Assembly: GCA_030040755.1 (NCBI GenBank)
Contig: JASHTC010000216.1
Coordinates: 1-25,843 of the forward strand
Direction: 5' to 3'
DNA: 25,843 nucleotides
DNA from: Thermoplasmata archaeon
GTDB taxonomy: Archaea; Thermoplasmatota; Thermoplasmata; Lutacidiplasmatales; UBA184
A program made the translations under genes and the position numbers. Shown here one piece after another: positions 1-25,843 of this stretch. The notes below the pieces were generated by a model. That model worked only from the letters and a program-made list of their open reading frames with translations, had not been told where the DNA came from and did not search any database. Positions within the stretch are counted from its first letter, which is position 1; the number at the start of each line of letters is the position of its first letter.

Positions 1-38
1 GCGAACGGGTCCTGGGGGCGGGTCCGGCCGTTTTTCAT
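1..38 (-). CDS. Possible 5' end of a gene running off the left edge (MKNGRTRPQDPF...)
   Basis: ATG at 38-36 on the minus strand, open to the edge, with an AT-rich TTCATAT about 25 nt upstream (69-63). Only 12 codons are visible. Confidence 0.2.
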   Translation of the reverse strand, partial: MKNGRTRPQDPF

Positions 39-80
39 CCACTGACGGTAAGCCTGCTGAGGATATGAACTAGAATGGAG

Positions 81-181
81 TGTCGGAGGGGGGATTTGAA
101 CCCCCGACCCCAGGATCTCTCCCGGGACGCCCCAACGTCCCGCTATGAGTCCCGTGCTCTGCCAGGCTGAGCCACTCCGAC
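81..181 (-). tRNA. tRNA-Met(CAT), probably elongator, with a 27-nt intron at 37/38 (117-143); CCA not encoded
   Basis: Reverse complement folds as a cloverleaf: acceptor GTCGGAG/CTCCGAC-A, anticodon arm CGGGA-CT CAT A|A-TCCTG, T loop GGTTCAAATCC. Intron contains a GGGACG/CGTCCC hairpin; spliced length is 74 nt. Ile2(CAT) is not formally excluded. Confidence 0.92.
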
Positions 182-207
182 AGGGATCGGAGGCACCACG
201 GCCGCTC

Positions 208-936
208 CTACGCGTCCGTGCCCGCGTCGCCGCCCGCGGTGGCCGCGACCGGAGCCGGGCCCGACGGACCCTCGGGGGCCGGAGCCTCCGTCGGCGGCGG
301 GCTGGTGGGGATTTCCTCCGCGATCGCCCCGAGGACCTCGGAGCGGCGGATCTCGATCTTCTTGAGCGGGTAGAGGGTCCGGACCCCGTGGGCCAGAACC
401 TTGGACAGCTCGCCCTGGATCATCTCCCGGACGAACTCGGGGGCGGTCCGCTGGGCTGCCTCCTCCCGGAGGATGTCGACCATCTTGTGGCGGAGCTCCG
501 CCCGGAGCCGGGTCTGCAGGCGTTGCTCGCCGACCGCGACCGGCTTCAACACGATCTCGATTCCGTCCTTCGTCGTGACGTGGAGCGAGGTGTCGATCTT
601 CGACCGCTTGCGGCGGGCGAGACGACGGACGTAATCGGAGGTCAGGTCGTGGCCGATGAACCGGGTCTCGGCCACGCCGTCCCCGCCCACGCGCTCCACG
701 CGGAACCGCATCTTGATGTGGGCCTTTCCGGCGTCCTGGCCCCCCGACAGCTCGGGGAGCGTCATCTCGAGCGTCCGCCCGATCAGTTGTTCGGGCTCGG
801 TCGCGACCGTCTCGCCGAGCTCGGCGTGCTGGAAGAGGCCCGGGGCCCGGACCTTGTACCAGTGCTTCGACCGCCACTTGTCCTTGACGGTCCGGGCGAC
901 CGTGGTCTTCTTCCCGGACGTCTCCTTCTCGGCCAT
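208..936 (-). CDS. rps3ae: 30S ribosomal protein S3Ae (eS1), 242 aa
   Basis: KDKWRSKHWYKVRAP, FIGHDLTSDYVRRLARRKRSKID and LYPLKKIEIRRSEV motifs. Start moved to ATG 936 (MAEKETS), 30 nt from a TATA-like box. Pro/Ala-rich C-terminal tail. Confidence 0.95.
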   Translation of the reverse strand: MAEKETSGKKTTVARTVKDKWRSKHWYKVRAPGLFQHAELGETVATEPEQLIGRTLEMTLPELSGGQDAGKAHIKMRFRVERVGGDGVAETRFIGHDLTSDYVRRLARRKRSKIDTSLHVTTKDGIEIVLKPVAVGEQRLQTRLRAELRHKMVDILREEAAQRTAPEFVREMIQGELSKVLAHGVRTLYPLKKIEIRRSEVLGAIAEEIPTSPPPTEAPAPEGPSGPAPVAATAGGDAGTDA

Positions 937-965
937 GGGTCGCGGGGCCGCCGAGCGGGGTACCC

Positions 966-972
966 TACTTAA
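966..972 (-). promoter_or_regulatory. TATA-like box for rps3ae (and probably tRNA-Met)
   Basis: TTAAGTA on the minus strand, an AT island in GC-rich DNA, 30 nt upstream of the ATG. Confidence 0.6.
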
Positions 973-1035
973 CCGTGTCGAGGGCGGCCGGGGTGCAATC
1001 TCTGACGGGCACCGCCTCCACGTCACCCCCTCGGC

Positions 1036-1046
1036 AAAGTACATAA
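1036..1046 (+). promoter_or_regulatory. TATA-like box for the AAA+/vWA operon
   Basis: AAAGTACATAA ending about 22 nt before GTG 1069, consistent with a leaderless transcript. Confidence 0.55.
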
Positions 1047-1068
1047 CCCGAGCCCAACTCCGCGCGCC

Positions 1069-2598
1069 GTGGCGGGGTCGAAGGAACCGGCGAAAGGCAC
1101 GCGGTCGACGGCCGCCGAGCTCCGGTCCCAGCATCGCTCGGCCGAGTCTCCGGGCGAGCGGTTCCGGGCCGAGGTCCTCCGCCGCCTGGACGCCGCCCGG
1201 ACGCGCGGCCTCTCCCGGGACGAGGCGATCCGGTCCCTATTCCCCCACACCGTCCTCCCCGGCCCGACCTACGAGGACGTCGTCGCGGCGATCGTCTCGG
1301 GGGCGCACGTCCTCTTCTTCGGCCCCTCGGGCGCGGGCAAGACGAGCCTCGCGAAGGACCTCTGGGGCCTGTTCCCGAAGGGGGCCTGGGTGGTCGACGG
1401 CTGCCCCGTGCTGGACGACCCGCTCTCGATCGTCGACCCCGCGTCGGCCGACCGGTTCCCCCCCTGTCCGATCTGCACTCGCCGCTTCGCTCCCGGCGGG
1501 GACCCGGCCCGCTTCGAACCGGCTGCCGTGGACGCCACCAAGGTCCCCGCCCAGTACGTCCTCCTCCACGAGGGGTTCGGGTTCGCCCGGCTGCAGGGCA
1601 GCTCGGAGGTCTTCCCCGACCACCTGACCGGGAACATCAACCTGCGCAAGCTCGAGGAGGTCGGGGACCCGATGAGCCCCCTCGTGCTCGAGCCCGGCAA
1701 GCTCCTCCAGGCGAACCGGGGGTTCCTCCTCGTCGACGAGATCGGGAAGCTCCCCCTCGGCACGCAGAACGTGCTCCTCCAGGCCCTCCAGGAGGGGATG
1801 GTGACCCCGTCGAAGTCCCGGGAGAGCTTCCCCGGCTCGTTCGTGGCGGTCGGGACCTCGAACCTCTCGGACCTCGACAACATCAACGACCCGCTGTCCG
1901 ACCGTCTGACCAGCCTCTACGTCGGGTACAACGACCGGCACGCCGACAACCGTCGGATCGTGGCGCTCGCCCGGGTCGAGGAGGGGGCCGGATGGGTCCC
2001 CGAGGTCCTGACGGACGCCGGGGTCCGCGTCATCGAGGCCTGGCGCCTGCGGACGAGCGACGACAACCCGGACATCGGAGAGGTCGGCTCGAACCGCACC
2101 CTGCTCGACGTCGCCACGCGGACCCATGCGATCGCGACCCTCTCCGAGAGGGCGGTCCCCACCTCTGCCGACCTCAAGGCCGGCCTACTGCACGCGATGC
2201 GGGGCCGCCTGCGCGCCCGCAGCGGAGAATCGTTCCGGCAGAACGAGAAGCGGGTGACCGAGTTCATCGAGCAGTACCTCGCGCCCTCGCTCAAGCGGAG
2301 CGCGGGCGTCTACTGGTGCCGGTACTTCCGGGACTCCCTGAAGGAGAGCGCCTCCGAGGCCGAGGCGCTGGTCGGGGAGGGACGGCGGCTGAAGGACGAC
2401 GCCGCCCTCGTCGGCCAGTCCCAAGGCGACTCGACCCTCTTCCCCCGGTTCCGGTCGTTCGCGCGGGCGGTCACCGACCGCGAGCACCCGGGCGAGCCCC
2501 TCTCGCCGTTCGACGCGGCGCTCGGCGTCTTCCGCCTCCTCGAGGAGTACTCCCTCTTCGCGTGCCGCGACGAGGACGACGACGACGCCCCCGTCTAG
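1069..2598 (+). CDS. Mg-chelatase ChlI-like / MoxR-related AAA+ ATPase, 509 aa
   Basis: Walker A GPSGAGKT, Walker B LLVDE, EPGKLLQANRG, sensor-1 GTSN, LSDR arginine finger, and a ChlI-like Cys insert DGCPVLDDP...CPIC. Confidence 0.85.
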   Translation: MAGSKEPAKGTRSTAAELRSQHRSAESPGERFRAEVLRRLDAARTRGLSRDEAIRSLFPHTVLPGPTYEDVVAAIVSGAHVLFFGPSGAGKTSLAKDLWGLFPKGAWVVDGCPVLDDPLSIVDPASADRFPPCPICTRRFAPGGDPARFEPAAVDATKVPAQYVLLHEGFGFARLQGSSEVFPDHLTGNINLRKLEEVGDPMSPLVLEPGKLLQANRGFLLVDEIGKLPLGTQNVLLQALQEGMVTPSKSRESFPGSFVAVGTSNLSDLDNINDPLSDRLTSLYVGYNDRHADNRRIVALARVEEGAGWVPEVLTDAGVRVIEAWRLRTSDDNPDIGEVGSNRTLLDVATRTHAIATLSERAVPTSADLKAGLLHAMRGRLRARSGESFRQNEKRVTEFIEQYLAPSLKRSAGVYWCRYFRDSLKESASEAEALVGEGRRLKDDAALVGQSQGDSTLFPRFRSFARAVTDREHPGEPLSPFDAALGVFRLLEEYSLFACRDEDDDDAPV

Positions 2599-2605
2599 CG
2601 AGGCG

Positions 2606-4399
2606 GTGCGCCTCCCGGATTGCTCCACCTTCGACGACGACGTCGGTTCGGACGACCTGGTCGACGCGCTCGACTCGGCCGCCCTCGTCCGGGCGCTCGC
2701 CGAGGAGGGCGTCGACGGGGCGCGACGGCTCCTCCGGTCGAGGGAGCAGGAGGATGCGGAGCTGCGCGCCCGGCTCGAGCGTCTCCGCGCGCAGTTGCGT
2801 CGCCAGGCCCAACGCCGGCTCGGGCGGATCACCGCCGACTACGACCGCCAGGTCGAGGCGCTCGACGAGGTCCGCCTGCGCTCCGATGCCGAGGTGCGGG
2901 AGCGCCTCGCCGCCCTCGAGGCCCGGCTCGCCGAGAGCCGGCGGGTCGACTGGTCGAAGCTCCCCCCGACCGACCTGCTGGAGGACGTCTCGGCCGCCCT
3001 GCTCCTCCCCGACGCCTCCTGGAACCGACCTCCCCCCCGACCGGGGATCGGGGCCCGCCTCCGGGCCTTCTTCGCCCGGATCGCGGCCTGGTTCCGCTCC
3101 CTGTTCTCCCGGCGACGGGGGGCGGCGAAGACCCCGCCCTCCGAGGGCCGGCCCATCGCCTTCGCCTACGGGAGCCCGGGGGGGCGCGCCCTCGGAGCCT
3201 CGGAGATCGGGGAGGCGTTCGCCCGCCTGTCGCCCGCCCAGCAGCAGGAGCTCTCGGGGAACGTCGCGAACTCCCTCAAGTCGAAGGAGCGGACCCTCGA
3301 GCGGGAGGCCGAGGAGAAACGGAGGGCCGTGGAGGCCCAGCGGCGTCGGCTGGAGGAGGAACGGGCCGAAGCCGCGCGGCGGGCCGTCGCCGAGACCGAG
3401 AACCGGGTGAAGGAGGGGGAGGCGCGTCGGCTCGAACGGGAGCTCAAGGAGCGGGGGTTCGTCGCCGAGCGGGGGGAGAGCCTCGTCGTGACGTTCGGGC
3501 TCGTCCAGCGGTTCGCCCGCATTCTGCTCGAGGAAGAGACGCGCCGGCTCCCGGCCGACGTACGGCTCTCGCTCAAGGGAGAGGGGTCGACCGGGGTCTA
3601 CGAGAAGGCCCGGCTGCGCCGGGCGGAGGAGGTCGCGCACCTGGACGTGCCGGGCTCGCTCCTGGCCGCTCGGCTCGCCGGCCAGCGGCACATCGAGGAG
3701 TCGACCAGCTACGTCTTCCGGGAGGTCACGAGCGAACGGGTCCACGTGGTGCTGGCGTTCGACCGCTCGGGCAGCATGGCCGAGGCCGGCAAGCTCGACG
3801 CCGCGAAGAAGGCCCTGCTCGCGCTCTACGTGGCGATCCGCCGCCGGTACCCGGACGCCACGGTCGACCTGCTGGCGTTCGACAACGAGGTCGAGGTGCT
3901 CGACCTGGTCACGCTCTGGGAGTGCCGGGCGGGCTCGTTCACCAATACCGCGGAGGCGCTCCGGGCCGCGCACCTGCTGCTGCAGGCATCGCGGGCGAAC
4001 CGACGGGAGCTGTACCTCATCACCGACGGGCTGCCCGAGGCCTACACGGGCGAGGACGGCCGGGTGCATTCCGGACAGCTCGACCGGGCGATGGAGCAGG
4101 CGCTCGTGCGGGCGACCGAGCTCGGGACCGTACGGCCGCTGCGGAGCACGATGATCCTGCTCAAGTCCCCGAACCCCCAGTACGAGCCGGCCGCCCGCCT
4201 GATCGTGCGGACGATGGGCGGGGAGCTGGTGGTGACCGACCCCGGACGGCTCGGGGTCGAGCTCCTGGTCCGCTGGGCGCACGGCGTCGAGACCGAGCGG
4301 CGCCTCCTGCCCCCCGCGCCCGCCCCCGGACCGACCGCCCCGGCCGCGCCCGGAGGACGGGGTCGCCGGCGGAGGGCCGACCGTCGGATGGGCGGCTGA
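2606..4399 (+). CDS. vWA-domain protein with long N-terminal coiled-coil region, 597 aa
   Basis: MIDAS motif DRSGS...TNT...ITDG in the C-terminal third; Glu/Arg/Ala-rich helical N-terminal part; GAGG RBS; starts 7 nt after the ATPase stop. Confidence 0.85.
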   Translation: MRLPDCSTFDDDVGSDDLVDALDSAALVRALAEEGVDGARRLLRSREQEDAELRARLERLRAQLRRQAQRRLGRITADYDRQVEALDEVRLRSDAEVRERLAALEARLAESRRVDWSKLPPTDLLEDVSAALLLPDASWNRPPPRPGIGARLRAFFARIAAWFRSLFSRRRGAAKTPPSEGRPIAFAYGSPGGRALGASEIGEAFARLSPAQQQELSGNVANSLKSKERTLEREAEEKRRAVEAQRRRLEEERAEAARRAVAETENRVKEGEARRLERELKERGFVAERGESLVVTFGLVQRFARILLEEETRRLPADVRLSLKGEGSTGVYEKARLRRAEEVAHLDVPGSLLAARLAGQRHIEESTSYVFREVTSERVHVVLAFDRSGSMAEAGKLDAAKKALLALYVAIRRRYPDATVDLLAFDNEVEVLDLVTLWECRAGSFTNTAEALRAAHLLLQASRANRRELYLITDGLPEAYTGEDGRVHSGQLDRAMEQALVRATELGTVRPLRSTMILLKSPNPQYEPAARLIVRTMGGELVVTDPGRLGVELLVRWAHGVETERRLLPPAPAPGPTAPAAPGGRGRRRRADRRMGG

Positions 4400-4424
4400 C
4401 CCCCGTTGCCGCTGGCGCCGAAGG

Positions 4425-4430
4425 TTTATC
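4425..4430 (+). promoter_or_regulatory. TATA-like box for the 4465 ORF
   Basis: AAGGTTTATC AT island, followed by a GGTGG RBS-like element at 4455-4459. Confidence 0.5.
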
Positions 4431-4464
4431 TGACGAACCCCCGGTCGTTCGGCCGGTGGACACC

Positions 4465-4878
4465 ATGCGCGACAGTTCCGACCAGGCTCGCTTCCGCGAG
4501 CACCTGGCCCAGATGCGGCAGGCCGCCCGCGGTCTCGGCGGGGATTTTGTTTCGGAGTTCAGCAACCTCGACTCGAAGATCGAGCGGTTCGGCCACTCCA
4601 CCGGGAGGGGCGCCTACGAGCTCGGCTCGGAGATCCAGGAAGAGCTGTCCAATCTCGGCAAGCAGATCGACGACCAGATGCGGCGCCTGCCCGGGCGGAT
4701 CGCCGACGGGGCCTCGCGCGCGGGCGGAGCGACCCGGGACGCCTTCGTCGCGGTCGGTCACCGCACGAAGGAGGGCACGAAGAACGCCCTCGCCTCGGCC
4801 GCCGGCGTGAACCGCAAGCCGATCAAGAGCTGGAGTCCCCCCGACTCCGAGAGCTCGGACGAGCCGCGGTCCTCGTAG
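4465..4878 (+). CDS. Hypothetical small amphipathic-helical protein, 137 aa
   Basis: C-terminal part of ORF 2620..4878 starting at MRDSSDQ; own TATA and RBS; codon usage like neighbouring genes; no family recognised. Confidence 0.75.
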   Translation: MRDSSDQARFREHLAQMRQAARGLGGDFVSEFSNLDSKIERFGHSTGRGAYELGSEIQEELSNLGKQIDDQMRRLPGRIADGASRAGGATRDAFVAVGHRTKEGTKNALASAAGVNRKPIKSWSPPDSESSDEPRSS

Positions 4879-5788
4879 GCCGGGCCCGACCCGGCGCGAC
4901 GGGGACGGGCCGGGGGTCCCGAGCGACTCCCTCGGACCGGAGCCGCTGCACGGTGGTGGCCAGGTACCCCCGGTCGACCTCGAATCCGGTGAACGGAATC
5001 CCGAGCCCGGCCGCCGCGACCGCGGACGCCCCGATCCCGACGAACGGGTCGACCGCCCGGCGGACCCGGGACACCCCGTGCAGGCGGAAGCACCACTCGG
5101 GCAGCTCCGGTGGGAACGTCGCCGGATGGGGGCGGTCGCGCCGCGCCCGCTGGATGGTCGGGTACGGCAGGAACCAGGTGTTCCCCCGGCACCGCCGGTC
5201 GGAGCCGCCGCTCCGCCACCGCGCGACGTTGGACTTGTCCTGGTAGGGCACGCCGATCGCGAGGCGGTCGAGCGGGACGTCTCCCCGACGGCTGAACTGG
5301 AAGATGTACTCGAGGGCGCCGTGGAGGTACCGTTCGGAGACCAGCGGTTTGTAGTGCCCGAGGGCGAGGTCCCGGTCGAGGCCGGCCGCCCGGCCGGCGG
5401 CCCGTCGGTCGATCGCGATCGACTTCACCCAGTGGATGACGTTCTGCAGGACGAACGTCCGTCCGACCTCCCGGGCCACGTCGTAGGGGAACCACGGGTC
5501 GGACGGGGAGCCGCCGACGTTGAGGAAGAACGAGCCCCGGTCCGACAGGACCCCGGCGACCGCCGCCCCGAGGTCGCGGACCCAGGCGAGGTACTCCGCC
5601 CGGGGCCGGTCGTCCGAATAGCTCCGGTAGGCGACCCGGCGGTTGTAGGGCGGGCTCGTGACGACGACGTCCACCGACCCCCGCGGGAGGCGCCTCGGCA
5701 GGCCGGTCAGGGCGTCCTCGCACCACAGCTCGACCGGGCTCGAGCGCGGACCGGCCCGGAGCCGGGCGAAGGGGCGGGCCGATGCCAT
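4823..5788 (-). CDS. Orphan beta-class N4-cytosine (N6_N4 family) DNA methyltransferase, 321 aa
   Basis: Catalytic motif VVTSPPY near the N-terminus, HPATFP, and SAM-binding DPFVGIG near the C-terminus (beta order). Start at ATG 5788 (MASARP) within ORF 4823..7126. Confidence 0.88.
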   Translation of the reverse strand: MASARPFARLRAGPRSSPVELWCEDALTGLPRRLPRGSVDVVVTSPPYNRRVAYRSYSDDRPRAEYLAWVRDLGAAVAGVLSDRGSFFLNVGGSPSDPWFPYDVAREVGRTFVLQNVIHWVKSIAIDRRAAGRAAGLDRDLALGHYKPLVSERYLHGALEYIFQFSRRGDVPLDRLAIGVPYQDKSNVARWRSGGSDRRCRGNTWFLPYPTIQRARRDRPHPATFPPELPEWCFRLHGVSRVRRAVDPFVGIGASAVAAAGLGIPFTGFEVDRGYLATTVQRLRSEGVARDPRPVPVAPGRARPTRTAARPSSRSRGDSSS

Positions 5789-5791
5789 CGT

Positions 5792-5809
5792 GGGCCCCCA
5801 GCGGGGCCC
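5792..5809. other. Perfect 7-bp hairpin between the pilus operon and the methyltransferase
   Basis: GGGCCCC-CAGC-GGGGCCC, ending 3 nt before the methyltransferase ATG; function unknown. Confidence 0.45.
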
Positions 5810-5820
5810 GGCGGATAGTC

Positions 5821-7578
5821 CTACCGGGCGGGCGCGGGCGGCGGGGCGGCGAGCTTCATCTTCGCCAGGTCCTCCCGCGCCTCCTGGAGCGCCTTCTCCG
5901 GCTCCTTGTAGTAGAAGGCGACGAGCTGGCCGACGTCCCGGTGGGTGAACGGGTGCTGCCGGGTCGCCTGCGCCTCCCGGGCCTGGAGGTAGTCGAGCAT
6001 CTCGACGCGCCGCCGGACCTCGCGCTCCATCTCCTTCATCGACCAGTTCTTCGCGAGCGCGACCCGTTCGTAAACGTAGGAGTGGCCGGAGTAGAGGAAG
6101 GTGTCGTCGGCCGGGTTCCACGAGTAGACCGAGTTGGTGATCAGCTCGTTCGTCTCGGGGTCGAGCCCGACGATCTCGGTGAGCGACTGGACGCGCCGGG
6201 TCATCTTCGAGCCGACCTTGACCTGGCGCTGGAGCAGGACGAGGTTGAGCGCGCTGACGAGCGAGCGGGGGAGCGAGATCGGAGGGTTCTCCATCCGGTG
6301 GACCATCGCGCTGACGCTCTCCGCGTGGAAGGTCGTGTAGCAGGTCTTGCCAGTCGCCATCGCCTGGAAGACGATGAACGCCTCGGCCCCTCGGACCTCT
6401 CCGACCATCAGGTACTGGGGGCGCTGGCGGAGGGCCGCCGCGAGCAGGTCGAACATGTCGATCTCCCCCGGGGCCTTGCCGCTGACGAGGTTCTTGGCGC
6501 CGAAGCCGGCGCGGGTCAGCGAGGGGACCCAGTTCTCGTGCGGGAGGTTCAGCTCGCGGGTGTCCTCGATGGAGACGATCTTCATCTGGGGCGGGATGAA
6601 CAGGAGGGTGGCGTTGAGGGTCGTCGTCTTCCCGCTGGCCGTCCCCCCGCAGACCATCATCGACTGCCCGCTCTCGATGGCGATCCAGAGGTAGGCCATC
6701 ATCTCCGGGCTCATCGTCTTGAACTTCAGCAGGTCGACCGGCGTGAACGGGTTGTCCCGGAACCGACGGATGGTGAACGAGCTCCCGCGCTTGGTCACGT
6801 GGACCCCGAGCGTCGCCTGGAGACGGGAGCCGTCCGGGACCGTGGCGTCCAGGATCGGGCTCGCGACGCTGATGTGCTTGCCCGAGCGCTGGGCGAGCCA
6901 GATGACGTAGTCGTCGACCAGCTTCGCGCTCTCGAACTTCAGGTTGGAGCGGATCGAGCCGAACTTCCGGTGGTAGATGTAGAGCGGGATGCCGACCCCG
7001 TCGCACGAGATGTCCTCGACCTCGCTGTCGGTCATCGGGACGTCGACGATCCCGTAACCGATGAAGTCCCGCTCGAGGTAGTAGAGCATCCGGCCCTTGG
7101 TGGTCGGGCCGGGGGAGAGGTCCCACTCCTGGAGCTTCTTGTCGACCATGAGGCGGAGCTCGGTCCGCTTCGTCTGCGGGTCGAGCTCGGGGAGCGGCTC
7201 GAACTCGTCGATCAGGACCGTGTGCATCCGCTCGGTCAGCTCCTTCTCGAGCGGGGAGAGCGGCGGCTCGATGACCTCGTAGAGGTACTCGTTGCGCGCG
7301 TTGTGGTAGGAGACCCGCACGTAGGAGAAGCCGGGGCGGATCGGGGCCAGGTCGATCTCCTTCTGGGCCGGGTCGGGCAGCGGCGGGACGGGGGTGACCT
7401 CCCCCTCCGCGCCCTGGCCCGAGACGCCGAGCCGGGCGAGCCGCACGCCGTGGGGGTCGGAGGAGCCCTTCCGCAGGGCCGCCCCGACGCGCAGGAACGG
7501 GGAGAACGAGCGGGCCGGGCGGCGTCGGGGCCGCTCGAGCGTGACCGTCTCCGGCGGGGGGGCCGCCTCCCCGGCCAT
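5821..7578 (-). CDS. Type IV pilus / type II-IV secretion ATPase (FlaI/PilB/TadA-like), copy 2, 585 aa
   Basis: EDISCDG, Walker A GGTASGKTT, Asp box IEDTREL, Walker B LMVGEVRG, His box TTFHA. Confidence 0.93.
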   Translation of the reverse strand: MAGEAAPPPETVTLERPRRRPARSFSPFLRVGAALRKGSSDPHGVRLARLGVSGQGAEGEVTPVPPLPDPAQKEIDLAPIRPGFSYVRVSYHNARNEYLYEVIEPPLSPLEKELTERMHTVLIDEFEPLPELDPQTKRTELRLMVDKKLQEWDLSPGPTTKGRMLYYLERDFIGYGIVDVPMTDSEVEDISCDGVGIPLYIYHRKFGSIRSNLKFESAKLVDDYVIWLAQRSGKHISVASPILDATVPDGSRLQATLGVHVTKRGSSFTIRRFRDNPFTPVDLLKFKTMSPEMMAYLWIAIESGQSMMVCGGTASGKTTTLNATLLFIPPQMKIVSIEDTRELNLPHENWVPSLTRAGFGAKNLVSGKAPGEIDMFDLLAAALRQRPQYLMVGEVRGAEAFIVFQAMATGKTCYTTFHAESVSAMVHRMENPPISLPRSLVSALNLVLLQRQVKVGSKMTRRVQSLTEIVGLDPETNELITNSVYSWNPADDTFLYSGHSYVYERVALAKNWSMKEMEREVRRRVEMLDYLQAREAQATRQHPFTHRDVGQLVAFYYKEPEKALQEAREDLAKMKLAAPPPAPAR

Positions 7579-7579
7579 C

Positions 7580-8560
7580 TTAGCCCCCCGGAACGGACAG
7601 GATCGGGACGAAGAAGCGCATCGTGACGTACCCCATGATCAGCATGATCGTCGCGTGCTGGAGCCCGTAGGCGATCTTCCCCTTCTGCAGGATGCCGGCC
7701 ATGATGCCGTCCCCGACCGCGTGGGCGATGACCGCCACGAAGAAGGCGAGGAACAGCTGCGGCACCAGCGTGAAGGCGAGCGAGACGCCCCCGGCGGAGC
7801 CGAGGGAGGAGTGCGCGACGCCCGAGCCGGCGGTGATCATGTCGGGCAGGAAGATCGCCGCCATGATGTAGATCGTGACGAGGAAGACCCCGAACGAGAT
7901 GTAGATGACCGTGAGGTAGGTGAGCATCTGGATCTCCCGTCCCTTCACCTGGAGCTGCGCCTCCCGGGTGTCGTGGGCGACCATCGTCAGCACGTCCGCG
8001 ACGTTCCCGCCGGCCTCGTTGGCCCGGGTGACGATGGAGACGACCCGCTGGACGAGCGGGGTCGGGACCCGTTCCTCGAAGAGGCGCAGCGCGGTGGCGA
8101 CGGGGACCCCCCACTCGAGCTGGCTGGCCATCTTCTTGATCTCGTCCGTCAGGAGGCCGTAGCGGCCCTTGCTCGCCACGACGATGGCATCCGGCAGCGT
8201 CATGCCGAAGCGCCCGGCCTCGGCGACGTCCCGCAGGAAGTCGGGCAGCCGGTCCTCGATCTTCTCGATCCGGCTGAGCTGCTGGCTCTTCAGGAACCCG
8301 TAGGGGGCCATGATGGCGATCAGGCCGAAGACGATCCAGTCGAGCGCCGCGTCGAAGCCGGTCGTGACGCCCGCGCGGAAGACGAACGTGATGTCGCCGG
8401 CCCAGGTGAGGCCAGCGATGATCCACAGGACCACCGCGACCGCGGCGCCGACGACCAGCACGACCTCGGCGCTCCCCAGCCCCTCCTCGGTCTCGGCGGC
8501 CGTCGGCGCGGCGAGCGCCTTGACCTTCCGAACCGATGCGGGCGCGTTCGCTGTCGCCAT
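7580..8560 (-). CDS. TadC/FlaJ-like (T2SS F domain) membrane platform protein, 326 aa
   Basis: IEDRLPDFLRDVAEAGRFGMTL...YGLLTDEIKKMASQLEWG, EAGGNVADVL, multiple hydrophobic segments, operon context. Confidence 0.9.
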   Translation of the reverse strand: MATANAPASVRKVKALAAPTAAETEEGLGSAEVVLVVGAAVAVVLWIIAGLTWAGDITFVFRAGVTTGFDAALDWIVFGLIAIMAPYGFLKSQQLSRIEKIEDRLPDFLRDVAEAGRFGMTLPDAIVVASKGRYGLLTDEIKKMASQLEWGVPVATALRLFEERVPTPLVQRVVSIVTRANEAGGNVADVLTMVAHDTREAQLQVKGREIQMLTYLTVIYISFGVFLVTIYIMAAIFLPDMITAGSGVAHSSLGSAGGVSLAFTLVPQLFLAFFVAVIAHAVGDGIMAGILQKGKIAYGLQHATIMLIMGYVTMRFFVPILSVPGG

Positions 8561-8561
8561 G

Positions 8562-9551
8562 TTACACCATATCCGCCGTGAGCGTGTACATGAAGAAGAT
8601 GAACCCGAACTGGGCGATCGGGATCAGGAGGCCCACGATCGCCCAGAGGATGTCGATCATGAACGTCCCGCCGCCGCCGATGACGGCGAAGATCGCGATG
8701 ATGATGACCAGGAAGAGCGGGAAGGCGACCACGACGGTGACGAACGTCTCGGCCATCAGCCCGAGGGTCTCGACGCGGGAGAGCATCTCGAGCTTGTTCT
8801 CCGCCTCGTACTGCTCGCTCTTGAGCAGGAAGTAGGGCTTCAGCTGGCCCCCGCTGGTCGCGGTCGTCACGACGCCCTGCAGGAAGTCCTGGAACCGCTT
8901 GGAGGGGCTCCGCTGAGCCCCCGTGCGGATCGCGGTCAGGATGTCGACCCCGAGCAGCTCAGTGTCCCGGGTGATCCAGGCGGCCTCCTCGGCGACCTCG
9001 CCGTAGATCTTCTGGCGCGCCAGCTCCTTGAAGATCTGGTCGACGTTGACGTCGGCGGACGCCATCGCGCTGACGAAGCTCATCGCCGGGCTGATCTTCC
9101 GGTCGATCTTGCGTCCGCGCGCCTTCGCGGTGGACGCCGGGGTCCCCGGCATCCCGAAGAGGGTCCCCACGAACGCGAGCACGGGGAGGCCGACCGCGAG
9201 GAGAATCCCGACGAACAGGGGGAGGCCGACGATCTCGACCATGAAGAAGGCGGCGCCGACCCCCGCGACGGCCATCCCGATCGCGGCGACGATGCTGGTC
9301 CCGTAGACCATCGCCATGTACTCGTCGGCGCGCAGCCGGATGTGGGCCTTCAGCAGGTTCTCCTCGAGGGTCGGGTCGGGGGGCCGGGCGAGGACCCGCT
9401 GACGGAACGTCTTCCAGCACCAGCGCTGGAACGGGGTGAGGGTCGAGTGGGTCGGCTGCTCGCCGCGCTTGAGGCGGACCGTGCGGGCGCCCTCGGGAAG
9501 GGCGACGCCGGCTCGGCTCGCGGGCGCGTTCGAGGTCGGGGTCGCGGGCAT
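8562..9551 (-). CDS. TadC/FlaJ-like (T2SS F domain) membrane platform protein, 329 aa
   Basis: LLKAHIRLRADEY, IYGEVAEE...RDTELLGVDILTAI, SPSKRFQDFLQG...SGG; N- and C-terminal transmembrane segments. Confidence 0.9.
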   Translation of the reverse strand: MPATPTSNAPASRAGVALPEGARTVRLKRGEQPTHSTLTPFQRWCWKTFRQRVLARPPDPTLEENLLKAHIRLRADEYMAMVYGTSIVAAIGMAVAGVGAAFFMVEIVGLPLFVGILLAVGLPVLAFVGTLFGMPGTPASTAKARGRKIDRKISPAMSFVSAMASADVNVDQIFKELARQKIYGEVAEEAAWITRDTELLGVDILTAIRTGAQRSPSKRFQDFLQGVVTTATSGGQLKPYFLLKSEQYEAENKLEMLSRVETLGLMAETFVTVVVAFPLFLVIIIAIFAVIGGGGTFMIDILWAIVGLLIPIAQFGFIFFMYTLTADMV

Positions 9552-9554
9552 CCG

Positions 9555-11210
9555 CTAGACCCCCTTCGGGAACGGAGTCCCCGCCTGGACGCGCGTCATG
9601 ACCTCGGTCGGGTCCTTGTAGTACTGCGCCACGATCCGCCACAGCTGGCGGTAGTCGGTGATCTTGAACTTCACGAGATAGCGGATCACGTCGACCCGGC
9701 GCTGGAACTCGGCGTCCATCTCGTCGGTCGTGAAGTTCCGGATCTCGGTGATCTTGTCGAACAGGAACGAGTGGCCCTTGAAGGTGAACCCATCGGTCGC
9801 CGGGTCCCACTCGTAGACCGTGTTGGTGATCAGCTCGTTGGTCTCGGGCTCGAACCCGACGATCTCGAGCACCTGCTTCAGCCGCCGGACCACCCCCTTC
9901 TCGGTCCGGGCCTGGATCTGGATGATGACGTTGTTCAGCGCCGAGAGCAGGATCCGCGGGGTGTTGATCGGCGGGTTCTCGAGGCGGTTGACCATCGACT
10001 TCACGCTGTCGGCGTGCATGGTCGAGTAGGTCGTGTGGCCGGTGGCCATCGCCTGGAACATCGTGTACGTCTCCTTGCCGCGGACCTCCCCCACGATGAT
10101 GTAGTTCGGCCGCTGCCGCAGCGCGGCCCGCACGAGGTCGAACATGTCGACCTCGCCCGCGGTCTTCCCGTCCGGCCCGCGGTCCCCGGTCCCGGACCGG
10201 GTGGCGCCGGGGATCCAGTTCTCGTGCGGGAGGTTGACCTCCCGCGTGTCCTCGATCGAGACGATCTTGGAGGTCGGGGGGATGAAGAGCGCGATGGCGT
10301 TCAGCGTGCTGGTCTTGCCCGCGGCGGGGCCCCCGCAGATGATCACCGACTCGCCCTGCTCGGCCGCGAGCCAGAAGTAGGCGACCATCTCCTCGTTCGC
10401 GCTGCCCATCAGGACGAGGTCGACCGGGGTGAACGGCCGCTCCTTGAACCGCCGGATCGTGAAGCTCGCGCCGCGCGTCGTGATCTCGCGCGCGTACGTC
10501 GCCTGGACCCGGTGCCCCTCGGGCGTGGTGCCGTCCAGGATCGGGGAGGAGACGCTGACCGACTTGCTGCAGCGCTGGCCCAGCATGACGATGAACGAGT
10601 TGAGGGAGTCCTCGTCGGCGAAGACGACGTTCGTCTTCATCGACTCGTACTTCCCGTGGAAGATGAAGATCGGTACGTCCACCCCGTCGCACGAGATGTC
10701 CTCGACCTCCGGGTCGAGGATCAGGGAGTCGACCGGGCCGTAGCCCACGAAGTCGCGCAGGAGGTAGTAGATGATCCGCTCGGTCGAGAGGGGGGAGAGC
10801 GGGACGTCCCGGCTGCGGAAGTACTCCTCCGCCTCCCCGCGGAGGTAGGAGCGCTTGTCCGCGGTCGAGAGGTTGGCCGTCTCGCTGCCGAGGATCTGGG
10901 TCATGGTCGTCTTCAGGTGGGCGACCAGCCCCTTCTCGTGCGCGGAGAGCTGGGGCTCGATGATCTCGTAGAGGTACTCCTTGTTCCGGTCGTTGTAGGA
11001 GACCCGCGAGTAGGAGTAGGGCGGGTTGACCGCCTGCACCTCGAGCTCGCGCATCGTGGGCTCGGCGAGCGGCGGAAGGGCCGTGATGAACGTCCCGGGG
11101 ACGTCCGTCGTCGGGAGGGCGGACTGCGCGCTGGTGTCGAGCGGGTTCGGCTCCACCGCCGGGGTGCGGGGGATCTTGACGCGGAACGACGAGCCGCCGG
11201 ACGCGGTCAC
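9555..11210 (-). CDS. Type IV pilus / type II-IV secretion ATPase (FlaI/PilB/TadA-like), copy 1, 551 aa
   Basis: EDISCDG, Walker A GGPAAGKTS, IEDTREV, Walker B IIVGEVRG, His box STMHA. Confidence 0.93.
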   Translation of the reverse strand: MTASGGSSFRVKIPRTPAVEPNPLDTSAQSALPTTDVPGTFITALPPLAEPTMRELEVQAVNPPYSYSRVSYNDRNKEYLYEIIEPQLSAHEKGLVAHLKTTMTQILGSETANLSTADKRSYLRGEAEEYFRSRDVPLSPLSTERIIYYLLRDFVGYGPVDSLILDPEVEDISCDGVDVPIFIFHGKYESMKTNVVFADEDSLNSFIVMLGQRCSKSVSVSSPILDGTTPEGHRVQATYAREITTRGASFTIRRFKERPFTPVDLVLMGSANEEMVAYFWLAAEQGESVIICGGPAAGKTSTLNAIALFIPPTSKIVSIEDTREVNLPHENWIPGATRSGTGDRGPDGKTAGEVDMFDLVRAALRQRPNYIIVGEVRGKETYTMFQAMATGHTTYSTMHADSVKSMVNRLENPPINTPRILLSALNNVIIQIQARTEKGVVRRLKQVLEIVGFEPETNELITNTVYEWDPATDGFTFKGHSFLFDKITEIRNFTTDEMDAEFQRRVDVIRYLVKFKITDYRQLWRIVAQYYKDPTEVMTRVQAGTPFPKGV

Positions 11211-11214
11211 GGGC

Positions 11215-12288
11215 TCACGTCCCCCCCACGCCGGTGCTGACCTGCACGCCGGCGTAATCGTACTGGACGTAGTTCACGTTCGCCACGGTGAGGGTGATCA
11301 CGGTCGTCTCGCCGCTCCCGGACGAGCACGCCGCCGTGGTGGGGGGGGTGGTGGACGTGAGGTTGGTGCCGGGGCTCAGTTGCGTATAGCTCCAGTCGGT
11401 GCTCGCCAGCCCGCTCACCGCCATCGTCTGCAGGAGGTACGACGTCCAGGCGCACGGGTACTGGGTCCCAATCTTGAAGGTGAAGGTGAACGGCATCGGG
11501 GTGTTGTTGGTCGACCCGGGGGCGACCGCGCCCCGGGACGTGACCGGCTGGCTGTACCGCAGGTGGCTGTAGAGGTCCTGGCTGCCCAGCCCGACGATCG
11601 AGGACTCGTTCCCGTACATCTGGAGCATGCTCGTGGAGATCGTCGTGTTGCCGGCGGCGGTGTGGGTGATGTTGAACGGCGGGTTGACGTCCATGTCCTC
11701 GTAGCCCCCGGGCTGCCACTGGATGACGGCGTCGTCCTCGTAGAAGAACGTCACCGGCGTGTAGTACCGGTTCGGCAGGACCATCTCGAGGACGCCGGTG
11801 GGGATCCGCTGGCTGTAGCCTCCCGAGCCGCCCGGCCCGTTCTGGAGGCTGATGTTCGCGAACAGGCAGGCGGCGGGGTTGACCGGCTGGCCGATCCCCT
11901 TGGCGAAGCCGGGGTCGGTCACGTTGAACCCTTTGGCACACCCCGAGGGGAGGAACTCGAGGATCCCCTCGGTCGGCTGGGCGAGGAGGGGGACGCTGCC
12001 CGAGCTGAGCGTGAACGGCACCCCGACGGTCTGGGGTCCCCCGAGCTCGTACTGGGAGTCCACCGCGGACTTGAAGCTGGAGAAGGCGAGGTCGGCCTGG
12101 GAGGTGAACGCGGCCTCGTTCTCGGTCATCCACAAGGGGAGGTACTGCGTCACGAACACCCCGAACAGCGTGAAGAAGACCAGGAGGGCGAGGAGGGTGC
12201 CGATGACGGCGACGACCCCCCGCCGATTGCGGAGCCGGCGACGGGCCCGGCGAGACCAGCGGCTCGTGCGATGACTCGGCTCCCCCAT
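11215..12288 (-). CDS. Large pilin-like surface protein with class III signal peptide, 357 aa
   Basis: Basic leader ending RNRRG|VVAVIGTLLALLVFFTLFG (prepilin-peptidase-type site after G24); Thr/Ser/Gly/Asn-rich body with seven N-X-S/T sequons and four Cys; first gene of the pilus operon. Confidence 0.8.
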   Translation of the reverse strand: MGEPSHRTSRWSRRARRRLRNRRGVVAVIGTLLALLVFFTLFGVFVTQYLPLWMTENEAAFTSQADLAFSSFKSAVDSQYELGGPQTVGVPFTLSSGSVPLLAQPTEGILEFLPSGCAKGFNVTDPGFAKGIGQPVNPAACLFANISLQNGPGGSGGYSQRIPTGVLEMVLPNRYYTPVTFFYEDDAVIQWQPGGYEDMDVNPPFNITHTAAGNTTISTSMLQMYGNESSIVGLGSQDLYSHLRYSQPVTSRGAVAPGSTNNTPMPFTFTFKIGTQYPCAWTSYLLQTMAVSGLASTDWSYTQLSPGTNLTSTTPPTTAACSSGSGETTVITLTVANVNYVQYDYAGVQVSTGVGGT

Positions 12289-12300
12289 CCGACAGACCGG

Positions 12301-12324
12301 CTGTAGCCTCGCGGGAGGTTACAG
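12301..12324 (-). promoter_or_regulatory. Putative 5'-UTR hairpin of the pilus operon
   Basis: Minus-strand CTGTAACCTC-CCGC-GAGGCTACAG: 10-bp stem with one mismatch, 12 nt before the pilin ATG. Confidence 0.45.
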
Positions 12325-12346
12325 TAGCGAGAATTAGGCCCGATTC

Positions 12347-12360
12347 GGGTATAAATACCC
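12347..12360. promoter_or_regulatory. Palindromic TATA element of the pilus operon
   Basis: GGGTAT-AA-ATACCC; reads TATTTATA on the minus strand and TATAAATA on the plus strand. Confidence 0.65.
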
Positions 12361-12429
12361 TCACTGGAACGGCGACGCCCGGGTCGCGGCGGGTCGAACC
12401 TTTAGGCCGGGACGGGTACCGGGCGCCGG

Positions 12430-12918
12430 ATGACCCTGCGCGAGATCTCCCTCACGCTCCCGAACCGTCCCGGGGCGCTCGCCGGGGTCGCCCGCGTCCT
12501 CGCGAGGGAGCGGATCAACCTCGCCGCGATCAGCGTCGACTCCGCCGCGGGCAAGGGACGGGTCCGCCTGATCGTCAGCGACCCGGACCGGGCCCTGGTC
12601 CTCCTCTCGACCGCCGGCTACGACACCGAGGTCCGGGAGATGATGGCGGTGCGGATGGAGGACCGGGCGGGGAGCTTCCTGCGGGTCCTCGAGGCGCTCG
12701 CCCGGGCGAAGGTGAACCTCCAGAGCGTGGCGATCCTCGTCCAGCGCGACGGGGCCCACCCCCTGGTCGCGCTCTCCGCGACCGACCTCACCCGCGCCCG
12801 GAGGGTCCTGCGGCAGGCCGGCTTCTCGAGCACGGCCGCCGAGCGCCTCGTCTCCAACGCCGACCTGCTGGCGAGCGCCCCCTCCATCCCGGGCGAGTCG
12901 GTCGGCCTGCTCCTGTAG
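12430..12918 (+). CDS. Tandem ACT-domain protein, 162 aa
   Basis: Two ACT repeats (LPNRPGALAGVARVLARERINL and MEDRAGSFLRVLEALARAKVNL); CTTTAGG box about 25 nt upstream. Confidence 0.85.
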   Translation: MTLREISLTLPNRPGALAGVARVLARERINLAAISVDSAAGKGRVRLIVSDPDRALVLLSTAGYDTEVREMMAVRMEDRAGSFLRVLEALARAKVNLQSVAILVQRDGAHPLVALSATDLTRARRVLRQAGFSSTAAERLVSNADLLASAPSIPGESVGLLL

Positions 12919-12976
12919 CCGCGCGGGTGGGCGCCGCACAAAGCGTAAGAGGCGAGCCTCCTCCCCGTCTGTTCGC

Positions 12977-13048
12977 GCGGTTGTGGTCTAGTGGTTAGGA
13001 CGGTAGCTTCCCAAGCTACCTACTCGGGTTCGAATCCCGACAACCGCA
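12977..13048 (+). tRNA. tRNA-Gly(CCC), no intron, CCA not encoded
   Basis: Acceptor GCGGTTG/CAACCGC-A, anticodon arm GTAGC-TT CCC AA-GCTAC (anticodon 13010-13012), T arm TCGGG-TTCGAAT-CCCGA. Confidence 0.95.
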
Positions 13049-13147
13049 CTCGACGGACCGCCCGGACTCCCGCGGCCGGGGCATCGGCCGACCGCGTCCG
13101 TCGGGAAGCGGGCCCCCAACCGCCCCCTTCGACGGCCGGTCGTCCGC

Positions 13148-14029
13148 TCACGGAAGAGGCGGCGCGAACGAGGGCGAGGCCGGGCCGGCCGCGGCGTACT
13201 GGTAGGCGGGGGGCAATAGGTCCGGGTCCACCTTGCCCGTCGTGGCATACCGGTAGAGCGCCGCGCGCAGGATCCCCTCCGCCGCCGAGCCCACGAGGAG
13301 CACCACGACGGCGATCGCGACGGCCGCGACAACGAGCACCAGCCCGACCACGGTCGCGCCCCCGAAGAGGATGAGGAGGCCGAGGACGCCGATGACGAGC
13401 GCGGCGACCAGGCCCGCGCCGATGATCAGGCCAAGGACGAGGTTGGAGACCAGGCTGCGACCGAAGGTCGAGGTGAACAGGTGGGCCGAGCGGCGGATCG
13501 AGCTCCAGGCGCCGCCCCGCTCGTAGAGCACGACCGGGACCATGAAGTAGGTCATGACCCCCCACGCCGCCCCGCCCGCGACCCCGACGACCGTCCCCGC
13601 GATCCCGCCGATCCGCCGGGCGAGGACCTGGATGACGAGGCCGACGGTCGCCGCGATGAACGCCCAGGCGGTCAGCGGTCCGATCCGGCTCCGGGCGACC
13701 CGCCAGCCGTCCGCCGCGGTCGGCTGCTGCCCGTTCAGCTTGAGCGTCGCCGCCGCGATGAGGCCAGCCGTGGCGAAGACGGAGACCCAGGAGACCGCCA
13801 GGTACATCGCGAGGAACATCCCGACGCCGACGAGCTGGTAGGTCGTGCCCGCGTTCCCCCCGAGGGAGGCGAGGGGGAGGATCCACAGCGCTCCGAGCAG
13901 GAACAGGGCCAGGACCCCGAGGATCGACAGGGCCGCGACCACCGGGAAGACGAGGAGCGCTCGGTCCTCGCCGATCATCCGGAAGGAGGCCTTCGTGAGC
14001 TTCCAGGAGTCGGAAAACGTGCCGGGCAT
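13148..14029 (-). CDS. Multi-pass membrane protein, DUF6159-like, 293 aa
   Basis: FSDSWKLTKASFRMIGEDRALLVFP, AIAV...LRAALYRYATTG and several long hydrophobic segments; family assignment from recall. Confidence 0.75.
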   Translation of the reverse strand: MPGTFSDSWKLTKASFRMIGEDRALLVFPVVAALSILGVLALFLLGALWILPLASLGGNAGTTYQLVGVGMFLAMYLAVSWVSVFATAGLIAAATLKLNGQQPTAADGWRVARSRIGPLTAWAFIAATVGLVIQVLARRIGGIAGTVVGVAGGAAWGVMTYFMVPVVLYERGGAWSSIRRSAHLFTSTFGRSLVSNLVLGLIIGAGLVAALVIGVLGLLILFGGATVVGLVLVVAAVAIAVVVLLVGSAAEGILRAALYRYATTGKVDPDLLPPAYQYAAAGPASPSFAPPLP

Positions 14030-14127
14030 ACGCAGGTCTCAATGTCGACCAGTACAGCCCCGGTACGTTACTTGAGGCTTCGGGACCCATGCGCCGCCGT
14101 CGCAGGGGAAGGGCCGGAGCCCTCAGG

Positions 14128-14234
14128 TCCCGGCTGCCTGACTCGAACAGGCGACCTGAGGATCTCTACGGGGGCCGCCGGGGGTCCGGCAGTCTCGACT
14201 ACAGTCCCCCGCTCTACCACTGAGCTAAGCCGGG
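14128..14234 (-). tRNA. tRNA-Tyr(GTA) with a 35-nt intron at 37/38 (14164-14198)
   Basis: Archaeal-type C1:G72 acceptor CCCGGCT/AGCCGGG-A, anticodon arm GGGGA-CT GTA G|A-TCCTC, T arm GCCTG-TTCGAGT-CAGGC; spliced length 72 nt. Confidence 0.93.
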
Positions 14235-14259
14235 ACAATCCGAGGAGCGGGCGTTGACC

Positions 14260-14268
14260 TATAAACTT
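14260..14268. promoter_or_regulatory. TATA element between divergent tRNA-Tyr and histidine phosphatase genes
   Basis: TATAAACTT; the only strong AT island in the 63-nt gap, 26 nt from the tRNA 5' end and about 30 nt from ATG 14298. Confidence 0.65.
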
Positions 14269-14297
14269 GGCGTCGGTCGGGGACGACGCGCGACGGG

Positions 14298-14840
14298 ATG
14301 AGGGTCCTCGAGCACCGACGCCACAGCCAGCGGGACCCCGCGGGGGTCCACCTGAACGACGCGGGCCTCGCGCTGGCCCGGGTCGTCCGTCGTGACCTCG
14401 GGGGGTTCGACCGCACGGTCACCTCCCCGCGACCCCGGGCGGTGGAGACCGCGCAGGCGCTGGGCGTTCTCGCCCCCGACGTGCTCCCCGAGCTCGCGGA
14501 GATGCCGGACGACGTGGGAGGGGTGATGGGGGAGAGAGCCCCAAAGACCTTCGCGGAGTATCTGGCCCAGATCCGGTCCAGCCGGGCGGCGCAGGAGTAC
14601 GCCACCCGCCAGGCCTCCGTCTGGAGCGAGGCCCTCGGCTCCCTTCCCGAGGGGGGGCGGTTGCTGATGATCTCGCACGGGGGGGTCATCGAGTTCGGAG
14701 CCTGCGGCGCCCTCCCCCGGGCCGCGCGGGGCTGGGGACCCTCGCTGGGCTATCTGGAGGGGGTTCGACTCGAATGGGACCGGGGCCGCTGGGTCCGCGG
14801 CACGGTCGTGCGCGTGCCGGCGTCCCCGCTCAGTCGATGA
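14298..14840 (+). CDS. Histidine phosphatase family protein (phosphoglycerate mutase/SixA-like), 180 aa
   Basis: RRHS (RHG-like) motif, LNDAG, TSPRPRAVETA and MISHGG. Confidence 0.8.
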   Translation: MRVLEHRRHSQRDPAGVHLNDAGLALARVVRRDLGGFDRTVTSPRPRAVETAQALGVLAPDVLPELAEMPDDVGGVMGERAPKTFAEYLAQIRSSRAAQEYATRQASVWSEALGSLPEGGRLLMISHGGVIEFGACGALPRAARGWGPSLGYLEGVRLEWDRGRWVRGTVVRVPASPLSR

Positions 14841-15459
14841 GGCGACGCACTCGGGCGCGGACCTCGTCGGGGGTTCCCCGCGCGTCGACCGCTCGCAGGA
14901 GCCCCCTCGCCCGGTAGAGCTCCCGGAGGGGGGCGGTCTGCTCGGCGTAGACCCGGAGGCGGGTCGCCACCGCCTCGGGCCGGTCGTCGGGGCGTTGCAC
15001 GAGCTCCGTGCCGTCGCGGTCGCATCGGCCGGCGACCCGCGGCGGCTGGGTCAGGAGATTGTAGACGCTCTGGCAGGTCGGGCAGACGCGACGGTTGACC
15101 AACCGGCTCTCCAGGACATCGCTGGGTAGGTCGAACGCGACGACCACATCGACCGGCGTGATCCGGTCGAGCGCGACCGCCTGGGCCGGGTTCCGCGGGA
15201 ACCCGTCGAGGATGAACCCGCCGGCCGCGTCGGGCCGGCCGAGCCGCTCCTGGAGGATCTGGAGGACCAGGTCGTCGGGGACGAGACCCCCGGCGCGCAT
15301 GTGGCCCTCCGCCTGCCGCCCGAGGGGGCTCTGGGCCGCGACGGCGGCGCGGAGGAGGTCCCCGGTCGACAGGTGCGGGATCCGGAGCTCGCGGGCGAGC
15401 TCGGCGGCCTGCGTTCCCTTGCCGACCCCGGGGGGACCCACGAAGACGACGCGAACCAT
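14830..15459 (-). CDS. adk: Adenylate kinase, bacterial type with zinc-binding LID
   Basis: GPPGVGKGTQA, HLSTGDLLR, GFILDGFPR, LID motif C-X2-C-X16-C-X2-D, RPDD. Start placed at ATG 15459 (MVRVVF). Confidence 0.95.
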   Translation of the reverse strand: MVRVVFVGPPGVGKGTQAAELARELRIPHLSTGDLLRAAVAAQSPLGRQAEGHMRAGGLVPDDLVLQILQERLGRPDAAGGFILDGFPRNPAQAVALDRITPVDVVVAFDLPSDVLESRLVNRRVCPTCQSVYNLLTQPPRVAGRCDRDGTELVQRPDDRPEAVATRLRVYAEQTAPLRELYRARGLLRAVDARGTPDEVRARVRRLID

Positions 15460-15481
15460 GCGGGACGGCACGCCCCCTCGC

Positions 15482-16210
15482 TTAAGGCGGTGTCGTCGGC
15501 GCTCCGCCGACCTGGGTCCCGTCGAACGGGCGACCGCGCAGCGCCGCCTCCAGGGCGGGTAGGTTGCGCCCCTGCACGATCGCGAGCGGGATCCCGGCCC
15601 GGGCGAGCGAGTCGGCCCCGAGCCGGTCGAACAGGAAGTTCTCCCCGGCCGCGCCCGTCGCGGCTCCGTGCACGAGCGCGCGGAACTCCGTCCAGGGGAT
15701 CTTCTCGATGCGGTGGGCGTCCGCGTAGGCCCGGGGGTCGCGGTCGTAGAGAGCGTCCACGTTCGTCGCGTTGACCATCCGGGCCGCCCGCAACCGGACG
15801 GCGAGGAGGGCGGCCACGGCGTCCGTCGTGTGGCCGGGCTCCGTTCCCCCGAGCACGACCGGGGAGGCCCGGCCGAGCTCGTGCACGACCTCCCGGAGGG
15901 TCGTCGGAGGATGGGCGGGGGTCGGGCTCCCGATGCGGGCCGCGAGCAGGCGGGCGTGCAGCCGAGTGACCTCGATCCCGAGCTCGTCCAGCTCGACCTC
16001 GGTGAGCTCGAGCTTTCGGCCGAGGCCGATGTACTCCCGGGCGGTGCGGCCGCCTCCGGTCGTCACCGCCAGGGGCCCCTCCTGGCCCACCCGGCGCAGC
16101 AGGGCCGCCAACCGGTCCAGGTACCCGACGTCGTCGTCCCCGGTCAGGAGCACGGAGCCGCCGATGGAGACGACCACGGGGCGGGCCGTGCGGGGCTCGC
16201 GGGTCGGCAT
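15482..16210 (-). CDS. pyrH: UMP kinase, archaeal type, 242 aa
   Basis: VVVSIGGS, VTTGGGRTAREYI, ELDELGIEVTRLHA, GGTEPGHTTDAVAA, TNVDALYDRDP. Confidence 0.93.
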   Translation of the reverse strand: MPTREPRTARPVVVSIGGSVLLTGDDDVGYLDRLAALLRRVGQEGPLAVTTGGGRTAREYIGLGRKLELTEVELDELGIEVTRLHARLLAARIGSPTPAHPPTTLREVVHELGRASPVVLGGTEPGHTTDAVAALLAVRLRAARMVNATNVDALYDRDPRAYADAHRIEKIPWTEFRALVHGAATGAAGENFLFDRLGADSLARAGIPLAIVQGRNLPALEAALRGRPFDGTQVGGAPTTPP

Positions 16211-16259
16211 CGTCTCGCGGGAGGAGCCCGCCGACTTAGCGATGTCGGCGGGCCGGGCG

Positions 16260-16276
16260 CCGGGTTGAATACCCGG
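16260..16276 (+). promoter_or_regulatory. rpiA TATA-like box framed by an inverted repeat
   Basis: CCGGGT-TGAAT-ACCCGG; TTGAATA lies about 23 nt before GTG 16294. Confidence 0.5.
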
Positions 16277-16293
16277 GCCTCCTCCCCGGGGCC

Positions 16294-17001
16294 GTGACCG
16301 AGGAGCTCGAACGGGCGAAGGCCGCCGCCGCCGAGCACGTCGTGCAGGCGCTGCGACCGGGTCTGCGGCTCGCCCTCGGGACCGGGTCGACCGCGGCGCA
16401 TGCCGTGCGGCAGGTCGCGGCGCGGTTCCCGGGCGGGCGGTTCGATTGCGTCGCCAGCTCTCGGGCGACGGAGGAGCTGGCGCGAGATCTCGGGCTAGCG
16501 GTTCGGCCGCTCCGCGGGGACGACCGGTTCGACCTCCTCCTGGACGGGGCGGACGAGGTGGCGGACTCCTTCGCGCTCACCAAGGGAGGCGGAGGGGCGC
16601 TCCTGCGGGAGAAGGTCCTCGCCCAGCTCTCCGACGAGCGAGTGATCCTGGTGGACCGCACGAAGCTCGTCCACCGGCTCGGCGAGCGGTCCCCGATCCC
16701 GGTCGAGGTGGTACCGTTCGCCCGCGCCGTGCTGGAGACGGAGTTCCGCCAGCAGGGGTATCGCGTACGGGTACGCGGGGGCCCCGGGGGCAGCCCCTTC
16801 CTCTCCGACAACGGGAACGAGATCCTCGACCTGACCCCCCCCGCCCCGCTGTCCGACCCGGCCGCCACCGACCGCGCCCTGCGGGCCCCGGCCGGGGTCG
16901 TCGAGACCGGGATCTTCGTCGGGTTGGCCGACCGGGTGGTGGTCGGCTACCCGGACGGCCGGGTGGAGGAGCGCCGCCCTCCCCGTGCCCGACGGACCTG
17001 A
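16294..17001 (+). CDS. rpiA: Ribose-5-phosphate isomerase A, 235 aa
   Basis: LGTGSTA, DGADEV, KGGGGALLREK, IPVEV, SDNGNEILD, GVVETGIF. Confidence 0.96.
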   Translation: MTEELERAKAAAAEHVVQALRPGLRLALGTGSTAAHAVRQVAARFPGGRFDCVASSRATEELARDLGLAVRPLRGDDRFDLLLDGADEVADSFALTKGGGGALLREKVLAQLSDERVILVDRTKLVHRLGERSPIPVEVVPFARAVLETEFRQQGYRVRVRGGPGGSPFLSDNGNEILDLTPPAPLSDPAATDRALRAPAGVVETGIFVGLADRVVVGYPDGRVEERRPPRARRT

Positions 17002-17076
17002 GCGAGCCCGACGGCGCCGGCGTTATCTGGTCCCGGGAGTCCGGCCGGTCGCCCGTCGCACGGGGACCGAGGGAGC

Positions 17077-17859
17077 ATGGAGGGCAAGTACATTCGCACT
17101 CGCATCGAGGAGCACGTCGGCTACATCGAGATCGGAAAGCCGAAGGCGAACACCTACGACCTCGAGATGATGCGCGAGCTCTCCGGCGCGATCGACGAGA
17201 TGCGATTCGACGACTCCGCGACCCTCGTCGTGCTCGCGAGCACGGTGCCGGGGTTCTTCAGCGCGGGCGCCGACATCGAGATGCTGAAGGCGAGCGCGCC
17301 GGATTTCAAGGCGATGTTCTGCCTCTACTGCCAGGAAACGCTCGACAAGATCGCGAAGACCCCGAAGGTCGTGATCGCGGCGCTGAGCGGGCACACCGTC
17401 GGCGGCGGGCTCGAGATCGCGCTCGCCTGCGACCTGCGGATGATGGCGGCGGACTCCGGAAAGATCGGCCTGCCCGAGGTCACGCTCGGAGTCCTCCCCG
17501 GGACGGGGGGGACCCAGCGTCTCCCGCGCCTCATCGGGACCTCGCGGGCGCTTGACATGATGATCACGGGCAAGCTCCTGACGCCGGCCGAGGCCCTGGC
17601 GGTGGGACTCGTGAACTACGTCTACCCGAAGGAGTCGTTCGGGCACGACGTCCACGCCTACGCGAGCGCCCTCGCCCGCGGTCCGATCCGGGCGGTGAGC
17701 CTGATCAAGCGCTCGGTCGCCGAGGGCGTCGAGGAGCCGCTCACGAGCGGGCTCGCGCTCGAGCGGGAGCTGCAGAACCGCTTGTTCATCACCGAGGACG
17801 CGAAGGAAGGGCTCGCGTCGTTCGTCGAGAAACGGAAGCCCAACTTTAAGGGTCGGTGA
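17077..17859 (+). CDS. Enoyl-CoA hydratase/isomerase (crotonase family), 260 aa
   Basis: FFSAGADI oxyanion motif, GGGLE and GLPE (both catalytic Glu), [22 protein letters not shown]. Confidence 0.92.
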
Positions 17860-18710
17860 GGGATAGTACGACCGGAACGGGACCCATGTCGGCCAACGTG
17901 CCGAAGACCGGTGCCGGCGCGAAGACGCTCCAGGACGGCGGGACCCGCCAGCCGGTCCGGGAGATCCTCTGGGGCGCCCAGGCCGGGGCGCACAAGTACG
18001 AGACCGCGGAGGAGCTCCCGGAGGACATGCGCAAGCTCGTGGTCAAGCTCATGGTGGTCCAGGCGGACACCGAGTTCGCCTCCATCCAGCAGCACCGTCC
18101 CTGGCTCGACCAGGCCCCGACGCTCGAGGACCGATGGATCGAGTGCCGGATCGTCGCGGACGAGTCCCGGCACGGCCTGCAGGCCTGTCGGATCCTCCGG
18201 GACTTCGGGGAGGAGGGGCAGCGGTACATCGACGAGCTGCTCGCCAAGCGCGAGGGCCAGCACAAGCTCGACGCCTTCAACATGCCGTTCCTGAAGTGGG
18301 GGGACGTCGGCGCGTTCACCTGCTTCGTCGACCGGGTCGGGGTCTACCAGCTCCGGGCCTTCCAGGAGTGCTCCTACGGACCGCTCGCCCGCGCGATGCC
18401 GCTCATGCTCTCCGAGGAGCAGCTCCACCTCAACTTCGGGGCGAGCGTGCTCCGCCGGATGGTCCAGGACGGGCCCAGGTACTACGGGTCCCAGGAGGAG
18501 GCGCAGGCTGCGGTCACCAAGTGGTACCCCCGGGCCCTCGACATGTTCGGCCACTCGAACTCGGACACGAGCCGCCGGGCCATCGAGTACGGCCTGAAGC
18601 GCTGGACCAACGAGGAGGCGCGCGACCGGTACATCCACGAGGTGACCGGGCTCACCCGCGCGATCGGGCTGGAGCTTCCCCCGCCCGAGTTCGACCGGCA
18701 CGTCCTGTAG
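17856..18710 (+). CDS. Ferritin-like di-iron aryl-CoA epoxidase subunit (BoxB/PaaA-like), 284 aa; alternative start ATG 17886
   Basis: Six ligand positions in order: QADTE, DESRH, FVDR, EEQLH; also WYPRALDMFG. GTGA start/stop overlap with the hydratase. Confidence 0.85.
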   Translation: MRDSTTGTGPMSANVPKTGAGAKTLQDGGTRQPVREILWGAQAGAHKYETAEELPEDMRKLVVKLMVVQADTEFASIQQHRPWLDQAPTLEDRWIECRIVADESRHGLQACRILRDFGEEGQRYIDELLAKREGQHKLDAFNMPFLKWGDVGAFTCFVDRVGVYQLRAFQECSYGPLARAMPLMLSEEQLHLNFGASVLRRMVQDGPRYYGSQEEAQAAVTKWYPRALDMFGHSNSDTSRRAIEYGLKRWTNEEARDRYIHEVTGLTRAIGLELPPPEFDRHVL

Positions 18711-18744
18711 AACGGGCCGGCTCGGGGGCCGGGTCGGCCGACCC

Positions 18745-19770
18745 TCAGACGTTCGGCCCGAGCGGCCGGGCGGCCGGACCGGGGCGGAGGAGCGTCAGGG
18801 ACTCCACGCCGGGCACCCGCGCCAGCCGGGCCCGTAACCGGCCGGCCTCCCGACGGAGCGTGAAGACGTGCACGTGCGCCCCCGCGTCGTGCGTGTAGGC
18901 CGCCCGGGGGCGTCCCCGTTCGCGGTTGAACGCGCGCACCTCGGTGAGGACCGCTCGGGAGGTCACCGTGAGGTAGTCGAGGCTCGGGCGGGTCGTCTCG
19001 CAGACCGACCGGAAGCTGTCGCACTCCTCCATGACCCGCGGGAAGAGCCGGTCGGGGTCGCGCCGGGCGATCGCCGAGCGGATCGCGGCGAGCCGCCGGG
19101 GGAGCTCGGAGAGGCGCCGGGCGTACTCGGGGCTCGTGGCCACGGTCCACTGCATCGCCTCCTGGGAGCGGACCTCCTTGACGGGCGCGCCGCGGACCAG
19201 CACGACCAGGTCGACCAGCTCGGGCCAGTGCCCCGGCCCATAGAGCGGCCGCGCGTAGCAGTCCGCGCCGTCCGCCCGCGTCCCGGCCCGCCACTCGACG
19301 AACCCGCCGAAGACCGACCGCGAGGCGCTCCCCGAGCCGAACCGGGCCAGCTGAGAGAGCGCGCGCGGGGAGAGCCTCAGGCCCGCGGCGCGGCTCGCCG
19401 CCCCGGCGAGCGCCGCGAACCCGCTGGCGCTGGAGGCCATCCCGCTCGCGGTCGGGAAGTTGTTGTCGCTGACGACCTCGGCGGCGGACCGCTCGCCGGA
19501 GGCCTCGCGCACCCGGTCGAGGAACCGGACCACGCCGTCGCGCGGGCCCCCGCTCGCCTCCTGGCCGTTGAGCACGACCCGGTCGGACCCGAGCTTCGGG
19601 TCGAAGCGGACGCGGGTTCGGGTACGGAGGCGGTCGAGCGTGACCGACAGGGACGAATTGTAGGGAAGGGCCCGGGTCCGGTCGCGAACGCCCCAGTACT
19701 TCACGAGGGCGATGTTGGGCCGGGCCTCGAACGTGGCGGAGCGGCTTCCCCGGCCCTCGGGGCCTCGCAC
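18745..19770 (-). CDS. mvaD: Diphosphomevalonate decarboxylase-like GHMP enzyme, 341 aa
   Basis: NIALVKYWG, NSSLSVTL, NNFPTASGMASSASGFAAL, GSGSASRSVFGG, AYTHDAG. Substrate (mono- or diphosphate) is uncertain. Confidence 0.88.
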   Translation of the reverse strand: MRGPEGRGSRSATFEARPNIALVKYWGVRDRTRALPYNSSLSVTLDRLRTRTRVRFDPKLGSDRVVLNGQEASGGPRDGVVRFLDRVREASGERSAAEVVSDNNFPTASGMASSASGFAALAGAASRAAGLRLSPRALSQLARFGSGSASRSVFGGFVEWRAGTRADGADCYARPLYGPGHWPELVDLVVLVRGAPVKEVRSQEAMQWTVATSPEYARRLSELPRRLAAIRSAIARRDPDRLFPRVMEECDSFRSVCETTRPSLDYLTVTSRAVLTEVRAFNRERGRPRAAYTHDAGAHVHVFTLRREAGRLRARLARVPGVESLTLLRPGPAARPLGPNV

Positions 19771-19792
19771 GGCCGTACCCGACCGTGCACAG

Positions 19793-19799
19793 TACTTAT
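19793..19799. promoter_or_regulatory. TATA element between divergent mvaD and PaaI-thioesterase genes
   Basis: TACTTAT / ATAAGTA, 23-25 nt from GTG 19770 (minus) and GTG 19824 (plus). Confidence 0.55.
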
Positions 19800-19823
19800 C
19801 CGCGACGGTTTCTCGGGGACGCC

Positions 19824-20336
19824 GTGCCCCGTCGAGCGTCGCCGCCCGAACCGCGGCCGATCGGCCCTCCGTCCAACCTCCGCCTCGCGGCGCGTCTGGG
19901 GGGGTTCCACCACGAGATCGGCTTCCGGCTCGACCCGGAGGCGAGCCGCCGCGGCCTGGTCACGGTCACGGGCAAGGTGGAGCGACGTCACCTCAACATC
20001 AATGGGGTCGTGCACGGCGGGGTGTATGCGACCATCCTCGACACCGCGATGGGCGCCTCGGTCGTCTCCCTCCTGGCGGAGGGGGAGACCACAGCCACGA
20101 CCTCCCTGTACGTCGAGTTCCTGCGGGCCGCGCGCGAAGGGGCGCTGCTGACCGCCCAGGGCGAGGTGCTGCGCCGGGGGCGCCATATCGCCTTCGCGGA
20201 GGGCAACCTGTACGACGTCGACGGTCGCCGTCTGAGCCAGGCCCGCGGCACCTGGTACATCTGGTCGCCCGAGGAGGCCACGCCGCCGCGCCGGCGCGGG
20301 CCCGGTGGCGGCTCCGCGGAGCGCCGGGGGGCCTAG
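19824..20336 (+). CDS. PaaI-family hotdog-fold thioesterase
   Basis: NINGVVHGGVYATILDTAMG, TTSLYVEFLRAA, AQGEVLRRGRHIAFAEG. Start placed at in-frame GTG 19824, downstream of the TATA box. Confidence 0.88.
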   Translation: MPRRASPPEPRPIGPPSNLRLAARLGGFHHEIGFRLDPEASRRGLVTVTGKVERRHLNINGVVHGGVYATILDTAMGASVVSLLAEGETTATTSLYVEFLRAAREGALLTAQGEVLRRGRHIAFAEGNLYDVDGRRLSQARGTWYIWSPEEATPPRRRGPGGGSAERRGA

Positions 20337-20356
20337 CCTCCGGCTCGGGGCCCGGC

Positions 20357-22795
20357 TCAGCTCGACGTGAACGAGCCGGCGCGGCCGCGGATGCGCTCGG
20401 CGACCTCGAGGCGTTCCAGTCCTTTCGCCAGGCCCCGGGTTCCCTCGGGGAAGGGGTGGGTGCGGTAGAACGCCCGCACCTCCTCGGACCGGCCCAGCCC
20501 GAGGTAGATCGTCGTGCGTTCCAGGAGGGTCGACAGCGACGTGGACCCGCTGAACCGTTCGGCCAGCTGGTCGAGATGCCGCGTGAGCCACGGCCAGACC
20601 CGGTCCCGCCCCGCGGGGTTGAGGACGGCCTGGGTGACGACGTGGACGGCATGCCCGGTCACGATCCCCCCGGAGAGGGTCAGGTCGAGGGTGGCTTCGA
20701 GCAGGTCCGGCTCCGGGGTCCAGGCGAGCGCCCGGTTGAGGAGGAACGTCTCGGCCTCGGTGGTCGCCCGCTCCTGGGCGCGCTTGAGCTCGTTCCACCC
20801 CGCCCGGCCCTCCGACCGCGCCCGGGCGACCGCCACCGCGGCCCGGAGGTCGGGGTCGAGGCGCGACCACTCCGGGAACATCTCGGAGAGGTCGCGGGCG
20901 AACGCCTCGTCGGCGCGGACGCGGTACCCCGCGACCCGCTCGCGCAGGATGCCGGTCGCCGGCCGCTCGTCCGGACGATGGTGGAGGCCCACCGACTCCG
21001 TCCGCTCCGCCAGGTAGCGGCGGGTCGCGTCGTGGACCGCCCCTGTCGTGGGCAGGATCCGCCCGAGGGTCGCCAGGGTGCCCGCCAGCGAGGTGATGAC
21101 CAGGAGGTCGTCGCACCCGCCCACCTGGCGGATGAACCGGGCGAACGTCGGCCAGTCGGAGTCGCCCGCGAAGAGGAACGAGCCGAGGTCGTCCGCGACT
21201 TTCCAGCGGTCCGTGTATCCGAGGGAGGGGAGCGCCCGGAAGAGCCGTTCGAGGAGCTCGGGGTCGTACTGGACGCGGTAGAATCCGACCGCGCCGGGGT
21301 TGAGGTGGACGAGCCCCTCCGCGGGCACCGTCAATTCGGTCGTCCGGTCCGAGAAGACGAGCCGGCGCCGCTCCGTCCCGAGGTCCAGGATGAGCGGGAT
21401 CGGCCAGGGAGGCTCCTCGCCCCGCACCGGGAGCAGCGAAAAGCGTCGCTGCGCGAGGCGTAGAGTGGTGCCCTCCCGTCGGGCGCGGATGACCGGGTGA
21501 CCGGGCCGGTCGATCCAGGGGGTCGCCATCGCGGCGATCGGTTCGTTCCCCGCGCGCCCGAGCGACTCCCAGAGGTCCTCGGTGCGGGCATTCCCGTACC
21601 GGAACCGCTCGAGGTAGTCGATGACCCCGGCCCGGAAGCGGTCCGCGCCCAGGTAGGATTCGAGCATCGCGAGGACGGAGCACCCCTTGCCGTAGCTGAT
21701 CTCGTCGAAGATCTGGCTGATCTCCTCCGGCCGCTCCACGTGGGCCCGCACGGGATGGGTGCAGGCGAGCGAGTCCGCGTCGATCGCCGCGGCGGTGCCG
21801 GCGACCCGCAGGTAGTAGTCCGTGATGGCGTCCATCCCCGGCTCGAGACGCTGGGTGAGTCGGGTCTCCATCAGGGAGGCGAAGCTCTCGTTGAGCCAGA
21901 CATCGTCCCACGTGGCCATCGTGACGAGGTTGCCGAACCACTGGTGCGCGATCTCGTGGCCCATCGTCTCGAAGACGTCCTGGCGGGTGGAGGAGTCCGC
22001 GGACGCGTCGACCAAGAGACGCATGTCCCGGAAGCAGATCGCGCCCCAGTTCTCCATCGCCCCGAACGCCTGGTCGGCGACCGCCACGAGGTCGAGCTTC
22101 GGGAGCGGGTAGGGGATGCGGAAGTACTCCTCGTAGGCCTCCAGGATGCGTCGCCCGGCGTGGACGGCGAACTCCCCCGCGGCGGCCCGACCCGGGGGGC
22201 CGAGCACCCGGACCGCGACGCGTCCTCCGAGGTCCTCGGCCCGGTCGAAGCGTCCGATCCCGAGGTAGAACAGGTAGGTGGACATGGGGGGCGTCGGCCG
22301 GAACGCCCACACCCGGTCCCCGTCCACGTCGCGCACGACCTCGGGGGAGGTGTTCGAGATGACCTCCAGGTCGGCGCGGGTGCGGACGGTGAGCCGGAGC
22401 CGCGCCCTGCGGTACGGTTCGTCCTGGCACGGGAAGATGCGTCGGGCGCCCACCGGCTCGCACTGGCTGGTGAGCACGAAGCCGTCCGCGTGCCGGCATC
22501 GGTACAGCCCGATCAGGTTCCCTTCCTTCACGGCCCCCGAGAAGTCGACCGACACCGGGGCGTGACCCTCCGGTTCGCCCAGCACGAGGCGGCCCGCGGA
22601 ACGACGGTACTCGAACGGGAGCGGGGTCGTCCCCTGTCGGACGCCCTCGACCTCGAGTCCCTCGGCGTTGAGCTCGAGCGCCTGCGGCGGCGCCGGGGCG
22701 TCGAACTCGACGCGGCCGCGCCAGCGTCCGCCGTCGAAGTCGACCTCCAGGCTCAGCCGGTACTCCGCAATCTGGGGGCGTGGAGAAAAGCTCAA
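20357..22795 (-). CDS. M1-family zinc aminopeptidase (tricorn-interacting factor F2/F3-like), about 812 aa
   Basis: GAMENWG, HEIAH-X18-E (WLNESFA), SYGKG, ERAP1-like C-terminal helical region; TTG start uncertain. Confidence 0.93.
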   Translation of the reverse strand: MSFSPRPQIAEYRLSLEVDFDGGRWRGRVEFDAPAPPQALELNAEGLEVEGVRQGTTPLPFEYRRSAGRLVLGEPEGHAPVSVDFSGAVKEGNLIGLYRCRHADGFVLTSQCEPVGARRIFPCQDEPYRRARLRLTVRTRADLEVISNTSPEVVRDVDGDRVWAFRPTPPMSTYLFYLGIGRFDRAEDLGGRVAVRVLGPPGRAAAGEFAVHAGRRILEAYEEYFRIPYPLPKLDLVAVADQAFGAMENWGAICFRDMRLLVDASADSSTRQDVFETMGHEIAHQWFGNLVTMATWDDVWLNESFASLMETRLTQRLEPGMDAITDYYLRVAGTAAAIDADSLACTHPVRAHVERPEEISQIFDEISYGKGCSVLAMLESYLGADRFRAGVIDYLERFRYGNARTEDLWESLGRAGNEPIAAMATPWIDRPGHPVIRARREGTTLRLAQRRFSLLPVRGEEPPWPIPLILDLGTERRRLVFSDRTTELTVPAEGLVHLNPGAVGFYRVQYDPELLERLFRALPSLGYTDRWKVADDLGSFLFAGDSDWPTFARFIRQVGGCDDLLVITSLAGTLATLGRILPTTGAVHDATRRYLAERTESVGLHHRPDERPATGILRERVAGYRVRADEAFARDLSEMFPEWSRLDPDLRAAVAVARARSEGRAGWNELKRAQERATTEAETFLLNRALAWTPEPDLLEATLDLTLSGGIVTGHAVHVVTQAVLNPAGRDRVWPWLTRHLDQLAERFSGSTSLSTLLERTTIYLGLGRSEEVRAFYRTHPFPEGTRGLAKGLERLEVAERIRGRAGSFTSS

Positions 22796-22890
22796 CCGAT
22801 CGCCTGCACTCGGTCGGGCCAGTCGGGTCCCTATCTTGAAGGTATACCGGCGCTCCCGCTCCGCGGGCCCCGCGAAGCCGGAAGTCCAAC

Positions 22891-22898
22891 GTTAAATA
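22891..22898 (+). promoter_or_regulatory. 5S rRNA promoter TATA box
   Basis: GTTAAATA about 22 nt upstream of the 5S helix I. Confidence 0.7.
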
Positions 22899-22919
22899 CC
22901 GACTCTCTGTCGGCACGCT

Positions 22920-23043
22920 GGCTGACGGCCAAAGCGGTGGGGAAACACCCGGTCCCATTCCGAACCCGGCAGTTAAGCCCACTGGCGTTCCGCACGGTAC
23001 TGAAGTGCGCGAGCCTACGGGAAACGCGGAAAGCTGTCAGCCT
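22920..23043 (+). rRNA. rrf: 5S rRNA, not linked to 16S/23S
   Basis: Helix I GGCTGACGGC/GCTGTCAGCC; conserved CCCATTCCGAAC, AGTTAAGCCC, GTACT and GGGAAAC elements; ends approximate. Confidence 0.93.
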
Positions 23044-23104
23044 CCCGGGACCGGGCAATCCCCCGAGCCGATAGGTTAATCGCGGCGCGCGGGTGGCGCG
23101 GTCT

Positions 23105-24082
23105 GTGCGGCTCGGGGCGCACATCGGCACCGCCGACGGCCTGGTCGAGGCGGTCCGTCAGGGTCGCGCGATCGGGTGCGCGTCGATCCAGATCTTCTCG
23201 AAGAGCCCCCAGATGTGGGCGGGGCCCCCGATCCAGCCCGACGCGGCGACGGCGTTTCGGGAGGCGGTGCGGGTCGAGCCCCGTCTCGCCACCGCCGTGC
23301 ATCACGGCTACCTGATCAATCTCGGCTCCCCGAAGGCGTTCATGCTCCGCCGCTCGCGCACCGCCTTCCGCGACGAGATCGGGCGGGCCGAGCTCCTCGG
23401 CGTCGAGGGCCTGATCTTCCACCCGGGTGCCCACCTCGGGTCGGGTGCCGCGACCGGGCTGCGCGTCATCGCGGAGAGCCTCCGCGGCGCCCTCGAGGCG
23501 TATCCCGAGGGGCAGGTTCGGCTCCTGCTCGAGAACGCGGCGGGCCAGGGGACCGCCCTCTGCTCGACCCTCGAGGAGCTCCAGACGGTCCTGGGCGAGG
23601 TCGACCGTCCCGACCGGCTCGGCGTCACGCTCGACACCTGTCACCTGTTCGCCGCGGGGGTCGACCTCCGCACGGAGGGGGGGTACGGTACCCTCTGCGA
23701 CCGGATCGACGGCACGATCGGGCGCTCCTCCGTGCGTGCCTTCCACCTGAACGACGCGAAGGCGGAGCTCGGCTCCCACCTCGACCGCCACGAGAACATC
23801 GGCAAGGGCCAGATCGGGCTGGCCGGGTTCTATTCCCTCGTCCGGGACCCCCGTTGGACGACGACCCCCGGCTTTCTCGAGACACCGCTCGACGACCGGG
23901 GGTACGCCCGGTACGCCGAGGACCTGGTGGCGCTGCGTTCGCTCCTCACCGGCGAGCGGCCGGCGCCTTCGCTCCCGCCCGCGGCCCCGGCGCCCACGAC
24001 GCCCTCCTCCCGCCCGTCGCGCAAGCGACGCGCCGCCCCCCGAGGCGCTCCCCCGTCGCCCGCGGTCCGAACGCTCAAATAG
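23105..24082 (+). CDS. nfo: Endonuclease IV (AP endonuclease 2)
   Basis: LGAH, HHGYLINL, FHPG, LENAAGQG, LDTCH, FHLND, DRHENIG, LETP (zinc ligand set). Start placed at GTG 23105, about 25 nt after TTAAT (23076-23080); the ORF track uses 23093. Confidence 0.93.
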   Translation: MRLGAHIGTADGLVEAVRQGRAIGCASIQIFSKSPQMWAGPPIQPDAATAFREAVRVEPRLATAVHHGYLINLGSPKAFMLRRSRTAFRDEIGRAELLGVEGLIFHPGAHLGSGAATGLRVIAESLRGALEAYPEGQVRLLLENAAGQGTALCSTLEELQTVLGEVDRPDRLGVTLDTCHLFAAGVDLRTEGGYGTLCDRIDGTIGRSSVRAFHLNDAKAELGSHLDRHENIGKGQIGLAGFYSLVRDPRWTTTPGFLETPLDDRGYARYAEDLVALRSLLTGERPAPSLPPAAPAPTTPSSRPSRKRRAAPRGAPPSPAVRTLK

Positions 24083-24107
24083 ACTGGCCCTGCTCGGCGC
24101 GCGGCGC

Positions 24108-24959
24108 ATGGCGGACGAGGTGTCGGCCGAGACGTTCCGGTCGCTCGAGGCGAGGGCGCTCGAGATGCGGCGCGACATCCTGCGGATGACCCACGCCGCG
24201 GGGAGCGGCCATCCGGGCGGGAGCCTCTCGGTCTGCGACCTGGTGAACGCCCTCGTCTCCCAGGAGCTCCGGATCGACCCGGCGCGCCCCGACTGGCCGG
24301 AGCGGGACCGGCTGGTGCTGTCGAAGGCTCACGCGGCGCCGGCGCTCTATTCGGCCCTCGCCCTCCGGGGATTCTTTCCCCGGGACGAGCTCCTGACGCT
24401 GCGCCAGCTCGGGAGCCGGCTCCAGGGCTTCGCCGACCGGAACAAGCTTCCGTACGTCGAGGCGACCAGCGGTTGCCCCGGCCAAGGGATCGGCATGGCG
24501 GTCGGGATGGCGCTCGCCGCGCGCCTCGGACCCCACCCTTTCCGGACCTACGCGATCCTCGGGGACGGCGAGTGCCAGGCGGGCCCGACGTGGGAGGCCC
24601 TGATGGCCGGCGGGCACTACCGGCTCGCCCACCTGGTAGTGATCCTAGACCGGAACCTCTACGAGACCGACGGTCCGACCGAGTCGATCCTGGGGGTCGA
24701 GCCGATCGCCGACAAGTTCCGGGCGTTCCGCTACCACGCGCTCGAGATCGACGGACACGACTACCGCCAGATCCTCGCCGCGTTCGCCGAGGCCCGTCGG
24801 ACCGCCGACCGCCCCACCGCCATCATCGCGCGCACGGTCAAGGGCAAGGGGGTCTCGTTCATGGAAGGGAGCCCCGCCTACCACGCCCAGCCGCCGACCA
24901 CCGCCGAGCTCGAGCGCGCGCTCGCGGAGCTCGGCGCTCCGCCGGGAGTCGCCCGATGA
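24108..24959 (+). CDS. Transketolase-like N-terminal (ThDP-binding) subunit with active-site substitutions, 283 aa
   Basis: SGHPGGSLS, RDRLVLSKAH, GDG-X-N motif (GDGECQAG...DRN), TVKGKGVSFME. Several normally invariant residues differ (see findings). Confidence 0.9.
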   Translation: MADEVSAETFRSLEARALEMRRDILRMTHAAGSGHPGGSLSVCDLVNALVSQELRIDPARPDWPERDRLVLSKAHAAPALYSALALRGFFPRDELLTLRQLGSRLQGFADRNKLPYVEATSGCPGQGIGMAVGMALAARLGPHPFRTYAILGDGECQAGPTWEALMAGGHYRLAHLVVILDRNLYETDGPTESILGVEPIADKFRAFRYHALEIDGHDYRQILAAFAEARRTADRPTAIIARTVKGKGVSFMEGSPAYHAQPPTTAELERALAELGAPPGVAR

Positions 24960-25843
24960 GGCCGGGGGGCAGCGCAGAGAGCCTGCGGGACGCCTACGGG
25001 AGGACGCTCCTCGAGCTTGGGGAGAAGGACCCGACCCTCGTCGTCCTGGACGCCGACCGCTCCGGCTCGACCCGGACGATGCCGTTCGGCCAGAAGTACC
25101 CGGACCGGTTCTTCAACGTCGGGGAGATGGCCCCCACGATGATGTCCATCGCCGCCGGGCTCGCGCTCTCCGGACGGGTCGCCTACGCGAGCACCTTCGC
25201 GGTCTGGGCGGCCGGCCAGGCCTACCACCACGTGCGGCAATCGATCTGCTACAACCGCGCCAACGTCAAGATCGTCGCGACCCACGGCGGTCTCCTTACC
25301 GGCGGGGACGGGGGCCCCCACCAGATGGTGGAGGACATCGGGCTGATGCGGGGCCTCCCGGGGATGACCGTCATCGTGCCGGCGGACGCCCCGACGACCC
25401 GGGCCGCCACCCTCGCGGTCCACGGGCACCCCGGGCCCGCCTACGTGCGACTGAGCCGCGAGAGCCTGCCGGTCGTGACCGACGGGTCGTTCCAGCTCGG
25501 GAAGGCCGCCGAGCTCCGAGCCGGCAGCGACCTCACGGTCGTGGCGGTCGGCGCCCTGGTCGCCCGCGCGCTCGCGGTCGCCGAGGAGCTGGCCCGGGTC
25601 GGGGTCTCGACCCGGGTGCTCGACTTCGCGTCCGTCAAGCCGTTCGACGAACCGGCCCTCCTGCGGGCCGCCCGCGACACCGGCGCGATCCTGGTGCTCG
25701 AGGAGCATTCGGTCCTCACCGGGGTCGGCGCGCTCGTCGCGTCCACCACGTCGGAAAACTATCCGGTGCCCGTGCGTCGCGTCGGCGTCCCGGACGTCTT
25801 CGGCGAGTCCGGTGAGCCGTGGGCCCTGCTCGACCGCTACGGG
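24956..25843 (+). CDS. Transketolase-like C-terminal (pyrimidine-binding + C-terminal domain) subunit, truncated at window edge; absent from ORF track
   Basis: Translated by hand from ATG 24956 (ATGA overlap): MRPGGSAESLRDAYG...DADRSGST...RFFNVGEMAPTMM...THGGLLTGGDGGPHQ...YVRLSR...VKPFD...EEHS...GVPDVFGESG; 296 open codons to the edge. Confidence 0.92.
   Translation, partial: MRPGGSAESLRDAYGRTLLELGEKDPTLVVLDADRSGSTRTMPFGQKYPDRFFNVGEMAPTMMSIAAGLALSGRVAYASTFAVWAAGQAYHHVRQSICYNRANVKIVATHGGLLTGGDGGPHQMVEDIGLMRGLPGMTVIVPADAPTTRAATLAVHGHPGPAYVRLSRESLPVVTDGSFQLGKAAELRAGSDLTVVAVGALVARALAVAEELARVGVSTRVLDFASVKPFDEPALLRAARDTGAILVLEEHSVLTGVGALVASTTSENYPVPVRRVGVPDVFGESGEPWALLDRYG

Follow-up and report, generated by a model that had tools for sequence, protein, structure and literature searches.

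A split transketolase with a rewritten cofactor pocket, probably at an early stage of conversion to a non-catalytic protein, in an archaeon of the Thermoplasmata

The split transketolase encoded by tkA and tkB at the end of a 25,843-nt stretch of DNA from a Thermoplasmata archaeon (the window; contig JASHTC010000216.1 of GenBank assembly GCA_030040755.1) is, judged from its sequence, probably an enzyme that is redundant and catalytically disabled and stands at the beginning of a conversion to a non-catalytic protein. Purifying selection maintains its reading frames, promoter box and translational coupling, the ligands of the diphosphate and the metal ion, the clamp for the sugar phosphate and the entire C-terminal domain. 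The pair would represent the ancestral split transketolase of the genus, and a full-length transketolase encoded on another contig (C98) would have made it redundant in this species; we propose that catalysis was lost because of this redundancy.

Organization of the locus

The features on which the analysis is based are listed below.

23093..24082, + strand: xylose-isomerase-like TIM-barrel gene (AP_endonuc_2), upstream of tkA
24075..24082, + strand: TATA-box-like element TCAAATAG, 26-33 nt 5' of the tkA ATG
24108..24959, + strand: tkA, PP-domain subunit of the split transketolase, 283 aa; PF00456, ungapped alignment to 6YAK
24429..24431, + strand: Phe108 of tkA, replacing the donor-binding His (EcTK H100)
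24468..24488, + strand: SGCPGQG loop of tkA; TGCLGQG in 109/120 homologues of the family
24956..25843, + strand: tkB, Pyr plus C-terminal domain subunit; PF02779 and PF02780, ungapped alignment to 6YAJ
25124..25132, + strand: Glu57-Met58-Ala59 codons of tkB; Val-Met-Glu in the family

The distribution of a PP domain (PF00456, 167 bits) and of Pyr and C-terminal domains (PF02779, 105 bits; PF02780, 100 bits) over two adjacent, coupled genes is the architecture of a split transketolase. The first-pass annotation had described an intact, ATGA-coupled pair, and its reading frames, coordinates and codons are accurate. The start of tkB at 24956 lies within the ATGA overlap with tkA (24956-24959) and both frames are open, that of tkB up to the contig end, which truncates it at residue 296 of ~317. 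The scores for the NCBIfam model NF004559 (306 bits for tkA, 236 bits for tkB) are below its cut-off of 488, which a single subunit cannot reach because the model is full-length; those for the DXP synthase model TIGR00204 (62 and 136 bits for the subunits) stay below its cut-off of 466.

The proposal that the pair has a TATA-like box of its own is borne out by TCAAATAG, which overlaps the stop codon of the upstream TIM-barrel gene, and the octamer is found, identical or nearly so (CTAAATAG, TAAATACG in one), at the same distance in 15/15 congeners aligned. The TIM-barrel gene is a conserved neighbour of the pair throughout the genus. The order M1 peptidase, TIM-barrel gene, tkA, tkB is common to the window and the sister genome G001, and the gene order around the pair is the same in G001, G003, G008, G010 and L046. 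A transaldolase gene is located 3' of tkB in G001 and L046; the window itself stops inside tkB. The GC3 of the pair (0.93-0.95) corresponds to a normal coding pattern.

Active-site residues

The split transketolase of Carboxydothermus hydrogenoformans (ChTK, 6YAK/6YAJ) served as structural reference, and the roles of its ThDP-pocket residues were taken from the structure paper (PMC7661550). The phmmer alignments of both subunits (E 1e-80 and 1e-90) are gap-free through the motifs and uphold the previous placement of Ala59, Ala158, Pro124, Thr187 and Trp84. The position of the catalytic Glu (ChTK Glu55C, EcTK E411) is occupied by Ala59 in tkB (25130-25132), and the equivalent of E160 is Ala158 in tkA (24579-24581). 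Within the ring pocket, Leu31C, Ile53C and Phe80C of ChTK correspond to Arg35, Glu57 and Trp84, Leu119N to Pro124 and Ile182N to Thr187, the latter being a genus trait, and Gly117N is kept as Gly122. The catalytic Glu is accordingly lost and a new one, Glu57, stands two residues earlier. The first-pass annotation had considered a register shift that would bring Glu57 to N1', but no gaps occur in the alignment with the solved structure, and a shift is thereby excluded. In ChTK, Leu119N contacts both cofactor rings, and Ile53C contacts the thiazolium ring, not N1' (PMC7661550).

The ligands of the diphosphate and the metal ion are all kept in tkA, as had been noted for H75, D153, N183 and the YHA histidine (His259): K73, H75, D153, G154, E155, N183 and K245 align with Lys68, His70, Asp148, Gly149, Glu150, Asn178 and Lys240 of ChTK. 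In the set of substrate histidines (EcTK H26, H66, H100, H261 and H473) and the phosphate clamp, H35, H75, H259, H122, R11, S36, H110 and D118 are retained, but Phe108 stands in place of EcTK H100. DXP synthases usually have Phe or Tyr at the H100 position (PMC7661550; PMC13663882).

The changes that are private to this species at otherwise invariant sites comprise F51S, G74A, H108F, T121S, L124P, I197V, T211A, V240I, G260A and K261Q in tkA and L35R, L43P, V57E, E59A, F84W, N91H, V115T, T121P and T167S in tkB. Those of tkB all lie in the Pyr domain; the C-terminal domain is free of them. L35R, V57E, E59A, F84W, L124P and H108F are the damaging ones, and compared with G001 the codons of the Glu pair changed from GTG to GAG (V57E) and from GAG to GCC (E59A). 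Of the five substitutions formerly regarded as distinctive, Ala59, Pro124 and Trp84 are indeed private, whereas Ala158 and Thr187 are genus-wide traits and occur even in genomes for which no transketolase other than the split pair was found. The first-pass annotation had overlooked G74A, H108F, T121S, G260A and K261Q in tkA and L35R, V57E, N91H, V115T and T121P in tkB.

Among 120 aligned sequences (the window and 119 homologues), tkA is the most deviant, with nine changes at alignment positions whose invariance is 97% or more (median 0). Five of the seven cofactor-ring contacts are changed (hypergeometric P = 6.6e-6), compared with 0/16 of the PP/metal and substrate residues (Fisher p = 0.0006), which agrees with the former observation that ring-binding residues are lost and diphosphate/metal ligands kept. 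If the latter sites were as free to change as the ring sites, a count of 0/16 would have a probability of ~8e-4, and the residue loss is not uniform decay. The rate at the ring sites (5/7) is not above the expectation of full neutrality over the branch (P = 0.06). Positive selection on the ring pocket was considered and is not demonstrated; only the contrast with the untouched PP/substrate residues is significant. The concentration of changes in the ring pocket is an observation that speaks against simple redundancy, as it is not predicted by uniform relaxation and could mean a new ligand or a new chemistry.

Loss of the activating Glu is rare in ThDP enzymes: the catalytic column holds Glu in 137/150 cluster representatives of tkB, and five of the remainder are unaligned there in this BLAST-based read-out. 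Among the 120 nearest tkB homologues, 119 have a carboxylate (Glu, rarely Asp) and one has Ala. TGCLGQG or TGGLGQG, together with SKGH, is universal among the tkA homologues, GDGECQAG is present in 110/120 of them and DRNGxETDG (DRNxxETDG) throughout. The idea of a distinct, conserved family of Glu-less enzymes has to be abandoned: the Glu was lost in this species alone and is retained in almost all close homologues as well as in the syntenic sister genome G001 (tkB 91% and tkA 85% identical).

Substitution rates and selection

Comparison of the window genome (G000) with its sister G001 documents a pronounced asymmetry of private changes in tkA (25:6) and tkB (17:4), compared with 123:129 for 13 neighbouring genes (p = 2.6e-5). 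Within tkB the ratio is 15:2 in the Pyr domain and 2:2 in the C-terminal domain; substitution is about four-fold faster on this branch, and only in the two cofactor domains. Branch dN/dS amounts to ~0.29 for tkA and ~0.17 for tkB, in comparison with ~0.06 on the sister branch, and to 0.04 for the C-terminal domain of tkB. The pair is not simply decaying, because these values are well below 1 and neither a stop codon nor a frameshift is present. Private codon changes from AT to GC outnumber the reverse by 16 to 4, an excess expected from the release of constrained sites in a genome of 71% GC. From a CTC codon, Leu>Pro and Leu>Arg are the sole AT>GC options; V57E is a T>A change and is not favoured by GC pressure.

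The pair combines lost catalytic residues with an intact frame, purifying selection and an active-type counterpart in the same genome, as is typical of a pseudoenzyme, its activity being presumably lost. Of the four possibilities that had been raised in the first-pass annotation, that of a pseudoenzyme has the best support; the other three (a modified cofactor, activation independent of the Glu, a new reaction) are minority readings.

A second transketolase and recurrent degeneration in the genus

The search for a second canonical transketolase, which had been recommended, was positive. Contig C98 of the same genome encodes a full-length enzyme of 671 aa that keeps the Glu of the REH motif; its gene adjoins a transaldolase gene, and the two are located on an island of ~7.5 kb. 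Mis-binning of C98 was rejected because its flanks are collinear with G001 at 81-87% DNA identity, only the tkt-tal island being extra.

The distribution of both transketolase types was compared among 25 congeners, which are not independent samples and include several incomplete MAGs. The split pair is intact in 10/10 congeners without the full-length enzyme. The 15 congeners with the full-length enzyme comprise five with degenerate pairs, seven in which a degenerate tkB stands alone without any tkA in the genome, two without a detectable split gene and one with an intact pair (G008). The association of the full-length enzyme with a degenerate split pair is strong (Fisher p = 1e-5, uncorrected for shared ancestry). 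The intact pair that G008 keeps beside a full-length enzyme speaks against redundancy as the cause. A further candidate, a broken gene in the close relative G010, was not counted as a pseudogene because the break is a single frameshift in a G-rich GGDGG run of a two-contig assembly and may be a sequencing indel.

All seven genomes with a lone tkB (G007, G013, G014, G015, G021, G022 and G024) hold a full-length transketolase. Their tkB has lost the catalytic Glu and every active-site residue is replaced; the 317-aa frame is open and the coding GC1/2/3 pattern is maintained. The Pyr domain is 42-54% identical to the intact form and the C-terminal domain is well conserved, with a dN/dS of 0.12-0.34 compared with 0.28-0.38 overall.

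These stages suggest a recurrent path in the genus that would lead from active-site degeneration via loss of tkA to a solitary 317-aa tkB-like protein, putatively catalytically dead yet conserved, whose constrained part would be the transketolase C-terminal domain. The window would represent an early stage of this path. Its pocket for the thiazolium and aminopyrimidine rings of ThDP is rewritten by the exchange of the N1'-activating Glu for Ala, of the Leu that contacts both rings for Pro, of two hydrophobic thiazolium contacts for Arg35 and Glu57, of the stacking Phe for Trp and of the donor His for Phe. Productive binding and activation of ThDP would no longer be possible, and we infer that larger, charged side chains fill the vacated cavity, possibly with a salt bridge between Arg35 and Glu57.

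Alternative explanations

It is doubtful, but a real possibility, that this conversion to a non-catalytic protein is itself selected and repeatable, with a binding or regulatory role exerted chiefly by the C-terminal domain and also by the diphosphate/metal site and the sugar-phosphate clamp, or that Glu57 supports ThDP-type chemistry without protonation of N1'. In its specific form, neofunctionalisation would imply a ligand binder or enzyme whose head-group pocket was reshaped by selection around a retained diphosphate/Mg site and sugar-phosphate clamp. The contrast between the ring contacts and the PP/metal and substrate residues (5/7 versus 0/16, P ~ 8e-4) is in line with this scenario, as are the open frames, the conserved promoter box and the branch dN/dS of 0.17-0.29. 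The congener G012 independently acquired L35R, L124P, N91H, T121P and G260A and has Tyr for His at the donor site, Phe or Tyr being the state of DXP synthases. Another diphosphate molecule, a cofactor analogue, a sugar phosphate (in a sensor) or, given His>Phe, a non-hydroxylated donor as in DXP synthases would be the candidate ligand. The scenario is unlikely, since no conserved family carries the signature and each degenerate lineage has its own set of residues. The seven congeners that end without tkA and with all tkB active-site residues replaced are not expected from a new ligand at the PP site, a CTC codon offers no AT>GC options besides the Leu>Pro and Leu>Arg exchanges that are shared, and the ring-site rate lies within full neutrality (P = 0.06). 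A working ThDP enzyme in which the relocated acid Glu57 activates the cofactor, via N1' or near C2/N4', is improbable. V57E coincides with the loss of Glu59 also in the independent metagenomic lineage P0029 (GEMGS), to which a different protein is most closely related. This co-occurrence hints that the Glu has been functionally relocated and thereby speaks against the redundancy reading; the T>A change of V57E, unfavoured by GC pressure, and the Glu-free ThDP chemistry of glyoxylate carboligase also fit a relocated acid. The ungapped alignment excludes a register shift, however, and the equivalent Ile53C of ChTK touches the thiazolium ring, not N1' (PMC7661550). Leu124Pro, Phe84Trp, Leu35Arg and His108Phe moreover affect this site, positions 57 and 59 are both Ala in P0060, another lineage without the Glu, and the acceleration extends over both cofactor domains.

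The lost catalytic residues, the GC-biased codon changes and the two congeners with a full-length enzyme in which no split gene is detectable would also fit a young, functionless pseudogene, that is, neutral DNA in which a stop codon or frameshift has not yet occurred. This is very improbable in view of the C-terminal domain (dN/dS 0.04, relative rate 2:2), the GC3 of 0.93-0.95 with a normal coding pattern, the intact promoter box and ATGA coupling and the 0/16 changed PP/metal and substrate residues; much more diverged relatives retain open 317-aa frames. An artefact of assembly, binning or sequencing might be suspected in a 71%-complete MAG of 231 contigs, and the first-pass annotation had allowed for assembly errors, but it can scarcely be credited. 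Assembly error is ruled out because the variant motifs were recovered, with 0-2 differences, in Logan contigs of four peat samples; the Glu57-Met58-Ala59 stretch is reproduced in contigs from three peat samples. Two samples represent separate populations, since they differ from the window elsewhere (25097, 25198), and the neighbouring genes on the contig evolve at normal rates. The loss of catalysis in a redundant enzyme remains our preferred reading.

Significance and comparison with known systems

The case is environmentally reproducible, and its evolutionary cause is clear. A natural time series is available within the genus, consisting of intact pairs, a pair with a rewritten ring pocket (the window), heavily degenerate pairs and a lone tkB under purifying selection, which makes it testable in which order the constraint on the parts of a cofactor site is lifted after an enzyme has become redundant and which non-catalytic job conserves the transketolase C-terminal domain. 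If the selected conversion or the relocated Glu57 were true, the graded series could reveal the role of this domain. There is also a practical aspect, as the genes are annotated 'transketolase' and a dead enzyme would be included when pathways are reconstructed from such MAGs. We found no relevant literature on transketolase pseudoenzymes or on Glu418.

The solved split transketolase ChTK (PMC7661550) resembles the window pair in its two-gene architecture, its three domains and the ungapped alignment of the motifs, and shares with it the PP/metal ligands, three of four substrate histidines and the residues aligned to the phosphate-binding Arg, Ser and His. It differs in Glu55C, Ile53C, Leu31C, Phe80C, Leu119N and the H100-equivalent His, the respective residues of the window pair being Ala, Glu, Arg, Trp, Pro and Phe, and is an active enzyme, unlike the predicted state of the window pair. 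The closest counterparts are the orthologous, syntenic pairs of G001 and the intact congeners, which have the same promoter box, GDGECQAG and DRNxxETDG. They keep all ring-pocket and catalytic residues, are the only transketolase found in their genomes and are followed downstream by a small transaldolase. The solitary tkB-like proteins have the same gene ancestry as the tkB of the window, lack the Glu and conserve the C-terminal domain, but their degeneration is much further advanced and tkA is lost.

Glyoxylate carboligase, an active ThDP enzyme of the pyruvate-oxidase/acetolactate-synthase family with Val for the activating Glu, has a non-acidic residue at the N1'-protonating position, as in the window; its substitution is family-wide, whereas that of the window is private to one species and accompanied by other losses in the pocket. 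Mammalian TKTL1 is a transketolase-like paralogue with missing cofactor and catalytic residues, a 38-residue deletion and disputed or no activity. Like the window pair it coexists with a working transketolase and has a damaged cofactor site, but it is eukaryotic, single-chained, affected by a deletion rather than point substitutions and of unrelated origin. DXP synthase (DXS), finally, has Phe/Tyr at the position of EcTK H100, where the window pair has Phe, and gives weak matches to the pair in Pfam and NCBIfam, but represents a single chain that keeps the activating Glu, and the window scores far below the DXS cut-offs.

Organization of the split transketolase locus

The genes for the PP-domain subunit (tkA) and the Pyr plus C-terminal domain subunit (tkB) lie at the end of contig C138, which constitutes the whole window and belongs to the 1.53-Mb, 71% complete metagenome-assembled genome G000. 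The nearest database proteins to both subunits originate from Thermoplasmata archaea, and the DNA of the window was found again in peat metagenomes. The locus comprises the following features:

20360-22891, minus strand: M1-family aminopeptidase (Peptidase_M1 and ERAP1_C), the genus-wide divergent neighbour of the TIM-barrel/tkA/tkB cluster
24075-24082: TCAAATAG-type octamer, 26-33 nt 5' of the tkA start, seen in every genome checked (the window and 15 congeners)
24108-24959: tkA, 283 aa, Pfam Transketolase_N
24956 to contig end: tkB, starting in an ATGA overlap with tkA and cut at residue 296 (317 aa in relatives), Pfam Transket_pyr and Transketolase_C

Both frames have a GC3 of 0.93-0.95, as is usual for G000. 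The octamer varies among congeners (CTAAATAG in some, TAAATACG in one) and is placed in a way that would fit a leaderless archaeal transcript; in the window it shares bases with the stop codon of the TIM-barrel gene that precedes tkA.

Alteration of the ThDP ring pocket

Among solved structures, the nearest is that of the Carboxydothermus hydrogenoformans split transketolase (ChTK; 6YAK/6YAJ), to which both subunits align with no gap in any motif (E = 1e-80 and 1e-90). Its thiazolium ring is contacted by Leu31C, Ile53C, Leu119N and Ile182N, its aminopyrimidine ring by Glu55C, Gly117N, Leu119N and the stacking Phe80C, and its diphosphate and metal by Lys68, His70, Asp148, Gly149, Glu150, Asn178, Leu180 and Lys240 of the N chain (PMC7661550). 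The ring contacts align with Arg35, Glu57, Ala59 and Trp84 of tkB and with Gly122, Pro124 and Thr187 of tkA, whereas the diphosphate/metal set is wholly retained in tkA (K73, H75, D153, G154, E155, N183, K245). The first-pass annotation had described a pair without the machinery for binding and activating the ThDP aminopyrimidine ring, in which Ala59 replaces the cofactor-activating Glu; based on the ungapped alignment and the published contacts, its residue assignments and codon coordinates are therefore correct.

For each subunit, comparison with its 120 closest homologues (70-91% identity) separates private from genus-wide changes. The genus typically has GDGECQAG and DRNGxETDG, in which Ala and Thr stand for E160 and I189, respectively; in other families of Thermoplasmata the E160 position can also hold Ser, Val or Glu. 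Ala158 and Thr187, previously listed among the changes of the window, thus say nothing about it. Near-invariant among the homologues are TGCLGQG or TGGLGQG, SKGH, the donor His of GH, and GxDGxTHQ; the window alone has SGCPGQG, SKAH, GF and GGDGGPHQ. Of the columns with an invariance of 97% or more, it departs from nine in tkA, the most extreme of the 120 aligned sequences (median 0), and from five in tkB. The GEMAP motif has only partial matches, in P0060 (Ala at the Glu site) and P0029 (Glu57 and Gly59). Glu occupies the catalytic site in 137 of 150 representatives of a cluster library at 50% identity; eight representatives align across the site without it, among them the four clusters nearest the genus.

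An assembly artefact is ruled out, as contigs from four separate peat samples span the SGCPGQG/GF and GEMAP regions with 0-2 differences. Variants elsewhere in two peat samples, 25097 T>C (tkB Y48H) and the third-position change 25198 C>T, indicate distinct populations with identical active-site alleles.

Selective release on the G000 branch

The sister genome G001 is syntenic with G000 across the window. In Tajima relative-rate tests (outgroup G003, G008 or G017), private changes (G000:G001) amounted to 25:6 in tkA and 17:4 in tkB versus 123:129 in thirteen neighbouring genes (p = 2.6e-5). The tkB excess is wholly located in the Pyr domain (15:2; C-terminal domain 2:2), and the G000-G001 dN/dS of tkB is 0.19 and 0.04 for the two domains, respectively. 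Three-taxon Nei-Gojobori estimates of branch dN/dS are ~0.29 for tkA and ~0.17 for tkB, compared with ~0.06 on the sister branch. Two minus-strand genes served as rate controls (5824-7638 and 9558-11273; ~570-600 aa); they share 47-49% identity, are each 95-96% conserved relative to G001 and presumably represent a thermosome-like paralogue pair.

Among 336 columns invariant in eight split-only congeners, G000 is altered at 19, which include five of the seven ring-contact residues (hypergeometric P = 6.6e-6) and none of the seven PP/metal or nine substrate/clamp residues (ring versus rest, Fisher p = 0.0006). If equally free, these 16 residues would have remained untouched with P = 8e-4, and the release is therefore selective: the ring pocket has been given up or pushed, and the diphosphate site, phosphate clamp, fold and C-terminal domain kept. 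With regard to the earlier proposal of selection rather than decay, the loss is not uniform; the hit rate at the ring sites does not exceed that of a fully neutral branch (P = 0.06) and so gives no evidence of positive selection. The private codon changes (16 AT>GC, 4 GC>AT) should look like this where constrained sites are released in a GC-rich genome; congener G012 also has Leu>Arg and Leu>Pro because they are the sole AT>GC options from a CTC codon. In most cases the residue introduced into the pocket is larger or carries a charge (Leu>Arg, Val>Glu, Phe>Trp, His>Phe). The ChTK equivalents of residues 35 and 57 both contact the thiazolium ring (PMC7661550), and an Arg35-Glu57 salt bridge could plausibly occupy the emptied cavity.

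Probable redundancy with a full-length transketolase

The genome does harbor the second canonical transketolase for which a search had been proposed, a 671-aa single-chain enzyme with TTGPLGQG, SDGDLMEG and GVREHAM:

G000 contig C98:7156-11921 (L002, L022, L043): full-length transketolase and, after it, an open frame of 991 aa that contains the transaldolase domain PF00923

In its flanks, C98 is collinear with G001 (81-87% DNA identity), so that the contig can be assigned to the organism of G000. A ~7.5-kb island with both genes is missing from G001 and would have been either inserted in G000 or deleted in G001; the DNA just 3' of it matches a G020 contig as well as sequence adjoining the full-length genes in G012 and G011.

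We searched 24 congeners with tkB and the full-length enzyme and took active-site columns from the fetched loci. All ten genomes without the full-length enzyme show the intact signature, and the four of them checked by Pfam have a single Transketolase_N. In G001 and one metagenomic contig, tkB is succeeded by a small transaldolase gene, so the pentose-phosphate enzyme of such genomes is the intact pair. In G010, a close relative whose assembly consists of two contigs, one frameshift within a G-rich GGDGG coding run splits tkB (L020:1184-2049); instead of marking a pseudogene, it may be an error made in sequencing the homopolymer.

The full-length enzyme is present in 15 genomes including G000. 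The catalytic residues of the pair are altered in G000, G006, G011, G012 and G020; G008 has an intact pair alongside the full-length enzyme, and no split gene was found in G002 and G005 at E<=1e-30. Seven further genomes retain a lone tkB with every active-site residue replaced:

L017:1504-2439, L018, L019, L033, L034, L035 and L036 (G007, G015, G024, G014, G022, G021 and G013): lone 317-aa tkB-like genes, tkA deleted

The p value for the association between the full-length enzyme and the state of the pair (Fisher p = 1e-5) is too favourable, as congeners are not independent. In the tkB tree long branches are scattered and G000 groups with the intact G001 (support 99/97), so degeneration arose several times.

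In all five lone-tkB genomes checked tkA is absent genome-wide, and in four loci the gene lies directly 3' of the TIM-barrel gene, identified by Pfam (G007, G022) or as a size-matched adjacent ORF (G021, G013). The lone genes keep their annotated length without stops, a coding GC1/2/3 pattern and a dN/dS of 0.28-0.38 (Pyr 0.33-0.39, C-terminal domain 0.12-0.34), indicating that they are maintained and not pseudogenes. Identity to the intact form is 64-85% in the C-terminal domain and 42-54% in the Pyr domain, and the former is the constrained part. The lone genes seem to form a family, so far unrecognised, of transketolase C-subunit proteins that are non-catalytic.

Interpretation of the altered pair

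The altered ring pocket in an intact pair, as initially observed, is confirmed and extended, and the interpretation first given to it is supported in part. A conserved new Glu-less enzyme family is rejected, since the pocket changes are confined to one species' copy and 117 of 120 tkB homologues have the Glu. Two other, independent metagenomic lineages also lack it. P0029 (L048/L049; nearest relative P0004), of unrelated lineage, has GEMGS with V57E and Gly for Glu59, and the metal-binding Asn is missing from its partial tkA (DRSG); P0060 (L046/L047) has GAMAP with Ala at 57 and 59, a tkA that is mostly intact, and a transaldolase directly 3'. The recurrent Glu57 could be chance, since Glu is among the five single-step options that GTG offers, or the acid may genuinely have relocated; no register shift is seen in the alignment, and the ChTK equivalent contacts the thiazolium ring, not N1' (PMC7661550). 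Phe at the His108 position is the DXP synthase state, and His to Phe engineered in transketolase raises pyruvate use (PMC7661550, PMC13663882). Tyr occupies this position in G012. A change of chemistry is therefore conceivable.

We favour the reading that the G000 pair is one species' copy of a normal split transketolase of archaea, a pseudoenzyme derived from a redundant enzyme and at an early stage of a loss of catalysis that recurs in the genus and is driven by redundancy, in which the protein is nevertheless retained, above all its C-terminal domain.

What the first reader, a model, noticed from the sequence alone, without database searches (positions are those of the whole stretch)
24429..25324. 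Substrate channel of the transketolase-like pair remodelled while the sugar-phosphate clamp is kept
Seen in sequence: the invariant LQGHP motif is LQGFA (H100 equivalent is Phe108, 24429-24431), and ADL becomes ADR in subunit B (L382 equivalent is Arg35). The usual YDQIR is YHHVR and GEDG is GGDG. The phosphate-binding residues (R11, S38, H110 and the YVRLSR arginine; R358/S385/H461/R520 equivalents) and the hydroxyl-binding H35 (subunit A), D118 and H122 (H26/D469/H473 equivalents) remain. Established knowledge: H100/H103 contacts the C1-hydroxyl of the ketol donor and intermediate. Inference: the donor may lack a C1-OH or carry a carboxylate (new Arg), while a phosphorylated sugar is still recognised, i.e. 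a non-standard carboligase or a sugar-phosphate-binding protein.
Basis: partly seen in the sequence, partly recalled or inferred. Interest (0 to 1): 0.66.

Follow-up and report, generated by a model that had tools for sequence, protein, structure and literature searches.

The report
Transketolase pair losing its active site
This two-gene archaeal transketolase has recently lost the residues that hold and activate its vitamin-B1 cofactor, almost certainly because the same genome carries a second, intact single-gene transketolase. It is best read as an enzyme caught part-way through dying, not as a new kind of catalyst.

Summary
Subunit A (24108-24959) has Phe108 where 119/119 nearest homologues have His. 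Subunit B (24956-25843, cut by the contig end) has Arg35 in place of Leu, plus YHHVR and GGDG. Logan contigs from three peat samples carry the same codons. GGDG is common in this clade and in other split transketolases, so it is not special.

The finding misses the larger change. Five of the seven residues that contact the ThDP rings in the solved Carboxydothermus split transketolase changed on this gene's own terminal branch: L35R, V57E, E59A (the activating Glu), F84W and L124P. All eight diphosphate/metal ligands and all four sugar-phosphate clamp residues are kept.

On that branch dN/dS is 0.85 inside the catalytic motifs and 0.28 outside. The sister genome's values are 0.00 and 0.10.

The genome also holds an intact fused tkt, followed by a tal-pgi fusion and a 6PGDH gene. 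Across the 150 genomes of the genus, split pairs stay intact where they are the only transketolase. They degenerate repeatedly where a fused one coexists, and end in deletion.

Verdict: a catalytically disabled, redundant transketolase pair, either a pseudoenzyme or a relic. A non-standard carboligase is unlikely. A sugar-phosphate binding role is not excluded.

The parts
24108..24959 (+). Subunit A (283 aa): Transketolase_N / PP domain of a split transketolase-like pair
   Evidence: PF00456, 167 bits. 274 bits to 6YAK chain N. 85% identical to its ortholog in the sister genome G001.
24956..25843 (+). Subunit B (296 aa present of about 317): Transket_pyr plus Transketolase_C. It starts in an ATGA overlap with the stop of A and is cut by the contig end.
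   Evidence: PF02779, 105 bits, and PF02780, 100 bits. 307 bits to 6YAJ. Full-length homologues are 317 aa. The window is the whole contig C138.
24429..24431 (+). Phe108 (TTC), at the E. coli His100 position that binds the donor C1-OH
   Evidence: His in 119/119 nearest homologues and 56/56 sole-copy genus sequences. CAC to TTC needs two base changes.
24477..24479 (+). Pro124, at the ChTK Leu119N position (contacts the thiazolium ring and hydrogen-bonds the aminopyrimidine)
   Evidence: Leu in 56/56. Contact role from PMC7661550.
24327..24329 (+). Ala74 in SKAHA (clade SKGHA), next to the diphosphate-binding His75
   Evidence: Gly is at least 98% conserved in the sole-copy set.
25058..25060 (+). 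Arg35, at the E. coli Leu382 / ChTK Leu31C position (thiazolium contact)
   Evidence: Leu in 56/56. Arg in 0/150 representatives.
25124..25132 (+). Glu57-Met58-Ala59 (clade Val-Met-Glu). Ala59 replaces the ThDP-activating Glu (E. coli E411 / ChTK Glu55C). Glu57 replaces the thiazolium contact (ChTK Ile53C).
   Evidence: Glu is present in 138/150 representatives, and position 57 is never Glu among them.
25205..25207 (+). Trp84, at the ChTK Phe80C position (stacks on the aminopyrimidine ring)
   Evidence: Phe in 56/56 and 137/150.
25226..25231 (+). His91-His92 in YHHVR (clade YN[FAV]VR; canonical Y[DE]QIR)
25301..25321 (+). GGDGGPH. Asp118 and His122 are kept. Thr121-to-Pro is window-specific. 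The first Gly (in place of the Glu of GEDG) is clade-wide.
25457..25459 (+). Arg168 (E. coli R520 position). Kept, as are Arg11, Ser38 and His110 of the sugar-phosphate clamp.
23093..24082 (+). Deoxyribonuclease IV (nfo), the conserved upstream neighbour of the pair
   Evidence: TIGR00587, 244 bits. The order nfo - tkA - tkB - fsa/talC - DUF357 is conserved in relatives.

Best explanation
The two genes are this lineage's ancestral archaeal split transketolase. In relatives the locus reads nfo - tkA - tkB - fsa/talC transaldolase - DUF357. The genome also carries an intact fused transketolase followed by a tal-pgi fusion and a 6-phosphogluconate dehydrogenase gene, so the split pair is no longer needed for catalysis.

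Since splitting from its nearest sequenced relative, the pair has lost selection on its catalytic site. The pocket for the two ThDP rings has been rebuilt: L35R, V57E, E59A, F84W, L124P. The His that binds the donor C1-OH is now Phe. The protein therefore most likely cannot hold ThDP in its active conformation or activate it, and so is not a working transketolase or carboligase.

The fold, the diphosphate-Mg site and the sugar-phosphate clamp are still kept, and the rest of the protein remains under purifying selection. It is best seen as a folded but catalytically dead intermediate (a pseudoenzyme). It belongs to a displacement series that elsewhere in the genus ends in heavy divergence and then deletion.

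Shown: the substitutions, their position on the tree, the rate pattern, the second operon, and the genus-wide association. Inferred: loss of ThDP binding and catalysis, and that redundancy is the cause.
For: 1. Residue mapping. Five of seven ThDP ring contacts listed for the solved ChTK (PMC7661550) changed on the G000 terminal branch. None of eight diphosphate/metal ligands changed, none of four phosphate-clamp residues, and one of five substrate His/Asp residues. Hypergeometric P = 7e-5 against the branch-wide rate, and about 0.013 against a neutral rate.

2. Phylogeny. G000 is sister to G001, which is canonical and has only the split form, and sits on a much longer branch. Nonsynonymous:synonymous counts are 65:52 for G000, 22:61 for G001 and 26:56 for G098 (Fisher P = 5e-5).

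3. Partitioned rates. dN/dS is 0.85 in 93 catalytic-motif codons and 0.28 elsewhere on the G000 branch, against 0.00 and 0.10 on the G001 branch. Of 49 amino-acid changes, 18 fall in the motifs; close sole-copy branches have 0-1 there.

4. A second, intact transketolase. C98:7156-9168 encodes 671 aa, scores 838 bits on TIGR00232 (cut-off 682), and has all canonical motifs. TAL-PGI and 6PGDH genes follow it.

5. Genus survey of 150 genomes. 85 have the split form and 82 the fused form. At 17 catalytic residues chosen beforehand, 56 of 58 sole-copy pairs are fully intact; the two exceptions come from MAGs under 70% complete. In contrast, 15 of 18 pairs coexisting with a fused transketolase carry substitutions. 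These arose on several separate branches.

6. End states in fused-only genomes: tkA deleted (G021, G064), both genes deleted (G002), and tal reduced to a remnant as well (G005).

7. The codons are present in contigs from three samples.
Against: - No biochemical data exist; loss of ThDP binding is inferred from contacts in a homologue about 50% identical.
- Both reading frames are intact, with no gaps against G001 over the 283 and 296 aligned residues. dN/dS outside the motifs is 0.28, so this is not a plain pseudogene and may have a selected role.
- Ring-pocket changes exceed even the neutral expectation (P about 0.013). That fits directional remodelling better than pure drift.
- An older degenerate clade keeps open frames with pairwise dN/dS of 0.20-0.35, which hints that dead pairs can be retained.
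- G000 is a 71%-complete MAG with 231 contigs. That C98 and C138 come from one cell rests on binning and on the genus-wide pattern.
- Three genomes (G008, G100, G138) have both forms with the split pair intact, so coexistence does not force decay.
Confidence: 0.68

Rival explanations
1. Retained pseudoenzyme with a selected non-catalytic role. After the fused transketolase took over, the pair was kept as a cofactor-free protein that still binds a sugar phosphate, and perhaps a diphosphate-Mg ligand. The ThDP ring pocket would be filled by Arg35, Glu57 and Trp84. It might act as a sensor, regulator or partner of the conserved downstream transaldolase.
For: - Intact frames and dN/dS of 0.28 outside the motifs.
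- Three of the five ring-pocket changes are to larger or charged side chains, and their number exceeds the neutral expectation.
- The diphosphate/metal ligands (8 of 8) and the phosphate clamp (4 of 4) are kept.
- An independent lineage, P0027, repeats V57E together with loss of Glu59.
- The older degenerate clade and the very divergent G063/G148/G093 pairs keep open frames, with dN/dS of 0.20-0.47.
- The adjacent short tal stays 86-91% identical beside them.
Against: - The window's variant is a singleton at the 90% cluster level among 5.8 billion proteins, so it is young with no conserved lineage behind it.
- Other degenerate lineages lose different residues (the phosphate clamp and His122, not the ring pocket), so there is no common new site.
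- Fused-only genomes delete the genes.
- Open frames are weak evidence at 94% GC3, where only 2.3% of single-base changes create a stop.
Confidence: 0.22
2. Still an active, non-standard ThDP carboligase. Phe108 would make it DXP-synthase-like, taking a donor without a C1-OH such as pyruvate. Arg35 would bind a carboxylate. Glu57 or another route would replace the canonical Glu, as in glyoxylate carboligase (recalled from memory), which works without it.
For: - The H100 position is Phe in DXP synthases, and H100F/L raises pyruvate use in a Geobacillus transketolase (PMC7661550).
- The GDG...N motif, the diphosphate ligands, His35, His75, His259, Asp118, His122 and the phosphate clamp are all kept.
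- The V57E change coupled to loss of Glu59 occurs twice independently.
Against: - All side chains that contact the rings, apart from the backbone Gly and a Thr that is clade-wide, have changed. These include the activating Glu and the Leu whose replacement by Pro removes a backbone NH.
- The catalytic motifs evolve at a near-neutral rate rather than under new constraint.
- No conserved lineage shares this residue set.
- NCBIfam scores remain transketolase-like, not DXS-like.
Confidence: 0.07
3. Artefact: a consensus or chimeric MAG sequence, or sequencing errors, created the odd residues.
For: The genome is a fragmented MAG (231 contigs, 71% complete). Related strains coexist in the same samples, shown by many contigs at 90-95% identity.
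Against: - Contigs assembled independently from three samples match the window with 0-2 differences, none at the critical codons, across F108/P124 (X1, X2) and R35/E57/A59/W84/H91-92 (X1, X2, X3).
- Random errors would not concentrate 18 of 49 changes in catalytic motifs while preserving both frames.
Confidence: 0.03

Closest known systems
Split ('split-gene') transketolase of Carboxydothermus hydrogenoformans (PDB 6YAK/6YAJ; PMC7661550), and archaeal split transketolases generally
   Same: Same two-chain architecture (PP domain chain, and Pyr plus C-terminal domain chain). Best solved match, at 274 and 307 bits. Same diphosphate/metal ligands and the same phosphate-clamp and His/Asp substrate residues, except H100.
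   Different: The ThDP ring contacts Leu31C, Ile53C, Glu55C, Phe80C and Leu119N are Arg, Glu, Ala, Trp and Pro here, and the H100 position is Phe. ChTK is an active enzyme. This pair is predicted to be inactive.
Canonical split transketolase of the same genus (e.g. G001, G098), encoded in the order nfo - tkA - tkB - fsa/talC - DUF357
   Same: Orthologous by position and by tree (sister to G001; 85% and 91% identity). Same clade-wide peculiarities: GDGECQAG, G[GAP]DG and AGQAYN.VR.
   Different: 15 substitutions at sites at least 98% conserved in 56 sole-copy sequences, which themselves carry 0-6, median 0. Catalytic-motif dN/dS is 0.85 against 0.00.
Human transketolase-like protein 1 (TKTL1) and the delta-38 model of it
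   Same: A transketolase paralogue that coexists with a working transketolase and lacks residues needed for cofactor binding. The delta-38 variant of human transketolase, made as a TKTL1 model, shows no enzymatic activity (title of PMC3485151, listed).
   Different: TKTL1 lost a 38-residue segment by deletion in a fused eukaryotic enzyme, and its activity is disputed (PMC6334435 argues it is a genuine transketolase, by its title). Here the loss is by point substitutions in a two-chain archaeal enzyme.
1-deoxy-D-xylulose-5-phosphate synthase (DXS)
   Same: Phe at the transketolase H100 position (PMC7661550). Homologous domains, with weak NCBIfam hits of 62 and 136 bits.
   Different: DXS is a single chain and keeps the activating Glu. 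The window proteins score far better as transketolase (306 and 236 bits on NF004559).

Membership tests
Transketolase (EC 2.2.1.1), split archaeal/bacterial type | Domain architecture: Transketolase_N on one chain, Transket_pyr plus Transketolase_C on the next | tested here: met
   Pfam hits of 167, 105 and 100 bits. Best solved match is 6YAK/6YAJ. The AlphaFold model of B has pTM 0.76.
Transketolase (EC 2.2.1.1), split archaeal/bacterial type | ThDP diphosphate-Mg site (GDG...N motif; ChTK Lys68, His70, Asp148, Gly149, Glu150, Asn178, Lys240) | tested here: met
   All are present and identical to the sole-copy relatives.
Transketolase (EC 2.2.1.1), split archaeal/bacterial type | Pyr-domain Glu that protonates N1' of ThDP (E. 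coli E411 / yeast E418 / ChTK Glu55C) | tested here: not met
   Ala59 (GCC, 25130-25132). It is Glu in 56/56 sole-copy genus sequences and 138/150 representatives.
Transketolase (EC 2.2.1.1), split archaeal/bacterial type | Hydrophobic and stacking contacts that hold the thiazolium and aminopyrimidine rings (ChTK Leu31C, Ile53C, Phe80C, Leu119N) | tested here: not met
   These are Arg35, Glu57, Trp84 and Pro124. All four are invariant Leu/Val/Phe/Leu in sole-copy relatives.
Transketolase (EC 2.2.1.1), split archaeal/bacterial type | His that binds the donor C1-OH (E. coli H100 / yeast H103) | tested here: not met
   Phe108; His in 119/119 nearest homologues.
Transketolase (EC 2.2.1.1), split archaeal/bacterial type | Sugar-phosphate clamp (E. 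coli R358, S385, H461, R520) and H26, H261, D469, H473 | tested here: met
   Arg11, Ser38, His110 and Arg168 in B; His35 and His259 in A; Asp118 and His122 in B.
Transketolase (EC 2.2.1.1), split archaeal/bacterial type | Transketolase activity and ThDP binding | not testable with these tools
   Needs recombinant protein.
Transketolase (EC 2.2.1.1), split archaeal/bacterial type | Operon partner transaldolase (fsa/talC type) downstream | tested here: inconclusive
   The contig ends inside tkB. No short tal was found elsewhere in this 71%-complete MAG. It is present in G001, G098 and 20 other relatives.
DXP synthase | Single chain with Phe at the transketolase H100 position AND the activating Glu | tested here: not met
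   Phe is present, but the Glu is absent and there are two chains. The dxs model scores 62 and 136 bits against a cut-off of 466.
Pseudoenzyme (catalytically dead homologue retained as a folded protein) | Loss of catalytic residues with continued purifying selection on the rest of the protein | tested here: met
   dN/dS is 0.85 in the motifs and 0.28 outside them on the terminal branch. A single switch to neutrality cannot fit both values. Whether there is a selected function remains open.

The most novel reading that the evidence does not exclude
The dead split-transketolase pair is not junk. It would be a cofactor-free protein whose former ThDP ring pocket is plugged by Arg35, Glu57 and Trp84, and which still binds sugar phosphates. 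It would be kept as a sensor or as a partner of the strongly conserved neighbouring transaldolase. The same fate would have been reached repeatedly in this Thermoplasmata genus whenever a fused transketolase arrives, giving a natural, replicated series of enzyme-to-pseudoenzyme conversion.
Probability: 0.2. Interest if true: 0.6.

Novelty: new variant of a known kind. Interest (0 to 1): 0.4.

Why it matters
Annotation pipelines will call both genes 'transketolase'. Metabolic reconstructions of these peat Thermoplasmata would then count a pentose-phosphate enzyme that most likely does not work, while the real one sits on another contig.

The genus also offers a replicated natural series. It runs from an intact pair, through release of the active site with the fold retained, to heavy divergence, loss of one subunit, and full deletion. 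The series covers about 150 genomes, and the stages can be dated against synonymous change. That makes it a useful system for studying how enzymes die, or become pseudoenzymes, after displacement by a paralogue. It can also show which parts of a ThDP site go first.

Tried and rejected
- **Genes beyond the right edge.** Not possible: the window is the entire contig. I read the syntenic region in G001 and G098 instead.
- **Transaldolase decaying with the pair.** My early reading, from G012 and G020, was that the downstream transaldolase decays along with the transketolase pair. This was wrong. tblastn shows the short tal at 86-91% identity beside nearly all degenerate pairs. G012 (50%), G002 and G005 are the exceptions.
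- **G000 and G012 sharing ancestry.** They share L35R, L124P, T121P, N91H and HG-to-HA, so I considered common descent. The tree places G000 with canonical G001, so these are parallel changes. Most are AT-to-GC single-base changes, and the G000 branch has an AT-to-GC excess (32:21, against 7:27 in G001). GC pressure under relaxed constraint is therefore a sufficient explanation.
- **Expression.** No RNA holder was listed for this stretch.
- **Arg35-Glu57 proximity.** The structure model of B (pLDDT 75, low at residues 85-87 and 111-122) returns no coordinates, so a salt bridge in the thiazolium pocket could not be tested.
- **Literature.** Searches found no description of dead archaeal split transketolases. 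The library is limited, so this is weak evidence of novelty.
- **Recalled, not checked.** Near-loss of yeast transketolase activity in E418A, and glyoxylate carboligase working without the canonical Glu, are recalled from memory. For E418A only the reference was found.
- **Minus-strand ORFs** across the region. These are the usual by-product of 73% GC and were not pursued.
Full report
**What is there**

The finding lies in two overlapping genes on the + strand. Subunit A runs 24108-24959 and encodes 283 aa. Subunit B starts at 24956, in an ATGA overlap with the stop of A, and runs off the window end with 296 aa present.

Pfam finds Transketolase_N in A, and Transket_pyr plus Transketolase_C in B. 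NCBIfam's best model for both is a transketolase equivalog.

The closest solved structure is the split transketolase of Carboxydothermus hydrogenoformans, 6YAK/6YAJ, at 274 and 307 bits.

The window is an entire contig (C138) of a 1.53-Mb MAG that is 71% complete and has 231 contigs, so nothing lies beyond the right edge. Full-length B homologues are 317 aa. The nearest homologues are labelled Thermoplasmata archaeon. The runs that hold the sequence are peat metagenomes.

**Checking the observation**

- Changed: Phe108 (TTC, 24429-24431), Arg35, YHHVR and GGDG.
- Retained: Arg11, Ser38, His110 and Arg168 in B; His35 in A; Asp118 and His122 in B.

His at position 108 is found in 119 of 119 nearest homologues. 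Leu35 is found in 112 of 120.

Logan contigs from three samples of one peat study cover all the critical codons and show no difference at them. The sequence is therefore not an assembly artefact.

Two items are not special:
- G[GAP]DG replaces GEDG throughout this clade and in related orders. Only 55 of 150 cluster representatives have the Glu.
- The clade normally has YN[FAV]VR, so only the two His residues are new.

**What the finding leaves out**

The alignment to 6YAJ shows that GIAEQ reads GEMAP here. The paper on that structure lists the ThDP contacts (PMC7661550):
- Thiazolium ring: Leu31C, Ile53C, Leu119N, Ile182N.
- Aminopyrimidine ring: Glu55C, Gly117N, Leu119N, plus stacking by Phe80C.
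- Diphosphate and metal: Lys68, His70, Asp148, Gly149, Glu150, Asn178, Leu180, Lys240.

I fixed the numbering from the printed alignments. Chain index minus 29 gives the paper's number for both chains. The contacts then map as follows:

| ChTK residue | Here |
|---|---|
| Leu31C | Arg35 |
| Ile53C | Glu57 |
| Glu55C | Ala59 |
| Phe80C | Trp84 |
| Leu119N | Pro124 |
| Gly117N | Gly122 (kept) |
| Ile182N | Thr187 (clade-wide) |

Five of seven ring contacts are replaced. All eight diphosphate/metal ligands, all four phosphate-clamp residues, and four of five substrate His/Asp residues are unchanged. So the 'ADL to ADR' change belongs to the cofactor pocket and not to a donor-carboxylate site.

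An earlier first-stage note on the same stretch (e1-5330568) reached the same view of the aminopyrimidine machinery. I had noted the Glu loss before reading it.

**Where and when the changes arose**

In a tree of concatenated A and B from 76 genomes of the genus, G000 is sister to G001 and sits on a much longer terminal branch. G001 is 85% and 91% identical, canonical, has only the split form, and is 93% complete.

Changes were polarised with G098 and G156 as outgroups:

| Branch | Nonsynonymous : synonymous |
|---|---|
| G000 | 65 : 52 |
| G001 | 22 : 61 |
| G098 | 26 : 56 |

Fisher's test gives P = 5e-5 for G000 against G001.

G000 carries 15 substitutions at sites at least 98% conserved in 56 sole-copy sequences. 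Those sequences themselves carry 0-6, with a median of 0.

The rates were then split by position:

| Branch | dN/dS, 93 catalytic-motif codons | dN/dS, elsewhere |
|---|---|---|
| G000 | 0.85 | 0.28 |
| G001 | 0.00 | 0.10 |

A single switch to full neutrality cannot fit both G000 numbers. The catalytic site would need to be neutral for about 85% of the branch, but the rest of the gene for only about 20%. So the protein has persisted folded but catalytically unconstrained for most of the branch.

Five of seven ring contacts also exceeds a neutral per-codon expectation of about 0.25 (P about 0.013). This is a modest, post hoc hint of pocket-filling compensation.

**Why: a second transketolase**

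The same MAG encodes a 671-aa fused transketolase on contig C98. It has every canonical motif and scores 838 bits on TIGR00232, above the 682 cut-off. A transaldolase-PGI fusion and a 6-phosphogluconate dehydrogenase gene follow it.

In the genus of 150 genomes, 85 have a split A gene and 82 have a fused transketolase. At first 21 had both, then 23 once fragments in G057 and G097 were counted.

I scored 17 catalytic or binding residues chosen beforehand from the literature:
- 56 of 58 pairs in genomes without a detected fused transketolase are fully intact.
- The two exceptions, G070 and G089, are MAGs under 70% complete. They nest inside a degenerate clade whose other members all have the fused gene.
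- 15 of 18 pairs that coexist with a fused gene carry substitutions.
- Reclassifying G097 makes these counts 55 of 57 and 15 of 19.

The hits lie on several separate branches: G000; G085 (also His-to-Phe); G105; G121/G096; G011; the clade from G143 to G020; G093; and G063/G148.

These genomes are related, so I give no formal P value. G019, G148 and G149 are unpublished. G148 is one of the three most degenerate pairs, G149 is a coexisting case with a truncated B, and G019 is a canonical sole-copy case. No conclusion depends on them.

**The locus and its end states**

In G001 and G098 the order is nfo - tkA - tkB - fsa/talC-type transaldolase (215 aa; TIGR00875, 300 bits) - DUF357. The degenerate pairs sit in the same place, so they are the ancestral locus diverging in situ and not a separate paralogue.

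The short transaldolase stays 86-91% identical even beside pairs that have lost the GDG motif (G063, G148, G093). G012 is the exception at 50%.

In fused-only genomes the locus has decayed further:
- G021 and G064 retain only a diverged tkB, 52-54% identical, with tkA deleted.
- G002 has lost both genes and has a damaged tal.
- G005 keeps only a 56-aa tal remnant.

**Is it junk or retained?**

The evidence is mixed.

For retention:
- Both frames are intact and gap-free against G001.
- dN/dS outside the motifs is 0.28.
- Pairs within the older degenerate clade give 0.20-0.35, against 0.04-0.21 for canonical pairs. The very divergent trio gives 0.41-0.47.
- P0027, which is not sister to the window protein, independently combines V57E with loss of Glu59 (GEMGS).

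Against retention:
- The window's variant is a singleton at the 90% clustering level.
- Different lineages destroy different parts of the site.
- Deletion is the observed end state.
- At 94% GC3 only 2.3% of single-base changes create a stop, so an open frame is weak evidence.

His-to-Phe at H100 is the DXP-synthase state, and H100F/L raises pyruvate use in a Geobacillus transketolase (PMC7661550). The chemical reasoning is therefore sound.

A working carboligase, however, needs ThDP held in its active conformation and activated. The activating Glu is gone. The ring-contact Leu is now Pro, which removes a backbone NH. The stacking Phe and both remaining hydrophobic thiazolium contacts have also changed. 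I put an active non-standard carboligase at about 7%.

**Verdict**

This is a real and statistically unusual pattern. Its best explanation is loss of catalytic constraint on a redundant split transketolase. The result is a folded, probably ThDP-incompetent pseudoenzyme or relic, one stage in a genus-wide displacement of split by fused transketolase.

The structure model of B (pTM 0.76; the loop at 55-59 precedes a helix starting at residue 60) confirms the fold but could not test side-chain geometry.

Noticed in passing
G000 contig C98:7156-13447 (loci L007, L115): A second pentose-phosphate cluster: a fused transketolase (671 aa), a transaldolase-phosphoglucose isomerase fusion (TAL_FSA plus PGI in one 991-aa open frame), and a 6-phosphogluconate dehydrogenase-like gene.
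   Followed up: partly
L116-L135, L110-L113 (downstream of tkB in 24 genus genomes): The short fsa/talC-type transaldolase and DUF357 stay highly conserved (tal 86-98% identical to G098) even beside transketolase pairs that have lost nearly every catalytic residue. Only G012 has a divergent tal, at 50%.
   Followed up: partly
L136 (G021), L137 (G064), L138 (G002), L139 (G005): Fused-only genomes show later stages at the same locus. In G021 and G064, nfo abuts a diverged tkB-like frame with tkA deleted. G002 has lost both transketolase genes and has an internally deleted tal. G005 keeps only a 56-aa tal remnant.
   Followed up: partly
Proteins P0027, P0058, P0099 (metagenome homologues of B): Other lineages have lost the activating Glu: GEMGS, GAMAP and GVMDQ. 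P0027 repeats the V57E change independently of the window protein.
   Followed up: partly
window 25097 (first base of Tyr48 codon of B): A T-to-C variant (Tyr48 to His) appears in contigs from two of the peat samples (X2, X3). This is population-level variation in the same gene.
   Followed up: no
window 24108-25843 versus G001, G098: The G000 branch shows an excess of AT-to-GC changes (32:21, against 7:27 and 4:30 on the sister branches). Gene GC is 72.9% against 70.8%. This may explain the parallel L-to-P, L-to-R, T-to-P and N-to-H changes seen in unrelated degenerate copies.
   Followed up: partly
L013 (G010), L103 (G155), L106 (G161): The transketolase genes appear frameshifted in assemblies with very few contigs (probably long-read). 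These are more likely homopolymer errors than real pseudogenes.
   Followed up: no
window 5824-12318, minus strand: A cluster with two T2SSE-type ATPases and two T2SSF-type membrane proteins (a type IV pilus or archaellum-like assembly system), plus a 367-aa ORF with no Pfam hit.
   Followed up: no
Proteins P0241, P0242, P0248, P0254, P0311, P0341, P0357, P0378: Eight of the 150 nearest 50%-identity cluster representatives of subunit B lack the activating Glu, and most lack other catalytic residues too. Dead tkB-like proteins therefore form several sequence clusters of their own.
   Followed up: no
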